A stretch of DNA of 64,000 bases from a virus. Its lineage: Duplodnaviria > Caudoviricetes. Under the pieces are notes generated by a model that was given only the letters and a program-made list of their open reading frames with translations, had not been told where the DNA came from and did no database searches. How positions within the stretch are numbered: position 1 is the first letter of the stretch; each line of letters starts with the position of its first letter. Of the stretch, positions 1-64,000 are shown one piece after another. The stretch lies in IMG/VR virus record IMGVR_UViG_3300037067_011169, positions 1 to 64,000 of that record; one strand, 5' to 3'. A program made the translations under genes and the position numbers.

Positions 1-57
1 ACGGGAAAGTACCAGCATTTCGCAGTCCTCCTATCCTCTTCTATCGACAAATTGGTG

Positions 58-86
58 TTGACCGGCCATGAGAAACCTGATATGGT
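58..86 (+). promoter_or_regulatory. sigma70-like promoter with extended -10
   Basis: TTGACC(58-63), 17-nt spacer, TATGGT(81-86) preceded by TGn; predicted +1 falls at about the ATG at 93. Confidence 0.6.
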
Positions 87-92
87 TCCGCC

Positions 93-278
93 ATGAACAT
101 GAAAGAAGACTTAGCGGCTGCGTTTGCGGGGGTTCAGGCAGCGTTTGGAGTGATCCAGGATCAGGATGTCTGGTTCTGGTTGGCTTGGTTTACGATGTGC
201 TGCTTCTCCATCCTTACCTATTGGGTGAACAAGAATAGGTTAGCCTCTTGGACCAACGGCGACACTAGCCTCCAGTGA
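93..278 (+). CDS. small hydrophobic membrane protein (61 aa), possibly leaderless
   Basis: ATG start, hydrophobic stretch VWFWLAWFTMCCFSILTYWV, own promoter. Confidence 0.55.
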   Translation: MNMKEDLAAAFAGVQAAFGVIQDQDVWFWLAWFTMCCFSILTYWVNKNRLASWTNGDTSLQ

Positions 279-373
279 TAGGGTCTCCACCAGGCCGCCG
301 TTGGTTCTTTTTACGGTTGGAGTGGCCCGTGTTCGGCAGTGCTCACACAGCGGATGTCGGCGCGGGCTGTTCT

Positions 374-461
374 TGGCGCGGGTGAGTAGGGACAAGAGCG
401 GACTCCGGTTTGCGAGTCGATCATCACCCTCTTGTCCCTGCTGCCCGCGCCATTTTACTTC
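374..461 (+). terminator. long imperfect hairpin with U-rich tail (terminator or structured RNA end)
   Basis: TGGCGCGGG..AGGGACAAGAG (374-398) pairs with CTCTTGTCCCT..CCCGCGCCA (429-452); inner GACTC/GAGTC stem; followed by TTTTACTTC. Confidence 0.55.
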
Positions 462-489
462 TTGACAAACGGTCTTATCCAGGTAGGAT
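462..489 (+). promoter_or_regulatory. sigma70-like promoter
   Basis: TTGACA(462-467), 16 nt, TAGGAT(484-489). Confidence 0.5.
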
Positions 490-539
490 AGTGATCTGCC
501 ACGTCCCTGCACCTGGAAGACGTAGCTTCGTCGCAACAC

Positions 540-572
540 ATCGGCCCGTCGCAAGGCGGGCCGATTCTATTT
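540..572 (+). terminator. intrinsic terminator
   Basis: ATCGGCCCGTC-GCAA-GGCGGGCCGAT (GNRA loop) followed by TCTATTT. Confidence 0.65.
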
Positions 573-599
573 GACATCTTCCGGGTGCAATGCTAGACT
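571..599 (+). promoter_or_regulatory. sigma70-like promoter upstream of sRNA and tRNA cluster
   Basis: TTGACA(571-576), 17 nt, TAGACT(594-599). Confidence 0.7.
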
Positions 600-605
600 C
601 TGCGC

Positions 606-690
606 CAGGAAACTAGTGCTATCAGTCGCCTCCCGGCGTCACCTCAGCCAGGCTGAGACCGGATACACTGTGGCGTCGGGAGGCTTTTTG
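606..690 (+). ncRNA. putative ~85-nt structured RNA / tRNA-operon leader
   Basis: GCCTCCCGGCGTCAC (628-642) pairs with GTGGCGTCGGGAGGC (670-684); inner CTCAGC/GCTGAG hairpin; TTTTT tail. Confidence 0.45.
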
Positions 691-694
691 TTTC

Positions 695-770
695 GCGCTC
701 GTGGCCTAGTCCGGTTTAAGGCGCTGGATTGTCGATCCAGAAATCGCGGGTTCAAATCCCGCCGGGCGCG
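695..770 (+). tRNA. tRNA-Asp(GTC)
   Basis: acceptor GCGCTCG/CGGGCGC, anticodon arm CTGGA-TTGTCGA-TCCAG, T arm GCGGG-TTCAAAT-CCCGC, G73; no encoded CCA. Confidence 0.92.
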
Positions 771-779
771 CCTTCATTG

Positions 780-852
780 GCGCTCGTAGCTCAGGGGATA
801 GAGCAGCCGACTTCTAATCGGCGGGTCGCAGGTTCGATTCCTGCCGGGCGTG
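780..852 (+). tRNA. tRNA-Arg(TCT)
   Basis: GCGCTCG acceptor, GCCGA-CTTCTAA-TCGGC, GCAGG-TTCGATT-CCTGC. Confidence 0.92.
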
Positions 853-867
853 CTTTCGGGCGTGCTG

Positions 868-940
868 GCGCTTGTAGCTTAATGGCCAGAGCAAAGCACT
901 TTTAATGCTGAGGTTCCGGGTTCGAGTCCCGGCAGGCGCA
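868..940 (+). tRNA. tRNA-Lys(TTT)
   Basis: GCGCTTG/CAGGCGC acceptor, AGCA-CTTTTAA-TGCT, CCGGG-TTCGAGT-CCCGG. Confidence 0.92.
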
Positions 941-955
941 CTGAGGTTGGTGATT

Positions 956-1117
956 ATGATATTGAAACGAGCGTCATACACAGAGATTGCTAGGAAGAGT
1001 CCGCGAATGGAATTTAGGCGGGATCGCCCTCTCATATATCCAAGGATTCCGCGAATGGAATTCAGGATGAATCGACTTCTTGTTTATCCAAGGATTGCTG
1101 CGCCCCTGGTGCCGTGA
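956..1117 (+). CDS. hypothetical 53-aa peptide with internal ~48-nt duplication
   Basis: GAGG then ATG at 956; PRMEFR...YPRI occurs twice. Confidence 0.35.
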   Translation: MILKRASYTEIARKSPRMEFRRDRPLIYPRIPRMEFRMNRLLVYPRIAAPLVP

Positions 1118-1161
1118 TGTCGTGACCAAGTAAGGATGGAAAGACGGTGCCAGGGGCTTTT
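1102..1161 (+). terminator. long-loop hairpin with U tail
   Basis: GCCCCTGGTGCCGT / ACGGTGCCAGGGGC then TTTT. Confidence 0.5.
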
Positions 1162-1235
1162 GCGTCCGTAACTCAGTTGGTTAGAGTGGGGAACTCATAA
1201 TTCCTAAGTCCCAGGTTCGAGTCCTGGCGGACGTA
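1162..1235 (+). tRNA. tRNA with CAT anticodon (elongator Met or Ile2; not initiator)
   Basis: GCGTCCG/CGGACGT, GGGAA-CTCATAA-TTCCT, CCAGG-TTCGAGT-CCTGG; lacks C1:A72 and the three G-C pairs of initiators. Confidence 0.88.
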
Positions 1236-1237
1236 CT

Positions 1238-1477
1238 ATGGGTGAAATTCAAGAACGTTTGACAGATATAGTAGAGGAGATTCTCTCTTCTGGTTTGGTG
1301 CCCGTTAATTTGTCACCTGGGGCCACCACGGAATTCGACCTGGTGATAGACCGGCGACCTGACTGGGCCGTTCCAGTCAGGGTGACGATTACGATTGGCC
1401 CGGCTCCCTATAAAGTTGTCCATGGGCCGGGTCCTTACGATGTGGACATTGCCTTGGATTCTACACCTCAACGATGA
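1238..1477 (+). CDS. hypothetical protein
   Basis: ATG ORF filling the gap between two tRNAs. Confidence 0.55.
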   Translation: MGEIQERLTDIVEEILSSGLVPVNLSPGATTEFDLVIDRRPDWAVPVRVTITIGPAPYKVVHGPGPYDVDIALDSTPQR

Positions 1478-1484
1478 TCTATTT

Positions 1485-1556
1485 GGCCCGATAGCGTAAC
1501 TGGTAGCGCACCGGACTTTGATTCCGGCAGTTCAGGTTCGAGTCCTGATTGGGCCG
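1485..1556 (+). tRNA. tRNA-Gln(TTG)
   Basis: GGCCCGA/TTGGGCC, CCGGA-CTTTGAT-TCCGG, TCAGG-TTCGAGT-CCTGA. Confidence 0.9.
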
Positions 1557-1593
1557 TTATGAGAATGCCGTGAGAATACTACACAGACTACTG

Positions 1594-1779
1594 ATGTTTC
1601 GTTGTCGCCATTCGCTGGTTGAGATCATCCACCAGGGGAGGGTGGGGCAGAACGCGATCCTAGTCGGGCGCTGTACTCGCTGCGGGAAGGTCTGGATAGA
1701 CCTGGAGAATCTGTGGCAAGAAATGAAGAGACCCCGGACGTTGCCGACCGGGGTCCGTGAGGTAGGACCGTGTTCCTAA
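1594..1779 (+). CDS. small putative Zn-binding protein
   Basis: CRH...CTRCGK motif; start chosen after the tRNA end. Confidence 0.45.
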   Translation: MFRCRHSLVEIIHQGRVGQNAILVGRCTRCGKVWIDLENLWQEMKRPRTLPTGVREVGPCS

Positions 1780-1900
1780 CAGGTGCGTCCGGTCAGGGCC
1801 TTCGGAAAGACGCCAGGCGACTCTCCAGCCGGTCGTGAGCCATCAGCAATTGTAAGTGTCTGGTGTCCTACACCAGAATCTTTATCGGCAAGTTTGCCTT

Positions 1901-1974
1901 CGGGATGTAGCTCAGTCTGGCAGAGCGCGTGGTTTGGGGCCATGAGGTCGCTGGTTCGATCCCAGTCATCCCGA
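1901..1974 (+). tRNA. tRNA-Pro(TGG)
   Basis: CGGGATG/CATCCCG, CGTGG-TTTGGGG-CCATG, GCTGG-TTCGATC-CCAGT, A73. Confidence 0.92.
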
Positions 1975-2005
1975 CTTAGATGACTCTGGGGACGAGGAAG
2001 AAGAT

Positions 2006-2030
2006 CGGGTGGCGCGCCACCCGTTTAGTT
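2006..2030 (+). terminator. terminator of tRNA cluster / palindromic site
   Basis: perfect 18-bp palindrome CGGGTGGCGCGCCACCCG followed by TTTAGTT. Confidence 0.55.
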
Positions 2031-2150
2031 CCCAAGTGGGGTCTCATAGGGCTTCATAGGGTCTTCTATCGAAATACCCTAAGTCGTGAAGGCATAAGAA
2101 TTTGCTGTATTTCCCGAGGAAAACCGCAATTGCCCAGATTGCCCATCTTC

Positions 2151-2193
2151 TCCTTATCAGGGACGCGCTCTAAACCAACTGAGCTATGCGCCC
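2151..2193 (-). mobile_element. attP core: 5' half of tRNA-Ile(GAT)
   Basis: minus strand GGGCGCA-TA-GCTCAGTTGGTTTAGAGC-G-CGTCC-CTGATAA-GGA, then tRNA similarity stops; ~200 bp upstream of integrase. Confidence 0.8.
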
Positions 2194-2216
2194 TTCTCCT
2201 AACTGCCGTTTTTCAC

Positions 2217-2244
2217 TTGACTTATGGCGACCATAATGTAGACT
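2217..2244 (+). promoter_or_regulatory. possible integrase promoter
   Basis: TTGACT, 16 nt, TAGACT. Confidence 0.4.
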
Positions 2245-2250
2245 GAATTA

Positions 2251-2341
2251 CAGGTGTCGTCATGCGCCACCCGATGCGCCACCTCGACACCAGTTACGAC
2301 ACCAGTACGACACCAGGGCACGACACCAGCTACGACACCTG
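2251..2341. repeat. attP arm-type repeats
   Basis: five direct CGACACC(A/T)G copies (2285-2341), one inverted CAGGTGTCGT (2251-2260), two GCGCCACC copies (2264-2283). Confidence 0.8.
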
Positions 2342-2386
2342 ATTTGCCGATACTTAGAACTCGTCCCATAGTGAGGCGCGACCTTT

Positions 2387-3751
2387 ATGAACGACAAAAA
2401 ACCCGCAAAACCAACGCCGGATTTCCCCCTTTTTGCCCATTCTAATGGTCAATGGGCTAAGAAGATAGACAACAAGATGCACTACTTTGGTTCGTGGGAT
2501 GATCCTCAAGCGGCACTCAAAGCCTACTTGGCGATGTCTGTCGGAACCTTCCGAGCCCCTTCCCGGAAGCAAGAAAGTGTACCGTCAGAAGTGCCCACCG
2601 TCAACGGCAGACAGAAACCAAAGAAGCCCTATGATGATTTCCCTCTCTTCCCCCATGGGAATGGTCAGTGGGCAAAGAAGATTCGTGGACGGCTGCACTG
2701 TTTTGGACCATGGTCGAATCCACAGGACGCCTTGAAGAACTATCTCAAGGACAAGGATGACTTGGAGGCTGGTCGGCCCCCGCGGCGCGCGCAGGGTGAT
2801 GAAACTCTGACGGTGAAGAAGATGGTGGGCTTGTTCCTTGATGATAAGGACATTGTAGTCCAATCGGGGGAGATGGACCTTTCAACGTGGAAACGGTATG
2901 AGTTCCTTGGGAAGCTGATGATTCAAGTTCTTGGTCCCCATGCTGTCGTGGTGGATTTGGGCCCCCAGGACTTCCAACGTCTTCGGAAAGAACTCCAGAA
3001 GACGCAGGTGAGTTTATCGTCGATTGATAGCTCGATCGCCAAGATTAAGGCATTTTTCAATTGGGCAGGCCCTGGCTCCAATGCTCAGGGCTACATTGAC
3101 CGTTTGCCGCGTTTCGGCAATGCCTTCCGCCGGCCTTCGCGCGCTTCATTGGATCGTCAGAGAGAGGAAAGTGGCGACCGATATTTTACGAGCACACAGA
3201 TCAAACAGTTTCTTGCCAAAGCCCGCCTCAATCTGAAAGCCATGATTTTGCTCGGAGTGAATTGCGGCTATGGGAATACGGATTGCGCGAGTCTGCCATT
3301 TACGAAGATGGATTTGGAGCACGGGTGGGCAACCTTTCCACGGACGAAGACCGGCATTGTCCGAAGGAATCCACTATGGCCAGAAACCGTTACTGCAATT
3401 CGTGAATACTTGGAATCGCGCCCCCAGGCATTGAATCCGCGAGATGAGAAGTATGTCTTCATCACGAAATATGGTCGGCGATTCCGAAGGGACTCTATTG
3501 GGGCTGAATTCGAGAAGCTGGCGCGTGATTTGGGGATGAGCCCGAAGGACGCTGACTTTTATGACCTTCGACGAACTTGCACAAGCATTGGCCTTCAAGT
3601 GAATGATGATGAGGCGATGAGGACCATCATGGGTCATAAACGAGCCGGGAATGATATGCTGGGAACCTACAACCGATTACCTATTGATGATAGCCGTCTT
3701 CTTGCTGTGACCAAATACATTCACGATTGGCTCTTCAAGGCTCCCACTTAG
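2387..3751 (+). CDS. int: tyrosine integrase with duplicated N-terminal domain
   Basis: YDLRRT, MGH and TYNR C-terminal boxes; RTKTG lysine; two DFPLF-H-NGQWAKKI repeats; adjacent to tRNA-half att site. Confidence 0.9.
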   Translation: MNDKKPAKPTPDFPLFAHSNGQWAKKIDNKMHYFGSWDDPQAALKAYLAMSVGTFRAPSRKQESVPSEVPTVNGRQKPKKPYDDFPLFPHGNGQWAKKIRGRLHCFGPWSNPQDALKNYLKDKDDLEAGRPPRRAQGDETLTVKKMVGLFLDDKDIVVQSGEMDLSTWKRYEFLGKLMIQVLGPHAVVVDLGPQDFQRLRKELQKTQVSLSSIDSSIAKIKAFFNWAGPGSNAQGYIDRLPRFGNAFRRPSRASLDRQREESGDRYFTSTQIKQFLAKARLNLKAMILLGVNCGYGNTDCASLPFTKMDLEHGWATFPRTKTGIVRRNPLWPETVTAIREYLESRPQALNPRDEKYVFITKYGRRFRRDSIGAEFEKLARDLGMSPKDADFYDLRRTCTSIGLQVNDDEAMRTIMGHKRAGNDMLGTYNRLPIDDSRLLAVTKYIHDWLFKAPT

Positions 3752-4100
3752 GGTCTGGAATTGCCTTTTTCTTCGTCTTGGATTCAAGGGCAGAAGTTGA
3801 TCTGAATTGGAGGAACATTTTCAGATCATCAGGATCAATCCGATAAGAAGGTCGTGGCGACCGATCACCAGAAAGATCGAATGCACGAAGACGCCCAGTG
3901 CGAATCCAATCGAGCACCTTGTCGTTGCTTACTCGCAATAGTTTCGAGGCTTCCGCGACGGTCATCGGTTTGTTATCTGATATCTGTTGGCCACTAGATG
4001 TTTTCAACACTTCGGCGAGCGCAAGATTAGCAGCCGCCGTGGCATCACTGCCCACCAAGGGCAGGTAGCTCTCATAGATATTCTGTATCGCTTGATTCAT
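3735..4100 (-). CDS. xis: excisionase-like MerR-type HTH protein
   Basis: MTVAEASKLLRVSNDKVLDWIRTGRLRA...YRI; convergent with int; start uncertain. Confidence 0.8.
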   Translation of the reverse strand: MNQAIQNIYESYLPLVGSDATAAANLALAEVLKTSSGQQISDNKPMTVAEASKLLRVSNDKVLDWIRTGRLRAFDLSGDRSPRPSYRIDPDDLKMFLQFRSTSALESKTKKKAIPDPKWEP

Positions 4101-4111
4101 TTCGATTTCAG

Positions 4112-4684
4112 TTAGGCATGATAGAAGGTGAATGTGCCCATCACCGTGTATGATTGATTTCCCGTTCCAGGATATAGATAGCACTTCCCATCATAGGTCC
4201 ATCCATTCCGCATCGCGTAGCGGAACTGCTGGCATTCAGACAGTCTCTCTAAGACTTGATCGGGTGTGCTCTTGTGGCCACGGTGTTCCATGATGAAGTT
4301 CGCCAACAGAATCGCATCAAAGGGCACCAACAAGTAGAGAATTCGCGCGATGAAGTCGGCTGATGTTTCTGCCATCTGCATCAGGTCCGCGTTTACTAGG
4401 CTCGGATTAAAGGCAGGGTAGCCTCGCATCACATCGTAGAAGTCACCATGGTGCCAAGCCAGGTCGGGCCAGGCTTGGACGTTGGCTTCGTAGATGCGTT
4501 TGTCGATCTCAACACCGTGGAACTGCTCCGGCTTGATGAGGCCAGCTTCAAGAATCTGATCGACCTCGCAGCCTTTGGTGGTGCAATTGCCTGCCATCGA
4601 CCAATACTGATTGGCGATTGGCCCGTGCGGCAAGATGGTGTCTAGTCGGGCTTGTTGCTTCTTCGGGTCAGACCAGGTTTTCAT
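4112..4684 (-). CDS. putative SAM-dependent methyltransferase-like protein
   Basis: FHGVEID, WHHGDF and LVNADL segments resemble class I MTase strands; ATGA overlap with upstream gene. Confidence 0.5.
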   Translation of the reverse strand: MKTWSDPKKQQARLDTILPHGPIANQYWSMAGNCTTKGCEVDQILEAGLIKPEQFHGVEIDKRIYEANVQAWPDLAWHHGDFYDVMRGYPAFNPSLVNADLMQMAETSADFIARILYLLVPFDAILLANFIMEHRGHKSTPDQVLERLSECQQFRYAMRNGWTYDGKCYLYPGTGNQSYTVMGTFTFYHA

Positions 4685-5793
4685 TTGTACCAGTTTCGTT
4701 TTATGGCCTTGAACAGTTTCCTATGCTTGTAGACCGCCTGGACTAGCGCACCAAAGCCGTTCTTTGTCAACCATGCTGTGCTGGGAAGCTGGCCGTGAGT
4801 GGAAACCAGCCGCCTAGCGACTAGCACCCACTCTTCGGGTCTCTTTCCATTTTTCTTCTTGGCTTTCTTGATATGACGAAAGAGCTTAGGATGATGTGCC
4901 ATTGCTTGCGCAAGCCCACCATAGCCGTTCTTCGTGAGCCATAAGTAGTGGGGAAGTGATCCATGTTTTTTGACCAACTGTTCGGCGACCGGAACCCATT
5001 CGATGGGCTTTCGGGATACCTTGTTTTGCTTCATGTGCGAGAATAGCTGGGGATGCACATACATTGCGTGCCCAAGAGCCCCATAACCGTTCCGTTTCAG
5101 CCATTCCCTATTGGGAAGCATACCATGCTCTCGTTCCAATGCCTTGGCAATAGGCACCCACTCTTCCGGCAATCTTCTACGCTTGTCTTGGATGGTTCTA
5201 TCGAAAAGACGCCTATTGGTGTGCATGGCAGCCACAAAGCCGCCCAAACCGTTCTTGATTAGCCAGGCATGGCAAGGGAGGGTTCCATGCTCACGAATTA
5301 GTTGTTTGTAAACCGGCACCCACTCTTTTGCGCTACGCTTCTGGCTGTTCGCTCGTTTGATATGAGCGAACAGGACAGGGTGACTACGGATGCAGGAGTC
5401 AAGGCCGGCGAACCCATTTTTTTTAAGCCATGCTCCCCTTGGAAGCACACCATGCTTGCTCGCCAATTCTTTGGCGACTGGAACCCATTCAGCCGGGAGG
5501 CGTCGTTCCTTGTCTCGTCTGATGTGCTGGAATAGTAAGGGATATGCCATTAGCGCATTACGAAGACCACAGTAGCCGTTTTTGAGAAGCCAGGCGGCGC
5601 TTGGCAAAACGTCATGCTCCTGCCTGAGTCTCTCTGCTACCACAACCCATTCATTGGGTGACAATCCACCCTTTTTCTCCTGCCGGATATGAGCGAATGC
5701 TTCCGGGTGCATTTTGATTGCACGGATCAATCCCCAATATCCGTGTCGGCCAAGCCACTTCTGGCAGGGCAATATCCCTGGGACCTTCTTCAC
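4681..5793 (-). CDS. tandem-repeat protein 2 (7 units of ~54 aa, basic)
   Basis: GAGGAG then GTG at 5793 overlapping upstream TGA; repeat LPxxxWLxxNGxxGL...HPxLFxHI...EWVxVAxxLxxxHG. Confidence 0.8.
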   Translation of the reverse strand: MKKVPGILPCQKWLGRHGYWGLIRAIKMHPEAFAHIRQEKKGGLSPNEWVVVAERLRQEHDVLPSAAWLLKNGYCGLRNALMAYPLLFQHIRRDKERRLPAEWVPVAKELASKHGVLPRGAWLKKNGFAGLDSCIRSHPVLFAHIKRANSQKRSAKEWVPVYKQLIREHGTLPCHAWLIKNGLGGFVAAMHTNRRLFDRTIQDKRRRLPEEWVPIAKALEREHGMLPNREWLKRNGYGALGHAMYVHPQLFSHMKQNKVSRKPIEWVPVAEQLVKKHGSLPHYLWLTKNGYGGLAQAMAHHPKLFRHIKKAKKKNGKRPEEWVLVARRLVSTHGQLPSTAWLTKNGFGALVQAVYKHRKLFKAIKRNWYK

Positions 5794-6911
5794 AGCGCTG
5801 TACTCCTCTTTGGAATATGCTCGAACAATTCCCTGTACTTTGTCCGCATCTGGACGAGACCGTTGAAGCCATTCTCGTTGAGCCACGGCGTTCGCGGCAA
5901 TCCTTTGTATTTTGCCGCCAATTCCTCAGCGATTAGCACCCACTCTTCTCGCGTCCTGCCTGATTTTCTCTCCTGTTGGATATGCGCGAATAGCGAGGGA
6001 TTTCTTAGGCGAACGTTGTTGAGTTGCTGAAAACCATGAGTTTCCAGCCATTTTGGGTTGGGGAGTTTTCTATGCTTTTTTGCAAGGTTCTCAGCCACAA
6101 TCACCCATTCTTCTGGTGTTCTTCGGTGGGCCCTGGGTTGTTTGACATGAGCAAACAAATCCGGGCGTCTTTCTTTTGCACCACGTAGTCCTTCATAACC
6201 GTGCGCATTCAACCATCGTTTAGATGGTAAGCATCCACCATGTTGCTCTGCTAAGTGTTCAGCAACTGGAATCCATTCCTCAGCCGTCTTCCATCTTCTT
6301 TCTGCCTTCGGAATATGGACATAGAGTTCAGGGTGGGCGGTCATGGATTGGATTAGCGCCTCGTATCCATGCTGTCGCAACCATGCTCCATCAGGTAAAG
6401 AGCCGTGCTCACGAGCAAGATTCTCGGCTATCTTTTTCCAGGCTGTCCGGCTCCTAAATGGCCTGTCCTGCTTGATATGGGCAAATACGGCCGGGTGTTC
6501 GTTTATTGCACGAGTCAGCCCACTGTATCCATTCTTGGTCAGCCAACGGCGGCAAGGTAGTGATCCTCGTTCAGCTTCCAATATCTCTGCGGTTTGCACC
6601 CACTCTTCTGCGCTACGGCCTCCGTCAAAGTCTGTTTGAATGTCTGTAAATAGCTCTGGGTATTCTCGCATAGCACGAGTCATACCAGAGCAGCCGTGCG
6701 AGTAAAGCCACGCCTTCGTGGGCAACGATCCTCGTTCCTTGGCCATTGAGAGGGCAATCGCCCGCCATTCTTTGGGGGAATTGCCTTTATTGCTGTTCTG
6801 TTTAATGTGCGCAAATGCTTTGGGGTGTTTTCGCATCATCAAATCGAGCCCGCGCCAGCCGTTCCTCTGCAACCAGCCTGGGCTTGGTAGAAGTCCAGGT
6901 GCCTTTTTCAT
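5790..6911 (-). CDS. tandem-repeat protein 1 (7 units of ~54 aa, basic)
   Basis: GGAGG then ATG overlapping upstream TGA; same repeat; starts MKKAPGLLP versus MKKVPGILP in the paralogue. Confidence 0.85.
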   Translation of the reverse strand: MKKAPGLLPSPGWLQRNGWRGLDLMMRKHPKAFAHIKQNSNKGNSPKEWRAIALSMAKERGSLPTKAWLYSHGCSGMTRAMREYPELFTDIQTDFDGGRSAEEWVQTAEILEAERGSLPCRRWLTKNGYSGLTRAINEHPAVFAHIKQDRPFRSRTAWKKIAENLAREHGSLPDGAWLRQHGYEALIQSMTAHPELYVHIPKAERRWKTAEEWIPVAEHLAEQHGGCLPSKRWLNAHGYEGLRGAKERRPDLFAHVKQPRAHRRTPEEWVIVAENLAKKHRKLPNPKWLETHGFQQLNNVRLRNPSLFAHIQQERKSGRTREEWVLIAEELAAKYKGLPRTPWLNENGFNGLVQMRTKYRELFEHIPKRSTAL

Positions 6912-7345
6912 GCCGCCTCCTGGATGTTCTTAGCAGCCAATTCTTCAGCAACAAGTACCCATTCTTCCAGCGTCCTTGTAGTTCGCCCGATGATCTTCCT
7001 AAGATCGTTGAAGGTGTCTGCCCCGCACAAGCCAGAGGCGAGAACCAACAAGCCGCCCGTTACGTCAATGGTCTTGAGCAACTCAAAGGGTACGTCGAGT
7101 CGAAGTGCCTTTGTCCTCTGGGCAACGAGTGCTAGACGATGCCAGAGTCGCTTCCAAACGTTCAGCCATTTGTTCTTCGGGATGCCATGCCGCTTGAGAA
7201 TAGACGGCCCCAAACGCCATGATTCGTCGAAGGACCGGCCTTGCGCAGCTACGAGGAAGTCACGTACAAGAGATTGCCACGCATCCGTGTCAGGGATCAA
7301 GGCGGCTAGTCGTTCCTCCTGTTGACACTTCTTCTTTGTATGTCC
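6908..7345 (-). CDS. probable C-terminal part of the helicase (different frame), ending in a half repeat
   Basis: open frame overlapping the helicase 3' end, no good start; ends TRTLEEWVLVAEELAAKN. Confidence 0.55.
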   Translation of the reverse strand, partial: GHTKKKCQQEERLAALIPDTDAWQSLVRDFLVAAQGRSFDESWRLGPSILKRHGIPKNKWLNVWKRLWHRLALVAQRTKALRLDVPFELLKTIDVTGGLLVLASGLCGADTFNDLRKIIGRTTRTLEEWVLVAEELAAKNIQEAA

Positions 7346-8631
7346 TCCAATAACATCGCGGCAAACACAACGCTGAGTACGGAGTTGCAATGGTCCTTGT
7401 AGACTTTGCTGTTCTCGACGATCGTTGGCATGACTTGGAACACTTCCGCATGAGTTTTTCCTTCAGCCCGGCGAAACAGTCTGCCGATCATCTGGATCAT
7501 TTCCGGCACGGAATGTCGCTCTCCTATAAGGATACTCCGCTCAGCCTCGGGCCAATCGAACCCTTCCTTGCACGTATCCAGGGCAATAATGAGGTCCACT
7601 TCGCCCCCATTGTCCAGATATGCTTTTCGCCGACGACGGCCCTTCTCGGTGACAAGATCGAGAACCCTCAAGTCACCAACATAGATCAGGATGTCCGTTC
7701 GGCAAATGGGTTTCTTGATCCGTTTTGACAGCCGACTCAGAATTTTCTGGACCTCGGAATACTTGCATCGGCTTGCATAGCGGCTGTTGCGTTTGGCTAG
7801 ATACAAGATCGTCGGGCGTATTTTCTTGAAGATCGAGTCAAGCGCTTCCATCAGATCACCACAGATGACATTGAACTCAAAGGACGCAACGGGCTGCATC
7901 TCCTTGAAGTAGACATCGTAGGGTATATTGAAGCGGACGAACTTTTGCAGGAGAGGTTCGGGGATGATATGGTGCATATCGCCGCGCATGAACGTTGCCG
8001 TGGCAAGACCAACGGGGCTGTCGTTTGCTACACAGTGCCGGACGAGAGCACCGATTGAGTTGCTAATTGTCCCGCCGCCCAGGACTTGGGCGTTCATTAC
8101 GTGGTGTGCCTCGTCGATCCACAACATCGTGTCATCGAATAGTTCGAGGTGGCCCTGTTTGGCGAGCTTCTGGTAGGTGCGGGCAAGCGTAGCATGGGTA
8201 CAAATGAGAACGCGATCGCCTAATGTCTTGTATCGAGAACTCAGGAACTTGATGAGTTGCATGATAGTATCGGAGGCTTCGCTATGACATAAGTTTACAT
8301 TCACTACCCAGGGAATCAGCTTGCGTCCCATCTTGATTTTCCAGTCAACTTTCCCTTTACCACTGATGAAGCCGCTGGCGATCAGCGTTTGTGGGACAGC
8401 AATGATGCACCGGAGTTTCTTATGCTTGAGGAGCTTGTAGAGAACCAGGAACACGATCACCAGACTCTTGCCCCAACCCGTGGGTGCATTGAGGATCACA
8501 TGGTCATGATCCTTGAGAGCCTTGAAGGCCCTTGGCTGTGAGCCACGGAGTTTCGGACAGATTGGGTCAGAGATTACCAGCGGGGCCGTTTGGACCCATG
8601 AGGCAGAAAATAGCTGCTGTGTTTTCATCAT
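7306..8631 (-). CDS. SF2 DEAD/DEAH helicase, YeeB-like
   Basis: APTGWGKS, IIAVPQ, ICTHATL, DEAHH, TATFMRGD, KEGFDWP, QMIGR; motifs match my recollection of the YeeB family. Confidence 0.85.
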   Translation of the reverse strand: MMKTQQLFSASWVQTAPLVISDPICPKLRGSQPRAFKALKDHDHVILNAPTGWGKSLVIVFLVLYKLLKHKKLRCIIAVPQTLIASGFISGKGKVDWKIKMGRKLIPWVVNVNLCHSEASDTIMQLIKFLSSRYKTLGDRVLICTHATLARTYQKLAKQGHLELFDDTMLWIDEAHHVMNAQVLGGGTISNSIGALVRHCVANDSPVGLATATFMRGDMHHIIPEPLLQKFVRFNIPYDVYFKEMQPVASFEFNVICGDLMEALDSIFKKIRPTILYLAKRNSRYASRCKYSEVQKILSRLSKRIKKPICRTDILIYVGDLRVLDLVTEKGRRRRKAYLDNGGEVDLIIALDTCKEGFDWPEAERSILIGERHSVPEMIQMIGRLFRRAEGKTHAEVFQVMPTIVENSKVYKDHCNSVLSVVFAAMLLEDIQRRSVNRRND

Positions 8632-8661
8632 AGTCCCCTATGTTGAAAGGGAAAGCCAGGT

Positions 8662-8690
8662 AAGATAATCGTCGGCTGGCTTATAGGCAA
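8662..8690 (-). promoter_or_regulatory. sigma70-like promoter of the helicase module
   Basis: minus strand TTGCCT, 17 nt, TATCTT, ~30 nt before GGGG-ACT-ATG. Confidence 0.5.
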
Positions 8691-8754
8691 ACTTTTCCGA
8701 CTACGGTGAGTTTCCGGTTGGCGCAAAGATTCCTAGTATAACGCCACAGAAACG

Positions 8755-8786
8755 ACACGAGCCACCCAGGATTAGGTGGCTCGTGT
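8755..8786 (-). terminator. hairpin insulating the helicase module from upstream genes
   Basis: ACACGAGCCACC / GGTGGCTCGTGT 12-bp stem; weak U tract. Confidence 0.5.
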
Positions 8787-8808
8787 TCACTTATGACAGT
8801 CCGATGGA

Positions 8809-8973
8809 TTATGCCTTGGGAGCGTGTTCTTCCGTCATCTCCTGGTAACGAGTTACTGCTTCGCCATACCATTCCCAGTTGTCCACGCCGGCTTGACGCA
8901 AGGCCATGAGGAACAAGGAATTCTGACGCAGGTAATCGTACTCTTCTTGTGATATGGTCACTTGGTCTGGCAT
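8809..8973 (-). CDS. small phage protein (54 aa, not in ORF track)
   Basis: MPDQVTISQEEYDYLRQNSLFLMALRQAGVDNWEWYGEA; GVDNW motif typical of small phage proteins. Confidence 0.7.
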   Translation of the reverse strand: MPDQVTISQEEYDYLRQNSLFLMALRQAGVDNWEWYGEAVTRYQEMTEEHAPKA

Positions 8974-8974
8974 C

Positions 8975-9274
8975 TCAATACTCTACGATCGAAGGTTGGG
9001 CTCCAAAACTCTGGAGCCATGGGATCAGTTTCTCTCGAAAACACGGCGGGCAGATGTGCCAGTATTTGTAGGTGATGTCAATGTCACCGGGCCATGCGTC
9101 TCCTTCGGCGAAGACAACCCCAGTCTCTTCTCGGGTGCCATACCCACTAGACCATTCGACGACATGACCACTCGGTTGGGCCGTGGTAAAGACCTGTTTG
9201 CATAGGTCACAGGTCACGCTCTCCGTGATCTCTCGAACCGTTGGGACTGTCATTGTTTTGATCTGGACGGTCAT
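8975..9274 (-). CDS. hypothetical Zn-ribbon protein
   Basis: CDLC...HICPPC. Confidence 0.65.
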   Translation of the reverse strand: MTVQIKTMTVPTVREITESVTCDLCKQVFTTAQPSGHVVEWSSGYGTREETGVVFAEGDAWPGDIDITYKYWHICPPCFREKLIPWLQSFGAQPSIVEY

Positions 9275-9534
9275 GGGTTATACTCCGGCGTCAACACATC
9301 ACAAATGAAGCCCGCCTCGTTATGGTCATAGTAGGTGGACATGAATTCGATCTCCATTCCCAGTTGAGTACGCACATTGGAGAACCAGTTGTAATCGAGA
9401 TCGGAATATGCCCAGTCCATGGCCTCATTTCTGATGAGGCATCGTGTTCCATGGAGCCAGTCCCCGAAGCCTTTGGGTACAGCAAGTTCACTTTCCATCT
9501 CGAATCTCCATGATCTCTCGCCAGTTCTGGCCAC
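9271..9534 (-). CDS. hypothetical protein
   Basis: co-oriented, stop/start overlap with neighbour; start uncertain. Confidence 0.5.
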   Translation of the reverse strand: MARTGERSWRFEMESELAVPKGFGDWLHGTRCLIRNEAMDWAYSDLDYNWFSNVRTQLGMEIEFMSTYYDHNEAGFICDVLTPEYNP

Positions 9535-9940
9535 GAGCCCACATTCCGTCGTCCACCATCGTTTGGAATCTTTCCTCTGACCGTAACATGAGCGCAGGTC
9601 TCATGAGATGATAGAGCGCAAGGAGATTGGGGAGATCAGGGATACCAATGATGGTATCTTCGTCATAGTGGGTGCAATAGACGCCAAGGTATTTGAAGAG
9701 ACGTTGAATGTCATTCGGCTCCTCCACGTCATCGCGCACGAGGATGTAGAGGCCCAGTCCATCAAAGTAGATAGGAAACTGCTCGCATACGGAGTAACCA
9801 AGGTAGCCAGCCACGTCCCATGCCCAGGCGACCCCGTCTGGCGTATCGGACTTACGCGCCCTGGTGTCCATGTCCTGTATGAAGTTGACGGTCGTTGGAC
9901 GCAGTTGCCCCGCTTCCATCGTGTAGCATTCGTAGTTCAT
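9488..9940 (-). CDS. hypothetical protein
   Basis: ATGA overlap with upstream gene. Confidence 0.6.
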   Translation of the reverse strand: MNYECYTMEAGQLRPTTVNFIQDMDTRARKSDTPDGVAWAWDVAGYLGYSVCEQFPIYFDGLGLYILVRDDVEEPNDIQRLFKYLGVYCTHYDEDTIIGIPDLPNLLALYHLMRPALMLRSEERFQTMVDDGMWARGQNWREIMEIRDGK

Positions 9941-10362
9941 GATTCAGGCCAGTTCAGAATGGGTAAATGGATGATCTCTTCCCACATCTTCTTGCCATCA
10001 TCGAGGTGACGTGGGAACCAGTCTTCACGATAGAGGACAACACCCTTGCAGGATACCGCGTAACGCTGTTCAACGATGTCTCTGATGGCTTTGATGGTGT
10101 CTCCGGTCTCGATGAAGTCATCAATGATGACGTAGTCGCCGAAGACTTCCCCTTCGACTAGGTAACAGCTATGCGTTCGGTCGTGAGGTTTTCGTATCAG
10201 GGCCCATCGTTTGCCGAGTTCAAGCGCCACGACTGGGCCTACCAGCGCCCCGGAGAATCCTCTGAAGACGAGCGTGTTGAAGTCTACGTCTCGTAGAGAG
10301 TCCACGGAGTAATCCACGACTTCACGGAAGATAATCGGATCATTGAATGGCATCGTGTACAT
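9937..10362 (-). CDS. type I phosphoribosyltransferase-fold protein
   Basis: RGFSGALV, IRK and the PRPP loop VIIDDFIETGDT. Confidence 0.8.
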   Translation of the reverse strand: MYTMPFNDPIIFREVVDYSVDSLRDVDFNTLVFRGFSGALVGPVVALELGKRWALIRKPHDRTHSCYLVEGEVFGDYVIIDDFIETGDTIKAIRDIVEQRYAVSCKGVVLYREDWFPRHLDDGKKMWEEIIHLPILNWPES

Positions 10363-10388
10363 GGGTCACATCGTCCTAGCAATCCCAT

Positions 10389-10562
10389 TCATCGTTGAGC
10401 GTCAATATAGGCTGCGGCTACGTCTTGAATAGAACTAGCTAGATACCGGATTGCTCTGGAAATGGCGAATAGCCCATCTACGACGTTAGCTGGTTCAAGA
10501 TTCGCGCCGCTTTCGTTGGGCGAGATGAAAACACGTTCGATTGCGTCTTGTACTGCGTTCAT
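10389..10562 (-). CDS. small hypothetical protein (57 aa, not in ORF track)
   Basis: MNAVQDAIERVFISPNESGANLEPANVVDGLFAISRAIRYL fills the gap. Confidence 0.55.
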   Translation of the reverse strand: MNAVQDAIERVFISPNESGANLEPANVVDGLFAISRAIRYLASSIQDVAAAYIDAQR

Positions 10563-10574
10563 GTTATTCCTCTG

Positions 10575-10958
10575 TTACTTCGCAAATATCCCACAGGCAT
10601 ACCAAATTCCATTCGATCCTTTCACCATGGCGTACCCGTAATAGCGGCAAGGTCCATTTACCGATACCCAGTGGCCATGAGACAGCCGCCAGGATCGGTA
10701 CATTTCCTTGGCGGCTGCCTCTTGACGTTGATTTGGCCAACTCTCGTTGGCAACTTCCGAGAACTCCTCACTTTGAATCTGTTCCCGTAGACGGAGACAC
10801 CGTTGCTCCCACCCCTGGTGTCCCTGCTTTTGCACGCGAGCCTGATAGACTGCGTGGGCTTCTGCCTCACGTTGCAGGACAGGGTGTGGCTGACCCAGCA
10901 GTGATTGGACTCCCAGCTTCCGACCGACGGCGATCAACTCTTCGTTAGGTGTCATCAA
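10575..10958 (-). CDS. CAP/SCP-domain protein
   Basis: AEAHA, GH, EVANES, WRLSHGH, YGYA, WYACGIF pattern. Confidence 0.7.
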   Translation of the reverse strand: MMTPNEELIAVGRKLGVQSLLGQPHPVLQREAEAHAVYQARVQKQGHQGWEQRCLRLREQIQSEEFSEVANESWPNQRQEAAAKEMYRSWRLSHGHWVSVNGPCRYYGYAMVKGSNGIWYACGIFAK

Positions 10959-11140
10959 TGTCCCTTTGCTGTAATGAGCACGACCGGGGTCTGGTAGTAG
11001 TCTTCCGTTCGCCCCTTCTCCACCACATCAATTTCGCGGTGGGAGAATGTCCCGTAACACATTTCAACGGCCATGTCTTTGTCGAAGTGCTCAAGGGCGT
11101 CGATCAGTTCTCCAACGGTTCTTATGTCGCCGAAAGTCAT
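10955..11140 (-). CDS. hypothetical protein
   Basis: TVGELIDALEHFDKDMAV, a common small phage protein pattern. Confidence 0.6.
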   Translation of the reverse strand: MTFGDIRTVGELIDALEHFDKDMAVEMCYGTFSHREIDVVEKGRTEDYYQTPVVLITAKGH

Positions 11141-11257
11141 CTCTCATCTCCCTGAAAAATGAAAACGATGTGAGTGAGTAGATTGCCCACAACCCAGAAA
11201 GGATTAGGAGAATCAAGATCACAAGTAGTGCGGCTATGCCCATTGGTGTGCTCTGCG

Positions 11258-11890
11258 TTATTCCATAGACTCTCGTTCTTCATCGATATAACAGCACGTC
11301 ACCGTTTCACCGGACATTGAGGCTGATCGCATCCGCCCTGTCATGGCACCGGCGGCATTGAAGGCCATCAACGAGTTGGCCGTCGAGTAGTTCGCTGTCG
11401 CATCTCGGGTGATACCGAGGCCACCCGCTTCCGCGAAAGCATCCTGATTGGCACCGAGATAGGTGAACTGCCAAGAGTACACCTTCTGCTGGCATTCGAT
11501 CATCTTTCTGATCTGTTCCTTCGTGAATTCGTGGCTGGCGTTTTCCAGTCCATCGGTCACGATGACGAACACCACCAGAGCCGGCCGTTCTTCCTCGGGC
11601 ATCGCCGCCAGCCGCTCTCCGGTTTCGTTGATCGCTCGACCAACCGCGTCCAGCAGAGCAGTCATACCACGAGGGTAGAGTTTATACGGGGGCACGTCCT
11701 GGACGGGCACGCCACGATGAACGAACTCGTATTCGCTGTCAAACTGCACCAGGGAGAAGACGCACTTGCCAGGATGCTTCTTCTGCTGGTCAATATAGTG
11801 GTTGACGCCATTCTCGGCCTCAAGGCGGCAACTGACCATCGTGCCACTTCGATCAACCACCAAGGTCACGTCCGCATAGTCGTTACGCAT
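11258..11890 (-). CDS. von Willebrand factor A domain protein
   Basis: MIDAS DRSGT, GMTALLDA, VIVTDGLENAS. Confidence 0.9.
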   Translation of the reverse strand: MRNDYADVTLVVDRSGTMVSCRLEAENGVNHYIDQQKKHPGKCVFSLVQFDSEYEFVHRGVPVQDVPPYKLYPRGMTALLDAVGRAINETGERLAAMPEEERPALVVFVIVTDGLENASHEFTKEQIRKMIECQQKVYSWQFTYLGANQDAFAEAGGLGITRDATANYSTANSLMAFNAAGAMTGRMRSASMSGETVTCCYIDEERESME

Positions 11891-11899
11891 TTGCTACTC

Positions 11900-12262
11900 C
11901 TAGTCGATGAGGACCAACTCACACGAGTTGATGCGATCGAGGAAGTCAGGGTCATCCAGGTCTCGGCCGACGGAGCGAAGCAGCACGTCCGATTGCCGTC
12001 GCATGGCGACCGCGGCGCAGAAGCGTTTGTCCTCAGCCCCAGGCTGGTAGACTTCCCATTCGATCTCCACACTGGGACAGTTCAGGTCTTGCGCCTGCTT
12101 GATTTTCCGTTCGTGCTCTTGATGGATGCCGGCAACGGCCAGTCCAACCAATGCACAACTGAGCCGGCACTTGTCGAGACTCGGAGTGGACTTATTCAAT
12201 TCGTCCACAAGCTCAACAAGCAAGGTAACAGCATTACCAATCATCGCATCTGAAACGAGCAT
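11900..12262 (-). CDS. hypothetical protein
   Basis: co-oriented ORF with SD. Confidence 0.6.
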   Translation of the reverse strand: MLVSDAMIGNAVTLLVELVDELNKSTPSLDKCRLSCALVGLAVAGIHQEHERKIKQAQDLNCPSVEIEWEVYQPGAEDKRFCAAVAMRRQSDVLLRSVGRDLDDPDFLDRINSCELVLID

Positions 12263-12285
12263 TGCTCTTCTCCTGAGTTAAAGAT

Positions 12286-12318
12286 GGAAGTGCGCCAAGA
12301 ACACCCTGGCGCACTTCC
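12286..12318. terminator. perfect 12-bp hairpin (terminator or processing site)
   Basis: GGAAGTGCGCCA / TGGCGCACTTCC, 9-nt loop. Confidence 0.5.
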
Positions 12319-12350
12319 TGAACCGCGCCGCCGCCACAGCGAGTCGCAAA

Positions 12351-12587
12351 CTACAAAATGTCGTCGAGGATACCGCGAATGAACTGACGGGCCGCTTTGA
12401 ATCGGAGTATCAAGGCACTGCCGATACATCCGCCAACTGCCATCCCGATTCCAGAAAGGGTGGATGTAGCCAGGTTGCTCAGCGTCTCACTATTGTGAGT
12501 GAGTGCATAGCCGATAGCGGAGACAACCGCAACCACGACGACCAACAGTGCCAGGCTTCCGCTGGCATACGCAAAGAGGTGTTTCAT
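12351..12587 (-). CDS. small membrane protein
   Basis: two hydrophobic helices. Confidence 0.65.
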   Translation of the reverse strand: MKHLFAYASGSLALLVVVVAVVSAIGYALTHNSETLSNLATSTLSGIGMAVGGCIGSALILRFKAARQFIRGILDDIL

Positions 12588-12602
12588 GATGAATGTCCTT
12601 TG

Positions 12603-12809
12603 TTACTCCCGAGTGCATTTCCGATACTTAAACTCCCAAGGGGTACCCTTGAGAAAGACTGTGTGTTTTATGAGGGCTTCCAGGGCTTGGTCCCTGGATA
12701 GTTCAGTCTCGTACCATCGGTGACAATACCACTTCTTGAACCAGCCGCTGTATTCCTCAATCCCAAAACGTTTGTGCTTTTTCTTACGCCGCTTGACATA
12801 GCGAGACAT
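12603..12809 (-). CDS. basic hypothetical protein
   Basis: ORF after upstream stop; start inferred. Confidence 0.5.
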   Translation of the reverse strand: MSRYVKRRKKKHKRFGIEEYSGWFKKWYCHRWYETELSRDQALEALIKHTVFLKGTPWEFKYRKCTRE

Positions 12810-12816
12810 GTCATAG

Positions 12817-13239
12817 TCACTGGACCATAACGGCTGTATACTCTTGATGGTCATAGTAGAATCTCCTGGCAAGTGAATCCACCCGACGATTCAAGCCCCG
12901 ATGATTGAGCGATCTACCATCTCTCCATTGTTCGTAGTGAATGAATTCGTGAATCAGCGTGTCAAGAAGATGGGCTTGTGCTTCCAGTCGCGTGTCAGCC
13001 AATTTGCCTTTCCAGTAATACCAATATCCGGCAATCCAGATCATCGGTATATGAGGTTCCTCGTTCAGGTAGCCAAACAGTCCATAGGATTGCTTTTCAT
13101 CTCCCTCCAGAAGTATGTAGCCGGAAGCAGGAACATTTACGGTGATGGTATGGTGAACCTCATACTTGGTCGCAAGCCACTCCGCGCACGTTCCCAAGAG
13201 TTTCTGAGTCCACTTGGGAACCTCCCTTTCAAACCACAT
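12817..13239 (-). CDS. HEXXH putative metallopeptidase
   Basis: TLIHEFIHYEQW. Confidence 0.65.
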   Translation of the reverse strand: MWFEREVPKWTQKLLGTCAEWLATKYEVHHTITVNVPASGYILLEGDEKQSYGLFGYLNEEPHIPMIWIAGYWYYWKGKLADTRLEAQAHLLDTLIHEFIHYEQWRDGRSLNHRGLNRRVDSLARRFYYDHQEYTAVMVQ

Positions 13240-13247
13240 TCTGAATC

Positions 13248-13697
13248 CTAGTTGAGTTTCAGGGTGCGGACCTGAGAGAGGACCGCATTCAGCGTCAACC
13301 AGGTAGACATGTGCATAATCAGTTTGGACCGGTGTTCGTTGAACCATTGGTAGTTGTCCATATCAGGCCATTTGCCGTCGTATACCTTGGACGCCGACAA
13401 CCAGTCCGCCACCATTTCCAGGATGGCATCATCGGTCATGGGCACGGGACCATCTGGCGTCATCCAGTGTTCCCAGTGATGGTCATTTCGTTGGACGTGG
13501 AGTTGCCACGCCTGGTCGAAGCCATCCCTGGTGCTTCGTTGGCCTTCAAAATGCCTCACGTAAGGCATGAACTCTGAAGGGAGAAACTTAGTGCAATCGT
13601 GGTAGATCAGCCTCCACAACGGCACACCTAGTTTCAGTCCTACACAGAAGACGTACCACTTATGCCGTAGGACAGTCATCAGGTAGTGGAGTCTCAA
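13248..13697 (-). CDS. HD-type phosphohydrolase (DUF5662-like)
   Basis: HKWYV, HDCTKF, HVQRNDHHWEHW, EMVADW. Confidence 0.75.
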   Translation of the reverse strand: MRLHYLMTVLRHKWYVFCVGLKLGVPLWRLIYHDCTKFLPSEFMPYVRHFEGQRSTRDGFDQAWQLHVQRNDHHWEHWMTPDGPVPMTDDAILEMVADWLSASKVYDGKWPDMDNYQWFNEHRSKLIMHMSTWLTLNAVLSQVRTLKLN

Positions 13698-13998
13698 GGG
13701 ATTCTCCCGCGCATCGGCAAACGTTCCGTTTCAACAACAGACGACAAGGACAAGTGTCTTTCAGATTACACAGGCAATGTCCTAACTTGCGAGCCTGTGC
13801 CATCACGTCATACCGCCCGCGTGATCCTGGATTCCACTCCCAAGACCCTTCTCGGACAATCATCGTGCTTGCACAGTATTTGCATGGCAGAATCTCTCCG
13901 TCTTCCTCGGTGACAGGCGTCGTGTCGAGTGTCTCGATGCAACACCGCATCAAGCCACCGATTCGGGCAGGCAATTCTCGAAGATGGGGTTCACTCAC
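13660..13998 (-). CDS. Cys-rich hypothetical protein
   Basis: CC, CKYC and CLC-x5-CPC-x8-CRC. Confidence 0.55.
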   Translation of the reverse strand: MSEPHLRELPARIGGLMRCCIETLDTTPVTEEDGEILPCKYCASTMIVREGSWEWNPGSRGRYDVMAQARKLGHCLCNLKDTCPCRLLLKRNVCRCAGESLETPLPDDCPTA

Positions 13999-14348
13999 AG
14001 TGACGACTCCATCAGCGTTTTCGCATCATTGCGGGCTTGCATCCATCTGCAAACCTTTGGGCCTCCCGATCCTTGGCCCTCCACTTCTCGGATGATATAA
14101 GCCTGATCCTCCAGGTCCCCTGTCTCGAAGAGATCACGCAGGACCTTGATTGGATCAAGCAGTGTCCCCCGCTTCATGGCCTGGAAGATACTGAGTTCCA
14201 TGAGGACATAGGAGACCGTCGCCAATGCCAGGTTGCTGTCAACCACCGTGCCCAGGTCGGACATGAGTTTCAGCATCTCATACTTGGGAGTCAGTTTTTC
14301 CAGGAGGGTGTTCCGCAGGACATGGGCTTGTGCGTTTTTCAGTGACAT
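13995..14348 (-). CDS. hypothetical protein
   Basis: overlap-coupled ORF. Confidence 0.6.
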   Translation of the reverse strand: MSLKNAQAHVLRNTLLEKLTPKYEMLKLMSDLGTVVDSNLALATVSYVLMELSIFQAMKRGTLLDPIKVLRDLFETGDLEDQAYIIREVEGQGSGGPKVCRWMQARNDAKTLMESSL

Positions 14349-14566
14349 GATTGCTCCTTGAGCGCGGCGTCCAGTATGCCAACAAGTCGCTCAGTTTCGG
14401 GTTTCATCGGGCCGGGGGTGTAATCACGATAGTGAATCTCGTCTGGCTCAGCGATCACGACCGTCCCGTCGCCTTTGACGATGCTTCTGGGGTCGCCGTG
14501 AATCTCCAACTTTGCCAACAGAGCCAGGAGGTTGCGTTTGCTCAAGCGGACGATGCTCATGGTCAT
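14339..14566 (-). CDS. hypothetical protein
   Basis: overlap-coupled ORF. Confidence 0.55.
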   Translation of the reverse strand: MTMSIVRLSKRNLLALLAKLEIHGDPRSIVKGDGTVVIAEPDEIHYRDYTPGPMKPETERLVGILDAALKEQSCH

Positions 14567-15891
14567 TTCTCCGCCAGAATACCGGTGCTCTTGAGAAGCA
14601 TCAGATTCATCAGATTAGAGGTGAGATCACCTCCCTGCCCGTCCTTCCCTCCTACGATGACGACCGTGGGCGTCTTCACCGTCGATAAGGCAGCGGCAAC
14701 CTTGGCGTCCCGGTCAGCCTTGATCTGAGCGAGAATCTTGTCTCGTTCCGAGAGGCCACCACCGATCTCGATCTGCTTGGCACGAGCCTCGGCAGCCAAG
14801 ACGGTGGCCTTCTTCTCAAGATCAGCCGTCTCTGCCTTGATGGCGGCGATGGCCTTACGAGTCTCAGCCTCCTGACGCTCCTGTTCGGCCACTTCGACCT
14901 TCTGTTGGGCTTGCGTCACAGCCTTTGCCTTGTTGATGACCGCGACCTCACGTTCCTTGTCGGCTTCGACAGTAGCCTTCTTTTTGAGCAGATTGGAAGC
15001 CGCTTCGGTCTCCGCGACCTGGCGTAAGCCCTTCTCGATAATCATCAGGCGCTGTTGTTGCTCTTCCTGACGTTGGGCCTTGGCTTGTTCCGCAGCCAAG
15101 TAGGACTGTTTCTTCGCCGCGAACTGCTGGAGAGTCTGCTGATCGTACTCGGTCTCCGTGACGGAGAACTGAATGATCTTGATTCCGTATCGATTCAACG
15201 GAGAGTCTTGCACGATGATCGGTTTGCCCTTGGAATCACGAACGATTTCCGTGGCAAGGACCTTCGCCTTGCGCTCCCGCATGATGGGTTTGCCATCGGA
15301 CCCGACGCCGGCCGCCTCGAACTGAGCCGTATCGTTCAATTCGACCTCAGTTCGCCGCATCTCGAACAGACCGCTCGTGAGTTGATCTTCAACCACCTGG
15401 TTGAATTCCGCCTTTCGACTGGCTTGATTCTCGCTGGCGCTCATCATGGGCCCAGTCGATTTCACGCAGTTCACGAGATGGGCTCGCACTGCCGCGATGA
15501 TGCTGGCTTCATTCGAGGAGTAATCCTGGTGAATGAGACTCCGATGTGCCTCGTCGGTGGGCAGTTGAATTTTCACGAACGACGAAATCTTCGCGGTGCC
15601 GCCGTCATTGAACGTGACGGTGATCGATTCGTCTTCTTCTCCACCTTCCCGTTCCGCAGCGGAGTAATAGGTTTGAATGGAGCGAGGCATTGTCCAGACG
15701 GTGGCAAATCCCTTCCAGTAATAGCCGGAGGTGTCACGAACGGACACAGTTCCCGTGACCGACTGCTGAATCTGATAGTTCTGGAAGTTGTTGTGGCCAA
15801 CCAGACCACCCCACAACAGCCCGACGATCAACAGGGTGACCACCGTGACGATTCCAGCCGCAACAAGTTTCACTTGACTTGAAATACCCAT
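14563..15891 (-). CDS. SPFH/Band-7 (flotillin-like) membrane protein
   Basis: N-terminal TM helix, SPFH-like core, long Ala/Glu/Lys coiled coil. Confidence 0.85.
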   Translation of the reverse strand: MGISSQVKLVAAGIVTVVTLLIVGLLWGGLVGHNNFQNYQIQQSVTGTVSVRDTSGYYWKGFATVWTMPRSIQTYYSAAEREGGEEDESITVTFNDGGTAKISSFVKIQLPTDEAHRSLIHQDYSSNEASIIAAVRAHLVNCVKSTGPMMSASENQASRKAEFNQVVEDQLTSGLFEMRRTEVELNDTAQFEAAGVGSDGKPIMRERKAKVLATEIVRDSKGKPIIVQDSPLNRYGIKIIQFSVTETEYDQQTLQQFAAKKQSYLAAEQAKAQRQEEQQQRLMIIEKGLRQVAETEAASNLLKKKATVEADKEREVAVINKAKAVTQAQQKVEVAEQERQEAETRKAIAAIKAETADLEKKATVLAAEARAKQIEIGGGLSERDKILAQIKADRDAKVAAALSTVKTPTVVIVGGKDGQGGDLTSNLMNLMLLKSTGILAEK

Positions 15892-15909
15892 CGAAATATC
15901 CTCGCCTTA

Positions 15910-16176
15910 TTACGGGTTTGACCTAGTCCGACGGCGGATGGTTTCCGCTGTCCTTTGCAACCGCACTACCTCTTGTTCTGCATCCTTCGCGCGTCGCTGG
16001 GCGAGTTCCTCGGCCGAATCGAGCCGCTGAATCACCTCCACATCGTCTTCCGGTGACGGGTGCGTAACATCGACCACCAGGTTGGAGAACCAGCGGCTGT
16101 GGATCAGCCGGCGATAAACCAAGATGGCTAAACCAAGCACGGCCAGAAGGGCAAGTGCTTCAATCGTGGCGATCAT
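15910..16176 (-). CDS. single-TM coiled-coil protein
   Basis: N-terminal hydrophobic helix, charged tail. Confidence 0.65.
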   Translation of the reverse strand: MIATIEALALLAVLGLAILVYRRLIHSRWFSNLVVDVTHPSPEDDVEVIQRLDSAEELAQRRAKDAEQEVVRLQRTAETIRRRTRSNP

Positions 16177-16505
16177 CAGAATCCATGCTCCGATCTGGTG
16201 TCAAAGAACTCAGGTGTACCCCACTCATCATCTTCGTCGTCCCAGTCTTCGTCGTCATCGTCCCAGCCATCGTCGTCCCAGTCATCGTCATCATCGTCCC
16301 AGTCATCGTCATCATCGTCTTCGTCGTCCCAGCCATCGTCGTCCCAGTCATCGTCATCCCACTCGTCTCTCCAGTCATCATCCCAACTGGAAAGAGGGCT
16401 CTGCGTTGCCCATTCACGACTTACCCCATCAGGAACTTCGTGGACTGGCGTACCCGTCATTTCTTGGGTCACGTAGTCATACAGTTCTTCGGCTTCAAGG
16501 CTCAT
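16176..16505 (-). CDS. very acidic low-complexity protein (Asp/Trp repeats)
   Basis: WDDD repeated ~9 times; co-oriented with neighbours. Confidence 0.7.
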   Translation of the reverse strand: MSLEAEELYDYVTQEMTGTPVHEVPDGVSREWATQSPLSSWDDDWRDEWDDDDWDDDGWDDEDDDDDDWDDDDDDWDDDGWDDDDEDWDDEDDEWGTPEFFDTRSEHGF

Positions 16506-16515
16506 GTGTCACCTC

Positions 16516-16680
16516 TCACTTCGGCGTTGGAGTCACTTCGAGAGAAAAACCAGTATGAGGATCACGCCATTGCACCTTGCGAAGTGTGCCATCCTCATTG
16601 CGGTCTACCGTCTCGATGACATCATCTGGAAAATCGATTACAACCGTGCATTCGGTATTCAGGATATCGAGGTGGGTCAT
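16516..16680 (-). CDS. small hypothetical protein (54 aa, not in ORF track)
   Basis: MTHLDILNTECTVVIDFPDD...; ATGA overlap. Confidence 0.55.
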   Translation of the reverse strand: MTHLDILNTECTVVIDFPDDVIETVDRNEDGTLRKVQWRDPHTGFSLEVTPTPK

Positions 16681-16871
16681 GCTGGCACCAATATCTGTAT
16701 CGAGTTGTAGTCTCCCTTAGTAATCCGAACTACATGACCTTCGTCATCGTAGACCAGAACGTCACTGAGGGCGGAGTCGATCCATTCCGTGTCGATTCGG
16801 ATTCCCTGCAAGGGGATATCCTTTGGACTTTTTGGTTTCGTCCACTTTCTGACCGTGTTCGTGGAAATCAT
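16677..16871 (-). CDS. hypothetical protein
   Basis: ATGA overlap. Confidence 0.55.
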   Translation of the reverse strand: MISTNTVRKWTKPKSPKDIPLQGIRIDTEWIDSALSDVLVYDDEGHVVRITKGDYNSIQILVPA

Positions 16872-17104
16872 CTGAGTTTGGCCGGCGTCAGAGTGTAGGC
16901 GAGCAGGTAGAGGCTACCCGCTTGGAAAAAGTCGATTGGAACCAGGCCAAAGACCGTGGTGCAAGCGACATTCCAGCAGATCATGATCGCAAACGCATAG
17001 ATCGCGCAGACGATCAGGAATCTGACTAAGGCCACCATTTGTAGCGCCACACCGGCTGCAAACACCAGCAATGCGCCAACGACGTAACTGAGAATGTCAC
17101 GCAT
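16868..17104 (-). CDS. small membrane protein
   Basis: nearly all hydrophobic, 2-3 TM. Confidence 0.65.
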   Translation of the reverse strand: MRDILSYVVGALLVFAAGVALQMVALVRFLIVCAIYAFAIMICWNVACTTVFGLVPIDFFQAGSLYLLAYTLTPAKLR

Positions 17105-17108
17105 ACTG

Positions 17109-17798
17109 TTACTCCCATGTCTTTAGGTTCTTGACGCCTCTTCGTATGAGTCGCACAATGGCCAGGGCGTCTTCCAGGGCGGTATGAGCGACGACGTTAT
17201 CCATGCTTGCCCGTTCATAGCAGGTTTTGCTACCTGGCAGTGCAGTGTCTTCTGGCAACCAGAAGAAAGCGGATGGATCAATCACGCGATGTCGAAAATG
17301 GACCCTCTCTTTGAATTCAGGAACTCGATAGAGAAAGGGCATGTCAAAGGTGCCAAAGTTCTTCCCTGCCGCCTGGACATCAAATGGGTCAACGTCAACG
17401 TCTTTCAGCCAGTAGTGAAAGTCCTCACCAAGGTCCTCTGGATCGGTTGTCTGGCCTCCCTCGATCATTCTCAGCAGAGCACAATTCATCGCCAGGGCGT
17501 GGGGTTCGCCCTGGAGACGGTCATACTTGAGGATCGCGTGAAAGGTTTGTAGTTGGGATATGGGCCGTTTCCAATCATCGAAAACAGCCGCCATCTCTAG
17601 GACCTGGCAATAGTCTGGATCAAGTCCTGTTGTCTCCGTATCGATGCTCACGTAGGGGCAAGCCGGTGGTGTGGCCGGAACACTGGGTTCCGTTACGCCA
17701 TCCGACATGAATCCATGCCATTGGCATTGGGGACAGTCTCCGGTGATCTCCCCGGTTGGAACCAAGGCGGCTTCACAATGAGGACACAGCTTTTTCAT
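17109..17798 (-). CDS. DEDDh 3'-5' exonuclease with N-terminal Zn ribbon
   Basis: IDTETTGLD, NFGTFDMPFL, HTALEDA; CPHC...CPQC; ATGA overlap with Ro60. Confidence 0.88.
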   Translation of the reverse strand: MKKLCPHCEAALVPTGEITGDCPQCQWHGFMSDGVTEPSVPATPPACPYVSIDTETTGLDPDYCQVLEMAAVFDDWKRPISQLQTFHAILKYDRLQGEPHALAMNCALLRMIEGGQTTDPEDLGEDFHYWLKDVDVDPFDVQAAGKNFGTFDMPFLYRVPEFKERVHFRHRVIDPSAFFWLPEDTALPGSKTCYERASMDNVVAHTALEDALAIVRLIRRGVKNLKTWE

Positions 17799-19384
17799 CG
17801 GATGAAGTCCGCCATCACAGCCGGGCAGGACGAATCGAACCCGACCACATCCAGCATCCCTGCATCCTTCGGGTCAGCGATAGTGAACTCGGTGGCCGTC
17901 ATGCCAACAACGATCAGTTTCGCGTCACGGCCGCTTCGGTGACGATACTCACGAAGCGCTTGGCTCGGGTGGATTCGACCGGCCCAGGTTTCGTTGTCGG
18001 TGTAGACGATGAAGGTATCAACGTCCAGTTTGTGCTCGACGGCGTACAGCATCGGGAGCGAACAATCCGTCCCTCCGAATGAGATGCGCGACATGGCATT
18101 GGTGACTTCCGACAATGAGGCGTTTCGGGTGACGTTGAATGGGATGAGTCGGTTGGAGAAAGCGACCATCTGAGTGTTCGGTTCAACCCGATTCGTGACC
18201 ATCGCCATGCAAGCCGATCCTTCCCTGGCGCTGATATTGCTATCACACAAAGGACCAGTCATCGAACCCGACACGTCGAGCGCCAACAAATGATTCTTTC
18301 CGGTGGGCGTCACAAGCTGGAAGGACGCATAGAAGGCGTCTTCCAACGCCGCTTGAATCTGCTGCACCGGCGACCAACACAGGGAGCCGCGAAAACCATG
18401 ACCGCCGCTGTACGTCTTGAGTGCAGTGAGCAAACCAAAGGGGTGAACTCTCGCAGCCTTGAGTCGATCAAGGTTCCCGAGGAAGTCACACACGTACTTT
18501 GATCCGGTGGACAAAGGCTTGAGCAGGCCGACACTGGTCATCTTTCCCAGATTGCGAATCAGCGCCGTCGGCGGCAAGTTCGGGAGGAGGGCTTCCCAAA
18601 TGGCAGGACTGCCGAGTAGTGTGTTGGGGACGTGTTCCAACGTGAGATCGTAGTCTCGAATGAGGTCAATGGCGAATGCCTCTTCAAGACCTGGCGAATT
18701 GAGTTTCTCGAATCCATAAACCGTGCGCAGTTCGGACGAGACGAATCCCTCGGGCATAGTGCCTTGAGTCAGCCAGTGATACAAGGCATTATGACCCATA
18801 TCAACTGCCTTGGGATGACTGAGCCTGAGCGCGTCCCTATGGGTGTAGCCGACTCTGCTTCGATACTTCGTGGTCTGATAGGCCAACTTCTCCAGCGGCT
18901 TGTCGTTGTACCAAGCGGCCACTGCCTCCCGAAGACCTCGTCCCCACCCTCTGAGTTCCTTGCAGTTGGCAATGAACGTGAAGAGGTGGGTCGGGATTCT
19001 GCACACTCTTGGCATGGCCTCCAGGGCTACGCGCCGCACTTCCGGTGATTCATGGCTGGCGAGTAAGGCAAGCGCAAAGATGGCGGGATCATTCTTGGGA
19101 GCCTTGTTGTTTTCGCTGACATCGACGATTGTCGAGATCGTCTTCTCCAGGTCCTCGTTGGCGCAGTCGATGACAACCTTGGCATTCGCTTGAGTGAGAG
19201 GCCGTTCTTTCACGTAGTACGTTCCGCCAGCGCTTCCCAGGACAAGGAATCGGTACAAACGATGCCAGATGTCCAGCACATAGCTGAATCCTCCAGCATT
19301 GTTCATCTGCTGATTGGTTCCTAGGATTGGCTCAGACTGTGGAGTAACGCGAGTCGAAACATGCTTGGCGAGAACGGCACACAT
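17795..19384 (-). CDS. rsr: Ro60/TROVE RNA-binding protein
   Basis: TPQSEPI...NNAGGF, RFLVLGS, KYRSRVGYTHRDALRLSHP, ALIRNLGKM, ARVHPF, C-terminal vWA DVSGSM and YTDNET; GGAGG 8 nt before ATG 19384. Confidence 0.95.
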   Translation of the reverse strand: MCAVLAKHVSTRVTPQSEPILGTNQQMNNAGGFSYVLDIWHRLYRFLVLGSAGGTYYVKERPLTQANAKVVIDCANEDLEKTISTIVDVSENNKAPKNDPAIFALALLASHESPEVRRVALEAMPRVCRIPTHLFTFIANCKELRGWGRGLREAVAAWYNDKPLEKLAYQTTKYRSRVGYTHRDALRLSHPKAVDMGHNALYHWLTQGTMPEGFVSSELRTVYGFEKLNSPGLEEAFAIDLIRDYDLTLEHVPNTLLGSPAIWEALLPNLPPTALIRNLGKMTSVGLLKPLSTGSKYVCDFLGNLDRLKAARVHPFGLLTALKTYSGGHGFRGSLCWSPVQQIQAALEDAFYASFQLVTPTGKNHLLALDVSGSMTGPLCDSNISAREGSACMAMVTNRVEPNTQMVAFSNRLIPFNVTRNASLSEVTNAMSRISFGGTDCSLPMLYAVEHKLDVDTFIVYTDNETWAGRIHPSQALREYRHRSGRDAKLIVVGMTATEFTIADPKDAGMLDVVGFDSSCPAVMADFIR

Positions 19385-19450
19385 CGTATGACCCTCCAAT
19401 AATGGTAGATGATGGTCCTGGTCAGTCCCGGTAAGTCTCGATCAAAGGTA

Positions 19451-19513
19451 TCGGGCAAAGGATGTTGATTGGTGTTCGTAATAATGATGGATAACCAATC
19501 AGCGTCGGCCCGA
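19451..19513 (-). ncRNA. minimal Y RNA (element E)
   Basis: TCGGGC-CGAC-GC-TGATTGG-TTATC-loop-CCAATCA-ACATCCTTT-GCCCGA; directly upstream of Ro60. Confidence 0.8.
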
Positions 19514-19515
19514 AG

Positions 19516-19613
19516 AGGGGATGGGAGGACTCGAACCTTCGATAACCGTCTTCATTCGACCCTCTCGGGTAAGTTAAGAAAACGGGTGCTCAAACCAACT
19601 GAGCTTCATCCCC
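19516..19613 (-). ncRNA. tRNA-scaffolded Y RNA (element A)
   Basis: acceptor GGGGATG/CATCCCC, D and T arms; anticodon arm replaced by CCGTTTTC..CTT-ACCC-GAGA-GGGT-CGAAT-GAAGACGG-TTATC. Confidence 0.8.
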
Positions 19614-19619
19614 AACGTG

Positions 19620-19910
19620 TCATGTGTTTTCTTTGTCGGCTTGATGCCGTAATCCTTCGATCTTGTCTGCGAGTTCATCCATCTCATCGAGCCGGCGCAA
19701 GACAATCACGGCCTCTTTGTCATACACAGTTTGGATCGTCCCGTCGTACATGAGATGGAATTGTTTCAGGAGAACATCCATCAGGCGCTCGGCGTAGTCG
19801 AGATAGAGGCCGATCGAAGACTGATCGTCCAGGCAATTGATCTTCCGATACAGTTCCTGTTCGATGCGACCTAACTCAATCGCGCGATTCATTTCGAGGA
19901 TTCGACTCAT
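19620..19910 (-). CDS. hypothetical acidic helical protein inside the Y RNA cluster
   Basis: GGAG SD, ATG ORF between elements B and A. Confidence 0.7.
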   Translation of the reverse strand: MSRILEMNRAIELGRIEQELYRKINCLDDQSSIGLYLDYAERLMDVLLKQFHLMYDGTIQTVYDKEAVIVLRRLDEMDELADKIEGLRHQADKENT

Positions 19911-19950
19911 GTTGATCTCCCATGATCTCCCATGATCTTCTATGTTACAG

Positions 19951-20074
19951 TCACACCAGCAGGACTCGAACCTGCGACATCAAGTTCCTTAGATAACGTT
20001 GGTCTACGACCCGAATCGGGTAAGAGTCGATCAACGCATATTACTTGCGCTCTAGCCAACTGAGCTATGGTGTG
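19951..20074 (-). ncRNA. tRNA-scaffolded Y RNA (element B)
   Basis: CACACCA/TGGTGTG, D arm, CAAGT/ACTTG, GCAGG-TTCGAGT-CCTGC; 57-nt insert with CGTTG..CTT-ACCCG-ATT-CGGGT-CGTA..CAACG-TTATC. Confidence 0.82.
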
Positions 20075-20077
20075 AGG

Positions 20078-20141
20078 TGCGGGCAAGTGAGTTGCGATGG
20101 GGAAAATCTTAGCTGGATAACCCATAGCAGTTCGGCCCGCA
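20078..20141 (-). ncRNA. minimal Y RNA (element D)
   Basis: TGCGGGC-CGAAC-TGCTATGGG-TTATC-pyrimidine-rich loop-CCCATCGCA-ACTCACTT-GCCCGCA. Confidence 0.8.
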
Positions 20142-20145
20142 TGTT

Positions 20146-20589
20146 TCATTTCACTAATCGATCGTATACCTTTCTAGGGAGTTTGGATTTGGCCCAGATC
20201 GGAAAGCCGAAAGGGACCCGACCAAACACTTCTTTCAGTCCACGTTCACCGGTCGCTTGACATGCTTTGTCCCAGAGCTTCTTGTGGGCTTCACACGAAT
20301 CCTTTGCGGCTTTCAACGTTTTGAATTGCCGTTTGGCTTCAGTGAAGTCCCACATTTCAAACAGTTGTCCGGTGTTCCCGTAGTTCGGAATCAATGTTCG
20401 CACGGTGGCCTGATACCGAGGTGGCACGGTGACTCCGGCCACCTCCTTCCTCCACACAATGCGATACTGATCTTCGGAAATCCAGGTTTTGCAACAGGTC
20501 TGCTTTTGACCTCGCTTCTTTCTTCGTGTGAACTCCATCCGCTCAGAACTCCACCCCGACTCCTGATCCAATCTCAGCGAAGACTTCAT
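20146..20589 (-). CDS. hypothetical basic protein
   Basis: co-oriented ORF; start uncertain. Confidence 0.6.
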   Translation of the reverse strand: MKSSLRLDQESGWSSERMEFTRRKKRGQKQTCCKTWISEDQYRIVWRKEVAGVTVPPRYQATVRTLIPNYGNTGQLFEMWDFTEAKRQFKTLKAAKDSCEAHKKLWDKACQATGERGLKEVFGRVPFGFPIWAKSKLPRKVYDRLVK

Positions 20590-21406
20590 CCACGCCGTCG
20601 AGAACTGGGCGGGCGCATTTCCCGTAGCAATTCTGGGGCGCGTCCTTGATGAGTCGCAATTGTCGGCCCAAGGTCTCAGCCGAGGCCGCTACTTCCTTGT
20701 CGTCGTCCCACGATGCCAAATTGGCCTTCTCGATCATGTCATCGATGATCCCGGTGTCACGCACCGAATAGAGAATGCTGATGTGCATACCGTCATTCTC
20801 GAACGGGATTCGGTTGAGTGATACGTCGTCGCCGTGGATGCGCACTCCGTACAGCGAGTCAGCACCTTGAGCGGTAATGAGATACTCTCCCGATTCGTTG
20901 TTCGCGTCGTAGTCGATCGGAATCTCGACGAAGACGATTTGTCCGACGTAGTCTTCGATCGTCATCGGGTCGTCGATCAAGGTGTCAAGGGCAATCGATT
21001 CCGAGAATATGGGTTCCGGGTCGTCCATCGGGACTGGCAAATTGCCACTGAGGCTCTCAATCCGGCGGAGGTTTTCTCGGGCGTTTCGGAGTATGGCTCT
21101 GGAATGAATGGCCAGCGTGCCAGTTGAACCCGTGTCCTTGTCAGAGGACAGAATGCGGATCATCATGTTGCACCGATCCTTCAAATCAACGATCAAGGCA
21201 GGATCATCTGCCCAACCATGAATGAGCACTCCGTCACCGTCGATGTCGGAGATACGCATTGGGGAATACAGCATCCCTTCTGCCCCCGGCGCAGCCGGCA
21301 CGACTTCGATTCGGTCACCCTTGTGCGCCGTGCAGACGAAAACGAAGGGACATGCTAGTGGGTGGGTCGTCAATGAAATGTTCAGGACTTTTCCGAGGAA
21401 GTTCAT
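20543..21406 (-). CDS. hypothetical acidic protein
   Basis: long co-oriented ORF with SD. Confidence 0.7.
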   Translation of the reverse strand: MNFLGKVLNISLTTHPLACPFVFVCTAHKGDRIEVVPAAPGAEGMLYSPMRISDIDGDGVLIHGWADDPALIVDLKDRCNMMIRILSSDKDTGSTGTLAIHSRAILRNARENLRRIESLSGNLPVPMDDPEPIFSESIALDTLIDDPMTIEDYVGQIVFVEIPIDYDANNESGEYLITAQGADSLYGVRIHGDDVSLNRIPFENDGMHISILYSVRDTGIIDDMIEKANLASWDDDKEVAASAETLGRQLRLIKDAPQNCYGKCARPVLDGVDEVFAEIGSGVGVEF

Positions 21407-21420
21407 GATTGGTCTCCTGG

Positions 21421-21612
21421 TCAGTAACCCCGTCCTCGATTTCTTCGAGGGTGCAAGGGGCTATAGGTATTACGAACAACTGGGGCCACATGGAACGCCA
21501 GCATCTCCGCGAGCTTGTGGGTACAGCCGTTCTTTCGGCATTGCTCATAATGCTCTTGGATTTTGGCGTCGTTACTTACTACTGGAAATCGTTTCGTCAT
21601 CGTGCGCTCCAT
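21421..21612 (-). CDS. hypothetical protein
   Basis: co-oriented short ORF. Confidence 0.55.
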   Translation of the reverse strand: MERTMTKRFPVVSNDAKIQEHYEQCRKNGCTHKLAEMLAFHVAPVVRNTYSPLHPRRNRGRGY

Positions 21613-21863
21613 CAGACTGCCGATTCGTAGCGAGCGCCCAACGGCACAATCACCACGACATTCTCAAGATTGTAAACGTTTACTCTCCGACCGATCGGAC
21701 TGAATCCACATAGGGTTGGTCCTTTCTGTGAATCCCCTGGAACAACTTGTTGAACCTTCAATTCCGAAAGCCACATGTCGGATTTCCGGCGTACTGGATA
21801 CAGCACACTACAACCTGGTTTGATCTCGCGCCCCACTCTGTCCGTCACTTGTGTTGTCATCAC
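21612..21863 (-). CDS. hypothetical protein (SH3-like beta pattern)
   Basis: DRVGREIKPGCSVLY; SD GAGGAG. Confidence 0.6.
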   Translation of the reverse strand: MMTTQVTDRVGREIKPGCSVLYPVRRKSDMWLSELKVQQVVPGDSQKGPTLCGFSPIGRRVNVYNLENVVVIVPLGARYESAV

Positions 21864-21866
21864 TCT

Positions 21867-21884
21867 CCTCTATACATACAATGC
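21867..21884 (-). promoter_or_regulatory. phage promoter-like motif GCRTTGTATGTATAGAGG
   Basis: 15-bp identity with 39631-39645; both intergenic, same orientation. Confidence 0.5.
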
Positions 21885-21957
21885 TTTTCTGAGTGTGTGT
21901 GCCCCATATTTCCTACAACTTTCCTTGATTTCTGAGACTCCTCAGTCCCTACAGGCT

Positions 21958-22737
21958 TCACAAATCGCATGACCAGCCCCATGGTTCCAAACGCATCTGA
22001 TTCTCCTCTGCGATCTTCTCGCAGTAGCCAATATCCAATTCAATGAGCGTGCAGGGAAACCCTAATTTCCTGCATACTCGGAGTGTTGTGCCAGTTCCGC
22101 CGAATGGATCAAGCACGGTTCCGCCGGGAGGCGTCGTCAGTTTGATGCACCGCGCCACCAGGTCCTCATGCAATTGAGTCGGATGCCAATTGCACCGTTG
22201 GGATGAATTGCCCGTGACTCTGGGGAAGTCTAGGACATCACCCGGGCTGGGATACTGCATATCGAACGCATCGCCTGGTACCCGGCCGCGTGGGTCAGCT
22301 CGTTTATCTCCGTTCTCCTGCCGCCAACTGGGAACTCTGATTGCATCTGGCAACAGTGGAGCATCAAACCACCTCAATCTCACTAGTGGACGATGGTTGT
22401 TGCCCAAATCGTGTTGGTTGTGTTGACCGAATGTGAACACCTGAGTACAGGGTTTTGCCTCGACATCACCACAATTCCTACCGAGAATGTGTTTGACGAT
22501 GGGCCCCATCTCGAACGTCCATTTCGAGTTGTAAGACATCCAAGTCGTCTTCGCGTGATAGACACACTGGTTGAGCCAGTCATGGAGCAGGCGAACGTAT
22601 TGCTCATCAGGCTGTTTGTCATCATAGGAATCATAACCCAACCCGATGTTATCCGGCGGGTCTGCGAAGATCGTTGTCCACTCCTCGTCCGTCTCACGGA
22701 GATACTCCAGACAGTCACCGCAAATTAGTTTGTGCAT
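21958..22737 (-). CDS. DNA N6-adenine/N4-cytosine methyltransferase (beta class)
   Basis: FADPPDN, HPTQ, VLDPFGGTGTT. Confidence 0.9.
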   Translation of the reverse strand: MHKLICGDCLEYLRETDEEWTTIFADPPDNIGLGYDSYDDKQPDEQYVRLLHDWLNQCVYHAKTTWMSYNSKWTFEMGPIVKHILGRNCGDVEAKPCTQVFTFGQHNQHDLGNNHRPLVRLRWFDAPLLPDAIRVPSWRQENGDKRADPRGRVPGDAFDMQYPSPGDVLDFPRVTGNSSQRCNWHPTQLHEDLVARCIKLTTPPGGTVLDPFGGTGTTLRVCRKLGFPCTLIELDIGYCEKIAEENQMRLEPWGWSCDL

Positions 22738-22979
22738 GGGTCTTTGACCTCCTCTAATTCCCACTCCTCATACTCGTAGAGTCGCCGACGTTCTAGGATG
22801 AGACGAATGCAACGCTCATCGCCAGCACGGGCGTTTGCCAGCGTGAGAGTGTTGTCGTCATAACAGCCTTGCTCATCTAGGAAGGTGAACAGACGCTTCA
22901 TGGCTGCATTCAAACGCTCAGGTGTGTCAGCAAGCCAATACTCATTGCCGTATTTTCCGTGGTAGATCAGGATTCGCAT
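22725..22979 (-). CDS. hypothetical protein
   Basis: co-oriented ORF; start inferred. Confidence 0.55.
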   Translation of the reverse strand: MRILIYHGKYGNEYWLADTPERLNAAMKRLFTFLDEQGCYDDNTLTLANARAGDERCIRLILERRRLYEYEEWELEEVKDPCTN

Positions 22980-23167
22980 TCGGTTTCGGCTCCTGTAAGC
23001 ATGACGTAGTGCTCCACCTTCCATCTCGCAGTGAAGATGCAATCGCTGTGCGCAAGGATGAGAGCGATGTTCCTGCAATGTTCGAGGTACTCTTCGTCCA
23101 CGATCATTCGAGGCACATTGGCATCCATGGACGCAAGCGTTGCGAAATTGTGTTTGAGTTTCATATT
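22967..23167 (-). CDS. hypothetical protein
   Basis: co-oriented ORF; start inferred. Confidence 0.4.
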   Translation of the reverse strand, partial: NMKLKHNFATLASMDANVPRMIVDEEYLEHCRNIALILAHSDCIFTARWKVEHYVMLTGAETECES

Positions 23168-23296
23168 GGTATCCGTTAAGACTGCCTGGATTCCCCACCC
23201 AGGTCCTGGTTTACGTGTCACTTGACGGTTAAACACGGCACTCGGTTCACGTACCTTCACAAGCCAGACGCCGTCACGTCTCAGTCCTATCTAGTC

Positions 23297-23710
23297 CTAT
23301 CTCCCGGTGCTTGAGAATCCCGCAGCCCCACGTTCTGTCTCCGACAGACTGTAGGATTCAACAAGTTCATCCTGGACCACTTTCTGGATAAGGAATTGGG
23401 CAATTCGGTCACCTTGGTAGACGTGATAGGGTTGAGTCGTCGAGTTGAACAGCATGACGAGCCATTCACCCCGATAATCCTCGTCTACGACACCACCAAA
23501 GACGGTGAGACCCTTCTTTCCCATGCCACTTCGGTCCCAGACGAGTCCGACATGACCGGGCGGAAGCTCGATTGCGATCCCAGTGCGAACCGTTGTGACT
23601 TCGCCTGGTGGGCACTCTCTGTCCGTCGAAGCGTAGAGGTCATAGCCAGCCGAGTGGTAAGACCGTGTTGGAATGAACGCTTCATCTTTAAGTCGTTTCA
23701 CTGCTATCAT
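23297..23710 (-). CDS. dut: trimeric dUTPase
   Basis: AGYDL, RSGMG, GVVDEDYRGE, RIAQ, RGAAGFSSTG. Confidence 0.95.
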   Translation of the reverse strand: MIAVKRLKDEAFIPTRSYHSAGYDLYASTDRECPPGEVTTVRTGIAIELPPGHVGLVWDRSGMGKKGLTVFGGVVDEDYRGEWLVMLFNSTTQPYHVYQGDRIAQFLIQKVVQDELVESYSLSETERGAAGFSSTGR

Positions 23711-24228
23711 GGTTTCCAGATTTCTCCATTGAAAAGGGCTTGTGTGTCAATCGCTCCGTCATACAAGTAGGTCTTCACGCCGGCATCCTCAAGCATTTCA
23801 TTGCCCAACGCGATCGTCTCACTCCAATGGTAATCTCCCACATGATCGAACATCTGCTTGTGACCAATGACCTCCATGATTCCTGACTGAATGATCGCTC
23901 GGGCGCAATCGGAACAAGAGAACCATGGACAGTACAGAGTCCCTCCTACGGGACTCTCGCCGTTTCGGCAGGCATGATAGATGGCATTTCTCTCAGCGTG
24001 CTCGATGAAGTTGTACTTCTTTGGACGTTCCAATCGATCGGCCGTGATCCGTACATCTCGTGGGAGACTATTCGTTCCGGTTCCGATTACACGTCCTTCG
24101 GCGTTGACTAGGACCGCGCCGAGTTTGGTATGTGGATCAGAAGAGAACATCATTGCCAGACGGTACGCTTGGCGAAGATACTCTCTTGTCTGCTCATTCT
24201 GATGGTTCTGATGGTTCTGATGGTTCAT
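23707..24228 (-). CDS. dcd: dCMP deaminase
   Basis: HAERNA, PWFSCSDCARAIIQSGI. Confidence 0.9.
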   Translation of the reverse strand: MNHQNHQNHQNEQTREYLRQAYRLAMMFSSDPHTKLGAVLVNAEGRVIGTGTNSLPRDVRITADRLERPKKYNFIEHAERNAIYHACRNGESPVGGTLYCPWFSCSDCARAIIQSGIMEVIGHKQMFDHVGDYHWSETIALGNEMLEDAGVKTYLYDGAIDTQALFNGEIWKP

Positions 24229-25949
24229 ACTCCACACACTCCCCCATGCCCTGTGAGCATACACACGTCATGGGTCTCGACTGCTTCCTCAAATTCCTTC
24301 CCCAAGTTCTCAACAGCTTCCTGATACGGCACGGCTGTCAGAGGCTGGCCACCTCTTGCCCCATCTGGATAGCATGTGAAGCCACGCAGACGGGGAGCAT
24401 ACTTGGCCAACGTTGCAGCGAATTCATCCACCGTTTCTGGGTTGTTCCGCCGAGTTCCCCATCTTGGCAGGTTGATGGTGCTACTGATGGCTTGATCGAC
24501 GTAGTCCTGGATGTCCGCTTGGACTCTCATTCGCCGTTCAAAATCCTCCGCAAGGTCCAGAGCACTCTCGACCTTGTCAGGCTCAAGTGCATAAATCTTG
24601 ATGAGTTCCTGGGCAGCACTATCCACCACATACTGATAGTGCCACTTGGTTCCCTCCCGTAGATACCGCCGCTTGTAGGCGACGGCGAAGATCGGCTCAA
24701 TGCCGGTGCTCGTTCCCGCGAGGATGCCGATCGTGCCAGTCGGCGCGATTGCTCGTCTAGCAATGGGCCTTGACACGTTCAGCTTGTCCGCAAACTCATT
24801 CGATGTCTGGTTTGTGACCCCTCGGTAGAAGCGAAGCCAATTATGAAGTTCTGGCGTCACCTCATATCGGTATCCTCGTTTGAGTAACCATTCGTGGATG
24901 CCCATGAGTCCAACACCAAGTCGTCGGTTCTTTTCACGAACCTGTCCGATCTTAGGATAGGGTAAGTCGGCGCGCAATGTTCCGCAGAGGAGGAATTTGG
25001 TAGCCAATTCAAGGATGGTTTTGAACTCATCGATCGTCTCAATGCGTCCCAGGTTGATGCTTCCAAGGTTGCAGACATCGGAGTCGTCACCAGATACCAC
25101 TTCCGTGCAAGCATTTCGTAGTGTATCCCTCTCCTGCTCAAACAAATTGAAACTGAACCCTGGTTCAGCGGTTGAAACGGCTTGCAGCACATTCTTCTTG
25201 AACAGTTCGCCGCAATCACCACACTGGCACAACTGAAGATACCAAGCAGTATCGTAGTTGATCGAGATATTCGTCATGTCAAGGGGTGCTGGCCAATTCT
25301 GATCGTATTGCTTGACCTCGGCCAACGTGAGTTTTGTTCCTGGGACAAGAATCTCATGCCAATTTTTGGCCATCAAGAATTTGTCAACGTCACCGTGCTG
25401 CCAGTTGAGTGAAGCGTAGATTGCTGATCGGCGAGACCCACCCTGCATGACGTTGCGGCCAATCTCGTTTATCATCAGCATCTTGGGGATGGGGCCACTC
25501 GACAGCCCTCCAGTGCCTGAGAGAATGGAGTTGCTCTTTCGATAGGTGCTATAGTCAATCCCAATTCCACCGCCCGTCATCAAACAACTCTCCGCTTTCC
25601 AGGAGAGGTTGGCCCAGTCTTCCCGCGTATCCTCTTCTGCGCGAAGCAAATAACAGTTGTTATAGAACTTCCTTGACCTGCCCGCGTAGTAGAGGTAGCG
25701 TCCGCCCGGAATGAACTTCAACTCACGAATATACTTCTTTAACAGTGTCCTTTCCTCAGTGGTAAGAAGTTGCATCTGATGAGGTTGTTTGGGTTCACAA
25801 GGGTCCCCAACGACACCACACACATCCTCAACGAGAACGTCCGCTAACTTGCTCCATGTTTCGCAGCCGGTGTGCTGATACTTGGCGATGAAGATATCTT
25901 CGCTGAACTTCGAGCGAAACATGGGGTTGACTTCAGAGTGAAACATCAT
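24225..25949 (-). CDS. nrdJ: class II (B12-dependent) ribonucleotide reductase
   Basis: NNCY, RNACTE, VCNLGSIN, APTGTI, ISSTIN, GFTCYPDG; no beta subunit in the window. Confidence 0.85.
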   Translation of the reverse strand: MMFHSEVNPMFRSKFSEDIFIAKYQHTGCETWSKLADVLVEDVCGVVGDPCEPKQPHQMQLLTTEERTLLKKYIRELKFIPGGRYLYYAGRSRKFYNNCYLLRAEEDTREDWANLSWKAESCLMTGGGIGIDYSTYRKSNSILSGTGGLSSGPIPKMLMINEIGRNVMQGGSRRSAIYASLNWQHGDVDKFLMAKNWHEILVPGTKLTLAEVKQYDQNWPAPLDMTNISINYDTAWYLQLCQCGDCGELFKKNVLQAVSTAEPGFSFNLFEQERDTLRNACTEVVSGDDSDVCNLGSINLGRIETIDEFKTILELATKFLLCGTLRADLPYPKIGQVREKNRRLGVGLMGIHEWLLKRGYRYEVTPELHNWLRFYRGVTNQTSNEFADKLNVSRPIARRAIAPTGTIGILAGTSTGIEPIFAVAYKRRYLREGTKWHYQYVVDSAAQELIKIYALEPDKVESALDLAEDFERRMRVQADIQDYVDQAISSTINLPRWGTRRNNPETVDEFAATLAKYAPRLRGFTCYPDGARGGQPLTAVPYQEAVENLGKEFEEAVETHDVCMLTGHGGVCGV

Positions 25950-26173
25950 TGCTCCGTATTGGCGGCGACCGGCCGCAGGGACAGGGTGATAACAGGAATG
26001 AGTTGACCGGACTCTACAATGTCGTCTGGATGTTGAAAATCGAGCGTAAACATCGAACAAGGAGTATTGGTTTGCTCCATCCCAAAGGCCATCGCCTCGA
26101 AGATGGTTGCCACCCCTTCCCCTCTCATCGGAGACTCACGCAAGCGCGCAAGTGCAGCAGGCGCTACGTTCAT
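25946..26173 (-). CDS. hypothetical protein
   Basis: overlap-coupled ORF. Confidence 0.55.
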   Translation of the reverse strand: MNVAPAALARLRESPMRGEGVATIFEAMAFGMEQTNTPCSMFTLDFQHPDDIVESGQLIPVITLSLRPVAANTEQ

Positions 26174-26456
26174 CGTTCTCTCTCCTTTGGATGATGATAT
26201 CTAGTGGCAACCGTTTGTTCGGCGAAACACCCAACGCTTTCTTGATAAGCGATCGTGCCTCGCCCCGGGTGTTCGCGGTTACTTCGCCATTCTTGTCCTC
26301 GTGATACCAATTCCACAAATACTTCGGCGGAGCCTTGCTTGGGTCAACGATCAGCCCATCCGCAATCATCTGGCGCTTCATCTGGCGCTTCAGGTATCCG
26401 AGCACCTCTTCATAGGTAAATTTGTGCTGCCGGGGAAACTGAATGCTACGAACCAT
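26136..26456 (-). CDS. hypothetical basic protein
   Basis: SD plus ATG at 26456. Confidence 0.55.
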   Translation of the reverse strand: MVRSIQFPRQHKFTYEEVLGYLKRQMKRQMIADGLIVDPSKAPPKYLWNWYHEDKNGEVTANTRGEARSLIKKALGVSPNKRLPLDIIIQRRENDERSACCTCALA

Positions 26457-26919
26457 GTGTACTCCTTGTTGATAAGGTGAATCGCACCCCGTCCTCCACT
26501 CTCCCATACATCTCATAGAAGTCACGGAGCAAGGGGACAGTGGGTATGAATCCCACAGAACTGAGCCATGGGGATATGTCGTCTGGGTCGCCTGGCCGAA
26601 GTAGTGTTTCCGGCACAATCATTTGGACTGCAAGCAGATTGGTATCCTTCGCATATTGGAGGCAACTGGCTATCAGTGCTCTGCCTACTCCCAATCTCCT
26701 GTGCTCGCTTTTGACGCCAATCTTCACGATGTTGAGATCAGTATCATCTGCCCTGAAAAGCACCATTCCTATTGGAACGCTCTTGTCTGTTGCCACCGTA
26801 CCCAGGCACGTTTGGCCAAAGATACGCCATTCCTGGAGTGTCCAAGGAAAGTCAAAGCACTTGAGATCGATGTCAAACAGGTAGTGGGCGTCATTCTTCG
26901 TTGCTGCACGAATCTGCAC
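26446..26919 (-). CDS. GNAT acetyltransferase (RimI-like)
   Basis: IGVKSEHRRLGVGRALI acetyl-CoA motif; GTG with GGAG SD. Confidence 0.85.
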   Translation of the reverse strand: MQIRAATKNDAHYLFDIDLKCFDFPWTLQEWRIFGQTCLGTVATDKSVPIGMVLFRADDTDLNIVKIGVKSEHRRLGVGRALIASCLQYAKDTNLLAVQMIVPETLLRPGDPDDISPWLSSVGFIPTVPLLRDFYEMYGRVEDGVRFTLSTRSTHGS

Positions 26920-26923
26920 GATG

Positions 26924-27919
26924 CTATCTCCTGAACTGTGGCCTGGCCATTTTGGCGAACATGTCCTCTTCGAGCGATCCGTCAGATTGAAGTGCCACCA
27001 CTTTCTTTTCCAGATGTTGGCAGAGGACATCACTCTCCTCTCTGGACAGATCGGAGAATATCCAGCCGCTCGTAATTGCCGTCCAGCACTCTTGAGCCTG
27101 CGTCAGCACGAGATTCTGGTGCGCACTACTGATGCGCCCTCGATGTTGAGCAATACGAAGTAGGGGATACCCTTCAGGCATCGCTTTCGATACGATCTCG
27201 TCAATGAAGGCAACGACCTCTTCGTCGCCGATCTGTTCACCGAGCAACCAACCGTACTTGCACAACTGGTCGGCATATTCAGTGTTGCCGGCTTCCAGGT
27301 AGGTTTCGCATATCTCCAGACCGTGATGATCGTAGGGCATGTACTCGGGATGACACTTCATGTGTGTCCGACTTGGTTTGTAGGGCTCTCCGTAGCCGTC
27401 CCTGCACAGGCGAAACAGCTTTGAGGGGCTCGCGCTGTACTTGGAACAGAACCCCTTGACTTTCCAATCGAGGATGACGTGGACGCCACACTCGTGGACG
27501 AAACGACAGTCAGGTTTTCCAAGGAAGGGCACCCCTCCAATCTCGCCTGTGACCTCGAACTCGAAACGGGGAGTCTCTTTGGACTTTTGAAGCATCTCCA
27601 GCAGTTCATCAAAAGCACCCGTGAGCCGATAGCAGTCAAATACATACTGACCGGCCGCGAGCGAGAAGTCACGATTGTGCGGTTCCACCTGCGTCTCGAA
27701 GATGGTCTGGAACTCGAATGCCGGGTCCGTCCCCTTCCCGAACAGGCGTTCATGCAAGGCCGATTTGGCATAGGCATCAAAGGATGCGCCAATCGACATG
27801 TAGTTTTCTTGAGCAATCTTGGGGGCCCTGGTTTCCGCCAGGTGGCACATGTAGAACTCTTCCTTGTTCTTGCCCCAGAGGGACAGGGAAGAGTGACTAA
27901 GATACTTGGGAGTTCTCAT
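26924..27919 (-). CDS. PD-(D/E)XK nuclease (RecB/Cas4-like exonuclease family)
   Basis: LSHSSL, GKPD, ILDWK, DQLCKYGWL. Confidence 0.7.
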   Translation of the reverse strand: MRTPKYLSHSSLSLWGKNKEEFYMCHLAETRAPKIAQENYMSIGASFDAYAKSALHERLFGKGTDPAFEFQTIFETQVEPHNRDFSLAAGQYVFDCYRLTGAFDELLEMLQKSKETPRFEFEVTGEIGGVPFLGKPDCRFVHECGVHVILDWKVKGFCSKYSASPSKLFRLCRDGYGEPYKPSRTHMKCHPEYMPYDHHGLEICETYLEAGNTEYADQLCKYGWLLGEQIGDEEVVAFIDEIVSKAMPEGYPLLRIAQHRGRISSAHQNLVLTQAQECWTAITSGWIFSDLSREESDVLCQHLEKKVVALQSDGSLEEDMFAKMARPQFRR

Positions 27920-28385
27920 TCAGCGCCTCGTTGGATATGACATAACGGCCTTCGTAGTCTTCCGCAATGGACCACCCCTTGAGCCTGGATCGGCAGAATG
28001 GAATGATGATACGAAGATTGGATATCAGTCTCGGGTCGTTTAGGGCTTGATGGAGATCAGACCAGAAGACGACTTCATCAGTGACCGTGGTTGCGCCCTT
28101 CTTGTTGCGTCTTGGATTGATCGCACAGTCACAGACGTAAACGAGATACTCCTGACCGCCATCAATTGTTCCCAAGAGCATCACGTCTGAATCATTGCAC
28201 TTCAGACCAGTTTCCTCAAACAACTCTCTGACAGCAGCTTCATGGACAGTCTCGCCTTCTTCCACAGCCCCTCCAGGCAGATTGTATAGACCTGCTTGCC
28301 ACGCCGGCCGCCGCTTCTCAATCAGCAAGACCTGATTCGGATACCCGTAATCAGGAGTAACATGACATAAGACGTACTCGTTCAT
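27897..28385 (-). CDS. NUDIX hydrolase
   Basis: GGAVEEGETVHEAAVRELFEETG. Confidence 0.95.
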   Translation of the reverse strand: MNEYVLCHVTPDYGYPNQVLLIEKRRPAWQAGLYNLPGGAVEEGETVHEAAVRELFEETGLKCNDSDVMLLGTIDGGQEYLVYVCDCAINPRRNKKGATTVTDEVVFWSDLHQALNDPRLISNLRIIIPFCRSRLKGWSIAEDYEGRYVISNEALNENSQVS

Positions 28386-28909
28386 TCAAGCATTTCCTCA
28401 ATTCGCTCTTGCAGGTAGACGACCACGTCGTCCACGTACCCCATCCCTGCATAATCATTCCACTCGCGCGGACACCAGATCGCGGCCCCACCAACACGGT
28501 GGAACCCAGCCACATTGGCTTTGTCATCATCAATCAACAACGTTCTGGCATTCGCACACCAAGCCTTGTCGATCGTCAGTATGTACCGTCGTGCGTACTC
28601 CGGCATTTGTCGCTGAAGCCACGCGATCTTTCCATCCGCTGATCCTTGGACCGGGGCTGGTTTCGTGCAGACGATGACGTTTTCGGAACCAACCATCCTT
28701 TCGCACATGTCAAGGATGCGTTTGCCATCGTGCATCCAAGGCAAGGTCTCCCACCACTGCAAGTTGGTATCCTTCCACAACTCGCTCTCCGGTGATGGGA
28801 AATACTGCTGCCTTATCGTTGTCAGGTAATCCCATTTCTTGTGCTCTGACACCGCAGCGTGGAGGTTGACCAATACCCCGTCCATGTCGAGAAAGATTTG
28901 CTTACTCAT
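28382..28909 (-). CDS. HAD 5'(3')-nucleotidase (NT5C-like)
   Basis: FLDMDGVL, CTKP, LIDDD, WN. Confidence 0.88.
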   Translation of the reverse strand: MSKQIFLDMDGVLVNLHAAVSEHKKWDYLTTIRQQYFPSPESELWKDTNLQWWETLPWMHDGKRILDMCERMVGSENVIVCTKPAPVQGSADGKIAWLQRQMPEYARRYILTIDKAWCANARTLLIDDDKANVAGFHRVGGAAIWCPREWNDYAGMGYVDDVVVYLQERIEEMLE

Positions 28910-29981
28910 TGTCCGTCCCACCTTTTCTCGCTAGGTAATCAGCGCTGACGCTCTTCAGAATCAGACGACCACCAGTGGGAGCATAGAACTGTTCGCGCCA
29001 GGGTGTGATGACACATCCTTCTCGATCCTTGAATGCGGACTTGATTTCATCTGGACTAGCCAACGTCGTGGGACCATACGTGTATTGGTCAATCAGGCCC
29101 TGATGGAAGGGGCCCTCATAGAGTACAGGAACTGTGTCCACGTTGAACTTCCGGCAAAGAAGTTTCACGAATCCCCAGTCGAGATACTGCCCATCGACAC
29201 TGATGTCAAAGACGCGATATGCCCGATGGACACCGTAGTCCATATCTTGGACACCATGACCGTAGATTTCGCCGAAGACAATGGCTGACCGTTTGTTGTT
29301 CTCTTCGTTGCAAAGGTGTGTAAGGAGATTGAGGATACGTTCGTCCTCAAGAGGTTCCCAGTAGATCGAGTGGTACCCTTCTGTGGGACGGCGTCTCCGC
29401 GTCCGATGGGAGCCAGCCATGAACTCAAAGGTCTCGTCATCAACCCGGATCAGCCCTACCCGACTGTTTGTTCCGTGAATCTTCTCCGTGATCCGAACTG
29501 GCATCCCACACGGAAAGGCATCGTTGTGCTTCCAGAAGTGCTCGATAGTCGTGTACTTGTGGAACAGACTAACTTCTGGAGCCAATTCCCCATCCGTCAA
29601 CCGAGGTGGGGCAACGTATTGCTCGGCCTGATATGCTTCGGAGACATCAGACCCAATCGGTTGATCGGCCAAGAACTCTGGGACAGGCACGATGAATCCA
29701 TAACTTGGTTCCTGTCGGAGCCGGCACGCCGCGACACGACAGGGACATTTCTGGCCCTGAATTGTCCCGTGTTTCAGATAGTTCTGAACCTCCAACTTCT
29801 GGCTGACTTCGGGTGGGATCAGGATGTCAGGTGGGAAGAAGACAACATGCTGTTTGGCTACGAATTGTCCTTTGGGAACCAACGTAGGAAGACTGTTGAC
29901 AATGGCGATCTCAAGTCGATCCGCATTGGGATGCGGTTTGATCTCTGTGATCTTGGCGATTTCAACGAACACTGTTGACAT
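28902..29981 (-). CDS. ATP-dependent RNA ligase (Rnl2 / DRB0094-like)
   Basis: N-terminal HPNADRLE domain, TEKIHGTN, FGEIYG, FDI, REGCV, LKSVS. Confidence 0.9.
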   Translation of the reverse strand: MSTVFVEIAKITEIKPHPNADRLEIAIVNSLPTLVPKGQFVAKQHVVFFPPDILIPPEVSQKLEVQNYLKHGTIQGQKCPCRVAACRLRQEPSYGFIVPVPEFLADQPIGSDVSEAYQAEQYVAPPRLTDGELAPEVSLFHKYTTIEHFWKHNDAFPCGMPVRITEKIHGTNSRVGLIRVDDETFEFMAGSHRTRRRRPTEGYHSIYWEPLEDERILNLLTHLCNEENNKRSAIVFGEIYGHGVQDMDYGVHRAYRVFDISVDGQYLDWGFVKLLCRKFNVDTVPVLYEGPFHQGLIDQYTYGPTTLASPDEIKSAFKDREGCVITPWREQFYAPTGGRLILKSVSADYLARKGGTDNE

Positions 29982-30003
29982 AGGAATAACCTTCACGTAT
30001 GGA

Positions 30004-30276
30004 CTAGGACTGCGTTTGTGCGAAACTGTCAAGGGCCTTCGTCAGTGCCAGACCACAGATCGCCATGTCCTGGTATTGCCCCTCCGGCATCCTGGCAATG
30101 ACCTCAAGAGCCGAGGGCAGTTGCATCAAAGTATCGAAGTTCATCCTATCGATGGTACCCAGCGCGTCTCGCCAAGCGGTGAACTCACTGATGCCTGGCA
30201 TCGTGCGCGAGCTAATATGCAGCTTATTCTTCGTTCCTTTGCCGCCAGAAGCGGGCTTCTTTTGGGATGTTGTCAT
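30004..30276 (-). CDS. hypothetical protein
   Basis: fills the gap between the ligases; start uncertain. Confidence 0.45.
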   Translation of the reverse strand: MTTSQKKPASGGKGTKNKLHISSRTMPGISEFTAWRDALGTIDRMNFDTLMQLPSALEVIARMPEGQYQDMAICGLALTKALDSFAQTQS

Positions 30277-31309
30277 CTGTCAGTTCCCTAAATTTGAATG
30301 TGACGATTTGGCCGAGTGTGAAGTGCCTCCCAGCGAAAGACGAGGGCATGTCTTCCCCGGGATGCTTTGCCGCGATATCGCTCATTTCGGGGTTGAGGAA
30401 TTCTCGCTCTTCATCTGTCAGACCGGAAAGTTCAAGTCTCTTACCGTCATAGTCCAGGATGAGAGCACCAATCTTCCCCCTTAAACGGCTGCCCTTGTCC
30501 GTCTCTCTACCCGATGTGAAACCGACTATGGTTCCCTCTGCATCCTGGAATGGTTTGTACTTCAGGATGCCCCGGTGCCGTCTAGGAGTCCACGTACTGA
30601 GTGGGTCCCGCACGATGCACCCCTCGCCACCCTGCGTCAGGACCTTATCAAGAAAGCCCTCCATGAACTGTCGTGCGTCTTCTTCTGTCTCTGGCAATCG
30701 CGTCTGTTGGTGAAGAAATACAAACTCGTTCTGAGCTTCCAATGCGCCACGAAGGAACATCAACTCATCATTGAACGTGGCCGGGGGATTCAAGTGCATG
30801 TACCCAGGAAGTAACCTGGCTGAAAACCACTTCTGAATCTCCTCCAACGTGAACGTCATGGTCATATTGGCGTTCTTGATTTCGCCAGAGCCGAAGAGGT
30901 ACTCCGGTGCAGGCGCACTGTAGACTGCGTAACTGACCAGATGGAAACGAGGGTCGGGCGTGTCGCCAGCGCAAATGCTTCGGCAGAGTTGGAAGTTACC
31001 TCTGCCGGCCCATAGTTCTCCATCCAGGGGACACGCCGGCAACGCATTCAGAAATTTGTCTGGTGCGATGATCGGATTGCCGTAGCGAGACCACAAACCC
31101 GTGGCGAGAGGTTTCACCTTAGCCTTCGGTGTCCCCGTTTTCGGGTCTGTGATGTTCGCCCAGGGAACCTCCGTCGTCCTCATTCCGCGAGTGACTCCGC
31201 CGTCCCAAAAGCATCGGGTGCCATCCAGTTTTTCGCTGATGAGATAGCCGGCGATCTTGTGTTTTGCTGGGTCATACGTCTCAGCCAGTTGCAGGAATTC
31301 ACGCTTCAT
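30224..31309 (-). CDS. lig: ATP-dependent DNA ligase
   Basis: SEKLDG, LDGEL, GGEGCIVR, LKYK, C-terminal OB fold. Confidence 0.92.
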   Translation of the reverse strand: MKREFLQLAETYDPAKHKIAGYLISEKLDGTRCFWDGGVTRGMRTTEVPWANITDPKTGTPKAKVKPLATGLWSRYGNPIIAPDKFLNALPACPLDGELWAGRGNFQLCRSICAGDTPDPRFHLVSYAVYSAPAPEYLFGSGEIKNANMTMTFTLEEIQKWFSARLLPGYMHLNPPATFNDELMFLRGALEAQNEFVFLHQQTRLPETEEDARQFMEGFLDKVLTQGGEGCIVRDPLSTWTPRRHRGILKYKPFQDAEGTIVGFTSGRETDKGSRLRGKIGALILDYDGKRLELSGLTDEEREFLNPEMSDIAAKHPGEDMPSSFAGRHFTLGQIVTFKFRELTDDNIPKEARFWRQRNEE

Positions 31310-31589
31310 CGATGTATCTTTCGCAGTATTGGTTGATGGTTTCACTAAAATCCGCGACGTAGCTTCCCGCGCATCCGGCTGCCAGAACGATCCATGGGTT
31401 GGTTCCGAAAAGCGCCAAACCCAAAATGACACCACACCAGAAGCCACAACACTGATAGCACTCGAAGATGCCATAGTAGAGTAGTCTTGGAAGATGGGCC
31501 TCAGCGAAGGCATCTACCGTATCCATGATCCTTCCGTTGATGATGATGCGAGTCATTCCGATGACAGCAAGAAGGAAGAGCCAGATCAT
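31299..31589 (-). CDS. membrane protein (DUF1360-like)
   Basis: TM helices with CYQCCGFW. Confidence 0.65.
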   Translation of the reverse strand: MIWLFLLAVIGMTRIIINGRIMDTVDAFAEAHLPRLLYYGIFECYQCCGFWCGVILGLALFGTNPWIVLAAGCAGSYVADFSETINQYCERYIDEA

Positions 31590-32434
31590 ATTGGTAGCTC
31601 CGTTAAGTTCCTGGTTACGTGTCCGTCAGTCCAATCGAATACACCGACGCTCCCGTCGAGATCGATCCGAACGAAACTATTCACGGCTTCAGCCCAAGTA
31701 CCACAGTTGTAGAGCCGGCCCTCCACCATGCCGGGTCGATGGGTGTGGCCTGTAATGATGATGTTCTTCCCTCCATCCTGAACCAGGTCCTGATTCATCT
31801 TCCTGAATCGGTCTGGCTTTCCGCAGATGCGATGCCACAGGTCAACAAGCCGGTCCATGCGACCTATGGTCTTACTCTCAACAGTTCGATATTTCCCAGC
31901 CATTGGACTTCCGTTTCTGTCTTCTTTCAGACCAGCGTAGATAGCAGTGATTCGTCCGATGCCGGGGGCGTTGTTCGCACAGTACGGATCAGCCTCATGG
32001 CCATGGCTGATACGGAAGTTCTTCCCGGCCACGAAGAGGTTCGCGGCCATGCACATGCTGTCAAAGAAAGGATGGGGAAGCCATGTCTCGGCCTGGCCGA
32101 TGAAATAGTAAAGGTCCGCATCATGATTTCCTAGAACGTACACTGCACGCATCGCTTCAAAGCGATCGAACAGCCATTCGCTCTCAGTCAGCACCTTGCT
32201 GACGTTGTTTTGCCATAGCTCCAGTAAGTCGCCGGCAATCACCAGACGACCGTTCTCTCGGTCAACGTGATCGAGAAAACCAAGGAACTGCTGTTCCCGG
32301 TGGCCCACCGCGAAATTGTCCCGAGCGCCGCCGGCACCTTTGTGGATATCACTGACGACAAAAAAGGGGCCGTTTCTATCACGGCCCTGCGGATGATCGA
32401 TGAATCGATTCATCGCTGCGAGTTGGTTAAGCAT
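31586..32434 (-). CDS. calcineurin-like metallophosphoesterase
   Basis: SDIH, GDLLE, GNHD, HGH, GHTH. Confidence 0.9.
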   Translation of the reverse strand: MLNQLAAMNRFIDHPQGRDRNGPFFVVSDIHKGAGGARDNFAVGHREQQFLGFLDHVDRENGRLVIAGDLLELWQNNVSKVLTESEWLFDRFEAMRAVYVLGNHDADLYYFIGQAETWLPHPFFDSMCMAANLFVAGKNFRISHGHEADPYCANNAPGIGRITAIYAGLKEDRNGSPMAGKYRTVESKTIGRMDRLVDLWHRICGKPDRFRKMNQDLVQDGGKNIIITGHTHRPGMVEGRLYNCGTWAEAVNSFVRIDLDGSVGVFDWTDGHVTRNLTELPI

Positions 32435-32807
32435 GTTCCACTCCGAATGCTGGAAGTTGTTCTTGAACCTGGGCGAGAACCATCGACGCATCCAGATTGC
32501 GTTGGCCGTCAATCGCCATGTTCAATTCGTCGAGACCGATAATGCCCAACTGGCACGCCCGAATCATGGCGATCGTCTTGACTAAGTCTTCTCCACAGAC
32601 ATCCTTGTAGAGCATCCAGAGTCGTGATCCATAGATGCCATACTCATCAAGGAAACAGAAGACACCGATCGACCCCAATAGGTTGTCCGGGTCAATAGAC
32701 TCTGCTCTTTGAAGAGTCTCCACGAGCACGCGAATCGCGCCCGGGAGACCCTCGGAGAGTGTGTAGATGACATCTTGTACGGTGTCGGAAAGCTGAATGC
32801 GGGTCAT
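32427..32807 (-). CDS. hypothetical protein
   Basis: EGLPGA...GIYGSRLWMLYKDVCG. Confidence 0.7.
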   Translation of the reverse strand: MTRIQLSDTVQDVIYTLSEGLPGAIRVLVETLQRAESIDPDNLLGSIGVFCFLDEYGIYGSRLWMLYKDVCGEDLVKTIAMIRACQLGIIGLDELNMAIDGQRNLDASMVLAQVQEQLPAFGVEHA

Positions 32808-32830
32808 ACTCTTCTCCCTTACGTGTAGGA

Positions 32831-33151
32831 TTATGTGTAGGATGCAATTTCCTCTTCTGTCCAAATGAATTCCACCCCGTCACTCACTTTCAGTCCGATG
32901 AAGAACATCGGTCCCGAACTCCATGGCGCTACCTGGAGGAATTCGTCCGCAGTCCGTCCATCCTTCAACGCATGGCGGTAGAGGTGATATTCCTGATCGA
33001 ACATGCCTGTGTATGATCCGATCTGTTCCAACACTCGTGGGAGACTTTGCTTACACGTTGGGCAGATAGCCCCTCCCACCTCGTTCTCTAGTAGAAACTC
33101 GTGTGCTGAATCAGTCATCCCAATGTGTTGGTCCATCCGAATTCCCATCAC
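32831..33151 (-). CDS. hypothetical protein
   Basis: CPTC, QVAPWSSGPMFF. Confidence 0.65.
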   Translation of the reverse strand: MMGIRMDQHIGMTDSAHEFLLENEVGGAICPTCKQSLPRVLEQIGSYTGMFDQEYHLYRHALKDGRTADEFLQVAPWSSGPMFFIGLKVSDGVEFIWTEEEIASYT

Positions 33152-33323
33152 TCCCTCCTACGGTTCCTAAGCCCTCTCTACCGTGACATCCGGGAGGGTG
33201 TGTCCCTAAACACACAACTCCAGAGTCCGTAGCGAGATAAACAGACTCACCGAATTTCACTGAGTCCCCAACACAGACTGGGCACCCTGCCAATTTCGAT
33301 AAAAGACCACAGGTCTTGGCCAT
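33111..33323 (-). CDS. hypothetical protein
   Basis: GGAG SD, ATG right after tRNA-Thr. Confidence 0.45.
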   Translation of the reverse strand: MAKTCGLLSKLAGCPVCVGDSVKFGESVYLATDSGVVCLGTHPPGCHGREGLGTVGGSDGNSDGPTHWDD

Positions 33324-33338
33324 ATTGTCTCCTCCAAG

Positions 33339-33411
33339 AGCCAGCAGTGGGACTCGAACCCACAACCTGCTGATTACAAATCAGCGGCCCTTCCTGTTGA
33401 GCTACACTGGC
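33339..33411 (-). tRNA. tRNA-Thr(TGT)
   Basis: GCCAGTG/TGCTGGC, GCTGA-TTTGTAA-TCAGC, GTGGG-TTCGAGT-CCCAC. Confidence 0.9.
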
Positions 33412-33585
33412 TTACAGATGCGCTGCCATGCCTGTGCGATGCGAAATGGCCATGGCCTGTTTGATCGCACGCTTCTTTGCCCGCTTGCGGCTTTCAGGAT
33501 CGCCGGCCGTATAGACATACTTCTTCCCGCGTTCACCATATTGGAACGCAGGCTTGCCGTTGACTGTCGTTCGTCTGAGTGGCAT
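33412..33585 (-). CDS. small basic phage protein (57 aa, not in ORF track)
   Basis: MPLRRTTVNGKPAFQYGERGKKYVY...AIKQAMAI. Confidence 0.65.
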   Translation of the reverse strand: MPLRRTTVNGKPAFQYGERGKKYVYTAGDPESRKRAKKRAIKQAMAISHRTGMAAHL

Positions 33586-33588
33586 CTG

Positions 33589-33834
33589 TCACACCTTGTT
33601 TCCGTATATGGGGTCGATCTTTCGATTCTCTTGGATGAGCACCACAACCGTGTCTAACAACTTCGTGATGGGCTCAGCATAGGCCAGCCAGTCGCCTGAT
33701 ACGTCTGCATCCTTCAGCAGACGCTCCAATGTTAGCCGGGCTATCGCAATCTCATACCTGAGATGCCGGATAGCGTTGTAGCCGGCGAACCGTTCCAAAT
33801 CGGCTTCACTCACTCGCTGTGTTGTCTTCGCCAT
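33589..33834 (-). CDS. hypothetical protein
   Basis: GGAGG SD. Confidence 0.6.
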   Translation of the reverse strand: MAKTTQRVSEADLERFAGYNAIRHLRYEIAIARLTLERLLKDADVSGDWLAYAEPITKLLDTVVVLIQENRKIDPIYGNKV

Positions 33835-33836
33835 TG

Positions 33837-34394
33837 TCATCCTCCTAAACAACTGACTAAATGTGTCATGGCATCATAACCATGAAGCGAATTCCACGGC
33901 CTTGGCAACAGGACTGCCTGTCCACCTCGCTGCCGAAACTCCTCTACGTTCTCATCCCGATCGTCAATCAACAGCGACGAAGGTCTCGCACAGACGTGCT
34001 TGGAAGGACCAATCAGAAACTGCCGGCACATTTGAAAGGGTGCATTCCGCTGAATCCATTCGAGCTTTCCTGCGAGGGATTCAGGGCTGATCGTTGGTGA
34101 GGAAAGGAAATGCACATTCGTCAGTCCAACGAGGTTTTCACAGAGTTCTAGCAATTCAGGGAATTCAGTCGTGACTGGTATAGTCGCCCACATCTCCCTG
34201 GTGATTGCACCAAAGAAGGTCGCGGGAGTGAATCGGTTGTAGCCGCTGAGGAGGTTGGCCGCTGCAACGATATCCCATCCACACTCAACCGGATACTCGG
34301 ACTCATCCTTGAACGGCACGCCAAAGGAGGTCAGCAGATGGTACTGCGTCCTCGCGCATACGCCGTCGATATCCAAGAGAATCGTGTCAATCAC
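33837..34394 (-). CDS. second HAD 5'(3')-nucleotidase
   Basis: LLDIDGV, LSSP, LIDDR, PRPWN. Confidence 0.85.
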   Translation of the reverse strand: MIDTILLDIDGVCARTQYHLLTSFGVPFKDESEYPVECGWDIVAAANLLSGYNRFTPATFFGAITREMWATIPVTTEFPELLELCENLVGLTNVHFLSSPTISPESLAGKLEWIQRNAPFQMCRQFLIGPSKHVCARPSSLLIDDRDENVEEFRQRGGQAVLLPRPWNSLHGYDAMTHLVSCLGG

Positions 34395-35058
34395 TGAGCG
34401 CCTCCCATCTCGTCTTGAACCTATCAAAAACAGCATTCCGGGCTTTGAGAATGTTCAGCCTGTGCATTCCCAACATGTTCCCGATCTCTGTATCCGTGTA
34501 ACCTTCCAGGTACATGCCGATGATGGAACGATCTAAATCCCCTTCACAGGACGCAAATAGTTCCTCTCGAATCTCGATTGGCCGATGGAAGTCTCGTTCC
34601 TTCAGCCGCGAGAACGCAGTCTTCTGAGTTTTGGGCCCAACGAAGCAGGGCTTGTCGATTGGCTTTTTGGCTTCTCGCGCTTTCTGCTGTGTTCGCTGAG
34701 GTATCTTGATGGTTGATTCCTCGTCCGCATCCTTCGTCATTGCCTGGTCGATGACCGTGTAGATATACCCTGTAGGGTTCACCTTCTCTGCATCCTTGGA
34801 GTCCTGCATACTCGTGACTGCTTCACACAGGCCACCGAGGGCTGCCGAGATGAGGTCCTCTCGGTAGTGAGACATGTTAGGACATTTGCGCAAGTAGGCA
34901 TTGACTCGGATGATGACGAGTCCCATGTTGCCTTCGATCATTCGCTGCCTGGCGCTGCCATCTCCATGGATCAATTGTTGGTATAGTTGGTAGTTTTCCT
35001 CTCTCGTCAATGATTTTGCGCATCCCGCTGCCTTACACCGTTCCAACAGATTCGTCAT
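34387..35058 (-). CDS. phage sigma-70-family factor
   Basis: region 2 MIEGNMGLV...EDLISAALGGLCEAV; region 4 HTH GYTDTEIGNMLG. Confidence 0.8.
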   Translation of the reverse strand: MTNLLERCKAAGCAKSLTREENYQLYQQLIHGDGSARQRMIEGNMGLVIIRVNAYLRKCPNMSHYREDLISAALGGLCEAVTSMQDSKDAEKVNPTGYIYTVIDQAMTKDADEESTIKIPQRTQQKAREAKKPIDKPCFVGPKTQKTAFSRLKERDFHRPIEIREELFASCEGDLDRSIIGMYLEGYTDTEIGNMLGMHRLNILKARNAVFDRFKTRWEALSD

Positions 35059-35561
35059 GCTTGCAACTCATCCACTCTCCAAAGCAAGTAAGTCCCTAAT
35101 CCCCTTTCCTCGCAGGCTTCTCTTGAGTAAGTGAAGACCTCTCCATCAGGATCGAAGATTGTACCGTGATCGTAGCCGACCATGTGCCCCGTTGTCAGTC
35201 CACTGCATTCAATGACTCCACGACTCCTTTGAATCTGGTCAATGAAGTGCTTCCAATTTGCCTCCCGTGATCTCATTTCATAGACGTGACCACAGCCCGA
35301 GTCGATCACTGGCCGTAACGGGACTGGCGTCACCGTTATCCCATAATTGAGGCCAAAGTCGATGAAGTCATAGATATTGTGCCCCCGACGATTCCGGGGC
35401 TCGTCCAGTTTAGGGAAAATGATCTCGCTGCCATCATGTCCAACCATAGCAATGAAGTCGAGCACTGGAATATCAAGCACCATGGCGAATGCCGTGGCAG
35501 CGCACATCCAACGTTCAGGTTTCACTTGCAAGATCATCATCGAGTTCCTTTTCCAACTCAT
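35055..35561 (-). CDS. papain-fold (C39-like) protein
   Basis: WMCAATAFAMVL, GHMVGYD, IFDP. Confidence 0.5.
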   Translation of the reverse strand: MSWKRNSMMILQVKPERWMCAATAFAMVLDIPVLDFIAMVGHDGSEIIFPKLDEPRNRRGHNIYDFIDFGLNYGITVTPVPLRPVIDSGCGHVYEMRSREANWKHFIDQIQRSRGVIECSGLTTGHMVGYDHGTIFDPDGEVFTYSREACEERGLGTYLLWRVDELQA

Positions 35562-35928
35562 CCAATAATGTGTCCATGTCGGGAATGTTGCCCCAGGAAG
35601 GCTTCCAGAACTGCCTCCAATTCGGCGGCTGAAACAGTTTGTCGTATTCCTCTTGGGTCGCCGCCGTCAGAATCCAAATTCCGCAGTGGTAACGCTCCCA
35701 GATGGGCCATTTACGCTTCTGTTCTTTGGTGAAGTTGTAACGACCGGGATTCTTCACATCTATCCAACGCTCGCCCCAATGAGGATGGTGGCAATACAAG
35801 TCTGGGATGCCATACTGAAAGGCATTGCCAATCATCCGCTCCACCAACCAGCCCCTATCACGCAAAAATCTTCGCAGGTCCTCTTGGATGTACCATTCAG
35901 GTCCGTGCTTTCGTCTGCCTAATTTCAT
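35515..35928 (-). CDS. VRR-NUC-like nuclease
   Basis: GIPDLY, WIDVK, FTKEQKRKW. Confidence 0.7.
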   Translation of the reverse strand: MKLGRRKHGPEWYIQEDLRRFLRDRGWLVERMIGNAFQYGIPDLYCHHPHWGERWIDVKNPGRYNFTKEQKRKWPIWERYHCGIWILTAATQEEYDKLFQPPNWRQFWKPSWGNIPDMDTLLDELEKELDDDLASET

Positions 35929-36295
35929 CCACGATCGCCTTCCATATCTCGTAACAGACTCTCTGGTACCATGGTCGGATGAGCGGATCGAGAATGCGAC
36001 CATTCATCCAAATCACGTCTTTGGTTTCCTTGCCATCGAGCACTTTTACCCTCTGGATTCTGGTTGCCGTTTTCATGCGCCGATAGAGAATCCTCGATTG
36101 AATCAGAGCTTTCTTCAGTGCCTTCTTCTCTGCTGGCCGAAGGTTCTTGATTACTCCCACTTCGATTCGAGGCCATGGAAAATACCAACGCCGCCAAACC
36201 TTAGCCACTGACCACACGTAATCAGGTGTGAACGTGATAGCTGTCTCGTAGCCACTGTAGGCATCCTGATAGGTTTGGACTTTGAAGACGATCAT
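35897..36295 (-). CDS. hypothetical basic protein
   Basis: overlap-coupled ORF. Confidence 0.55.
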   Translation of the reverse strand: MIVFKVQTYQDAYSGYETAITFTPDYVWSVAKVWRRWYFPWPRIEVGVIKNLRPAEKKALKKALIQSRILYRRMKTATRIQRVKVLDGKETKDVIWMNGRILDPLIRPWYQRVCYEIWKAIVDEIRQTKART

Positions 36296-36495
36296 AGGAC
36301 TATCCAGATCGGGACCCAGTGTCCATCACTCCAGAGTTCTGTTCTCGTGTACCTCACTACATCAATTGGCGTGCAATCAACCGGCTCATTCGGGCAATAA
36401 CTAATTGGCCGTCTTAGACCTCGAAGACAATCAAACCAAGGACTGTCCGCCACTATGTCTTTGCCGTGGTTTGGCCCGCCGATGCACAACATCAC
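36292..36495 (-). CDS. hypothetical protein
   Basis: LCIGGPNHGK; overlap-coupled. Confidence 0.55.
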   Translation of the reverse strand: MMLCIGGPNHGKDIVADSPWFDCLRGLRRPISYCPNEPVDCTPIDVVRYTRTELWSDGHWVPIWIVL

Positions 36496-39029
36496 ATCAT
36501 CTCCGGGGCCCGGACCTTGACCTTATTGGGGCCATTCTTCTTCTCTGCCCAATTGGCCATTCGTTCAAACCAAGTCATCCCGATCAACGGAACATACTTT
36601 CGATACGACTCCACGATGGTTCTCACGACTTGCCTGACCTGATCCACCATGGTTGGATGTGTCGAGCACATCAGTTCATCATGGACGTTCATTGGGCCAA
36701 CCAGGAATTCATGGACTCCCGCCGGCTGCAAGTTCCATATCCCTCGTTGAAGGGCCTTCGTAATCTGACTGCCGGGAGACTGAATTTCGTGATTGGCTGC
36801 GGCTCTCATGTTAGCCGCTTGAATTTGGAATGCCGCCGCATACAAGGCACTGGTTACAGCACCACCAGCCGTTTGAATCCGATCTCGACGGGTAACCTTG
36901 ATCTTCGCGTCCCGCCAGTTCTTCGGCGGCTTCCGCGCCAGGTCAAATAGGGCTCGACAAATCTTGTTCTCTAGGGTGAAATACCGGCGGAACCCCAGGA
37001 AGCTCTCAACGTATTCAGCCGGTTCATGCCAGACGACTTTCGACCCAATGCCAGCAGGCTGAACCATCGAACAGAATTTCCGGTGAATTCGCTCTCGGGC
37101 TTTGCCAATCCCTTTGTATTTTTCAGCCCACTGGGTATCGGCCTTCTTCGCTCGTTCCTCACTGATACTCAAATTGCGCATCAGCGTTCGCCAATTGCCG
37201 CCGTAAATCTCCGCGAAGACTCCGCTCTTGCCCTTGTTGTACTTGGTCTTGTCCGCGATGACTTCCTCATAGGCACAGTCAAAGAGGATCATTGCAAACA
37301 GGGCATGGACTTTCTTCGTTGTGATTCCCGTGCCTTCGCAGTCGTCACAGTCTGGTTTCTTGCCGCCACACTTGCACGGAGCCTTGGTGATTAGGGTTCG
37401 CCGCAATTCTGGGTCGTTGTAGACAGCGTCTGCAATTGTTACCTCAAAACTGTCGAAGTCGCCGCCGCATAGCAAATAGCCGGACCAAGCAAGAGGGAAC
37501 AGTGCGCGGACCACGTCCGAGTTTCTAATCCCTTGTGCGTTCAATCCGTCGCCACCTGACATTCGATTGGACAGCGTGCCAACGACGTTGAAGGAGGCAT
37601 GGAACTTTCCAGCAAACAACAACTTGTCGAATAACTCTCGCTCCTTCGCAGCGTGCTTGATCGCCAGCAATTCTCTTGCACGGATGGCTGCTGGATGTTC
37701 CTGACCCGCAACCAGACGCCCTTTTCCTCCGCACCGCTGGCATACTCCCTTGGGCAATTGTCCAGTGCCGCCGCATTTCATGCAGTGCTCGGGGTCCTTG
37801 ATCCGTTCCCAGGTCTCGATCGAAATCAGATCGCCGTCTTCATCTTCCTCAAGTTCCTCAAGCAACTGCTGAGATGTCTTGATCTTGAAGTCACGAACAA
37901 CTTCAAGGTTTTGCTTCTTCGTTGATTCCTGGATATTAGTCAGGCTCTCCACATCATCCATGACTTCCAGCATGTACTTACGCACTTCCGCCGGCTTGTT
38001 GATGTTGACTGGACTCGAATCGACTATCGCCTGAGCCTTGGCTCGGAGTTCCTTCATACCCTCAATGTCGATCGTGAAGCCTCTCCATCGGATGACAGCC
38101 ACCATGCAAGCCAAGATGGAGTCATCATCATTGGGCTCTGGGCAGCCAAAATGCTTATCCAGCGCCCTTGTATAAACAATGTCGTCAGTCGCGTAATCTC
38201 TTGCATCCGGCCTTGTGGACCAGTGGTCGATGAAGTGATGGATAACGGCTGGCCAGGCATAGCCAACCAACTTGTCCTTGCCGTCGGCCGCCTTCCATAC
38301 CTGCCAATGGCGGTCTGGGTTGCTCACTGCTAGAGCGGTTGGGGCGTATCCGTACTCAAATGGCCTCCATCTGGGATCAGGTTCCACGTCCTTATAGTGG
38401 TACTTGGGCTTCAGTCCCAAAGCATGTTCAGCAAGAAACTTCAAGCCGCCGGCCGGATTGAACCGAAGCACGACATCCTTGAAGTCCTCATCTACCAATC
38501 CATCTCTCGTATGCCTGTCGAATACGTGCCACTTCGGTGCGTCCTTATCCGCACTCCTAGCAAAATAGATCGAATCCAGTTCGATCCGTGATTCCAACTC
38601 CTGAGCCAACGCATACGCCAGGACCGTTGGGACCTTGCGGATGCGAATGTCTTCTCGCGCCATGAGACTCTGGTAGGGTCCCTTTCGAGAATGCAGAAGC
38701 AAATCCAAGGCTCCCGCCGGCTTCACGCACGGGCCCTCTTGTCCCTTGGGCTCTAGTAGGGCAATCTCCTCTATGTGTTCACAGGGAATCCAGCCGGGAT
38801 CACACAGTCTGAATGTGGTATAGCACTTTGCCAGATGGAACCAATCAAACGCCAGATTGAAGCCAACGACGGTGCCCTCGCACAGCCACTCAATTAGCGC
38901 CAATGTCTCTCTGACAGGACGCTTCCAGACTTCATGAAGAACAATGGGACCATCTTCGACTGCATACTGAATCAATACGACTTGCGAATGAAGACCACAC
39001 GTCTCCGTATCAATGTAGACTTTCTTCAT
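36492..39029 (-). CDS. polA: family A DNA polymerase with 3'-5' exonuclease
   Basis: IDTETCGL, GFNLAFD, YATDD; GTLSNRMSG; motif A GDFDSFE; motif B KSGVFAEIYG; motif C VHDEL. Confidence 0.95.
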   Translation of the reverse strand: MKKVYIDTETCGLHSQVVLIQYAVEDGPIVLHEVWKRPVRETLALIEWLCEGTVVGFNLAFDWFHLAKCYTTFRLCDPGWIPCEHIEEIALLEPKGQEGPCVKPAGALDLLLHSRKGPYQSLMAREDIRIRKVPTVLAYALAQELESRIELDSIYFARSADKDAPKWHVFDRHTRDGLVDEDFKDVVLRFNPAGGLKFLAEHALGLKPKYHYKDVEPDPRWRPFEYGYAPTALAVSNPDRHWQVWKAADGKDKLVGYAWPAVIHHFIDHWSTRPDARDYATDDIVYTRALDKHFGCPEPNDDDSILACMVAVIRWRGFTIDIEGMKELRAKAQAIVDSSPVNINKPAEVRKYMLEVMDDVESLTNIQESTKKQNLEVVRDFKIKTSQQLLEELEEDEDGDLISIETWERIKDPEHCMKCGGTGQLPKGVCQRCGGKGRLVAGQEHPAAIRARELLAIKHAAKERELFDKLLFAGKFHASFNVVGTLSNRMSGGDGLNAQGIRNSDVVRALFPLAWSGYLLCGGDFDSFEVTIADAVYNDPELRRTLITKAPCKCGGKKPDCDDCEGTGITTKKVHALFAMILFDCAYEEVIADKTKYNKGKSGVFAEIYGGNWRTLMRNLSISEERAKKADTQWAEKYKGIGKARERIHRKFCSMVQPAGIGSKVVWHEPAEYVESFLGFRRYFTLENKICRALFDLARKPPKNWRDAKIKVTRRDRIQTAGGAVTSALYAAAFQIQAANMRAAANHEIQSPGSQITKALQRGIWNLQPAGVHEFLVGPMNVHDELMCSTHPTMVDQVRQVVRTIVESYRKYVPLIGMTWFERMANWAEKKNGPNKVKVRAPEMM

Positions 39030-39424
39030 TTCACCGAAGGCTTAGGTGTAAAAATCTTGTAGCCGTCCTCGTCGTACCGTAGATCACCATAGTACCGCTC
39101 ATCCAAGGCTGTCATCTTCTCTTCCTCTTCGAGGCTGTACCGTTCGAGTCGCTCCTGGGCATCCCAGGCTCTCAAGGCATCACGCATCGTATCGAACAAC
39201 CCAAGATGGGTCCCGAGGAAGTAGCACTCGAACTGATCTGCCACTTGAGTGACGCCCTGCCCAAAGGGAATCAATCGATGACATCTGGGCGCAGGAACCC
39301 TAGTCCCGGCTCGCAAGGCTTCCCGGATATCATCAATCTCCTCTTGCTCTAACCTGTATACGACCCGCCCACCGGGCAATGTGATCGGATACATGAATTC
39401 GTGTTCATAGGTGCCTAACATCAA
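39026..39424 (-). CDS. hypothetical protein
   Basis: overlap-coupled to polA. Confidence 0.6.
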   Translation of the reverse strand: MMLGTYEHEFMYPITLPGGRVVYRLEQEEIDDIREALRAGTRVPAPRCHRLIPFGQGVTQVADQFECYFLGTHLGLFDTMRDALRAWDAQERLERYSLEEEEKMTALDERYYGDLRYDEDGYKIFTPKPSVK

Positions 39425-39447
39425 ACAGACCTCACAGGTGAATAGAT

Positions 39448-39568
39448 GACGACCGACAGGACTCGAACCTGCATCACCCGCTTAAATGGCGATAACGCTG
39501 TCCAGTCGGCCCAGAGGGGCAAGAAGCGGACAGCAGTATTAGGTGCTCTGCCGTTAAGCTACGGTCGT
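39448..39568 (-). ncRNA. tRNA-scaffolded Y RNA (element C)
   Basis: ACGACCG/CGGTCGT, D and T arms; insert GCTGTCC-GCTTCTT-GCCC-CTCT-GGGC-CGACT-GGACAGC-GTTATC. Confidence 0.8.
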
Positions 39569-39630
39569 CGTGTGAACAAGAGATGGGTGATTCAAGGTCA
39601 TCAAAGGTCATCCAGGGACCATCCACTCTT

Positions 39631-39648
39631 CCTCTATACATACAACGC
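39631..39648 (-). promoter_or_regulatory. second copy of phage promoter-like motif, upstream of element C
   Basis: identical core to 21867-21881. Confidence 0.5.
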
Positions 39649-39667
39649 AAAAGATAGTGATTGTGGA

Positions 39668-40465
39668 CTACAATTTACCCATCTTTGCCAAAGAAATATC
39701 CTTGTCCAATTCCTCATCAGTGATATAACCCGCAAACCACGCCCCGAACCGTGTAGTCAGACCACCCAGGCCCTCTCCCAACAACTGGCTGATTCGTTGG
39801 TTCACTTCCTTCTTGGTTCGTCGGAAGCGAAATTTCCTTCGGAACTTCGGGGTGACAAATCGTTTCTTCCTGGTCTTCCGTGCGCCAATGAGTTCCTTCG
39901 CCGCCACGACCTGTTCTTCTGGAGACAGGGTCACAAGAATCTCGACATCCAACATCGTCAACATTCTCGCTGCTACCTGCTTCTGAATCTGCTCGGGGAG
40001 CTTGAGTAACCTAAGCCGTTGATGGACCCAGCGGGTATTCCGTTTCACCTCTTTACTGATAGTCTTCAGGCTTGCGCCCTCGGGGAAGAGTTTCTGAAGT
40101 GACTTAGCCTCCTCCAAAGGATTCAAGTCCTTCCGCTCAAGGTTCTCAGTCACGTTGAGAATCTCCGCGCCTCGATCTGTGAGACCTATTCGGATGTTCG
40201 CCCGAATTGTCTTCCACTTCAGGAAATGCTTCACGGCGTCCAATCGACGAAAGCCGGCGACCAATCGATATTTGGTGGGGAAGTCGATCTGACTATCCTC
40301 CCTGCGCTGGAGAACCACTGGGAACTCCAACCCTTCCGCCTCGATGCTCTCCGCAAGATTCCGAATCGACTCTGGTAGAAAGGTATCACGACAATTGAAT
40401 GATGGATCGACCCAGATGTCCTTTATCGGGACCTCGTATACGTCATATTCTGTCAAGCGTTCCAT
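39668..40465 (-). CDS. ParB/Spo0J-like protein
   Basis: FNCR, GLEFPV, YRLVAGFRR, ENLERKDLNPLEEA, HTH. Confidence 0.88.
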   Translation of the reverse strand: MERLTEYDVYEVPIKDIWVDPSFNCRDTFLPESIRNLAESIEAEGLEFPVVLQRREDSQIDFPTKYRLVAGFRRLDAVKHFLKWKTIRANIRIGLTDRGAEILNVTENLERKDLNPLEEAKSLQKLFPEGASLKTISKEVKRNTRWVHQRLRLLKLPEQIQKQVAARMLTMLDVEILVTLSPEEQVVAAKELIGARKTRKKRFVTPKFRRKFRFRRTKKEVNQRISQLLGEGLGGLTTRFGAWFAGYITDEELDKDISLAKMGKL

Positions 40466-40480
40466 TCAGGCTCCCTCAAA

Positions 40481-40553
40481 CTGCGTCACCTGGTCTCGAA
40501 CCAGGAACCACCGCATTAACAGTGCGGCGCTCTACCAATTGAGCTATGACGCA
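40481..40553 (-). tRNA. tRNA-Asn(GTT)
   Basis: TGCGTCA/TGACGCA, CCGCA-CTGTTAA-TGCGG, CCTGG-TTCGAGA-CCAGG. Confidence 0.92.
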
Positions 40554-40559
40554 CTGTGT

Positions 40560-40841
40560 TCATTTCACTGGAAATGGGATACAGACACACTCCTCTTCAT
40601 TGGCCTCTTGCAGGATGGCATCCAAGTCATCCATCACAGCCAGCGCTTCCCTGGTCTCGTCATCAGCCGGATCATAGGTCTCTCTGAAAATGTCGTTCTT
40701 GATGGGATACTGTTCTCCATGCACGCCGGTAATGACCCAATCACCGCCATTACCCTTCATGTCGCCTTCCAGCGTGTGGATCACGAAAGGGTTGTTCATT
40801 CGCTCTGCGGCAACTGGAATTAGTTTCTTCACGAACTTCAT
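40560..40841 (-). CDS. PGDYG-like hypothetical phage protein
   Basis: TLEG...GDWVITGVHGEQYPIKNDIFRETY. Confidence 0.7.
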   Translation of the reverse strand: MKFVKKLIPVAAERMNNPFVIHTLEGDMKGNGGDWVITGVHGEQYPIKNDIFRETYDPADDETREALAVMDDLDAILQEANEEECVCIPFPVK

Positions 40842-40844
40842 GCT

Positions 40845-42164
40845 TCATTCTCCTAAGTACAACGGACCTACTTCACGGCCCCCATCGATGATGTATCTTG
40901 ATGGGCCATCTGACTCATTCGGACTCTTCAGCTTCACCTTCATCCGCCATGTTATCCCATGCTTCGGATTCACCCCATGGAGCCACTGGCTTGGTTCCTG
41001 ATAGGCCGACAACTTGTTGTAGACGAACGAATCCGTCCCAATCCATGAGCCGTTGACCACCAATTCACCATCGACATCAGAAAGGGAACTTGCTACGTGG
41101 TGGTGCCCACAGCAGAAGTATCTGCACCGCAATGTATTGGCAGCCGCCCCCAGAGCAATCAAACCCTTCTGACGACGCACCATTCCATACCAGGGAACGC
41201 CACCATTGGACTGCGCATCATCCCCGTGACTGACGTTGAACCCAACCCCGTTGATATTGAGATTGGCGCTCCAAGCGTTTGGAATTAGGAACGACACGTT
41301 ATCCAGCGCCCGACAGTTGAGGCGGGCAACTTCCGCAACGAGATAGTCCCAGTTATCTTGGGCCCCGAGATAGTCCTTCTTTGGCGTGCGCCTACCGTGA
41401 TTGCCTGGTAGATACAGTACGTTGATCTGGTCAAACTGAGATGCCAGGTCACGATACATGAGCGCATGAAGTTGGCCGATCGCCAGACAGTTCTTGAACT
41501 GATTACGATAGTAGCTCCGTTCACATGCTCGATGAATCTCCCCGCTGCTGAAGTCGCCATAAGCGAGAATCCACAATACTGGGAAATAGAACTGCGGAGC
41601 AAGCGTGTTCTTCCAATCAATCACCGTGTCAACGTAACGCTCGGCCCGACAGCAGGATGTCAAAAAGGTATGATCCTCCAAGCCACCCACCTCTTCGGGA
41701 CGAACCACCTGGTCATGGTGACCATCCGAAAGGTGCATGACGCAGTGCTCAACGATGCAGGATTTACTCCCCTTCTTGATCTGCTTCGGCAGCGCATGAT
41801 AGGGGCGTATCCGTGTATCCATTTCACCCACGATTGCGTGAAACAAACCCTCATTCTTTGCGCTCGCCTTGTTCTTTGCCCGTTCCCTATTGCGCTCCTC
41901 AGTCAGATGGATCACTTCTGCTTCCAACTCACGAATGCGCTTATCAGTAGCATCATAGTTCTCAATGGGCTTCCGCTGTCCGCCTGGTCGTTTTGGAACA
42001 GGCTTCTTATCGGGCCATGGAATTGCCTTATGACTTCGCTCGGTCGCAATGTCGCTTATCGCTGATCGACTCACGCCATATTTCTCTGCAATCGCCCTCT
42101 GGGTCAAGGTCGTCCCAAGGTCCGCTTTGATCTTCGTTACGATATCAACGCTCAGTGTCGCCAT
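40845..42164 (-). CDS. HTH plus coiled coil plus metallophosphoesterase
   Basis: TQRAIAEKYGVSRSAIS; SDGH, GD, GNHGR, HGD, GHHH. Confidence 0.8.
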   Translation of the reverse strand: MATLSVDIVTKIKADLGTTLTQRAIAEKYGVSRSAISDIATERSHKAIPWPDKKPVPKRPGGQRKPIENYDATDKRIRELEAEVIHLTEERNRERAKNKASAKNEGLFHAIVGEMDTRIRPYHALPKQIKKGSKSCIVEHCVMHLSDGHHDQVVRPEEVGGLEDHTFLTSCCRAERYVDTVIDWKNTLAPQFYFPVLWILAYGDFSSGEIHRACERSYYRNQFKNCLAIGQLHALMYRDLASQFDQINVLYLPGNHGRRTPKKDYLGAQDNWDYLVAEVARLNCRALDNVSFLIPNAWSANLNINGVGFNVSHGDDAQSNGGVPWYGMVRRQKGLIALGAAANTLRCRYFCCGHHHVASSLSDVDGELVVNGSWIGTDSFVYNKLSAYQEPSQWLHGVNPKHGITWRMKVKLKSPNESDGPSRYIIDGGREVGPLYLGE

Positions 42165-42172
42165 GTGTTCTC

Positions 42173-44167
42173 CTACGCCACGTATTCCTCAAGAATCGTA
42201 TTGGTGTCGTCCCCATCTATGTCAAGGGAGTCTTTGAATTCGCCTAGCGTCATCAACTCCAGTCGTCTGTTCTCCTTGATTACTTCCAGCACCCGTTCGT
42301 CGGTAGGCAAATGAATCAGGTCCACAATCTCACAACCGAGATTGACATCCATCCCCTTACGGTGAATGCGGTCTTCTGACTGAGTACGATATTCCGGCTT
42401 GAAACTATTGGACCAATAGACCGCCATTCGAGACTCAGTGAGAGTAAGACTCAGACCGCCAGACTCTGGATGTGAGACGAATGCCACCCTCGCGTTTTCC
42501 ATGTCCGCCCAGAATGCCAACGCATTCTCGCCATCGTTGGTGATCGCATCGCCTTCGTGAGATGTAACCTCAAATCCACGGCCGTCACATCGCACTACAG
42601 CCCAACCTTCTCGATGGCAGATATTCACGATCCGATCAATGCTGCCCGTGAAGCCGGCGAAGATGACGATGCGTCCCGTTTCCTCGCATTCGTCAAGCAA
42701 CTTACGAAGCGCTTGCTCTTTCGGACAAGCAATCTCCCTCGTAGTTCTGACAATGTGGGCAACCTTCCCCTTGCCTTGACACCGTGGGCATTCTGTTCGG
42801 CGCTTCTCCAAACGCGCTACAAACTCCTCATCCAAGAAGTCAATCGCGCTGTAGGTGGCGTCCGGGTCCACGGGATCATACCACTCATCCACCTCGCCAC
42901 AACTATCCTGACAGTGGGGACAAGGCACCTCGCCAGATTCAACGTCCCTGTACTGAAACCCATCACTGAGTTCTCGCAACAGCGTCAGTCCGGTAATCGT
43001 ATTCGGGGCGATGTCCATAATGCTTCCAGCAGCCCGAAGTACACTGGAATGCGGTTTGCAGATAATCTTGCGATATCGTTTGTCGGGTAGTTGTAGACAA
43101 TCCTTCTTGTGCTTGATTACGACCAGACCTTTCAGCCGTTCGTACATGTAAGCAATCTCATTGATGCTGGGCTCAAAAGCATGATTGTCCTCAGAGGCCA
43201 AGCATTCATGACATGGTGCATCCTCAAACGCTCCGCACTGTTTACATCGCCGCTCGTCATCCTTCCAAGCCACTCGCCTCTGAAAACTGCCTGTGCCATA
43301 ATCCTCCATAACCAGAACGCAGCACCTTTGCTCAAGAGCTTTCCTACTTCCCTCTCTAAGGAAGCCAGGCCAAGCGATCTCACATTGACTCCACCAGTCG
43401 AGGGGTGACTTCGGAGACGGGGTACCACTCATCTCGATTACGAAGCCTTGGAAGCCATAACGTTCTCGAATCAAGTCTGCAAGCGCTTGGGCCGCGATCG
43501 ATCGTTGACTCGCATCGTTCTTCAATCGACTGGACTCATCGAAAATGACACCCTGGGGAATCTCGCTTTCCGAGGTCCACTCGGACATGCGACTCTTCAG
43601 TTCCTCATAAGTCATGAACTCAATCTGAATTGGGCCGGAGAAGTCGAATCCCCACTTCTTGAATTCCCGGCGAATGTAGGGCAAGGAAGTCTTTGGCCCT
43701 ACCCACCACCACCGTAGCACCTGGCTGTGCTCAATCACCATTTGGGCAGCGAGGGATTTCCCTGTACCCATCTCGGCTGCCCAAATTTGATAATGGAAAG
43801 TCAGACCGGAATCTGCCATCTCAAACTGATGCGCCATAGCAGCAGTGGGCACACCATTACATCGAATTTCCCCATAGTCGTAGTGCTGTATGTCTCGATC
43901 GAACCACGCATACACGTCCTCTCCCATGAGGAAGCCGAGTTGGAAACGATTGCGTGGACAATCGGAAATGCTCCAAATCTTCCTTCCATCTTCATCATCG
44001 AATCCATGCCAGTGGGAGCCTGTCATGGCCTTTATCTCATCCTTGAGACTAAACGGCGATTTCAGGAAGTAAATGCGTCCATCTGTATATTCCAGAGTAG
44101 CAGCAGACCGAATGAGTTTGCCAGATGAGGTACGAGTAGTCAGTTTGCAATTCACAATCTTAGACAT
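42173..44167 (-). CDS. SNF2-family helicase
   Basis: EMGTGKS, FDESS, MSGTP, GGLSLTL, QSEDRIHR. Confidence 0.9.
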   Translation of the reverse strand: MSKIVNCKLTTRTSSGKLIRSAATLEYTDGRIYFLKSPFSLKDEIKAMTGSHWHGFDDEDGRKIWSISDCPRNRFQLGFLMGEDVYAWFDRDIQHYDYGEIRCNGVPTAAMAHQFEMADSGLTFHYQIWAAEMGTGKSLAAQMVIEHSQVLRWWWVGPKTSLPYIRREFKKWGFDFSGPIQIEFMTYEELKSRMSEWTSESEIPQGVIFDESSRLKNDASQRSIAAQALADLIRERYGFQGFVIEMSGTPSPKSPLDWWSQCEIAWPGFLREGSRKALEQRCCVLVMEDYGTGSFQRRVAWKDDERRCKQCGAFEDAPCHECLASEDNHAFEPSINEIAYMYERLKGLVVIKHKKDCLQLPDKRYRKIICKPHSSVLRAAGSIMDIAPNTITGLTLLRELSDGFQYRDVESGEVPCPHCQDSCGEVDEWYDPVDPDATYSAIDFLDEEFVARLEKRRTECPRCQGKGKVAHIVRTTREIACPKEQALRKLLDECEETGRIVIFAGFTGSIDRIVNICHREGWAVVRCDGRGFEVTSHEGDAITNDGENALAFWADMENARVAFVSHPESGGLSLTLTESRMAVYWSNSFKPEYRTQSEDRIHRKGMDVNLGCEIVDLIHLPTDERVLEVIKENRRLELMTLGEFKDSLDIDGDDTNTILEEYVA

Positions 44168-44675
44168 GTGTGTGTTCCAAATAGTAGCCGCCGCGATCAG
44201 ATGAACGGTCAAAATCCTTCCAAACGGTACTCAGTCCCATCTGGTCGAATATCCACAGAATCTTTGAATAGCACGCTCGGACAGTAGGTTGTGTTGCCTT
44301 CGAGGTACCAGAAGCTATTGCGTCGCGCCATTGAGCCAACGTTCCAGTGATAATGATGATGTCGCACCCAGCCATCAACGTGGGTACGGAGACAAATGAC
44401 ATCCCAACAGCAACGTTCAGGATGTCAATAAGCTCGTGGGTATCAACCACGACGAGGAAGCCAAAGGATACGTGCGAAAGCAAGCGTGGCGTGATGATGG
44501 ACTGAGAATCCGCCATCGTCGCAAGACACGTCAAATACTTCTCCGATGGACAGAGTTTGCGGTGACTTACGTCGGCTGCCTCCGCCACATTCTGGCCCAG
44601 TGCCTCATGCGTCAGTCCGAGCAGTGTGGCAAAATCAATCGAAGGTTCAGAAATCAATACTGCATTTACTGGCAC
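44160..44675 (-). CDS. degenerate ThyX-like protein (tentative)
   Basis: HVSFGFLV, ITGTLAQWRDAI and VRACYSKIL recall ThyX segments; RHR-x7-S motif absent. Confidence 0.4.
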   Translation of the reverse strand: MPVNAVLISEPSIDFATLLGLTHEALGQNVAEAADVSHRKLCPSEKYLTCLATMADSQSIITPRLLSHVSFGFLVVVDTHELIDILNVAVGMSFVSVPTLMAGCDIIIITGTLAQWRDAIASGTSKATQPTVRACYSKILWIFDQMGLSTVWKDFDRSSDRGGYYLEHTHV

Positions 44676-44917
44676 GCTTCACTCTCCCGGATGTAGCCAG
44701 ACGATTCAGCCCACTCATGCAAGGCCCAGTCTGGGCAGACCTCATGCGCCTCTGTTGCGTTCTCCCTGCACCACTCAAACAGATCACTCTCTTCAAAAAC
44801 CTCGTCTGGCCGTAGTCTCTCCGCTATCCATTCAAGCGCCTGATCCAACAGATCGCTGGTAATCAGGAACGAAAGAAAATCCGAGTTGTCACGATAGGAC
44901 GCCATTGTTGTCTCCAT
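44666..44917 (-). CDS. small acidic hypothetical protein
   Basis: co-oriented ORF. Confidence 0.6.
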   Translation of the reverse strand: METTMASYRDNSDFLSFLITSDLLDQALEWIAERLRPDEVFEESDLFEWCRENATEAHEVCPDWALHEWAESSGYIRESEACQ

Positions 44918-45146
44918 GAAAAGCCGGTTACTGCGTGTTTCACTGATGTCGGTATCATCTCCGCTAGTTCACACGCCCAAAATGAAATGTTCCCACCCGT
45001 GGTTCTCCACCACCGAAACATGGAGAGCCACCCTCACCGGCATAGGTACCCATCCATGATGTGCATCCATAGGAGAGGCACGATGGGTGTGTTCCGATCA
45101 CCATCTCAAGATGATGAACGAATCCCTTCCACGCATGGTGGATGGA

Positions 45147-45890
45147 TCAGCGAGCCCGCGACTTCTTGCTGGGTTCTTCCTTCACAGTTTCCACATCTGG
45201 CGCAGCCGGATGAGTAAACTTGTAAATTTCCGACGAGAGGACCTCTCCAGACGGAAGATTGCCAAAAGGCACCGAACACGGATGTGGCTCAGGGACGTGC
45301 CACGTCTGATTACGCTTGTTCTTAGCCACGCGGACCTTGAGGGTGCAAGGCTCGGCAAAGTGAGGGTGCATCTTACTGACATCCGCGCCGCCGGCAGTCT
45401 TGCGATCAATGTCCGCTTGCGTCAAGGGACAGAAGACTGCAATGTCTCCCGCGATCGGTCGAGTGCTCTTGGCCCCGCAGAACAGTTCCAGGAAACGCCC
45501 AGAACTGCGCTCGAAGACAAGGAAGCTCGTCCCGTAGGCACAGCCCGAATCACGTTCCTCACTGCGAGCCGCGATGTCCTTGAACTCATCAGAGTGAGAA
45601 TCGTAGTTCGTGATGATGGCTTCGCGGTCGCTCATATCGAGCGCCTTGAGCCGCTTTGCCAGGGGCAACACATCGATCTGTGTGCCGAGAACAGTGATCT
45701 TCCCATCGGCCTCCGGGATGCCATAGGTGCCCGGCGGAACGAGGCCCTGATCGATGGCAGGACCTCGGGTGTACAATTGCACTCGACTAAGAAATCGAGT
45801 GGAACGGGACATGTCGGCAAAGTCCGCGTCGTCGCCAAGTTGGGTGCTGGGAAGTTGGTCAAGATTAACAGGAATCAATTCGTTAGTCAT
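45147..45890 (-). CDS. putative single-stranded DNA-binding protein
   Basis: position in replication module, beta-rich, flexible charged termini; no diagnostic motif. Confidence 0.45.
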   Translation of the reverse strand: MTNELIPVNLDQLPSTQLGDDADFADMSRSTRFLSRVQLYTRGPAIDQGLVPPGTYGIPEADGKITVLGTQIDVLPLAKRLKALDMSDREAIITNYDSHSDEFKDIAARSEERDSGCAYGTSFLVFERSSGRFLELFCGAKSTRPIAGDIAVFCPLTQADIDRKTAGGADVSKMHPHFAEPCTLKVRVAKNKRNQTWHVPEPHPCSVPFGNLPSGEVLSSEIYKFTHPAAPDVETVKEEPSKKSRAR

Positions 45891-45958
45891 AGAAATGTCC
45901 AGAAATGAAACAAACAAGAAAGGTAAACAGGATGAAATCACAATGAAATCACAACAAC

Positions 45959-46858
45959 CTACTCCTCTAACATCTGCTCATCAGATACCTCCTTCTTCGC
46001 TCTTGTGCGAATGGTTGCCTCTTGCTCTTCAACACTCTTGCGATCAAGGTGAGAACACCAGCGTAAGCCGGCATAGAACCCGTCCAGAGCGCTCGCACAG
46101 TCTTCTCCCGTACACACAAGCGCTCCAACCTCTCTCGCGGCGAGTTCTCCCTCAACCTCTTTGATGCTTCGCAGATGGGCCTGCGGCTTGAATTGAGCCG
46201 AATAGTAGGCTTCCATCGTGCCCTGTTTGACTGCCTCGGTGAACTGCTTGATGCAGGCCGCCGACAATGCCCGAAACTCTGTCGCAGGCATCAGTTGAGC
46301 CCTCTCCACAAATCCCTCTTGAAGGAAGTTGGGGATTCGAGCCAACCGATAGGCGTTGTCCAGGGGTATCTCTCCTCGATCCACCATCACCTGGAAACGC
46401 TTTTCCAGTTTGGTCAGATTGAGGAGATTGCTGATCCAGGCGGGTGTCTTGCGGATGAGGCAAGCCAACTCACGCTGGGTCATGCCAGGGTTCTGAGCCA
46501 GAATCTTCTTCAGACGCTGGGCATATTCCACTGGCTGCGTCTCGGGAGAGATCGCGTTTGCCTGGAGTTGAAGAACAAGGACTTTGCTATCGTCCATCTC
46601 TCGAATAAGGCAAGGAATGGTCTCCAGACCAACCTCCCTTGCACAGGTAAAGCGGTAGTTGCCTTCAACTACCTCGTATAATCCCGGATTCAGGGGTCGC
46701 ACCAGGATAGGCTGAAGAATGCCTTGTTCCCGGATGCTGTCGCACATCTCCAAGTATTCGACTGAATCCCGATTGACGCGGCGAAGCAGAATCTTGGGCT
46801 CCCTCAGCGCCGTGATAGGCAGGTCTGCCAATCTGTTTATCTTTGGTTGTCCACACAA
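45959..46858 (-). CDS. second ParB/Spo0J-like protein
   Basis: GILQPILVR, YEVVEGNYRF, HTH TQRELACLIRKTPAWIS. Confidence 0.88.
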   Translation of the reverse strand: MCGQPKINRLADLPITALREPKILLRRVNRDSVEYLEMCDSIREQGILQPILVRPLNPGLYEVVEGNYRFTCAREVGLETIPCLIREMDDSKVLVLQLQANAISPETQPVEYAQRLKKILAQNPGMTQRELACLIRKTPAWISNLLNLTKLEKRFQVMVDRGEIPLDNAYRLARIPNFLQEGFVERAQLMPATEFRALSAACIKQFTEAVKQGTMEAYYSAQFKPQAHLRSIKEVEGELAAREVGALVCTGEDCASALDGFYAGLRWCSHLDRKSVEEQEATIRTRAKKEVSDEQMLEE

Positions 46859-46877
46859 GTGCTCTCTCCTGTCCTCT

Positions 46878-47049
46878 CACTAATACAGTAGCGCAGAAAA
46901 CGATAAATTGTTCCAATCCGAAAGGAATTCTTGGAAAATAGTTGTCATTGACGCGGCGATCGCTGACGAGAAACACGTCTCGCAACTTTTTTCTCAGAAT
47001 TCCGCGCGGATTGGAACAATTTTCTTCGTTCTGCGCTACTGTATTAGTG
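46878..47049. repeat. ~170-bp imperfect palindrome at the strand switch (divergent promoters / possible origin)
   Basis: arms 46878-46944 and 46983-47049; outer 19 bp CACTAATACAGTAGCGCAG perfect; also AATTGTTCCAATCCG and GAATTC..GTTG. Confidence 0.8.
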
Positions 47050-47097
47050 GGCGACAGAGATGAGGATGTAGTTGGGAGATATTGGGAGACAGTATTG

Positions 47098-49797
47098 ATG
47101 AAAGTAAGCGAGGGATTACGGAACTTCTTGAACGCGAAGAAGACGGCGAACAACGCTGATCTGGTTGATCGATGGTCGATCGACATGGAGCTTCAACTGA
47201 ATGTGGCGGCGGACGGCAACCCAGCAGTAGAAGGAAAGAGGAACACCTACGACGACGGGCAGTTTGAGTATTTCAGTTTCCGCATTCCCAAGGATGCGGC
47301 TCACGAGCCTCATTTCCGGGATTGGACGCTGACCTGGCCGTTCGATCTCCACGCGGAAGGGATCGGGATGACCGGCTGGAACTGGAAACTCCGAAAGTCC
47401 ATGTGGGTGGGGTTTGACTTCGATGCCATTACCGGGCACGCGCCGGGGGTGGGCGTCGAGGAAGACGAATTGGAGCGGGTGAAGCAAGTGGCTATGAGTC
47501 TGCCCTATATTGAGGTCAGGAAGAGCACTGGCGGCGGCGGTATTCACCTATATGTGCATCTGGACGGCATTCCGACAGCCAACCACACCGAGCACGCAGC
47601 CCTGTCCCGCTGTATTCTCGGGATGATGAGTTCCGAAACCGGCTTCGACTTCGCCAGTCAGATTGACGCCTGTGGTGGGAACATGTGGTTTTGGCACCGC
47701 AAAATGACGGCTGAGAACGAAGGGCTCAAGATTCTCAAGAAGGCTGAGAAGACGCTGGCGATCGAGGACCTGCCTCCGAACTGGCGGGATCACGTCGAAG
47801 TGGTCACCCGGCGGCGGTCCAAGATTCGCGTGATGGCCGAGATGGGCGAATCCGAGATTGACCCCTTTGAACAGTTTGCCTCTGCCAGGCGGATGGTTCC
47901 GCTGGACGAGAAGCACAAGTGGCTTGTTGAGGAACTGAAGCACTCGGGGTTTTCCACGATCTGGGTGCCAGACCATCACTTGCTGCAAACCCATACAGTG
48001 GCCCTCCAGGAAACGTGGGAGAAGGGCAACATCGAAGGCATCTTCAAAACCAACAGCAAGGGTGACCATAAGGAGACGCCCAACTGCTTCATGTTCCCGA
48101 TGGACAAAGGAGCATGGCACGTCTACCGCTTCAGCGAAGGGGTGAACGAAGCCGAGACCTGGCGGCAGGACAAGGAAGGGTGGACGAATTGCTTTTACAA
48201 CAGGAAGCCCACGCTATCGATTGCGGCTCGTGCGATGGGCGGTCAGGAGGACCCTGATAAGGGAGGCTTCTCATTCAATACCGTCACAGAGGCCATCAAG
48301 GCTGCGGAGGTCCTGGGACAAACCATCAACGTGGACGAAGTCTACCAACATAGGACAGCAAAGCTGAAGAGCCATAAGGATGGACGGCTCATCATGCAGA
48401 TTGATAAGCATCCCAATGAAAAGGATGCAATCCTGGCCGGATGGATCAGCAAACCACGAGGTTGGATCAAACTCTTTGACACGATCGTTGAAGAAACGAT
48501 GGAAGACAGCACGTTCGCCGAGTACGACAATATCATCCGTCAGATGATTACGCCAGCTAACGATGATGCTGGATGGTACATACGCTCGCCTGACAACTCA
48601 TGGCAACGCTTTTCGACGGAGAAAGTCAAACTGCGTCTGTTGGCGTTGGGAAACAGCAAACCCCAGATCGACCTGATTCTCGGCAGTACACTTGGCAAGA
48701 CCTGGAAGTTGGTCAACGTTCCTTTCCAACCAGAATACCCTGGCAATCGACAATGGAATGTAGACGCTGCTCAGTACAGCTACAAGCCAGTCGAGCTTGA
48801 CTATGACCAAGCGCCTCAACACCCCCATTGGGACAAGGTCCTGCGTCACTGCGGAGGCGATCTCGATAAGGCCGTGAGGGAAAACGAATGGTGTAAGGTC
48901 CACAATATCACATCGGGGGCCGACTTCCTTCTCTATTGGATGGCCTTCATTCTGAGAGAACCTTTTGTGCCACTTCCCTACTTGTTCTTCTATGGAAATC
49001 AGAATTGCGGCAAATCCATCTTCCACCAAGCGTTCAAATTGCTGGTCAGCAGTGGAGTAGCATCCGCCGACCGAGCACTAGGAAGCAACAACGATTTCAA
49101 TGGAGAGTTGGCCAACTGCGTCCTGGCCTATGTTGAAGAGACTGACTTGTCCTCCAATGGCGGCAAGGCATACTCACGAATCAAGGATTGGACAACGAAC
49201 GACGAACTCTGGATTCGGCGAATGCGCACCGATGCGTACAAGCAACGCAATACCCTCCACTTCGTTCATACAGCAAACAAACTGAAGCATCTTTATTTGG
49301 AGCCCAACGATACGAGAATTGTAGTGGCTTACGTTCCTGACTTTGAACCGAACGAAGAGATCGCACACGACGCACTCATCGAGAGACTCAAGAATGAAGC
49401 ACCTCATTTCATGCGCACGATTATGGATTTAACCCTCCCGGCCCCTCATAGTCGGCTTGGGTTGCCGCCTCTCCGCACCAAGAACAAGGATAGGGCGGAA
49501 GAAATCCACGGCAACGCGATGGACTCCTTCATTTCGGAAAACTGTTATCCGACGCCTGGAGGACTCATTGAGTTCAACAAATTCTACAAGCTCTTCACCG
49601 AATGGCTTCCTCCTGACGGTCGTGCTGCCTGGCGTAAGAATGTAGTGATTGATGAAATCAAACAGCGCTTTCCCTACGGGGCACACACGGCCAATAAGCG
49701 GATGATCGGCAATCTCTCCTTTGAGCCAGCCGAACAAATCAAGGATCATACGCCATGGATGGTAGACGACACAAGTAGACTCGTGAGGACAACGTAA
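47098..49797 (+). CDS. primase-helicase (AEP-like N-terminus, C-terminal P-loop NTPase)
   Basis: DFD, RKSTGGGGIHLY; YGNQNCGKS, VEET, TAN. Confidence 0.85.
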   Translation: MKVSEGLRNFLNAKKTANNADLVDRWSIDMELQLNVAADGNPAVEGKRNTYDDGQFEYFSFRIPKDAAHEPHFRDWTLTWPFDLHAEGIGMTGWNWKLRKSMWVGFDFDAITGHAPGVGVEEDELERVKQVAMSLPYIEVRKSTGGGGIHLYVHLDGIPTANHTEHAALSRCILGMMSSETGFDFASQIDACGGNMWFWHRKMTAENEGLKILKKAEKTLAIEDLPPNWRDHVEVVTRRRSKIRVMAEMGESEIDPFEQFASARRMVPLDEKHKWLVEELKHSGFSTIWVPDHHLLQTHTVALQETWEKGNIEGIFKTNSKGDHKETPNCFMFPMDKGAWHVYRFSEGVNEAETWRQDKEGWTNCFYNRKPTLSIAARAMGGQEDPDKGGFSFNTVTEAIKAAEVLGQTINVDEVYQHRTAKLKSHKDGRLIMQIDKHPNEKDAILAGWISKPRGWIKLFDTIVEETMEDSTFAEYDNIIRQMITPANDDAGWYIRSPDNSWQRFSTEKVKLRLLALGNSKPQIDLILGSTLGKTWKLVNVPFQPEYPGNRQWNVDAAQYSYKPVELDYDQAPQHPHWDKVLRHCGGDLDKAVRENEWCKVHNITSGADFLLYWMAFILREPFVPLPYLFFYGNQNCGKSIFHQAFKLLVSSGVASADRALGSNNDFNGELANCVLAYVEETDLSSNGGKAYSRIKDWTTNDELWIRRMRTDAYKQRNTLHFVHTANKLKHLYLEPNDTRIVVAYVPDFEPNEEIAHDALIERLKNEAPHFMRTIMDLTLPAPHSRLGLPPLRTKNKDRAEEIHGNAMDSFISENCYPTPGGLIEFNKFYKLFTEWLPPDGRAAWRKNVVIDEIKQRFPYGAHTANKRMIGNLSFEPAEQIKDHTPWMVDDTSRLVRTT

Positions 49798-49808
49798 GAG
49801 GCAAGAGA

Positions 49809-50183
49809 ATGAAGTACGACATGAAGGACGGTGGGACAAGACAAACGTTTGGCAACGGGATGGCTATTCGTGACACGGCGGACGACAAACCACGACCTGA
49901 CCTGATTTCACCGTTCGCGGATGAGCGAGTCGGATATTGGTTGAAAATGGGGGCACAGAAATACTCGGAACGCAACTGGGAGAAAGGAATGCCCTTTTCC
50001 CGTTGTGTAGCCTCACTCCGCAGACACATCATGCGATACCAACAAGGAATGCGAGATGAAGATCACCTGGCAGCCATCATCTTCAATGCCATGGCGTTGA
50101 TTCATTATGAAGAGATGATCGAGAGAGGGGTACTACCTGCTGAGTTAGATGACCTGCCCAAATATCAGAGGATCACTCCATGA
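49809..50183 (+). CDS. dATP/dGTP diphosphohydrolase-domain protein (DUF5664-like)
   Basis: KPRPDLI, GAQKYSERNWEKG, SLRRH, EDHLAA. Confidence 0.8.
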   Translation: MKYDMKDGGTRQTFGNGMAIRDTADDKPRPDLISPFADERVGYWLKMGAQKYSERNWEKGMPFSRCVASLRRHIMRYQQGMRDEDHLAAIIFNAMALIHYEEMIERGVLPAELDDLPKYQRITP

Positions 50184-50800
50184 CGACTGTCTATCCAAGC
50201 ATGGTCCATTTGAATGGTAATGTGTTGGCTTCAATCGACTTGGAGACAACCGGGTTGAAGGCTGGTTATCACGAGCCGATTCAGTTGGCGGTGGTGCCGC
50301 TTGATTCCGATCTTTACCCACTCGAAGGGGTCCGGCCTTTTGTGACCTACATCAAGCCGGAGTATCCTGAAAGGCAGGACCCATCAGCGGGGCATATCCA
50401 TAACATCCCGATCGAAGACCTGGTGCTTCATGCGCCAGATGCAGGCAAGGTACAGGACCTGTTCGTGGAATGGTGGGAGAAACTCGATCTGCCATTCGGC
50501 AAGAGATTAGTGCCGTTGGCTCACAATTGGGCCTTTGAAGCCCGTTTCCTGCACGACTGGCTGGGTGTTGATCTGACCGAGAAACTATTCTACGGGCACG
50601 CAAGAGACGCCATGCTTTATGCGCTCAACCTGAATGATAAGGCAGCCTTCATGGGCATACCGGCTCCGTTCCCACAAGTCGGCCTCAATTCCATCTGCAA
50701 GAAGTTCAACATCATCAATGAGAATCCGCACGACGCATACTCGGATGCGATGGCGGAAGCCGAATGCTATCGAGCGATGTTGATGATGGACCTGATCTAA
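50180..50800 (+). CDS. second DEDDh 3'-5' exonuclease
   Basis: IDLETTGL, AHNWAFE, HDAYSDA. Confidence 0.88.
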   Translation: MTTVYPSMVHLNGNVLASIDLETTGLKAGYHEPIQLAVVPLDSDLYPLEGVRPFVTYIKPEYPERQDPSAGHIHNIPIEDLVLHAPDAGKVQDLFVEWWEKLDLPFGKRLVPLAHNWAFEARFLHDWLGVDLTEKLFYGHARDAMLYALNLNDKAAFMGIPAPFPQVGLNSICKKFNIINENPHDAYSDAMAEAECYRAMLMMDLI

Positions 50801-50850
50801 TTTCATCTGACCTCATCTGACCTCATCTGACCCTACCTGATTCGACGAAG

Positions 50851-50882
50851 AAGGCCCGCTGGTGTGAACCGGCGGGCCTTTT
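50851..50882. terminator. bidirectional intrinsic terminator
   Basis: AAGGCCCGCTGG / CCGGCGGGCCTT between convergent genes. Confidence 0.8.
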
Positions 50883-50898
50883 GCATTCCGTTGCGGGC

Positions 50899-51093
50899 CT
50901 ATCTGCCTCTACGGGAAAACCCTTTTAGCGTCCTTGCCAAAGAGATTTGCCGTTTCGTGGTAGTCGAGATGTTGGAAGGTGGGTTCGCCATGTAGGCGGA
51001 TACAGACATCCCAGCCACTTTCGCTTTTCGCGTCAAGGCACCGGGATTCTCGATTGCTTCAGCGATCCACTTCTTTTTCTTCCTCTTTGCCAT
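50899..51093 (-). CDS. small basic phage protein
   Basis: KWIAEAIENPGAL...LARTL. Confidence 0.7.
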   Translation of the reverse strand: MAKRKKKKWIAEAIENPGALTRKAKVAGMSVSAYMANPPSNISTTTKRQISLARTLKGFSRRGR

Positions 51094-51476
51094 TACCATA
51101 ATCCTCTTGGACAATGTTCCGTCGCCATCCTGATCTTGTTCCTAATCGCCCAGCCTGTTTTGGCGACACGGCAACCACAAGCTCTGCAATTGTTCTTTGG
51201 ACCTCGCCATTCACATGACCCACAACATGAGTCATAGATGTGATCCACTTCCCTATCTGGTCTAATAGGACATCCAACGCGGCCCCACCTTATGAGCGCC
51301 TCGGCATAGGTATGACCACGCTCTCCCAAATCCGGCGTTGTCCCCTTGCAGTATTCGCACGCCCTCGGCATAACCCGCTTTTGATAGGCAGGAGTTCCTT
51401 GGAAGAGGCACACTCGATGGATTGTCTTCCCGGTGGTCGTCTTGCTGTCAAAAGCATAGGAGCATGGAGGAAACAT
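51093..51476 (-). CDS. Cys-rich Zn-binding protein
   Basis: CGSC...CRACGC...K...HCP..W; TAATG overlaps. Confidence 0.65.
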   Translation of the reverse strand: MFPPCSYAFDSKTTTGKTIHRVCLFQGTPAYQKRVMPRACEYCKGTTPDLGERGHTYAEALIRWGRVGCPIRPDREVDHIYDSCCGSCEWRGPKNNCRACGCRVAKTGWAIRNKIRMATEHCPRGLW

Positions 51477-52219
51477 TAGCAACACGCCGCTGTAGACGAC
51501 TCCCATGTTTGCACTCTCGCTTCCGAAACAATCGAGGGAGTCGTGCCGATGTCTGTCGTAATGGAAGTCGTGTAAGTTCCTACCGGGGCTGGGGCCTCGA
51601 CGATTCCATCACAATCAAAAGTTAAGTCTCCCATAGAGGAAGTCTTATCAACCTGATAAGGCAATCCTTCGATCGTATAGGAGAACCTCGCCTGCAACTC
51701 AGAATCAAGGGTGTAGCCCTGAACACCAGCAAAACCGAACTCCTCCCCTTCGCATTCAGCGAAGGACCAATTGGCTGTGTACTTCCAGAAATCATAGCCA
51801 GCAAACGTATGGTCATAAACGAACGTAGAGCTAAACTGATGTGGAGCATACGCAGCCGTTCCATCCAAGTCTATCACGTCCTGTGCCATTGCTTCCGTGC
51901 ATTTACATTCATAGTTGGCGCGAACTAGATTGAACTCATCCATGATGTCCTGCTTCCATTTGACCAGGTCAACAGGAAACTCTAGCGTTGCCCAAAAATG
52001 ATCGACCTCGGCTTTCCACCTGGTAAACAGGGTCTCCAACACAGTCACCTTCTTGGTGATATAGAGGAGATACTCTCTCAGAAACAATACATCCATCTTG
52101 GACCATTTATGTTTTTCACCTACTGGTTCAGTATCCCCGTACCATGAGCAATCTGTCCTTGCATCATTGAAGAATTGAAGCAGGTCGTTCCAATCTGCGC
52201 GTGTCAAAACATTAGCCAT
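51476..52219 (-). CDS. hypothetical late-module protein
   Basis: long ORF with SD. Confidence 0.65.
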   Translation of the reverse strand: MANVLTRADWNDLLQFFNDARTDCSWYGDTEPVGEKHKWSKMDVLFLREYLLYITKKVTVLETLFTRWKAEVDHFWATLEFPVDLVKWKQDIMDEFNLVRANYECKCTEAMAQDVIDLDGTAAYAPHQFSSTFVYDHTFAGYDFWKYTANWSFAECEGEEFGFAGVQGYTLDSELQARFSYTIEGLPYQVDKTSSMGDLTFDCDGIVEAPAPVGTYTTSITTDIGTTPSIVSEARVQTWESSTAACC

Positions 52220-52247
52220 GAAATCACCCAGGGATGCTTAGGGATGC

Positions 52248-52823
52248 CTAGTTGTAGAACTGTGAGGTAGACAACCCCTGACGATCACTCGCAGAAGTCA
52301 GAAGCCGAATCACCTTCGTTGGAGCGAAGTCCACCAGCTTGCACCGGGAGATATAGACGCCATACTGGCGCAACTCCCGACGAACTTCCTTCGTACACAT
52401 GTGAGCGAGGCTTCCATTGGCTTGGGCCGCGAGAATCTCTTCGCACGTATGCGTCACGATCACCCGGGCTACGGCTGCCTGAGTCAGATCGTTGATCGTT
52501 GTATCAACGTCCCAATTGTTACGGCCGATGGCTCGCTCGACATCAGGAATACGGTAGACAACGAGCGTTTTGAACCCGACCGTCTTCCAATCCTTGGTAA
52601 TCATGTACTGGTCGGGAATGCTCAGCGTTTGCCGGGCAGTAACGATGACCTCAACATCGGTCGTCAGTGGCCAGTAGACATGGAGGCCCGGTTGAAGAGC
52701 CACCACCCTTTTTCCACGAACCCATTTGACACCACCGTGAGTAGCACGGACGATGAGAATACGTGGAAAGAACTGATAGATGGCCTGAAAGATTTGATTG
52801 AGCCATGCAAATGCGCTTTCCAC
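52248..52823 (-). CDS. second SPFH/Band-7 domain protein
   Basis: HGGVKWVRGK...PGLHVYWP, QYMITKD, VYRI, YGVYI. Confidence 0.75.
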   Translation of the reverse strand: MESAFAWLNQIFQAIYQFFPRILIVRATHGGVKWVRGKRVVALQPGLHVYWPLTTDVEVIVTARQTLSIPDQYMITKDWKTVGFKTLVVYRIPDVERAIGRNNWDVDTTINDLTQAAVARVIVTHTCEEILAAQANGSLAHMCTKEVRRELRQYGVYISRCKLVDFAPTKVIRLLTSASDRQGLSTSQFYN

Positions 52824-52832
52824 AAATTGCTC

Positions 52833-55436
52833 CTAGACTAAATCCTGAAGGAACGCTGTACCAGCCCCGTATTTCAGTGTCTCGGCGTCATACTCAAAAT
52901 CGAAGGCAGCGTCATTCGTGCCATCACTCAAGATCGCATCCGTAGACATCTGGAGCTTCGCATTCTTTATCTGCTTGAAGAATGTTGCCAACGTCGCTTC
53001 CTCACCAGTTGTAGAGTCCTTGATGACCGTGTTCCTGATATCAATGACGCTCATTGCCGGAACTGTAGCTGTCCCAGGCTCATACGGATGTTTCTGGTAG
53101 GCAGGAGTCTGGTTAGTCGGCTTCGTATTATCGAAAGTATTCTTGTCGGCTAACTTGGGCAGGGGCGGAGCCGTGTCCCCAGCATCAGACGGATGAGGAT
53201 CACCGTAGTCCTGGTGGCTACGATATCCGGGAAGGATTTCCGTTATGGTTCCCGAAGCCAAGTCACCATCAGCATCAGAACCAACACCATCGCCACCAGC
53301 GTTTCCTGCCGCTTCCTCTTGGACTGTTGGAAATAGGAGGCTCTGAGACACGTCTGCCGGCCAAGCAAAGTTGTAAGGCACCATTGTGCCAGCTTTGATC
53401 GGAGTCCATATCTCAAACTGAATCTCATGACTCTCCGAATCATAGTTCGCCTGTTCGATAATGCCTGTGCAAGCGGCCGTCGAAACGTAGGTCTCGGTAA
53501 AATCAAGCGTCACCGGATCAAGAGTTTCCAGTTGGAGCTTGTGGAGGAAGGTCTTGAATCGCATCTTCTTCCAGGTATTCGCCATTCGGATGAGCCAAAA
53601 AGTAGCACTCTTGATGACCAAATCCTGAGAATTATAGATGTAGTATTCCTCGGTTTCTTCCTGTGTGCCATACTTGTTGACGTTGTGTTTCAGGATGACT
53701 TTATTTGGCTCATCAGCCGCATAACTCTCCCTCCACTCGGCCACGAGTTTCGTAACCAGGTCCTCAGTATCCGTGTGGAACACCTCCATGGACTTAGGAA
53801 CGATGTCCGTTTGGCTGATCGTGAGCGTAGGCGTTGGCTCTTCGGGAAGATACCGAAGAAAGAACGTATCCCCGTTGAGCCAAATGGCACAACGAGACTG
53901 ATGGGCGATCTCTTCGAGGACCTCAACGATGTTTCGGCGATCCATGATGGCAAAATTGGCAGGATAGTCCGTCAGATGAGCCTTGACATGGGCAAAACTT
54001 GTGTTGTCAGTGGCCATCTCAGGCAAATAGAGTCCAATGAGATACTCCAGGATATCAACGACATTTGGACCAATCTCGGACTCAAACGTGACGTAAAGAT
54101 CATCATCCCACCCCTCATCCTCATAGCTCGAAAGAGGCTTGTCCAATCTGAGCATGACCGCTTCGATGCTGCCGTATGTCTCAGTCCGAATCGTGTAGTA
54201 GTCCGCCGGCACCGTCATCAGTTGTTTGATGCCCTCAAAAGCACGTTTCGCTTTGACATTCAAGACGGTTCCAGGCACCATTGAAACAACGTGATCCACG
54301 GGCTCATCCTCAGCGAGGCGAACCTGCGTGCCGGCCCCTGCCGTGAAGAAACTAGCGCTATCTCCAGTCACCTCTTCCCTATATCCATACAGTTCCCGTG
54401 GTCCCTCCGTTGGGTATCGAATAGCAATGACCAAGTCGATATGTGGCGTGTTGGTCATGCCATAGTCAGGATGCTGCCGGGAGACAATGTGAAAGCTAGT
54501 TATCTCTTCGTCTTCTTCATTCTCGCTAGTCTCAAAGTAGCCAGTAAATAGGCCACCATCAATGTTAAGCGTCAGTTCTGTATCTTGCGGGAATTTCTCC
54601 CCACCCACAACAATGACCGTAGGCAACTCCTGAGCAAGTTGATCGTCCAACTCGGCTTGAAGCTCAATGGACTCCAGCATCAACTCGCCTGTCCGCTGCC
54701 CTGCTTCTGCCTCACGCTGATAGTAATCAGTGGCCGCATTGGTATCACCGTTCTCTTCTGCATACTCAGCCAAGTCTCGGAAGATGTTGGAAATGATGAG
54801 AGAGTATAGACGCTGGACCGCAAGAACATCCAGTTGCATCTCGATAGTAAAATCGTGGATGGAGACAGCGCTGGTCGTAATGCCCGTTAAGGGATCAGCG
54901 AAAGAAACAGCCGGCACATCGAGAGCCGTTCCGAAGATCATTGGCCAAGGCGTTCCGACGAGTTTCTCGGGAATCGTATCGAACGCGCCTTCCTCTGCCG
55001 AGAAACCGATTTCTCGGTCTTCCAATTTCGAGACGATCGTGAAGGATACAGTTCGATCGCCCTCATTCCAGGTAATCGGACTGGAGATCAGCCCCTGGAA
55101 CACGAGGAACTTCTCCGTCAAGGCGAGCCCGTCAAACCACTGGTAAACCCGACAAGGCCGCTTATGGATATCATGAGTGTCCAGAATCGCCTTGATCGAC
55201 CCATCAGTGTCATCGAGCACCACATCGAGACTTTGACTCTGGCCGCTCCCAGAGACATTGATAACGTCGTCCAACTCGCCGATACTCTGAATCTTGCCGG
55301 CGATTCCGGTGATGGTCCTATCCGCATAGGGCGCATAACTTCCGCCGGAAACCCACTGAATCTCTATGATGTTGATGGGTTCCGTTGCTAGACGGGTTGC
55401 CAACTTGGCCAATGAAGCGGCTGAAATGGTTCTCAC
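52833..55436 (-). CDS. tail tip / hub protein
   Basis: 867 aa in tail module, beta-rich hub-like segments. Confidence 0.65.
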   Translation of the reverse strand: MRTISAASLAKLATRLATEPINIIEIQWVSGGSYAPYADRTITGIAGKIQSIGELDDVINVSGSGQSQSLDVVLDDTDGSIKAILDTHDIHKRPCRVYQWFDGLALTEKFLVFQGLISSPITWNEGDRTVSFTIVSKLEDREIGFSAEEGAFDTIPEKLVGTPWPMIFGTALDVPAVSFADPLTGITTSAVSIHDFTIEMQLDVLAVQRLYSLIISNIFRDLAEYAEENGDTNAATDYYQREAEAGQRTGELMLESIELQAELDDQLAQELPTVIVVGGEKFPQDTELTLNIDGGLFTGYFETSENEEDEEITSFHIVSRQHPDYGMTNTPHIDLVIAIRYPTEGPRELYGYREEVTGDSASFFTAGAGTQVRLAEDEPVDHVVSMVPGTVLNVKAKRAFEGIKQLMTVPADYYTIRTETYGSIEAVMLRLDKPLSSYEDEGWDDDLYVTFESEIGPNVVDILEYLIGLYLPEMATDNTSFAHVKAHLTDYPANFAIMDRRNIVEVLEEIAHQSRCAIWLNGDTFFLRYLPEEPTPTLTISQTDIVPKSMEVFHTDTEDLVTKLVAEWRESYAADEPNKVILKHNVNKYGTQEETEEYYIYNSQDLVIKSATFWLIRMANTWKKMRFKTFLHKLQLETLDPVTLDFTETYVSTAACTGIIEQANYDSESHEIQFEIWTPIKAGTMVPYNFAWPADVSQSLLFPTVQEEAAGNAGGDGVGSDADGDLASGTITEILPGYRSHQDYGDPHPSDAGDTAPPLPKLADKNTFDNTKPTNQTPAYQKHPYEPGTATVPAMSVIDIRNTVIKDSTTGEEATLATFFKQIKNAKLQMSTDAILSDGTNDAAFDFEYDAETLKYGAGTAFLQDLV

Positions 55437-55831
55437 AGTTGCTCGACTCCCTCAAACTCGATAGTAATCGAATAATCTTCACCCCGAGGCATTGGGTCGA
55501 TGGCTGGTGCCGCTCGACGATCGCCCTTGAATTCAAACGGGTTGCTAACGAAGTGACCGACCCAGATGCGACCCGTGTGATCCGTCACCTGAATCTGTGA
55601 AGCGAAATAGGACTGAATGAAGGCTCTCATTTCAAGCGCCTTGTTCCTGGTCAACGTGAACGTCCAGGAAAGCGCATGACGGCCCTTACGCTTGATGTAA
55701 GTGTAAAGCGTTCCGTCCATTGCCCGTTTGATGGATAGATCAACAGCCAAACTCTCACTATCACCGAAATCAGGATTCGGGAACAGCGAGGTGGTTTGAA
55801 GAGCAGGATAGGGAGCCTGAAACGTGAACAT
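55433..55831 (-). CDS. distal tail (Dit)-like protein
   Basis: RAMDGTLYTY...DHTGRIWVG...IEFEG pattern; precedes hub. Confidence 0.55.
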   Translation of the reverse strand: MFTFQAPYPALQTTSLFPNPDFGDSESLAVDLSIKRAMDGTLYTYIKRKGRHALSWTFTLTRNKALEMRAFIQSYFASQIQVTDHTGRIWVGHFVSNPFEFKGDRRAAPAIDPMPRGEDYSITIEFEGVEQL

Positions 55832-55867
55832 AACTAACCTATTTGAGGTTGCCACCACCAAGTAGCA

Positions 55868-57247
55868 TTACGGCGTAGAACGAAGAATCTTCCCGGTATC
55901 AGCAGTGCCGACCACTGCTACCCCATTGCTGAGATAAGCCATGGAAAAAATATAGGTTTGACTAGCTTGCTGACCTAAATCAGACCAAGTAAGCCCATAG
56001 TCCACCGAACGAAAAATCTTGCCTGTGGGTCGTGTGCCGGCAAGGACCACACCATTCCCCATATACGTAAGACTATAAATGTGCGTTTCACTGGCTTGCT
56101 GTCCAAGATCAGACCACGTCACCCCGTAGTCAACAGAGCGAAGGATTTTACCACCGCTCGCTGTCCCAGCAAGCGCAATGCCATTACCTAGATACACAAG
56201 ACTCGGGATCGTGCCTTGGCTGAATTGTTGCCCAAGGTCGGACCAATTCGCTCCATAATTGGTGGAACGGAGAATCTTGCCATCGGGATACGTTCCAGCG
56301 AGCGCGACTCCATTGCCTAAGTAAGCCAAACTGAAGATGTATGTCTGACTAAACTGCGTCCCCAGATCGGTCCATGAAGAGCCGCTATTTGTTGATCGAA
56401 GAATCTTGCCGCTTGTTGCAGTGCCTGCAAGAGCAATACCATTCCCAAGATTCGCAAGACTAAGGATATAGGTTTCGCTGGCCTGCTGCCCCAAGTCAGA
56501 CCAGGAAGCCCCGCTGTTCGTTGAGCGGAGGATTTTTCCGCCCGTTGCAGTCCCCGCGATCGCTATTCCACTACCGAGATAGGCCAGGCTGTACATGTGA
56601 GTCTGACTGGCCTGTTGCCCCAGATCGGTCCATGTGGCCCCATAATTCGTCGATCTTAAAATTCTTCCGCCCGTCGCTGTTCCGGCGAGTGCAATTCCAC
56701 TGTCAACATAAGCCAAAGAGAGGATGGAAGTCTGTGTTCCTTGCTGGCCCAGATCGGCAAACACCCGCCCGGCATCCTCCATGACTCCCATGCGATAGGC
56801 TGCATAGTCGTGAGTCAGACACTCCGAATCGACGTTGCCGATTAGTGATGAATCTGGTGTCAATTCAAAATTCGTGCCATCAAAAGTGAGACAATCCGTC
56901 CCAGCCAACTCTCCGTCAGAATTGACAAAGACCATGTACGTCGATGTGAGGTCAACCCCCATCGGCATCCATGCTGGATCATCACCACCAAATGGATCAT
57001 CCATGATTCGCAAGGCATACCCTGGCAAATCCACACCAGCTTCAATATCAGGCACTGTGCTCACTGGCCCCCAGCTAGGTTCACCGGTTGTGGTGTTCCA
57101 TTTTAGGACGGGAGTGCCCGTACCGGCTGGGATTGGCGGCACATAGTCCAAGTTTGGAAGCGCATACTCTCCCACCAACAGACTATCGTCTGCCTGCAAT
57201 TGTTCAATCTTGCCGTTCGCCATGACGAGGGGAAGACGATTCGCCAT
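55868..57247 (-). CDS. tail fibre / receptor-binding protein with Asp-box beta-propeller
   Basis: six complete ILRSxxxGxxWxDLGQQ repeats of ~43 aa plus a split seventh. Confidence 0.8.
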   Translation of the reverse strand: MANRLPLVMANGKIEQLQADDSLLVGEYALPNLDYVPPIPAGTGTPVLKWNTTTGEPSWGPVSTVPDIEAGVDLPGYALRIMDDPFGGDDPAWMPMGVDLTSTYMVFVNSDGELAGTDCLTFDGTNFELTPDSSLIGNVDSECLTHDYAAYRMGVMEDAGRVFADLGQQGTQTSILSLAYVDSGIALAGTATGGRILRSTNYGATWTDLGQQASQTHMYSLAYLGSGIAIAGTATGGKILRSTNSGASWSDLGQQASETYILSLANLGNGIALAGTATSGKILRSTNSGSSWTDLGTQFSQTYIFSLAYLGNGVALAGTYPDGKILRSTNYGANWSDLGQQFSQGTIPSLVYLGNGIALAGTASGGKILRSVDYGVTWSDLGQQASETHIYSLTYMGNGVVLAGTRPTGKIFRSVDYGLTWSDLGQQASQTYIFSMAYLSNGVAVVGTADTGKILRSTP

Positions 57248-57264
57248 TGTAAGCCCTTAGAACG

Positions 57265-57747
57265 TCAGAGGAGAATGGGGATGGAAACAGTAATATCAAA
57301 ATCCGTCGTACTAAGAGCCAAACCGACTCGAACCACATAGTCAGCGGCAGTAGTCGGGGCCGTGGATGTCAAATGTCCAGCAGCATCAGGATCAAGGTAG
57401 TAAACGCTTCCGGCCGTCAATCCGCCTGTACCGCCAGTAACAGCATCCCACTGGACCGTGGTGGCTGTCAGAATGCCGTCCGTCTGAATCGTGCCAGAAG
57501 CAGCAGCAGCAATAGAGGTAGACTTCACGAGGCCCAGAAGTTCAACGGTGGACGACGCATTTGCTTGCGCCAGATCAACGCTGCCAGCAGCCTCCACATA
57601 GACGGCTTGACCAATGGTAATGCTACTGGCATTTCCGTTCGTCATACTAATACTGTCAATTTCACTGACAGTCGCATCCAAACTGTCACCAGCCTGCAAC
57701 TGTTGAATTTGACCACTAACAATAACAAGAGGTTTGCGCAAAGCCAT
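57265..57747 (-). CDS. tail accessory structural protein
   Basis: Ala/Thr/Gly-rich; shares N-terminus with the 55868 gene and C-terminus with the 57760 gene. Confidence 0.65.
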   Translation of the reverse strand: MALRKPLVIVSGQIQQLQAGDSLDATVSEIDSISMTNGNASSITIGQAVYVEAAGSVDLAQANASSTVELLGLVKSTSIAAAASGTIQTDGILTATTVQWDAVTGGTGGLTAGSVYYLDPDAAGHLTSTAPTTAADYVVRVGLALSTTDFDITVSIPILL

Positions 57748-57759
57748 TTGTGTTTCTCC

Positions 57760-60378
57760 TTACAAGAGAATTGGTAACTCGATTTCAATGTCCAGCGTGG
57801 TGGACGTAGTTGCCCGGCCCACTCGCACAACGTAATTTCCCACCGCAGTAGGTGAGGTAGAGGTGATCCGTCCAGCCGTGGAAAGATCAAGATAGTAGGT
57901 AGCCCCAATAGTCAAAGTTGCCGTACCAGCAATCAGCGTCCAGTTCGTTTGGGTGATCTCACCCTCCGTGAGATAGTGACAACTGGACCCGGCAGCCACA
58001 GCGTTTTGGGCAATGCCCGCAACCTGAGTAGTCGCTGCTGCATCAGCCTTTGCCAGAGCCACATGACCAGTGACCTTGAGGTAGACTGGTTGGCCCACAA
58101 GGATCGTTTCGTCCGCCTCAGCCGAATAGTAATCCTCGTCTTCCGTTGGCACTTCAGGCTCACCTGGTTCATAGTAATTCTGAGGTGCAGTAGAGCGAAT
58201 GGCCGAGACGCGAAGCGTTGGAGGAACCACTTGAGGATTCCACGTCGGATCAAGTTCACCTTCAAAATTGAAACTAGCCGAAAACTGGTCAAATTGATCC
58301 TCGATGATCGGTTCATCAGGAGTGGAAATAATGCCCTTCCAATAGCGTTGCTCCCAGTCGATCATGCCAACCTCCTCACCGAGGTGGTCATCCATGAATT
58401 CCAAAAGCGCAATTGCCTCCACTCTGTAGAGGCCAGAAAAATCCAGGACCAATGTCTGAACCTTGGGCCACATCGGATCGGCATAGGTCGTAAGCGTTCC
58501 GCCACGACTCTCCCGCTGGATGCGATCAAAACTCAATTGATCTCGATTGCCCAAGTTGGGAGCCCGAAGGCTTACCGCATCCGTCACGATCCCAACAGCC
58601 GGGTAGACAAGCTGGAAAGGCACCAGGATGCCATCCATAGGCCCCTGTAACGTCGCAGACGGCGGCGTGGGTGCATCTGGATCATCATTAGCCCCGACCA
58701 TAGGAGCGTACTGACACAGTTGCACGCCCGTCGATTTGATGAGAACGTAACTCGCTGCCTGACTCAAGGCCAACGTGGATTCGCACGTCCGGCCCCGAAC
58801 AACCTCCACCGTGGCAGACTGTGTCAGTGCCAATTCGCTATCTGCCGGCTTACACGCATCGACCGTCACCGATTGCGTCAGGGTTAATGTACTGACAGCA
58901 TCCGCCAACTCAGTAATGTAGGCGTACTGAGTAAGCGATAGCGTGTTCTCGGCGGAAGCGGAAATACCATCCACGGCCACACGGGACCAACCCGTAGACT
59001 GGGACGGCAACAGATTCGACTCCACGCCGATATTCAAAACCGTGTTGACGCCTGCGGAGTCACTGAGTCCAGTGATTACCTCCACCAGATCGACGGTCCC
59101 CGGCAAAAACTCCCACCGTATCTCTTGAAGGTTGTTCTCGGCTTCCAGGCTGAGAACAGTATTGATTCCGGCTGCGTCGGTGAGAACAAGCGTATTCGAG
59201 GCGCTCAGATTATAGACGTGCTGAACCCCAACATCTTGAGACAACGCCAGAGTGCTGTCCCCTGATCGGGAAAAGACAGCGCTCATCTCCGCCGACTGAC
59301 TCAACGACAGTGTGCTGCCCTCAGAAACCTCTATCTCTTCTGTCGTCCATCCATCTGCTTCATCCGTCAACGCCAGATCGTTTGAACCGGCCAACGTAAG
59401 GATGATCGTAGGAGTGGCCGATTGAGTCAGAGACAGGGTACTCTCAGCGCCTCTCCCTAGCGAGTATCCTATTCCTACCGAATCCGTCAACGACAGATCG
59501 CTAGACCCATAGAGATAGGTGGCCGTGTCCGGGAAGAACACTGGCCTGTCTGTTCGTCGCAAGAATGGCTTGTAGATTCCACCAGCGTCTGCACCACCCA
59601 GGCCCAACTCCAAGGATTGAGCTAATCCGATGTCCCTACCATAGATAAGAACAGGTCCGAAATCTGTCTCGGGCCGAGTATCATGGTGATAATAGAGACG
59701 ATAGTAATTGTCGGTATGATAGAAAACAGGCCCGCCATTCGGCAGTGTAGTCGGATACGTTTCGTATCCACGAGGTTCCGAGGGATAGCCACTGACATTT
59801 TCGTTCGGATAGAAGATATCAACGGTCTTCGTATTGATTCCGTCGTACCGACACGCCATCGTGTACCAGCGATTCGACTCAAGGGTCGCTGGGCCACCTA
59901 TGACTCCAGTATCATCGCCGCCGGTCGTAACCAGATAGAAGACTGGTGTCACCGCTGCATAGTAGTTCTTATTCCAGCCAATGCTCCACCCACCTTCTGG
60001 TGAAGTCGAATAATACCGTGCTGAACGGAAATTACGAGTGTTGACCGACCCGCCCTCGTTGAGCGTATGAAAGACGGTGACAACGGACAATGCCGGATAC
60101 GGAAGTGGGTGACCAATCGTGGTCATACCCACCGAGCGGACGTACAACTGATTGCTCTGATTGGGGTGAGTGATCCCAATACGAGGATCAAAGCCCCAAG
60201 CAGGCGACCAGGAGTAACAAACAGCCTTGAATCCAAGAGGACCTACATCCTGTAGGACTTGAGCATTGCGCAGCCCAATAGATGGCACCCACGCATTCAG
60301 GAGACCTTCCCAAAGGTGTGGATACGCGCTATCATATTGGCACAAAGCCCAATCGTAACCAGGACCAGGAAAAGCCAT
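57760..60378 (-). CDS. multidomain tail protein (LamG/ConA-like, Ser/Thr/Leu repeat stalk, Dit-like, accessory domain)
   Basis: LESNRWYTMACRYDG...PVLIYGRDI; repeated S-x-L-x-L-(S/T)-(Q/D); internal homology to neighbours. Confidence 0.7.
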   Translation of the reverse strand: MAFPGPGYDWALCQYDSAYPHLWEGLLNAWVPSIGLRNAQVLQDVGPLGFKAVCYSWSPAWGFDPRIGITHPNQSNQLYVRSVGMTTIGHPLPYPALSVVTVFHTLNEGGSVNTRNFRSARYYSTSPEGGWSIGWNKNYYAAVTPVFYLVTTGGDDTGVIGGPATLESNRWYTMACRYDGINTKTVDIFYPNENVSGYPSEPRGYETYPTTLPNGGPVFYHTDNYYRLYYHHDTRPETDFGPVLIYGRDIGLAQSLELGLGGADAGGIYKPFLRRTDRPVFFPDTATYLYGSSDLSLTDSVGIGYSLGRGAESTLSLTQSATPTIILTLAGSNDLALTDEADGWTTEEIEVSEGSTLSLSQSAEMSAVFSRSGDSTLALSQDVGVQHVYNLSASNTLVLTDAAGINTVLSLEAENNLQEIRWEFLPGTVDLVEVITGLSDSAGVNTVLNIGVESNLLPSQSTGWSRVAVDGISASAENTLSLTQYAYITELADAVSTLTLTQSVTVDACKPADSELALTQSATVEVVRGRTCESTLALSQAASYVLIKSTGVQLCQYAPMVGANDDPDAPTPPSATLQGPMDGILVPFQLVYPAVGIVTDAVSLRAPNLGNRDQLSFDRIQRESRGGTLTTYADPMWPKVQTLVLDFSGLYRVEAIALLEFMDDHLGEEVGMIDWEQRYWKGIISTPDEPIIEDQFDQFSASFNFEGELDPTWNPQVVPPTLRVSAIRSTAPQNYYEPGEPEVPTEDEDYYSAEADETILVGQPVYLKVTGHVALAKADAAATTQVAGIAQNAVAAGSSCHYLTEGEITQTNWTLIAGTATLTIGATYYLDLSTAGRITSTSPTAVGNYVVRVGRATTSTTLDIEIELPILL

Positions 60379-60890
60379 CAGCTTGCCGCTTGAATATCAT
60401 CAGGAATCGGTGTGAACGTACAAACGTGATCTCCGGCGGTGTTCGTCAGAGCCTTGGTCCCAGACCCATTCCAGCAAGCCAATGCCACATAACGTTCCGT
60501 GATGCAGACAATTCCACTTGCACAATAGGCGTGATCCGCTGCCTCCGCCACAACCCCTCCGATCGCCTTGCAATTCAGAAGCAGGGCATTCTCAGAAGTA
60601 AGGGTTGCATCTCCAAAGGTGAGATTTCCGTCAGTCACAGAAGCATCCGCCGAGGCAGATGAGGTAACTAGATACAACCTGAGCGTGTTGCCGAGGCCCG
60701 GGGTTGCCACCCATCGCGTCTTACAACGCCAAAGATACCTCGCCGGCAGAGAACCAGCCCCACGGTCCCAAACGTCGGACAATCGACCGTTGATGACTGC
60801 AATGTTCTGGGGAGTCCACACCACGTCGCCACCGCTCGCAGCGAACGTTATCGCTGTTCCTGGTGTGTAATAAACCTTATTTGTTGCCAT
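60378..60890 (-). CDS. structural protein
   Basis: beta-rich ORF in tail module. Confidence 0.6.
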   Translation of the reverse strand: MATNKVYYTPGTAITFAASGGDVVWTPQNIAVINGRLSDVWDRGAGSLPARYLWRCKTRWVATPGLGNTLRLYLVTSSASADASVTDGNLTFGDATLTSENALLLNCKAIGGVVAEAADHAYCASGIVCITERYVALACWNGSGTKALTNTAGDHVCTFTPIPDDIQAAS

Positions 60891-60901
60891 CGATTAGCTC
60901 C

Positions 60902-60941
60902 AAAAGAAAAGGCCGGACGGAGCCGAAACCCCGTCCAGCCT
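60902..60941 (-). terminator. intrinsic terminator
   Basis: GGCTGGACGG / CCGTCCGGCC stem then TTTTCTTTTG on the minus strand. Confidence 0.7.
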
Positions 60942-60955
60942 GTGGCGAGGGAGTA

Positions 60956-61558
60956 TTACGCATTCACCGTGTAGGTGAGCTTCAGTTGATCCCCGCTGTT
61001 TACCGGAACGTCGCCGCTCGTGAACAGGGCGGTCGCCCAAAGATAATTGCCAGACGCCGTATGGTCGCCCTTCGTTGCGGCATTCGTCCCGCCTACGACG
61101 AACAGACCCTTCACAGTACCCGTGGCGGTAAGATCGAACGTAGCAACAGTCGAGCTAGTGATCGATTGTGTTGCAGCCGCTGCTTCATCCCAGGTCGCCC
61201 GGATGGTAGCATTTCCGCCGACAGTGTAATCAGCGAACTCGTCCCACCCATTGCCAACCTGATCGATGTTGTCATAGGTATCAGTGTCCGCGAGGGCAGT
61301 GTAATCAGCATAGTCGATCATTCCGATGTACCATGTCCCAATGGCAGTCGTGCCATGGAACATGACGTTCAGAAGAAGGTCCTTGCCTTCGTCCACGATC
61401 CCATTCGGAAAGGAATAGGTCGCAAACAGTTTGCCATCTCGCCAGTGCTCAACATTGAAGCGGCCGGAAAGACCAAGTTCGCTGACCGTATCACGACTCC
61501 GAGCAACAGTTGCCTTGGCAGTGCTTCTCAAAGCCAGTTCAGAAATAACATTATCCAT
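60956..61558 (-). CDS. tail structural protein
   Basis: NGIVDEG...WYIGM...SGDQLKLTYTV; directly after tape measure. Confidence 0.6.
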   Translation of the reverse strand: MDNVISELALRSTAKATVARSRDTVSELGLSGRFNVEHWRDGKLFATYSFPNGIVDEGKDLLLNVMFHGTTAIGTWYIGMIDYADYTALADTDTYDNIDQVGNGWDEFADYTVGGNATIRATWDEAAAATQSITSSTVATFDLTATGTVKGLFVVGGTNAATKGDHTASGNYLWATALFTSGDVPVNSGDQLKLTYTVNA

Positions 61559-61602
61559 AGTATCTCCTGAAGAAATCTGCTGCCGGTTGACAGCCGAAAG
61601 AT

Positions 61603-64000
61603 TTAGAGCCGCGCAGAACCTCGGCGCTTCTGACGCCGAATCGCGGACATGACTTCTCGGGCAACCAACTTCGGCTCCCCGGCACCGTTGACGATGATGT
61701 CACCGATGTTTGTGTTGTGCGTTACGTTATTGGGCTCGAATGCCGGTTGAATGCCCGCATTGATAGCTCGCAGTTCCGGCGCAAATCGCCTTGCGTTCTT
61801 TGCCTTGACGACGAACTCCTCAGCGCCCAACATTGCTGGAATACGATCTGTACCACGAGCCATGCCCCCGGCGTCGAAATACTGCATCTTCTTTGCAATG
61901 CCGCCGGCCGAGAAGCCTTGAACGGGTTGCGCCGTAGATGTTCCAACAGTGGACAATTCTCGCTTCAAGGCAGCAACTTTCTGTCTCGCTGCCTCTATGG
62001 CAGGAATGAACTGGACCTTGAACTCCGCAGCCGCTTGTTGAGCCGCCGATTGTCCAGCGGGGCCGAGATCACGGACCACCGTCACCAACTGCCCTTGATC
62101 GTGTATCGCTGCTTTCTGCGCTTCCGTGAATGTAATCAGGGCACGAGAGTTATCCGCCTTGTTGCCAGCTTTAGACACCTTAGAGATGGCTTGGTTGACC
62201 GATTCCTCGGACTGGGCCACGGCAACGACTCGTTGCTGAGTTTCAAGAAGCGCCGCGAGGGTACTCGACAACTCATTGAACTTGAGACTGGTATCCCTAA
62301 GCTCCTTGACATCCAGAGCCTTTGACGGCTGAAGCCCAAGTTCACTAGCCTTTGCCTCAAACTCATCGGCGAATTTGCGAAATAGACCTATGTACTCAAG
62401 AAGCGCATTCGACTCTCCTCGGAGCGCCAGTTGAGATTCGGCTACTGTCTTGGCGAGGACACTCTTGGCCTCTTCCGAAACCCCGGCGCGCGTACCGCCC
62501 AGGTCCTGTGTCAGCTTGTTGATCTGGAAGAACTGGTTACCAAGATCACCACGCATCTGAGGCAGATTGGAAATCTGTTCGATGGCCTCCACTAGCTGCT
62601 TTTTCTGCTCAATCAAAGCAAGCGTGATCGGCTCCAAACCCTTCTGGAGGCTGAATTGGGCCCCGCTGGAAATTTCCAGTTCCTTAATCGTGGCCTTCAG
62701 TTCAACCGCATGAGATTCCAATTCATTGAAAATACGATCAACGGCATCCTGATAGGCAAAAGTCAGATCAATCGGCTTACCAGTAAAGACATTGTCAAAC
62801 TGACCGCTAATCTGCCGTGCAAGTTCCTCAACGCCCAAGAACTCCGCAATACTGAGATCACCTTGCGACAAAACCGACTTCAATTGCTCTGTCAACGGGC
62901 CAATCGCCGCCTTGGCTTGTTCCCGAGTCTCAAAGCTGACATCACCCTTCTTACTGATGACCTCAAACTTCTCTATCTCCTTGATGAGAAGTTTGGCTTC
63001 TCGAAGCTGCTGGCGTCTGGACGCGATTTCTCTTTGAGCCGCTGCCGCCATTTCCTTGGCGACTTGGTTTTCTTGCTCTCTAAGAGATATGCGTTGCTGA
63101 AGAATCGCGTTGACTTCAGTTTCGGCGTTCTGAATAATGGAAAGCGCCGCTGCCTGCTCCTTGGAATTCTTTGCAGCCTTGAGTTGAGATTCACCGATCT
63201 CCAGGGCAGCCACTGCTCTTTGATCGGATGTCTTGAGTAACTCCTCAGCCGTTTTGAAATCGTCGCCGTTTGCGGCCACGCTGGCTCTACTAGACAAGAG
63301 TCTAGCACGGCGCAATTGAAGTTCCGCCTGCTCGACTTCTTTCAGTCTTCCAAGCTGACGATCGACATAGCGTTCCTCGTTTTGTAGACGAAGATTGGCT
63401 ATCTCGTCGTTATTTCGCTGGATTGTCTCATTGGACTTCTCGTAAGCCTGTTCCAGCTTATTGATGAGTTGGCTAATCAGAGAGAGTCGTTCAGTGAGTT
63501 GCCCCTTGAGCCCCGTCAATACATCCTGTTGAGCATCCAACGCATTGTCGCGGTCTTCCTCCCAGAGCTTCTGAAGATCAGCTACCAGACGCAGTTGTTG
63601 GCTGTAAGCCTTGTCAACCATCTTCGTTCGTTCATCGCGGATTTTCTTGGATGCAATGAGTGCTACGCGGACCTCCGCATCGTTCTTTTGCTCCTGAAAA
63701 TCATATTCCTCCTGAAGACCTTCCCGCAGTGACCTGGTAAAGTCATTGACGCCTTTCTCTGCCTCCTTCATCTTGTTCATCAGGGCGACAATGGCCGCCG
63801 TGGCACCAACAAGAAAGATGAAACCAGGAATCGTCATCATGGCCGAGGCTGTGACACGAGTAGCCACCCCCAGCGCGTACATAGCCGTCTTGGTCGTGTT
63901 GAGCGCCCAGGACATTGCTTGCCACGCCAATACTCCAGCCTTGATGATAGCAACCGTCTTGCCCCAGAACAGCAGGCTATCACGAAGCGCCTTGACCATA
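61603..64000 (-). CDS. tape measure protein, C-terminal part (5' end probably beyond window)
   Basis: long Ala/Glu/Lys helical ORF, TM-like segment, C-terminal GFSAGG...GTDRIPAML..EEFVV. Confidence 0.85.
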   Translation of the reverse strand, partial: MVKALRDSLLFWGKTVAIIKAGVLAWQAMSWALNTTKTAMYALGVATRVTASAMMTIPGFIFLVGATAAIVALMNKMKEAEKGVNDFTRSLREGLQEEYDFQEQKNDAEVRVALIASKKIRDERTKMVDKAYSQQLRLVADLQKLWEEDRDNALDAQQDVLTGLKGQLTERLSLISQLINKLEQAYEKSNETIQRNNDEIANLRLQNEERYVDRQLGRLKEVEQAELQLRRARLLSSRASVAANGDDFKTAEELLKTSDQRAVAALEIGESQLKAAKNSKEQAAALSIIQNAETEVNAILQQRISLREQENQVAKEMAAAAQREIASRRQQLREAKLLIKEIEKFEVISKKGDVSFETREQAKAAIGPLTEQLKSVLSQGDLSIAEFLGVEELARQISGQFDNVFTGKPIDLTFAYQDAVDRIFNELESHAVELKATIKELEISSGAQFSLQKGLEPITLALIEQKKQLVEAIEQISNLPQMRGDLGNQFFQINKLTQDLGGTRAGVSEEAKSVLAKTVAESQLALRGESNALLEYIGLFRKFADEFEAKASELGLQPSKALDVKELRDTSLKFNELSSTLAALLETQQRVVAVAQSEESVNQAISKVSKAGNKADNSRALITFTEAQKAAIHDQGQLVTVVRDLGPAGQSAAQQAAAEFKVQFIPAIEAARQKVAALKRELSTVGTSTAQPVQGFSAGGIAKKMQYFDAGGMARGTDRIPAMLGAEEFVVKAKNARRFAPELRAINAGIQPAFEPNNVTHNTNIGDIIVNGAGEPKLVAREVMSAIRRQKRRGSARL

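What the first reader, a model, noticed from the sequence alone, without database searches (positions are those of the whole stretch)
19451..20141. Two minimal phage Y RNAs with the animal-type UUAUC motif
Elements E (19451-19513) and D (20078-20141) fold as lower stem GGGC, CGA(A/C) opposite YUU, a 7-9-bp upper stem ending in GG, a loop opening with UUAUC, then the return strand. As I recall, human Y1 and Y4 read GGUCCGA..GUG(A/G)GUUAUC with CUUGAC or UUUGAC, and nematode sbRNAs share UUAUC. Element D reads GGGCCGAAC..AUGGGUUAUCCAG. Upper stems differ in sequence between D and E yet both pair. They lack the tRNA-like domain of YrlA, so they look more like animal Y RNAs than described bacterial ones.
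Basis: partly seen in the sequence, partly recalled or inferred. Interest (0 to 1): 0.9.

Follow-up and report, generated by a model that had tools for sequence, protein, structure and literature searches.

The report
Two hairpin Y RNAs beside phage Ro60
Two 63-base hairpins just upstream of a phage's Ro60 gene are real members of a large, conserved family of small Ro60-partner ("Y") RNAs found in phages and bacteria. The family shares a loop motif with animal Y RNAs, but Y RNAs of this general kind were already known.

Summary
Both elements exist as described, on the minus strand: D at 20141-20078 and E at 19513-19451, upstream of an rsr/Ro60 gene.

A covariance model built only from hairpins of other phage rsr loci finds exactly these two in the whole 87-kb phage genome (43.8 and 38.1 bits). 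The same model finds 93 elements in 50 of 71 phage rsr loci, 72 in 51 of 80 bacterial rsr loci, and 10 in five of six cultured actinophage and Agrobacterium phage loci tested. Every hit lies on the rsr strand. All 15 base pairs covary (95.8% paired, against 35-46% in slid controls). UUAUC is nearly invariant.

Rfam's nematode stem-bulge (Y-homologue) model hits E at 27 bits, and two relatives exceed its curated cut-off. The vertebrate Y_RNA and YrlA models do not hit D or E.

The reading needs three corrections:
- Each hairpin lies 2-3 nt from a tRNA-like element.
- Hairpin-only Y RNAs are already published (YrlB, Yrn2, Thermus phage phiLo Yrl1/2).
- UUAUC often pairs with a downstream GAUNA to present a 7-nt, anticodon-like loop.

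Most likely D and E are Ro60-bound Y RNAs cut out of an operon transcript. This scan has found similar Y RNA arrays on other DNA. The elements are new members of a known kind; the prokaryotic UUAUC conservation appears unreported.

The parts
20078..20141 (-). Element D: hairpin Y RNA. Lower stem, CGAAC, 9-position upper stem, UUAUC loop with an AUC/GAU mini-stem and the 7-nt loop CAGCUAA.
   Evidence: R1 hit at 20079-20140, 43.8 bits, E 2.7e-9. MFE -22.8 kcal/mol, z -3.0. Begins 5 nt after the stop codon of the upstream ORF.
19451..19513 (-). Element E: hairpin Y RNA. Lower stem, CGAC, 9-position upper stem, 22-nt loop opening with UUAUC.
   Evidence: R1 hit, 38.1 bits, E 9e-8. Rfam RF01656 27.1 bits, E 0.0034. 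MFE z -3.7. Counterparts sit 2 nt after a tRNA-like element in L001, L004 and L062, and directly after one in L002 by sequence inspection.
19951..20074 (-). tRNA-like element 1, with a 57-nt insert in the anticodon-loop position that holds a loop-closed Y module. It starts 3-4 nt after D.
   Evidence: Rfam tRNA 50.2 bits. Insert read. Subject of sibling note e1-5798639.
19516..19613 (-). tRNA-like element 2, with a 28-nt insert holding a Y module. It ends 2 nt before E.
   Evidence: Rfam tRNA 44.2 bits. Folds as an independent domain next to E.
17795..19384 (-). rsr/Ro60 gene. The likely start is the ATG at 19384, with a GGAGGG ribosome-binding site at 19391-19396. E ends 66 nt upstream of that ATG.
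   Evidence: Pfam vWA_Ro60 6.5e-68 and TROVE 2.7e-35. PDB matches: human RO60 6e-124, Xenopus Ro60 2e-121, D. radiodurans Rsr 3e-113.
17109..17798 (-). DEDD-type (RNase_T family) exonuclease gene overlapping the end of rsr; a possible effector of the RNP.
   Evidence: Pfam RNase_T 2.2e-6. PHROG 192, 3.4e-19. The same gene follows rsr in L004.

Best explanation
D and E are genes for small hairpin Y RNAs, the non-coding partners of the phage's own Ro60 (Rsr) protein.

Proposed mechanism:
1. They are transcribed as part of a long minus-strand operon. D starts 5 nt after an upstream stop codon, and E lies 54 nt before the rsr ribosome-binding site.
2. They are most likely released by the enzymes that process the flanking tRNA-like elements. 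RNase P cutting at the 5' end of tRNA-like 1 would make D's 3' end. 3' processing after the discriminator base of tRNA-like 2 would make E's 5' end.
3. The bulged lower helix, with its GNCGA 5' strand, is the Ro60 docking site.
4. The 9-bp upper stem positions an apical element that begins with the invariant UUAUC. In much of the family this element pairs with a downstream GAUNA to present a 7-nt loop.
5. Lacking a tRNA-like effector domain, D and E would act like YrlB or Yrn2. They would be compact Ro60 ligands that gate or stabilise the ring, or recruit a partner through the apical element.

Shown here: sequence and structure conservation, covariation, strict strand and locus linkage to rsr.
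Inferred: expression, processing sites, Ro60 binding and downstream function.
For: - Rsr identity is established by Pfam.
- R1, built from 13 hairpins of other loci, finds only D and E in the window and genome.
- R1 finds 93 hits in 50 of 71 viral rsr loci, all on the rsr strand. Of these, 85 are upstream (median 304 nt) and 8 just downstream.
- R1 finds 72 hits in 51 of 80 bacterial rsr loci, all on the rsr strand.
- R1 finds 10 hits in cultured phages, all on the rsr strand.
- Covariation: 95.8% of cells paired against 35-46% in slid controls; 15 of 15 pairs with double changes; 0 of 500 shuffles reach the observed score.
- The CG of the docking motif is near-invariant (C 91/95, G 94/95). 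This fits the published GNCGAAN0-1G Rsr motif (PMC4201824) and the CGAA motif whose mutation weakens phage phiLo Ro60 binding 3-4 fold (PMC12135203).
- There is a constant 2-nt gap between the tRNA-like 3' end and the hairpin in the window, L001, L004 and L062.
- Published precedent: bacterial Y RNAs are processed from polycistronic precursors together with tRNAs (PMC4201824).
Against:
- D and E each deviate by one position from the strict published motif. D has a 2-nt spacer before the upper-stem G, and E reads CGAC.
- No promoter or terminator of their own was detected, so a purely cis role within the mRNA cannot be excluded.
- The experimentally validated phage hairpins (phiLo Yrl1/2) are not detected by R1, so binding is inferred by motif, not by membership of a tested family.
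Confidence: 0.85

Rival explanations
1. Cis-acting leader elements. E in particular would be a Ro60-binding site in the 5' UTR of the rsr-exonuclease mRNA, giving autogenous feedback on translation or stability, rather than (or in addition to) a free small RNA.
For: - E ends 54 nt before the rsr ribosome-binding site, with no terminator or promoter between.
- In 16 of the 85 upstream hits the hairpin ends within 60 nt of the rsr match start, some within 3-20 nt.
Against: - Most family members lie hundreds of nt away, 8 lie downstream of rsr, and many sit between tRNA genes.
- D is separated from rsr by a tRNA-like element, an ORF and another tRNA-like element.
- Characterised bacterial Y RNAs co-transcribed with rsr accumulate as free RNAs (PMC4201824).
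Confidence: 0.15
2. Decoys or mimics of tRNA anticodon arms. The apical UUAUC/GAUNA stem would present an anticodon-like 7-nt loop that engages tRNA-directed enzymes (modification enzymes, anticodon nucleases, repair enzymes), with Ro60 as carrier.
For: - In 128 unique family loops, 42 have a 7-nt apical loop (shuffled 6.2 +/- 2.5).
- Of those, 29 fit Y-U-NNN-R-N (shuffled 0.42 +/- 0.65, maximum 4 of 500).
- D has an AUC/GAU stem with the 7-nt loop CAGCUAA.
Against: - D has A where U33 should be, and only a 3-bp stem.
- E has a 12-nt loop and no such arm.
- Only about a quarter of family members fit the signature.
- UUAUC is invariant rather than covarying, which a plain stem would not require.
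Confidence: 0.2
3. Animal-type function. UUAUC would mark a role like that of vertebrate Y RNAs and nematode sbRNAs in starting DNA replication.
For: - UUAUC at the 5' end of the loop is the motif needed for sbRNA activity in replication assays (PMC4726728, PMC4450293).
- Rfam RF01656 matches family members.
Against: - The linkage is to rsr, on its strand, in bacteria and phages that lack the eukaryotic replication machinery.
- The upper-stem RUG/CAY motif essential in vertebrates occurs in only 14/95.
Confidence: 0.03
4. Chance hairpins, or decayed by-products of duplicated tRNA-like Y genes without function.
For: Both carry one mismatch in the upper stem and deviate slightly from the strict published docking motif.
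Against: - E-values of 1e-8 to 1e-9 with a model that excludes them.
- Related hairpins in corresponding positions beside tRNA-like elements in loci whose Ro60 is only 56-65% identical, with compensatory changes.
Confidence: 0.02

Closest known systems
Bacterial hairpin Y RNAs: YrlB (S. Typhimurium, M. smegmatis) and Yrn2 (D. radiodurans); Chen et al. 2013/2014, PMC4201824
   Same: - Encoded within a few kb of rsr on the same strand.
- Long stem formed by the 5' and 3' ends, with the GNCGAA-type Rsr motif.
- No full tRNA-like domain.
- Made from polycistronic precursors together with tRNAs or other Y RNAs.
   Different: - Those RNAs were found by immunoprecipitation and 'eluded bioinformatic discovery'.
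- No conserved UUAUC or conserved 3' strand was reported for them.
- I could not obtain their sequences to test them against R1.
Thermus phage phiLo Yrl1/Yrl2; NAR 2025, PMC12135203
   Same: - Phage-encoded hairpin Y-like RNAs upstream of a phage Ro60.
- CGAA in a bulge.
- Shown to bind the phage Ro60 (Kd about 17 nM) and, with it, host PNPase.
   Different: - R1 finds nothing in the phiLo Ro60 locus.
- No CGAA-N10-UUAYC arrangement is present there.
- phiLo Ro60 is only 28% identical to this one.
YrlA (Rfam RF02553), the tRNA-like Y RNA
   Same: - Same docking stem.
- A conserved UA follows the stem's 5' strand: consensus CUAC in Rfam, and 23UA24 forms a kink in the crystal structure (bioRxiv 10.1101/312249).
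- Some R1 hits (19 of 72 bacterial) are YrlA-type, with a T-loop in the 'loop'.
   Different: - D and E have 19-22-nt loops instead of a T-arm/acceptor/D-arm domain.
- RF02553 does not hit them.
Nematode stem-bulge RNAs (Rfam RF01656) and vertebrate Y RNAs (RF00019)
   Same: - Lower stem with a bulged C-G-purine motif.
- 9-bp upper stem with G-C pairs at both ends.
- UUAUC opening the loop.
- 3' internal loop of the ACCAACUUG type (consensus shown).
- E scores 27.1 bits. Relatives score 26-40 bits, two of them above the 38-bit cut-off.
   Different: - No hit to RF00019.
- No 3' oligo-U tail.
- Embedded in an operon rather than made as stand-alone transcripts with an oligo-U end.
- The replication motif RUG/CAY is not conserved.
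- Loops are much shorter.

Membership tests
Prokaryotic/phage Y RNA (Rsr-associated ncRNA) | Encoded within about 4 kb of rsr on the same strand | tested here: met
   D lies 694 nt and E 66 nt upstream of the rsr ATG, same strand. All 175 family hits in other loci are on the rsr strand.
Prokaryotic/phage Y RNA (Rsr-associated ncRNA) | Stem formed by the 5' and 3' ends, carrying the GNCGAAN0-1G Rsr motif on the 5' strand | tested here: met
   The stem is confirmed with covariation. The GCCGA core is present in both. D has a 2-nt spacer and E reads GCCGAC, so each is one position off the strict pattern.
Prokaryotic/phage Y RNA (Rsr-associated ncRNA) | Bound and stabilised by Ro60/Rsr; accumulates as a discrete small RNA | not testable with these tools
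YrlA (RF02553) | tRNA-like T-arm / acceptor hairpin / D-arm domain enclosed by the docking stem; score at or above 69 bits | tested here: not met
   No RF02553 hit on D or E at E<=10. Their loops are 19 and 22 nt.
Nematode sbRNA ceN72-3_ceN74-2 (RF01656) | Score at or above the 38-bit gathering cut-off | tested here: not met
   E scores 27.1 bits and D has no hit. Two relatives pass (L022 40.4, L054 38.5) and ten more score 26-38 bits.
Vertebrate Y RNA (RF00019) | Match to the Rfam model; upper-stem RUG/CAY; 3' oligo-U | tested here: not met
   No hit at E<=10. RUG/CAY occurs in 14/95 of the family. D happens to have AUG/CAU. There is no U tail.
Hairpin family defined here (model R1) | 6-bp lower stem, CGNN, 9-bp upper stem, UUAUC, 7-8-nt 3' internal loop ending YUU | tested here: met
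   D 43.8 bits and E 38.1 bits, full-length model matches 1-62.

The most novel reading that the evidence does not exclude
UUAUC would not be an animal speciality tied to DNA replication. It would be an ancient part of the Ro60 RNP, shared by phages, bacteria, nematodes and vertebrates. It would form the invariant 5' strand of an apical arm that sits at the junction with the docking stem, contacted by Ro60 or by a partner, and that in many members displays an anticodon-like loop. The phage and bacterial hairpins and the animal Y/sbRNAs would then be true homologues that travelled together with Ro60. This phage's Ro60 scores slightly higher against human and frog Ro60 than against D. radiodurans Rsr.
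Probability: 0.3. Interest if true: 0.75.

Novelty: new member of a known kind. Interest (0 to 1): 0.5.

Why it matters
D and E themselves add two more Y RNAs to a phage Ro60 locus, which is ordinary.

The family they belong to is more useful.
- A simple model now finds the hairpin-type Y RNAs that earlier work could detect only by immunoprecipitation. It finds them in about two thirds of the phage and bacterial rsr loci sampled.
- It finds them in cultured Streptomyces, Mycobacterium, Gordonia and Microbacterium phages. In Mycobacterium phage I3 and Microbacterium phage SM23 some hits lie under small annotated 'hypothetical protein' genes.
- The near-invariance of UUAUC in organisms without eukaryotic replication machinery suggests its primary role is in the Ro60 RNP. 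That makes the function of this long-noted animal motif testable in simple phage-host systems.
- Phage Ro60-like proteins have also been linked to counter-defence (Bas63 gp130, PMC11482910) and to capture of host PNPase (PMC12135203).

Tried and rejected
- MAFFT alignment of D and E alone, and of 33 hairpins, misaligned the 3' strands. I therefore seeded the model with 13 hairpins of identical geometry.
- A loop-independent descriptor scan was too noisy to measure UUAUC conservation without bias. It served only to list natural variants (UUACC, UUCUC, UUAUU, UUAAC).
- R1 and a motif scan on the Thermus phage phiLo Ro60 locus found nothing.
- RF02553 on the phage's own genome only matches tandem true tRNAs at 718-892, the known dimeric-tRNA artefact. 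The control genomes gave no loci, so YrlB and Yrn2 could not be tested against R1.
- Two Wolin-lab reviews (PMC10870794, PMC6047535) are not held, and no paper was found for PDB 9NEN.
- No sigma-70-type promoter and no minus-strand terminator was found around the elements.
- ORF 19620-19910 has no Pfam or PHROG match and no tblastn relative in any fetched locus.

Full report
LOCUS. All relevant features lie on the minus strand. ORF 17795-19399 carries TROVE and Ro60-vWA domains. Its likely start is the ATG at 19384, behind a GGAGGG ribosome-binding site. It matches solved human RO60 (6e-124), Xenopus Ro60 (2e-121) and D. radiodurans Rsr (3e-113). A DEDD/RNase_T-type exonuclease gene overlaps its end.

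In transcription order, the region upstream of rsr holds:
- element D (20141-20078);
- a tRNA-like element with a 57-nt insert (20074-19951; Rfam tRNA 50 bits);
- a 96-codon ORF with no relatives found;
- a second tRNA-like element with a 28-nt insert (19613-19516; 44 bits);
- element E (19513-19451), followed by rsr.

The host record is an 87.3-kb uncultured virus contig, estimated 83% complete.

OBSERVATION. Each has a 6-7 bp G+C-rich lower stem, then CGA(A/C). The upper stem has nine positions, eight of them paired, and ends in GG. The loop opens with UUAUC, and the 3' internal loop ends in YUU. They fold better than shuffles (z -3.0 and -3.7). They remain separate domains when folded with their tRNA-like neighbours.

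FAMILY. The Ro60 protein retrieved 71 viral contigs. A motif scan showed many similar hairpins upstream of rsr in them. I built covariance model R1 from 13 hairpins of identical geometry taken from other loci, excluding D and E.
- R1 finds D (43.8 bits) and E (38.1 bits) and nothing else in the window or the genome.
- In the 71 viral loci it finds 93 elements at E<=0.01 in 50 loci, every one on the rsr strand. Of these, 85 are upstream (median 304 nt from the rsr start) and 8 just downstream.
- On the model-guided alignment 95.8% of cells are paired, against 35-46% when partners are slid. All 15 pairs have changes on both sides, and no shuffle reaches the observed covariation. This alignment is fitted to the model, which favours the structure. 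The slid control and the strand asymmetry do not depend on that fit.
- R1 also finds elements in five cultured phages: Streptomyces phages Karimac (54 bits) and Jada, Gordonia phage Sixama, Mycobacterium phage I3 and Microbacterium phage SM23. It found none in Agrobacterium phage Atu_ph07.
- It finds 72 elements in 51 of 80 bacterial rsr loci, again all on the rsr strand. These come from Myxococcota, Chloroflexota, Armatimonadota, Gemmatimonadota and others. Nineteen carry a T-loop and are YrlA-type.

UUAUC. In the 95-row alignment UU is invariant, A occurs in 88/95, U in 84/93 and C in 89/93. Bacterial hits behave the same way. The seeds were chosen with UUAUC, so the model favours it. Even so, strong hits with the variants UUACC, UUCUC, UUAUU and UUAAC are recovered, so the conservation is not forced.

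COMPARISON WITH RFAM.
- At E<=10 on the 900-nt region, E hits the nematode stem-bulge family RF01656 (27.1 bits; cut-off 38). D hits nothing relevant. Y_RNA RF00019 gives no hit. YrlA RF02553 touches only a T-arm.
- Across 37 viral loci at curated thresholds, two hairpins pass RF01656 (40.4 and 38.5 bits) and no YrlA hit passes.
- In nine loci at E<=1, ten R1 hairpins score 26-38 bits on RF01656.
- The RF01656 consensus shown shares several features with the family: the bulged lower stem, a 9-bp upper stem ending GGG, UUAUC, and a 3' internal loop of the ACCAACUUG type.
- The vertebrate upper-stem RUG/CAY motif is not conserved in this family (14/95).

WHAT UUAUC DOES HERE. Within the loops, the UC of UUAUC tends to pair with a GA 7-9 nt downstream, and the helix often extends to UUAUC/GAUNA. 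Among 128 unique loops, 42 have a 7-nt apical loop (shuffled 6.2 +/- 2.5). Of those, 29 fit the anticodon-loop signature Y-U-NNN-R-N (shuffled 0.42 +/- 0.65).
- D has an AUC/GAU stem with the 7-nt loop CAGCUAA, with A in place of U33.
- E has only UC/GA around 12 nt.

Because UUAUC is invariant rather than covarying, pairing alone does not explain it. In YrlA a conserved UA at the equivalent position (Rfam consensus CUAC) forms a kink between the docking stem and the tRNA-like domain (bioRxiv 10.1101/312249). A junction or recognition role is therefore the most economical reading. This is inference.

CONTEXT AND PROCESSING. D starts 5 nt after the stop codon of the upstream ORF. E lies 54 nt before the rsr ribosome-binding site. 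No sigma-70-type promoter and no minus-strand terminator is detected. This argues for one long transcript. The gap between the tRNA-like 3' end and the following hairpin is 2 nt in the window, L001, L004 and L062. Hairpins that precede a tRNA-like element end 3-8 nt before it. About one fifth of family members abut a tRNA-like arm. Published work shows bacterial Y RNAs being cut from precursors shared with tRNAs, and shows RNase P acting on a YrlA (PMC4201824). Processing by the tRNA-maturation enzymes is thus plausible, but it is not shown here.

WHAT IS KNOWN.
- Chen et al. 2014 defined the GNCGAAN0-1G motif, found YrlA in 254 bacteria and 22 phages, and noted hairpin Y RNAs (YrlB, Yrn2) that escaped homology searches.
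- In 2025 two hairpin Y-like RNAs upstream of Thermus phage phiLo Ro60 were shown to bind that protein and, with it, host PNPase. R1 does not detect them.
- A full-text search for UUAUC together with Y RNA returned only animal-related papers.
- Earlier reports of this scan have repeatedly found Y RNA arrays beside phage Ro60 genes.

D and E are therefore new members of a known kind. The family model, the prokaryotic conservation of UUAUC and the recognition by a nematode sbRNA model appear to be unreported in what I could read. Two key reviews were not available.

VERDICT. The elements are very probably Ro60-bound hairpin Y RNAs. 'Minimal' is fair for the hairpins, but they sit directly beside tRNA-like Y elements and are probably cut from the same transcript. 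'Animal-type' is fair as a description of shape and motif. It is not evidence of animal-type function.

Noticed in passing
window 17795-19384 (-): This phage's Ro60 scores slightly higher against solved human (417 bits) and Xenopus (409 bits) Ro60 than against D. radiodurans Rsr (382 bits).
   Followed up: no
L075 2065-2479 (Mycobacterium phage I3); L076 2317-2466 (Microbacterium phage SM23): R1 hairpin hits lie inside small annotated 'hypothetical protein' CDSs (I3 genes 241 and 242; SM23 XPK38709). These CDS calls are probably non-coding Y RNA genes.
   Followed up: partly
L074 4522-4943 (Gordonia phage Sixama): Rfam finds a full-length tmRNA (88 bits) just downstream of the Ro60 gene, in a stretch where the record lists no feature.
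   Followed up: no
window 19912-19939: A 10-nt unit (GATCTCCCAT on the plus strand) is repeated about 2.5 times in tandem directly upstream of the 96-codon ORF, supplying its GGGAG ribosome-binding site. The ORF has no relative in any fetched locus.
   Followed up: partly
window 39448-39568 (-): A third tRNA-like element (Rfam tRNA 40.6 bits) lies 20 kb from rsr, with a loop-closed Y module followed by GUUAUC in the anticodon-arm position. R1 does not detect such permuted modules.
   Followed up: partly
window 718-892 (+): The Rfam YrlA model gives sub-threshold hits (30.5 and 23.2 bits) across tandem true tRNA genes. This is the dimeric-tRNA artefact that Chen et al. 2014 warned about.
   Followed up: yes
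L010 1298-1413: A wcaG RNA motif (56 bits, above its cut-off) sits between two hairpin Y RNAs in another phage rsr locus.
   Followed up: no
L071 2230-2353; L011 2411-2532: Classical YrlA-topology RNAs in other phage loci also carry GGUUAUC or GAUUAUC right after the docking stem's 5' strand, yet score below the Rfam YrlA cut-off (L011: 45.6 bits against a cut-off of 69; L071: no YrlA hit at the gathering threshold). The Rfam model therefore misses much phage diversity.
   Followed up: partly

What the first reader, a model, noticed from the sequence alone, without database searches (positions are those of the whole stretch)
19516..20074. tRNAs whose anticodon arm is replaced by a Ro60-binding Y module (un-permuted YrlA)
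Elements A and B have full acceptor, D and T arms with normal tRNA ends but no anticodon. The arm instead carries stem-CUU-ACCC-loop-GGGU-CG(A/U)A-stem-UUAUC. In known YrlA the RNA ends lie in the Ro stem and the acceptor stem is looped. Here it is the reverse: the Ro helix is capped (GAGA, AUU) and the acceptor end is free, so it could receive CCA. Element A has the GNCGAANG YrlA motif on the strand leading to the T arm, the exact circular permutation. These could be evolutionary intermediates between tRNA and YrlA, nuclease-resistant tRNA decoys, or adaptors bringing tRNA-binding enzymes to Ro60. I know of no description of this topology.
Basis: partly seen in the sequence, partly recalled or inferred. 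Interest (0 to 1): 0.93.

Follow-up and report, generated by a model that had tools for sequence, protein, structure and literature searches.

The report
tRNA-shaped Y RNAs beside phage Ro60
This phage encodes small RNAs built like complete tRNAs but carrying, in place of a working anticodon arm, the docking hairpin for the RNA-surveillance protein Ro60; they are the un-rotated form of the known bacterial YrlA RNAs, common in phages and several bacterial phyla, and I found no published description.

Summary
A (19516-19613) and B (19951-20074), both on the minus strand, are full tRNA cloverleaf bodies. In each, the anticodon-arm region carries a capped hairpin with the Ro60-binding bulged helix. 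A third copy, C (39448-39568), lies 20 kb away.

A and B sit just upstream of a Ro60 gene (17795-19399) and are flanked by two minimal open Y RNAs.

A covariance model built here finds the same design in 12 of 71 other viral Ro60 loci and 46 of 80 bacterial Ro60 loci. All helices covary strongly. In whole-genome searches of 141 Myxococcota genomes, 9 of 10 genomes with a hit encode Ro60, with the hit within about 1.5 kb of it.

The order of parts is the exact circular permutation of YrlA, which cultured actinophages carry in the published, rotated form. A genomically encoded CCA follows 10 of 89 elements, against 1.45% expected, which supports a free tRNA-type 3' end.

Rfam 15 has no such family, and the papers I could search describe none. 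Two earlier AI notes of this scan reported the same design on other DNA.

No transcript ends, Ro60 binding or function have been tested. I class it as a new variant of a known kind.

The parts
19516..19613 (-). Element A: tRNA-shaped Y RNA, simplest type. It has a 7-bp acceptor stem, a D arm and a T arm. The Ro module stem takes the place of the anticodon stem, and UUAUCG serves as the variable loop.
   Evidence: Rfam tRNA 44.2 bits with a 28-nt insert. Model R1 scores 81.7 bits. The minimum-energy fold gives the stated structure, z = -3.1. An A-type homologue lies at L070:3559-3655.
19546..19585 (-). Ro60-binding module of A. An 8-bp stem and an internal loop lead to a 4-bp ACCC/GGGU helix capped by GAGA. 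The helix is followed by a bulged C and CGAA, giving GUCGAAUG, an exact GNCGAANG.
   Evidence: Sequence and fold. The motif is defined in PMC4201824.
19951..20074 (-). Element B: tRNA-shaped Y RNA in which a 5-bp anticodon-type stem (CAAGU/ACUUG) encloses the module plus UUAUC.
   Evidence: Rfam tRNA 50.2 bits with a 57-nt insert. R1 scores 94.1 bits. The outer stem covaries with its homologues: CAGGU/ACCUG in L009 and L010, GCUGU/ACAGC in L044.
19997..20036 (-). Ro60-binding module of B: a stem, CUU, and an ACCCG/CGGGU helix capped by AUU, followed by CGUA.
   Evidence: It departs from GNCGAAN0-1G at one base.
39448..39568 (-). Element C: a third tRNA-shaped Y RNA, in the replication module between a ParB-like gene and a small ORF upstream of DNA polymerase A. 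It keeps an anticodon-like hairpin after GUUAUC, with A at position 33.
   Evidence: Rfam tRNA 40.6 bits with a 63-nt insert. R1 scores 105.8 bits. Neighbouring genes were identified.
39497..39534 (-). Ro60-binding module of C: a 7-bp stem, CUU, and a GCCC/GGGC helix capped by CUCU, followed by CGACU.
   Evidence: Fold z = -4.1. The changes are compensatory relative to A and B.
20077..20140 (-). Minimal open Y RNA 'E', abutting the 5' end of B. It carries the same Ro site, but the RNA ends lie in the GGGC/GCCC helix.
   Evidence: Found by scan. Fold z = -3.6.
19449..19513 (-). Minimal open Y RNA 'D', starting 2-4 nt after the 3' end of A and ending 50 nt before the Ro60 start.
   Evidence: Fold z = -3.9. 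The same position is occupied in L009, L010 and L070.
17795..19399 (-). Ro60 orthologue, 534 aa.
   Evidence: Pfam vWA_Ro60 6.5e-68 and TROVE 2.7e-35. PHROG 850, 8e-79.
17109..17798 (-). DEDDh exonuclease gene overlapping the Ro60 stop codon. Listed as context and as a possible, unproven partner.
   Evidence: Pfam RNase_T 2e-6. PHROG 192. Weak DnaQ and oligoribonuclease matches in PDB. A homologue next to Ro60 was found only in L012.
19620..19910 (-). 96-aa ORF between B and A. Listed as context; it is absent from related loci.
   Evidence: No Pfam or PHROG match. No tblastn match in 155 loci.

Best explanation
A, B and C are genes for Y RNAs of the YrlA kind, written in the ordinary tRNA order.

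Proposed steps, all inferred unless marked:
1. Each is transcribed within the long minus-strand operons.
2. Each is cut out like a tRNA, by RNase P at the 5' end and by 3' trimming followed by CCA addition.
3. Each folds into an L-shaped tRNA body with a free acceptor end.
4. The capped hairpin at the anticodon end presents the conserved bulged helix: GGGY, a bulged C, then GA(A), paired with (C)UU-RCCC. The phage's Ro60 binds there.
5. The RNA then does what Y RNAs do. It occupies or gates Ro60, and its tRNA-like half ties Ro60 to a tRNA-recognising partner that is not yet known.
6. Because E and D directly abut B and A, tRNA-type processing would also release those two minimal Y RNAs.

Shown here: the anatomy, covariation of the helices, linkage to Ro60, and enrichment of encoded CCA.
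Inferred only: expression, positions of the RNA ends, Ro60 binding, and the partner.
For: Anatomy:
- Full tRNA bodies plus a capped module in A, B and C.
- The Ro site has the architecture of the vertebrate site GGUC[C]GA/UUGACC, and it contains the bacterial GNCGAAN0-1G and YUAY motifs.
- The pair next to the bulged C is U:G in 42 elements and C:G in 25.

Linkage to Ro60:
- The Ro60 gene is 116 nt downstream of A.
- In unbiased whole-genome searches of 141 genomes, 9 of 10 genomes with R1 hits have Ro60, against 17 of 131 without hits (Fisher p = 6e-7). In all 9, the hit lies within about 1.5 kb on the same strand.

Family:
- 22 viral elements: 91.7% of cells paired, 23 of 29 pairs with changes on both sides.
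- 69 bacterial elements that were not used to build the model: 93.8% paired.
- Both sets beat all 500 shuffles and all slid controls.
- 68 of 69 have an acceptor stem formed by the distal ends, and 66 of 69 have a capped Ro helix.

Homology to YrlA:
- The rotated YrlA of Microbacterium phage FuzzBuster shares an identical stretch of about 40 nt (UUAUC, hairpin, variable loop, T arm) with the un-permuted L070 and L010 elements.
- It also shares the CUAAA(A)C linker after the D arm.

Free tRNA-type 3' end:
- CCA is encoded right after the discriminator in 10 of 89 elements, against 1.45% background (p = 7e-7).
- That rate is not different from real tRNAs in the same loci, 81 of 440.
- A and B share the CU trailer seen after 6 of the phage's 8 real tRNAs.
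- M. smegmatis YrlA is a known RNase P and CCA-adding substrate.
Against: - There are no transcript, end-mapping or binding data for any member.
- Ro60 binding to a site capped 4-6 bp away by a loop has never been shown. Xenopus Ro60 is reported to pry the Y RNA helix apart (PMC12135203).
- B and C each depart from GNCGAAN0-1G by one base.
- C lies 20 kb from Ro60.
- A has A8 instead of U8, and an A-C mismatch in the T stem.
- 34 of 89 elements keep an anticodon-like arm, so some members could still act as tRNAs.
- No sigma-70-type promoter or terminator flanks the locus.
- The adjacent exonuclease is not a conserved neighbour, so the partner remains unknown.
Confidence: 0.72

Rival explanations
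1. They are working tRNAs, at least the C type. An extra arm has been inserted between the D arm and the anticodon stem. It is either tolerated on the ribosome or removed by an unknown splicing step.
For: - 34 of 89 elements have a hairpin with at least 4 of 5 stem pairs and a 7-nt loop with U33 and R37.
- That hairpin is followed by a 4-5 nt variable loop, often AGGUC, in the canonical register before the T arm.
- Encoded CCA occurs at a tRNA-like rate.
Against: - A and its homologue have no anticodon loop at all. In B the loop is replaced.
- 55 of 89 elements lack such an arm, and some have tetraloops instead.
- Window C and L016 have A33, not the universal U33.
- The insert is itself conserved, covaries, and tracks Ro60.
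- From my own knowledge, no bacterial enzyme is known that splices such inserts.
Confidence: 0.1
2. The tRNA bodies are only processing signals. RNase P and 3' trimming at A and B release the flanking minimal Y RNAs E and D, which are the real Ro60 partners. The internal module is a leftover.
For: - E ends 2-4 nt before the 5' end of B, and D starts 2-4 nt after the discriminator of A.
- The same abutting layout occurs in L009, L010 and L070.
Against: - The internal module is conserved and covaries in 91 elements.
- C, and most of the bacterial elements, have no abutting minimal Y RNA.
Confidence: 0.08
3. They are ordinary rotated YrlA genes in tandem, read in the wrong register.
For: - Tandem arrays can be read both ways. 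Rfam YrlA scores 37.9 bits across the junction of the two L009 elements.
- R1 scores 48.7 bits across two rotated YrlAs in phage Cashline.
Against: - A, B and C stand alone. B and A are separated by an ORF, and C is 20 kb away.
- Their stems close across 3-4-nt caps, and their acceptor strands pair across the whole element.
- The same holds for 66-68 of 69 bacterial elements.
Confidence: 0.03
4. They are decaying tRNA pseudogenes with chance hairpins.
For: ARAGORN calls none of them. A has an A-C mismatch in its T stem.
Against: Compensatory changes occur in every helix across 91 elements from phages and at least six bacterial phyla.
Confidence: 0.02

Closest known systems
YrlA (Y RNA-like A; Rfam RF02553; Chen et al. 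2014, PMC4201824; Wang et al. 2018, doi 10.1101/312249)
   Same: - Encoded beside Ro60 on the same strand.
- GNCGAAN0-1G Ro site and YUAY motif.
- T arm, D arm and acceptor stem of tRNA type.
- The Ro stem sits on the anticodon side.
- Sequence-level identity of the 3' half with a phage YrlA.
   Different: - Circularly permuted topology.
- In YrlA the RNA ends lie in the Ro stem and the acceptor stem is a closed hairpin, described as lacking a free CCA end.
- Here the Ro helix is capped and the acceptor ends are free.
- The Rfam YrlA score is 15.9 bits, against a cut-off of 69.
M. smegmatis YrlA after RNase P cleavage and CCA addition (PMC4201824)
   Same: A Ro60-bound tRNA-like RNA whose acceptor stem is opened and receives CCA.
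   Different: There the free acceptor end arises by cutting a closed loop, which leaves a two-piece RNA with ends in the Ro stem as well. Here the gene order itself gives one continuous tRNA-type chain.
D. radiodurans Yrn1
   Same: A Y RNA in which the D-like and T-like arms follow the tRNA order relative to the 5' end.
   Different: - In Yrn1 the Ro stem takes the acceptor position and the ends lie in it.
- A hairpin sits at the anticodon position.
- L019:2221-2350 looks like this type.
Minimal Y RNAs (Salmonella YrlB; Thermus phage phiLo Yrl1 and Yrl2, PMC12135203)
   Same: The same CGAA-containing bulged Ro site. Elements D and E of this window are of this type.
   Different: They have no tRNA-like domain, and their ends lie in the Ro helix.
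Circularly permuted tRNA genes of Cyanidioschyzon merolae (cited in 10.1101/312249)
   Same: A natural pair of tRNA-shaped RNAs that differ only by circular permutation.
   Different: Those genes are processed into normal decoding tRNAs. Nothing of that kind is shown here.
tRNA (RF00005)
   Same: Passes Rfam's tRNA threshold. It has a 7-bp acceptor stem, G18G19, the T-loop UUCGA, a G15:C48 pair, and tRNA-like trailers or encoded CCA.
   Different: There is no anticodon loop in the canonical place in A or B. A 28-63-nt conserved insert is present. ARAGORN gives no call.

Membership tests
YrlA (RF02553) | Encoded within 4 kb of a Ro60/Rsr gene on the same strand | tested here: met
   A ends 116 nt upstream of the Ro60 start and B about 550 nt upstream. 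C does not meet this: it lies 20 kb away.
YrlA (RF02553) | GNCGAAN0-1G motif on the strand that leads to the T arm | tested here: met
   A matches exactly (GUCGAAUG). B (GUCGUAG) and C (GCCGACUG) each differ at one base.
YrlA (RF02553) | Conserved YUAY between the Ro stem and the variable region or T arm | tested here: met
   UUAUC follows the module stem in A, B and C, and in nearly all 91 relatives.
YrlA (RF02553) | tRNA-like domain with T arm, D arm and acceptor stem | tested here: met
   Rfam tRNA scores of 44.2, 50.2 and 40.6 bits. These helices are paired in 99-100% of cells and covary.
YrlA (RF02553) | Topology: 5' and 3' ends in the Ro stem, acceptor stem closed by a loop | tested here: not met
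   The reverse holds. The Ro helix is capped by 3-4 nt and the acceptor stem is formed by the two ends of the element.
YrlA (RF02553) | Score at or above Rfam's gathering cut-off of 69 bits | tested here: not met
   15.9 bits, partial. However, accepted phage YrlAs also reach only 36-47 bits.
Y RNA in general | Bulged helix recognised by Ro60: four pairs, a bulged C, then G:U and A:U | tested here: met
   GGGY[C]GA pairs with UU-RCCC in A, B and C. The pattern of substitutions keeps the pairs.
Y RNA in general | Binds Ro60 | not testable with these tools
   No tool here tests RNA-protein binding. Only genomic linkage is shown.
tRNA (decoding) | 7-nt anticodon loop on a 5-bp stem, one nucleotide after the D stem | tested here: not met
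   Absent in A. In B the loop is replaced by 57 nt. In C a hairpin exists, but it is displaced by the insert and has A33. ARAGORN gives no call.
tRNA (decoding) | 3' CCA end | tested here: inconclusive
   Not encoded in A, B or C, nor in the phage's 8 real tRNAs. It is encoded in 10 of 89 family members. Post-transcriptional addition cannot be tested here.

The most novel reading that the evidence does not exclude
These tRNA-ordered Y RNAs may be the ancestral form from which rotated YrlA arose, and they may act as CCA-tailed, perhaps chargeable, tRNAs carrying Ro60.

On origin: in tandem arrays the stretch from one module to the next already is a YrlA. In 5 of 9 adjacent pairs, the acceptor strands of neighbouring elements are complementary at 6 or more of 7 positions. 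That would give the 'dimeric tRNA' origin model a living intermediate.

On function: a free acceptor end would let the RNA take Ro60 into tRNA-handling machinery. Candidates are tRNA repair, tRNA turnover, or anti-defence tRNA arrays.
Probability: 0.22. Interest if true: 0.85.

Novelty: new variant of a known kind. Interest (0 to 1): 0.72.

Why it matters
- **Missing Y RNAs.** It would account for Ro60-encoding bacteria in which no YrlA could be found. Chen et al. noted few YrlA RNAs in delta-proteobacteria, and they discarded hits that overlapped tandem tRNA genes. Here 46 of 80 such loci carry the un-permuted form.
- **The Ro60 site.** If binding is confirmed, the Ro60 site works whether it is open or capped, and the tRNA half can have a real acceptor end. 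That narrows the search for the unknown partner of the tRNA-like domain to factors that read acceptor ends as well as the elbow.
- **Origin of Y RNAs.** Tandem arrays of these elements contain rotated YrlA-like units ready-made. That turns the proposed origin of Y RNAs from tRNA dimers into a concrete, testable path.
- **Annotation.** tRNA finders either skip these genes or score them as odd tRNAs. A dedicated model would annotate hundreds of loci.

Tried and rejected
- ARAGORN finds none of the three elements.
- Rfam 15, at both gathering and E-value thresholds, gives only tRNA, weak chance hits, and a partial 15.9-bit YrlA match.
- The scan for sigma-70-type promoters and terminators around the locus found nothing useful.
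- **Exonuclease as a conserved partner.** tblastn found a homologue beside Ro60 only in L012, out of 155 loci. The enzyme is a generic DEDDh exonuclease, not identifiably RNase T. I dropped this idea as a general mechanism.
- **The 96-aa ORF between B and A.** It has no family match and no relatives.
- **A cultured phage with the un-permuted form.** None was found in Sixama, Cashline, FuzzBuster, Catera, Atu_ph07, Jada, Karimac, Zooman or Mx1. These show rotated YrlA or nothing within 2.5-3 kb of Ro60.
- **A CUU...AAG pairing.** I considered a tertiary or alternative pairing between the module's 5' internal loop and the stretch before the outer stem. It is plausible in B-type elements but not consistent in C-type ones, so I did not pursue it.
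- **First maximum-likelihood tree run.** It did not finish, so FastTree was used. My rule-based calls of the rotated form are rough.
- **Papers not held, so not checked.** Sim and Wolin 2018; Sim et al. 2020; Burroughs and Aravind 2016. The supplements of Chen 2014 are not held either.
- Complex prediction was not used, because it takes no RNA.

Full report
**What is in the sequence**

On the minus strand, 19613-19516 (A) and 20074-19951 (B) read as tRNA bodies. Each has a 7-bp acceptor stem, a D arm with G18G19, a T arm with the UUCGA loop, and a discriminator base.

Rfam's tRNA model scores A and B at 44.2 and 50.2 bits, but only by opening 28- and 57-nt insertions in the anticodon loop. ARAGORN calls neither.

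- In A, an 8-bp stem follows the D arm directly. It opens into an internal loop and a 4-bp ACCC/GGGU helix capped by GAGA. UUAUCG then serves as the variable loop.
- In B, a 5-bp anticodon-type stem is kept, and its loop is replaced by the same module.
- Rfam also flagged a third element, C, at 39568-39448 (40.6 bits). It has the same module on an unrelated stem sequence, and it was not part of the finding.
- The whole 87.3-kb virus record holds only these three.

**The module is a Ro60 site by every sequence criterion available**

- The strand GGGY-C-GA(A) can pair with (C)UU-RCCC as four pairs, a bulged C, then G:U and A:U. This is the layout of the vertebrate site GGUC[C]GA/UUGACC.
- The same strand carries the bacterial GNCGAAN0-1G motif, exactly in A and with one departure each in B and C.
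- It is followed by the conserved YUAY, as described for YrlA.
- Thermus phage Y-like RNAs that were shown to bind a phage Ro60 were identified by the same CGAA motif.

**Context**

- The ORF 116 nt downstream of A is a Ro60 orthologue: vWA_Ro60 6.5e-68, TROVE 2.7e-35.
- A DEDDh exonuclease gene overlaps its stop codon.
- Two further Y RNAs of the ordinary open kind abut the elements. E (20140-20077) ends 2-4 nt before B. D (19513-19449) starts 2-4 nt after A.
- C lies in the replication module, between a ParB-like gene and a small ORF upstream of DNA polymerase A.

**A family, not a curiosity**

Viral loci:
- Among 71 viral contigs that encode a relative of this Ro60, scans found long tRNA-like elements with the capped module on the Ro60 strand.
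- I built covariance model R1 from 17 of them. It scores C, B and A at 105.8, 94.1 and 81.7 bits. Real tRNAs stay at or below 54 bits.
- On the 22 best viral hits, 91.7% of cells pair, against 70.1% in shuffles. 23 of 29 pairs change on both sides. The covariation score is 0.648, against 0.227 in shuffles (0 of 500) and 0.10-0.16 with slid partners.

Bacterial loci:
- The 80 closest Ro60 loci in bacterial genomes are mostly Myxococcota, Gemmatimonadota, Chloroflexota and Armatimonadota assemblies. They include the complete chromosome of Sorangium sp. So ce388.
- They gave 69 further hits of at least 60 bits, in 46 loci. None of these went into the model.
- 93.8% of cells pair, and the covariation score is 0.562 against 0.204.
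- 68 of 69 form the acceptor stem from their two ends. 66 of 69 cap the Ro helix with 3-13 nt, most often 4.

Unbiased genome-wide test:
- I searched 141 whole genomes of the class containing Sorangium. R1 hits at E of 1e-12 or better occurred in 10 genomes, and 9 of those have Ro60.
- Ro60 is present in 17 of the 131 genomes without hits (Fisher p = 6e-7).
- In all nine, the hit lies within about 1.5 kb downstream of Ro60 on the same strand.

**Relation to YrlA**

- Published YrlA runs: 5' Ro strand, YUAY, optional hairpin, T arm, closed acceptor hairpin, D arm, 3' Ro strand. It is described as resembling a circularly permuted tRNA without a free CCA end.
- The present elements are the exact un-rotated order.
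- The cultured actinophages I examined carry the rotated form: Cashline, FuzzBuster, Catera and Sixama.
- FuzzBuster's YrlA shares an identical stretch of about 40 nt (UUAUC, hairpin, AGGUC, T arm) with the un-permuted L070 and L010 elements. It also shares the CUAAA(A)C linker after the D arm. The two forms are therefore homologous, not convergent.
- On a FastTree tree of 150 Ro60 proteins the two forms are clustered. The un-permuted label needs 27 changes, against 45.8 in shuffles (0 of 500).
- The window's Ro60 falls in a fully supported clade with L009, L010, L070, L012 and L011. It also falls in a 96%-supported clade of 23 rows that includes the Polyangiaceae.
- Sister rows can still differ in form, for example L062 and L017. 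My calls of the rotated form are rule-based and rough.
[quoted passage not shown] The stretch between two modules is then already a YrlA-like unit. This fits the dimeric-tRNA origin model cited by Wang et al..

**The acceptor end**

- CCA is encoded directly after the discriminator in 10 of 89 elements. The background trinucleotide frequency is 1.45% (binomial p = 7e-7).
- Real tRNAs in the same loci have encoded CCA in 81 of 440 cases, which is not significantly different (p = 0.12).
- In this window, neither the eight real tRNAs nor A, B and C encode CCA. A and B share the CU trailer found after six of the eight real tRNAs.
- This is indirect evidence that the mature 3' end is tRNA-like.

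**Sub-types, and a caveat to 'no anticodon'**

- A-type: the module stem replaces the anticodon arm.
- B-type: an outer 5-bp stem covaries. It is CAAGU/ACUUG, CAGGU/ACCUG or GCUGU/ACAGC in different members.
- C-type: the module sits between the D arm and a hairpin that, across the family, looks like an anticodon arm in 34 of 89 elements. That hairpin has a 7-nt loop with U33 and R37, followed by a 4-5-nt variable loop. The 'anticodons' are diverse, with GUU the commonest.
- The other 55 lack such an arm or have short loops. Window C has A33.
- Decoding is therefore not a conserved property, but I cannot exclude it for some members.

**Mechanism**

My best reading, at about 0.7, is this. These are Ro60-partner Y RNAs cut out like tRNAs. 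Ro60 docks on the capped bulged helix, and the tRNA body, now with a free CCA end, offers a handle for a tRNA-recognising factor.

The adjacent exonuclease is a candidate only in this phage and L012. The rival readings are scored in their own section: an extra-armed decoding tRNA, mere processing signals, misread tandem YrlA, and pseudogenes.

**Novelty**

- Rfam 15 has no matching family.
- Full-text searches returned the YrlA papers, the phiLo Ro60 paper, jumbo-phage and tRNA-array surveys and a 2026 tRNA-mimic preprint. None describes this topology.
- Three relevant reviews or analyses are not held and could not be checked.
- Earlier AI notes of this scan report the same design in other genomes (e1-5529253, e1-5466571). 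Other notes cover D and E, C, and the exonuclease in this genome. These were leads, not evidence. I tested the claims on my own loci.

**Limits**

Everything here is sequence-based. Expression, RNA ends, Ro60 binding and function are all inferred.

Noticed in passing
L019:2221-2350: A third topology. An open Y stem (GGGU-CG...UUAUC at the 5' end, CUUAUCC at the 3' end) encloses a tRNA-like D arm, an anticodon arm and a T arm in normal order. The Ro stem sits on the acceptor side, as described for D. radiodurans Yrn1.
   Followed up: no
L012:3760-3846: A B-type element (66.2 bits with R1) that keeps the outer stem, GUUAUC and AAGGAA but has lost the whole Ro hairpin. It lies in the contig whose Ro60 is closest to the window's.
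   Followed up: no
L084 (Polyangiaceae MAG contig), whole 7.6-kb locus; similar in L090, L098, L114: Ro60 sits inside very dense tRNA arrays. ARAGORN finds 32 tRNAs in 7.6 kb of L084, interleaved with 4 tRNA-shaped Y RNAs. tRNA arrays have been proposed in the literature as anti-defence units (PMC12803027).
   Followed up: partly
L080:4522-4943 (Gordonia phage Sixama, MN484601.1): Rfam finds a full-length tmRNA (88.1 bits) between tRNA-Asn and tRNA-Arg, just downstream of Ro60. The record's feature table lists no tmRNA there.
   Followed up: no
window 19981-19990 and 20022-20026; L009:399-528; L010:3525-3654; L070:3430-3555; L044:3185-3312: In B-type elements the pyrimidine stretch 5' of the Ro helix (YUCUU) is complementary to a conserved AAGG(G)A just before the outer stem's 3' strand. 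This could be an alternative or tertiary pairing that competes with the G:U and A:U pairs of the Ro site.
   Followed up: partly
G051:C1:4229461-4229594 and G052:C1:2682101-2682231: Bacterial genomes also hold copies scoring 63 bits far from the Ro60 locus I fetched, like element C in this window.
   Followed up: no
window 19911-19945 (minus strand, just upstream of the 96-aa ORF): A short direct repeat (GGGAGAUCAUG, then GGGAGAUCAAC) supplies the putative ribosome-binding site of an ORF that is absent from all related loci. This suggests a recent insertion between B and A.
   Followed up: no
window 695-852: Rfam's YrlA model scores 30.5 bits, full length, across two adjacent ordinary tRNAs. 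This is the tandem-tRNA false positive that Chen et al. warned about, so sub-threshold YrlA hits in tRNA clusters need checking by hand.
   Followed up: yes

What the first reader, a model, noticed from the sequence alone, without database searches (positions are those of the whole stretch)
39448..39568. Third tRNA-Y hybrid 19 kb from Ro60 shows compensatory changes
The terminal helix is GCCC/GGGC versus ACCC/GGGU in A and B. The upper stem GCUGUCC/GGACAGC is unrelated in sequence but perfectly paired, and CUU, CGA and GUUAUC are kept. This covariation argues for selection on structure. A different tRNA body implies repeated grafting of the module, and its position ahead of polA implies separate timing.
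Basis: seen in the sequence. Interest (0 to 1): 0.7.

Follow-up and report, generated by a model that had tools for sequence, protein, structure and literature searches.

The report
Lone tRNA carrying a Ro60 docking arm
This phage encodes a complete tRNA-shaped RNA carrying an extra hairpin that looks like the docking site for the RNA-surveillance protein Ro60; it stands alone 20 kb from the Ro60 gene, and it belongs to a widespread RNA class for which I found no published description.

Summary
Window 39448-39568 (- strand) is a 121-nt tRNA-like gene (Rfam tRNA, 40.6 bits). It carries the helix GGGC-C-GA/UU-GCCC with a bulged C, closed by a CUCU loop, under a perfectly paired 7-bp stem and followed by GUUAUC. 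One correction: copy A has CGU, not CGA.

The anatomy needs revising. The anticodon arm is split, not replaced. A 50-nt linker plus Y module sits in the 5' strand of the anticodon stem (CC|insert|CGC-CAUUUAA-GCGGG). Removing it in silico leaves a 71-nt cloverleaf that ARAGORN calls tRNA-Lys(UUU).

Orthologues in related phages and bacteria support all seven helices by covariation. Bacterial loci found by the module pattern alone almost always carry Ro60 beside the hybrids.

Related phages have ParB, then the hybrid array, Ro60, orf132 and polA. So C sits where the whole Ro60 cassette normally lies, and it matches the first unit of that array. "Separate timing" does not follow from its position. 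"Repeated grafting" is only partly supported.

Because C has no neighbouring unit, it can only fold in the unpermuted, free-acceptor-end topology. That is the reverse connectivity of the known YrlA RNAs.

This scan had already noted the class on this same genome (copies A and B) and had noted this same stretch in another reading. Expression and Ro60 binding remain untested.

The parts
39448..39568 (-). Element C: a 121-nt tRNA-shaped RNA with a Y-RNA module. G at 39569 (position -1) can pair with discriminator C at 39448.
   Evidence: Rfam RF00005, 40.6 bits. R2 model, 124.6 bits. All 34 modelled pairs are intact.
39562..39568 (-). Acceptor stem 5' strand ACGACCG. It pairs with 39449-39455 (CGGUCGU).
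   Evidence: 7/7 pairs. Family covariation in helix 1.
39545..39559 (-). D arm GCUU-AACGGCA-GAGC, the rare UAGCUUAA..GG type.
   Evidence: This type occurs in 5 of 323 canonical tRNAs, 3 of them tRNA-Lys.
39535..39543 (-). Lower two pairs of the anticodon stem (CC, pairing with GG at 39477-39478), then the 5' linker UAAUACU.
   Evidence: Helix 3 covaries. The linker consensus (U/A)AAAYY is visible in the and 61 tables.
39497..39534 (-). Permuted Y module. It comprises the upper stem GCUGUCC/GGACAGC, the internal loop GCUUC / CU, and the helix UU-GCCC / GGGC-(C)-GA with bulged C at 39508, closed by loop CUCU (39513-39516).
   Evidence: R1 model, 49.2 bits, E 4e-9. Covariation. The same helix occurs in the linear Y RNAs beside Ro60.
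39491..39496 (-). GUUAUC motif. Its last C opens the upper part of the anticodon stem.
   Evidence: Invariant UUAUC in the seeds. It also occurs in linear Y RNAs that were not selected for it. The motif is known from sbRNAs and vertebrate Y RNAs (PMC4726728).
39479..39491 (-). Retained anticodon-like hairpin CGC-CAUUUAA-GCG. It has a 7-nt loop, A at position 33 and a UUU triplet.
   Evidence: Helix 6 covaries. ARAGORN calls tRNA-Lys(UUU) after in-silico removal of RNA positions 28-77.
39456..39472 (-). T arm GCAGG-UUCGAGU-CCUGU.
17795..19399 (-). Ro60 gene (534 aa), the presumed protein partner, 20.0 kb downstream on the same strand.
   Evidence: Pfam vWA_Ro60 6.5e-68 and TROVE 2.7e-35. PDB 9nen 6e-124 and 1yvp 2e-121.
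19453..20138 (-). The relocated remainder of the cassette: linear Y1 (20081-20138), hybrid A (19951-20074), hybrid B (19516-19613) and linear Y2 (19453-19511).
39668..40465 (-). ParB-like gene, the upstream flank of C and of the cassette site in relatives.
   Evidence: Pfam ParB_N and HTH_ParB. PHROGs. Synteny.
36492..39424 (-). orf132 (39026-39424) and family-A DNA polymerase (36492-39029), the downstream flank.
   Evidence: Pfam DNA_pol_A. Synteny with L023-L026.

Best explanation
C is a functional, solitary member of a class of Ro60-associated RNAs. Each is a complete tRNA fold with free acceptor ends, D arm, T arm and a retained anticodon hairpin. From the 5' strand of the anticodon stem projects a hairpin that reproduces the Ro60-binding part of a Y RNA, closed by a small loop instead of ending in the RNA termini.

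Inferred mechanism:
1. C is transcribed within the ParB-orf132-polA message.
2. Host RNase P and RNase Z cut it out like a tRNA. CCA is not encoded.
3. The phage Ro60 docks on the GGGC-C-GA/UU-GCCC helix.
4. The tRNA-shaped body serves as the effector handle that brings a tRNA-recognising factor or nuclease to Ro60, as proposed for the tRNA-like domain of YrlA.

Shown here: the anatomy, the covariation, the tight linkage of the class to Ro60 genes, and the synteny. Relatives carry the whole cassette at this spot, so C matches the first array unit and stands at the usual cassette site, whichever way the rearrangement went.

Not shown here: expression, processing, Ro60 binding and the identity of the effector.
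For: Structure and conservation
- The module is present 3 times in the window against 0.00 expected. C scores 49.2 bits with the module model R1.
- C orthologues lie at the head of the arrays in L023/L011, L025/L019 and L026. A MAFFT-only alignment gives 97.1% paired cells and 11 of 34 pairs changed on both sides. Controls with the 3' partner slid by 1-3 columns give 34-46%.
- In 32 family members, 95.4% of cells pair against 68.8% after shuffling. 32 of 34 pairs have double changes, in all 7 helices, including the two halves of the split anticodon stem.

Link to Ro60
- The bacterial loci were found by the module pattern alone. 49 of the 80 listed hold hybrids, and 42 of those 49 have Ro60 within the 8-kb locus. 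No Ro60 locus lacks hybrids.
- In phages, 31 of 67 Ro60 loci hold hybrid-length hits. All are on the Ro60 strand, 38 upstream and 6 downstream.
- The helix matches the vertebrate Ro60 site, a helix with a single bulged C (PMC4726728). It also matches the GGUCCGA / GNCGAAN0-1G motif (PMC4201824).
- UUAUC sits in the same relative place as in sbRNAs and vertebrate Y RNAs.
- The phage Ro60 is close to human and Xenopus Ro60.

Synteny and integrity
- Relatives have ParB, array, Ro60, orf132, polA. This window has ParB, C, orf132, polA.
- C has no mismatch in any of its 34 pairs.
- A related phage (G005) also has a remote lone hybrid, 41 kb from its Ro60 array.
Against: - There are no expression, end-mapping or binding data.
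- C is 20 kb from Ro60.
- Its GNCGAA-like motif reads GCCGAC, one mismatch.
- The anticodon-like loop has A33, so the tRNA mimicry is imperfect.
- The MFE fold of the single sequence does not recover the split anticodon stem, and its z-score is only -2.05.
- The CM-fitted alignment leans towards the modelled structure.
- One close relative (L024/G003, CheckV 77% complete) has neither hybrids nor Ro60 at the site or anywhere else in the 83-kb record, so the system is dispensable.
Confidence: 0.68

Rival explanations
1. C is an insertion- or intron-bearing tRNA gene, tRNA-Lys(UUU)-like. The 50-nt insert is either tolerated or removed, and the product works in translation. Any Ro60 link is secondary.
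For: - Removing RNA positions 28-77 leaves a 71-nt sequence that ARAGORN calls tRNA-Lys(UUU). The same operation on relatives gives Asn, Ile, Cys, Lys, Pro and Tyr cloverleaves.
- Most family loops are 7 nt with U33 and a purine at 37.
- The D arm is of a type enriched in tRNA-Lys.
Against: - C has A33 instead of the near-universal U33.
- The phage already has a canonical tRNA-Lys(UUU) at 868-941.
- Orthologous units in close relatives carry different triplets (GUU, GAU, UUU). Some family members have 5-, 6- or 8-nt loops, and B-type units have no anticodon hairpin at all.
- The insert position varies (28|29, 29|30, 31|32).
- The flanks (unpaired linkers of 7 and 5 nt on one end of a hairpin) do not form a bulge-helix-bulge, by my own inspection.
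- No bacterial enzyme equivalent to the splicing endonuclease has been reported (10.1101/312249).
- The linker motif UUAUC is also conserved in linear Y RNAs, where no splicing is at issue.
Confidence: 0.1
2. C is a non-functional relic. When the Ro60 cassette moved 20 kb away (or was re-acquired there), the first array unit was left behind and is now drifting.
For: - C sits at the cassette site of relatives without Ro60 or any sister units.
- It has A33 and a one-base departure from GNCGAA.
- Relative L024 has lost everything at this site.
Against: - All 34 pairs are intact, although C differs from its nearest orthologue at many paired positions (11 pairs with double changes among 4 orthologues).
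- The module score is mid-range for the family.
- The loop CAUUUAA with A33 recurs in a distant member, L038:5278-5398.
- A remote lone hybrid also exists in the 100%-complete relative G005.
Confidence: 0.14
3. C acts mainly in cis as a tRNA-like processing site. RNase P/Z cleavage would separate the ParB message from the orf132-polA message and set their relative stability.
For: - C lies 99 nt after the ParB stop and 23 nt before the orf132 start.
- It has no promoter or terminator of its own.
- tRNA-Asn sits similarly in front of ParB.
Against: - This does not explain the conserved Y module, UUAUC or the Ro60 linkage.
- Relative L024 has the same operon junction with no tRNA-like element.
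Confidence: 0.05

Closest known systems
YrlA (Y RNA-like A; Rfam RF02553; Chen et al. 2014, PMC4201824; Wang et al. 2018, doi 10.1101/312249)
   Same: Both are Ro60-associated RNAs that combine a Ro60-binding stem with a tRNA-like domain made of D arm, T arm and acceptor stem. Both carry a GNCGAA-like motif and are usually encoded next to Ro60 on the same strand.
   Different: - The connectivity is reversed. YrlA has its 5'/3' ends in the Ro60-binding stem and a closed acceptor stem-loop ('resemble circularly permuted tRNAs').
- C has free acceptor ends and a closed Ro60-binding hairpin, and it keeps an anticodon hairpin.
- RF02553 does not reach its cut-off on C or anywhere in this genome. 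It also fails on 9 bacterial loci and 17 phage Ro60 loci.
- C keeps both strands of the Ro60 helix. In Salmonella and M. smegmatis YrlA only the 5' strand is recognisable.
Vertebrate Y RNAs and nematode sbRNAs (Rfam RF00019, RF01656)
   Same: Both have a lower-stem helix with a single bulged C (GGUCCGA/UUGACC type; here GGGCCGA/UUGCCC). Both have an upper stem followed by UUAUC. The linear Y2 of this phage hits the sbRNA model at E 0.11. Bacterial linear copies pass that model's cut-off.
   Different: In C the helix is closed by a tetraloop. The 'loop domain' is an entire tRNA whose ends are the RNA's ends. The host is a phage of bacteria.
Canonical tRNA / tRNA-Lys(UUU) (RF00005)
   Same: C has a full cloverleaf, a T loop UUCGAGU, a 7-bp acceptor stem, a 7-nt anticodon-like loop and a Lys-type D arm. 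It passes the Rfam tRNA cut-off.
   Different: C carries a 50-nt insertion in the 5' strand of the anticodon stem and A33 in place of U33. It has a G-1:C73 eighth acceptor pair, typical of the hybrid class but rare in canonical tRNAs. Default ARAGORN does not call it.
D. radiodurans Yrn1 and Thermus phage phiLo Yrl1/Yrl2 (PMC4201824; PMC12135203)
   Same: These are Y RNAs of bacteria or phages that bind Ro60 and tether it to an exoribonuclease (PNPase). Yrn1 has some tRNA-like features.
   Different: They are linear stem-bulge-stem RNAs with their ends in the Ro60-binding stem. They do not form a complete tRNA with free acceptor ends.

Membership tests
YrlA (RF02553) | Reaches the Rfam gathering score (69 bits) | tested here: not met
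   The own genome's best hit is 30.5 bits, on a tRNA pair. The C region gives only a 9.1-bit partial hit.
YrlA (RF02553) | 5'/3' ends form the Ro60-binding stem, and the acceptor stem is closed by a loop (permuted tRNA topology) | tested here: not met
   In C the Ro60-type helix is closed by CUCU and the acceptor halves lie at the two ends. C has no neighbouring unit that could supply a permuted fold.
YrlA (RF02553) | tRNA-like D and T arms with conserved elbow nucleotides | tested here: met
   RF00005 aligns the D arm and T arm at full length.
YrlA (RF02553) | GNCGAAN0-1G motif in the Ro60-binding strand | tested here: inconclusive
   C reads GCCGACUG, one mismatch. B reads GUCGAAUG and L011h1 reads GCCGAAG, both exact.
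YrlA (RF02553) | Encoded adjacent to Ro60 | tested here: not met
   C is 20.0 kb from Ro60. Its orthologues in L023, L025 and L026 are adjacent.
YrlA (RF02553) | Bound by Ro60/Rsr in vivo | not testable with these tools
   This needs immunoprecipitation or EMSA.
Canonical tRNA (RF00005) | Cloverleaf above the gathering score | tested here: met
   40.6 bits against 29.
Canonical tRNA (RF00005) | Continuous 5-bp anticodon stem and a 7-nt loop with U33 | tested here: not met
   The stem is split 2+3 by a 50-nt insert. The loop is CAUUUAA, with A33.
Canonical tRNA (RF00005) | Aminoacylation and decoding | not testable with these tools
   No CCA is encoded (the 3' flank is AUC).
Y RNA / sbRNA (RF00019, RF01656) | Lower-stem helix with a single bulged C, of the GGUCCGA/UUGACC type | tested here: met
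   GGGC-C-GA/UU-GCCC. The pair next to the bulged C is GC 15, AU 13, CG 1, none unpaired across the family.
Y RNA / sbRNA (RF00019, RF01656) | RNA termini in the lower stem; passes the Rfam model | tested here: not met
   No RF00019 or RF01656 hit on C at E<=5. The helix is closed by a loop.
Y RNA / sbRNA (RF00019, RF01656) | UUAUC motif after the upper stem | tested here: met
   GUUAUC at 39491-39496. The motif is described in PMC4726728.
Unpermuted tRNA-Y hybrids (this scan's own class; models R1, R2) | tRNA ends plus a closed Y module in the anticodon-stem 5' strand, supported by covariation and linked to Ro60 | tested here: met
   R1 49.2 bits and R2 124.6 bits (C is one of R2's four seed sequences). 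Covariation. Linkage.

The most novel reading that the evidence does not exclude
These RNAs are not merely mimics. They may be genuine tRNA-pathway substrates: processed by RNase P/Z, CCA-tailed and perhaps charged. The evidence for this is the intact anticodon arm and a class-specific G-1:C73 eighth acceptor pair. If so, they would physically couple Ro60 (and the DEDDh exonuclease gene that overlaps the end of the Ro60 gene) to tRNA-handling machinery.

They may also be the ancestral, unpermuted form from which YrlA arose, by reading across two neighbouring units of a tandem array. C is a lone unit, so it would be the cleanest test object. The same class in Nostoc punctiforme and Deinococcus would make the question tractable.
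Probability: 0.15. Interest if true: 0.9.

Novelty: new variant of a known kind. Interest (0 to 1): 0.72.

Why it matters
Y RNAs are understood as tethers that join Ro60 to an effector. For bacterial YrlA the tRNA-like half is known, but its partner is not. A second, reversed connectivity has free acceptor ends and a preserved anticodon hairpin. It is present in about half of the sampled phage Ro60 loci and in arrays beside Ro60 in Nostoc, Deinococcus, Chloroflexota, Armatimonadota, Myxococcota and Planctomycetota.

This changes what the effector side can be. It could be anything that needs a real tRNA 3' end, such as RNase P/Z, the CCA-adding enzyme, synthetases or RNase T-like exonucleases.

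It also gives a concrete route for the origin of YrlA. And it shows that the metazoan-type Ro60 helix plus UUAUC is conserved in phage and bacterial Y RNAs.

Element C adds three things to what was seen for A and B:
- a solitary unit that excludes the permuted reading;
- the split-anticodon-stem anatomy;
- the synteny showing that the cassette was broken in this genome.

Tried and rejected
- **Chance.** Rejected. The pattern occurs 3 times against 0.00 expected, and R1 gives E 4e-9.
- **Canonical YrlA membership.** Rejected. RF02553 stays below its cut-off and the topology is opposite.
- **ARAGORN 'intron tRNA' calls taken at face value.** Rejected. It assigns inconsistent anticodons and intron positions (tRNA-Stop(UUA) i(33,52) for C). 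My structural parse places the insert at 28|29.
- **BHB-type intron.** The two junctions flank one end of a hairpin with 7- and 5-nt single strands. I could draw no bulge-helix-bulge. This is inspection only, not a formal search.
- **Parent tRNA by global identity.** Inconclusive. The best canonical match is 0.72 (Arg UCU) and the phage's own tRNA-Lys gives 0.69. Only the D-arm type and the loop point to Lys.
- **Own promoter or terminator for C.** None found, and counts are no higher than in shuffles. The scan covers sigma-70-type sites only.
- **MAFFT alignment of 8 distant C-type members.** Misaligned in the module. I replaced it with a CM-guided alignment.
- **Literature.** Supplements of PMC4201824 are not held. 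The reviews PMC10870794 and PMC6047535 are not held. I therefore could not check whether the cyanobacterial 'YrlA with longer acceptor stem' of Chen et al. are these arrays.
- **Close DNA relatives among deposited phages.** A phage GenBank blastn of the C region returned only tRNA-Asn matches.

Full report
**Observation**

On the - strand, window 39448-39568 reads as a 121-nt RNA.
- Rfam's tRNA model matches it end to end at 40.6 bits (cut-off 29), with a 63-nt insert in the anticodon region.
- Default ARAGORN does not call it.
The one slip is that copy A has CGU, not CGA.
- A pattern for the module occurs three times in the window (A, B, C) against 0.00 expected.
- The 87.3-kb virus record holds five Y modules in all. 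C is one. The others are linear Y1 (20081-20138), A (19951-20074), B (19516-19613) and linear Y2 (19453-19511), which lie directly upstream of Ro60 (17795-19399). All are on the - strand.

**What the module is**

Linear Y1 and Y2 read 5'-GGGCCGA-stem-GGUUAUC...stem-(C/U)UUGCCC-3'.
- This is the vertebrate-type Ro60 site, a helix with one bulged C (PMC4726728; GGUCCGA and GNCGAAN0-1G in PMC4201824).
- It also carries the UUAUC motif known from sbRNAs and vertebrate Y RNAs.
- Y2 weakly hits the nematode sbRNA model.
- In A, B and C the same parts occur in circularly permuted order: stem-CUU-RCCC-loop-GGGY-C-GA-stem-GUUAUC. The Ro60 helix is therefore a closed hairpin.
- Across 17 modules the pair next to the bulge is G-C in 9 and A-U in 7, with one mismatch. 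The selection regex also allowed G-U and A-C, so this is not forced.

**Revised anatomy of C**

The anticodon arm is split, not replaced: GAGC-A-CC | UAAUACU-[module]-GUUAU | CGC-CAUUUAA-GCG-GG.
- Two pairs (CC/GG) and three pairs (CGC/GCG) make a normal 5-bp anticodon stem. Its 5' strand is interrupted between positions 28 and 29.
- Deleting RNA positions 28-77 in silico leaves 71 nt that ARAGORN calls tRNA-Lys(UUU). The same operation on relatives yields Asn(GUU), Ile(GAU, UAU), Cys(GCA), Lys(UUU), Pro and Tyr cloverleaves.
- A-type units carry the insert at 31|32. B-type units have no anticodon hairpin at all.

**Relatives and covariation**

- A module pattern found 14 viral contigs, about 10 of them inside tRNA-like bodies.
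- The Ro60 protein fetched 71 viral loci.
- Module model R1 and full-length model R2 find hybrid-length hits (>=95 nt) in 31 of 67 Ro60 loci. All are on the Ro60 strand.
- Four close orthologues of C, aligned by MAFFT alone, are 97.1% paired, with 11 of 34 pairs changed on both sides. Controls with the 3' partner slid by 1-3 columns give 34-46%.
- In 32 family members, 95.4% of cells pair against 68.8% after shuffling. 32 of 34 pairs have double changes, in all seven helices. Caveat: this alignment is fitted to the model.

**Link to Ro60, tested without using Ro60 to find the loci**

- A genome-contig scan with the module pattern alone listed 80 loci.
- 49 hold R2 hybrids, often as arrays of 3-5. 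42 of those 49 have a Ro60 homologue inside the 8-kb locus. No Ro60 locus lacks hybrids.
- Carriers include Nostoc and other cyanobacteria, Deinococcus lacus and D. xinjiangensis, Chloroflexota, Armatimonadota, Myxococcota, Planctomycetota and Gemmatimonadota.
- In the Nostoc punctiforme array the acceptor halves co-vary within a unit: UGGUGGG/UCCACUA, UGGCGGG/UCCGCUA, UGGCAGA/UCUGCCA. This favours the unpermuted reading.
- RF02553 (YrlA) reaches its cut-off in none of the own genome, 9 bacterial loci or 17 further phage Ro60 loci.

**Why C sits ahead of polA**

Phages with 74-76% identical polA have the order ParB, [Y RNAs and hybrids h1, h2, (h3)], Ro60, orf132, polA (L023, L025, L026). L024 has ParB, orf132, polA with nothing between.
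- In this window ParB (39668-40465), C, orf132 (39026-39424) and polA (36492-39029) follow each other.
- C corresponds to h1. It shares the acceptor pattern, the linker, the GUUAUC-hairpin layout and the highest body identity (0.76 and 0.75, against 0.68 to A).
- A corresponds to h2 and B to h3.
- So the cassette is split in this genome: h1 stands at the site where relatives carry the whole cassette, while Y1-A-B-Y2-Ro60 lie 20 kb downstream next to a DEDDh exonuclease gene. The direction of the rearrangement is not resolved.
- Lone remote units are not unique to this phage. The complete 146-kb relative G005 has an A-type hybrid 41 kb from its array.
- No promoter- or terminator-like site flanks C. 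A good terminator-like hairpin at 32367-32387 (-) lies between the two blocks. Separate timing is therefore possible, but it is not implied by position.

**Parent tRNA**

- By global identity, C's body has no clear canonical parent. The best match is 0.72, and its own tRNA-Lys gives 0.69.
- Its D arm (UAGCUUAA..GG) occurs in only 5 of 323 canonical tRNAs in my loci, 3 of them tRNA-Lys. One of these is the phage's own tRNA-Lys(UUU), whose D arm differs from C's by one substitution and one extra base.
- Its loop CAUUUAA is one base from the Lys loop CUUUUAA.
- The orthologous h1 of L019/L025 is 81% identical to that phage's tRNA-Asn, with a 20/20 D arm and the loop CUGUUAA.
- Orthologous units therefore carry bodies resembling different resident tRNAs. 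This fits recurrent exchange with tRNA genes better than one-off grafting in this phage.

**Mechanism**

Most likely (0.68), C is cut from the replication-operon transcript by RNase P/Z. The phage Ro60 then binds the closed helix, and the tRNA body acts as the effector handle. These steps are inferred by analogy with Y RNA tethering (PMC4201824; PMC12135203), not shown.

Rivals:
- a translating or spliced tRNA (0.10), weakened by A33, the variable triplets among orthologues, the B-type units and the lack of any known bacterial splicing endonuclease;
- a drifting relic (0.14), weakened by 34/34 intact pairs and the recurrence of CAUUUAA in the distant L038 unit;
- a cis processing site (0.05).

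**Known versus new**

YrlA is described as resembling a circularly permuted tRNA with a closed acceptor stem. C has the reverse connectivity, and being solitary it cannot be read any other way. Searches of the held literature found no description of this form. Two key reviews and the supplements of Chen et al. are not held, so prior mention cannot be excluded.

The scan had already noted the class on this genome (A and B) and had noted this same stretch in another reading.

Noticed in passing
window 20081-20138 (-) and 19453-19511 (-): Two linear Y RNAs (GGGCCGA...GGUUAUC...UUGCCC) flank the A/B hybrids upstream of Ro60. Y2 starts about 4 nt after B's 3' end, so tRNA-type 3' processing of B would free Y2 with a very short 5' leader. 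Y2 hits the nematode sbRNA model RF01656 at E 0.11.
   Followed up: partly
window 39569/39448; family-wide in alignments A5 and A7: Position -1 pairs with discriminator 73 in most hybrids, mainly as G-1:C73. Counts are 21/57 in viral and 76/130 in bacterial hybrids, with U:A as the alternative. Canonical tRNAs of the same loci show it in 4/79 and 1/17. This is a tRNA-His-like eighth acceptor pair.
   Followed up: partly
L034:3260-3347 (IMGVR_UViG_3300032070_000001): An 88-nt A-type body upstream of a Ro60 gene 65% identical to ours. It keeps GUUAUC and the AAGGAA loop but lacks the whole Y hairpin, so it looks like a module-less derivative or precursor.
   Followed up: no
L077:2747-2951, L079:2563-2769, L090:2747-2951: Hybrids of ~205 nt in which the terminal loop of the Y module is replaced by what looks like a complete nested linear Y RNA (GUGAGCCG...GGAUUAUCC...UUGCUCAC).
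   Followed up: no
L019:698-820 versus L025:90-163: The first hybrid of this phage shares a 20/20 identical D arm (with an unusual GUUC/GAAC stem), the CUGUUAA loop and 81% overall identity with the phage's own tRNA-Asn(GUU). This suggests gene conversion between hybrids and resident tRNA genes.
   Followed up: partly
L153:3329-3398 and 4162-4233 (Chthonomonadaceae MAG): The nematode sbRNA family RF01656 scores above its gathering cut-off (42.8 and 40.7 bits against 38) on bacterial linear Y RNAs next to Ro60. That Rfam family therefore cross-detects bacterial Y RNAs.
   Followed up: no
window 17795-19399 (-): The phage Ro60 is nearer to human and Xenopus Ro60 (PDB 9nen 6e-124, 1yvp 2e-121) than to D. 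radiodurans Rsr (2nvo 3e-113). It is far from Thermus phage phiLo Ro60 (9l5y 2e-11). This fits the metazoan-like helix and UUAUC of its RNAs.
   Followed up: no
window 32367-32387 (-): The best intrinsic-terminator-like hairpin of the region (GGGCCGU...ACGGCCC followed by a T run). It lies between the polA block and the Ro60 block, apparently inside the called ORF 31586-32512.
   Followed up: no
G005:C1:20729-20850 (-) (L222): A lone A-type tRNA-Y hybrid 41 kb from the Ro60 array in a complete 146-kb related phage. A weaker 112-nt tRNA-like hit lies at 93852-93963.
   Followed up: partly
L110:6612-7255 (Nostoc punctiforme NIES-2108) and about 20 other Nostoc loci: Arrays of 3-5 tandem tRNA-Y hybrids directly upstream of Ro60 in culturable cyanobacteria, separated by AU-rich spacers with repeated AAAAUCCAAAAU motifs.
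   Followed up: partly
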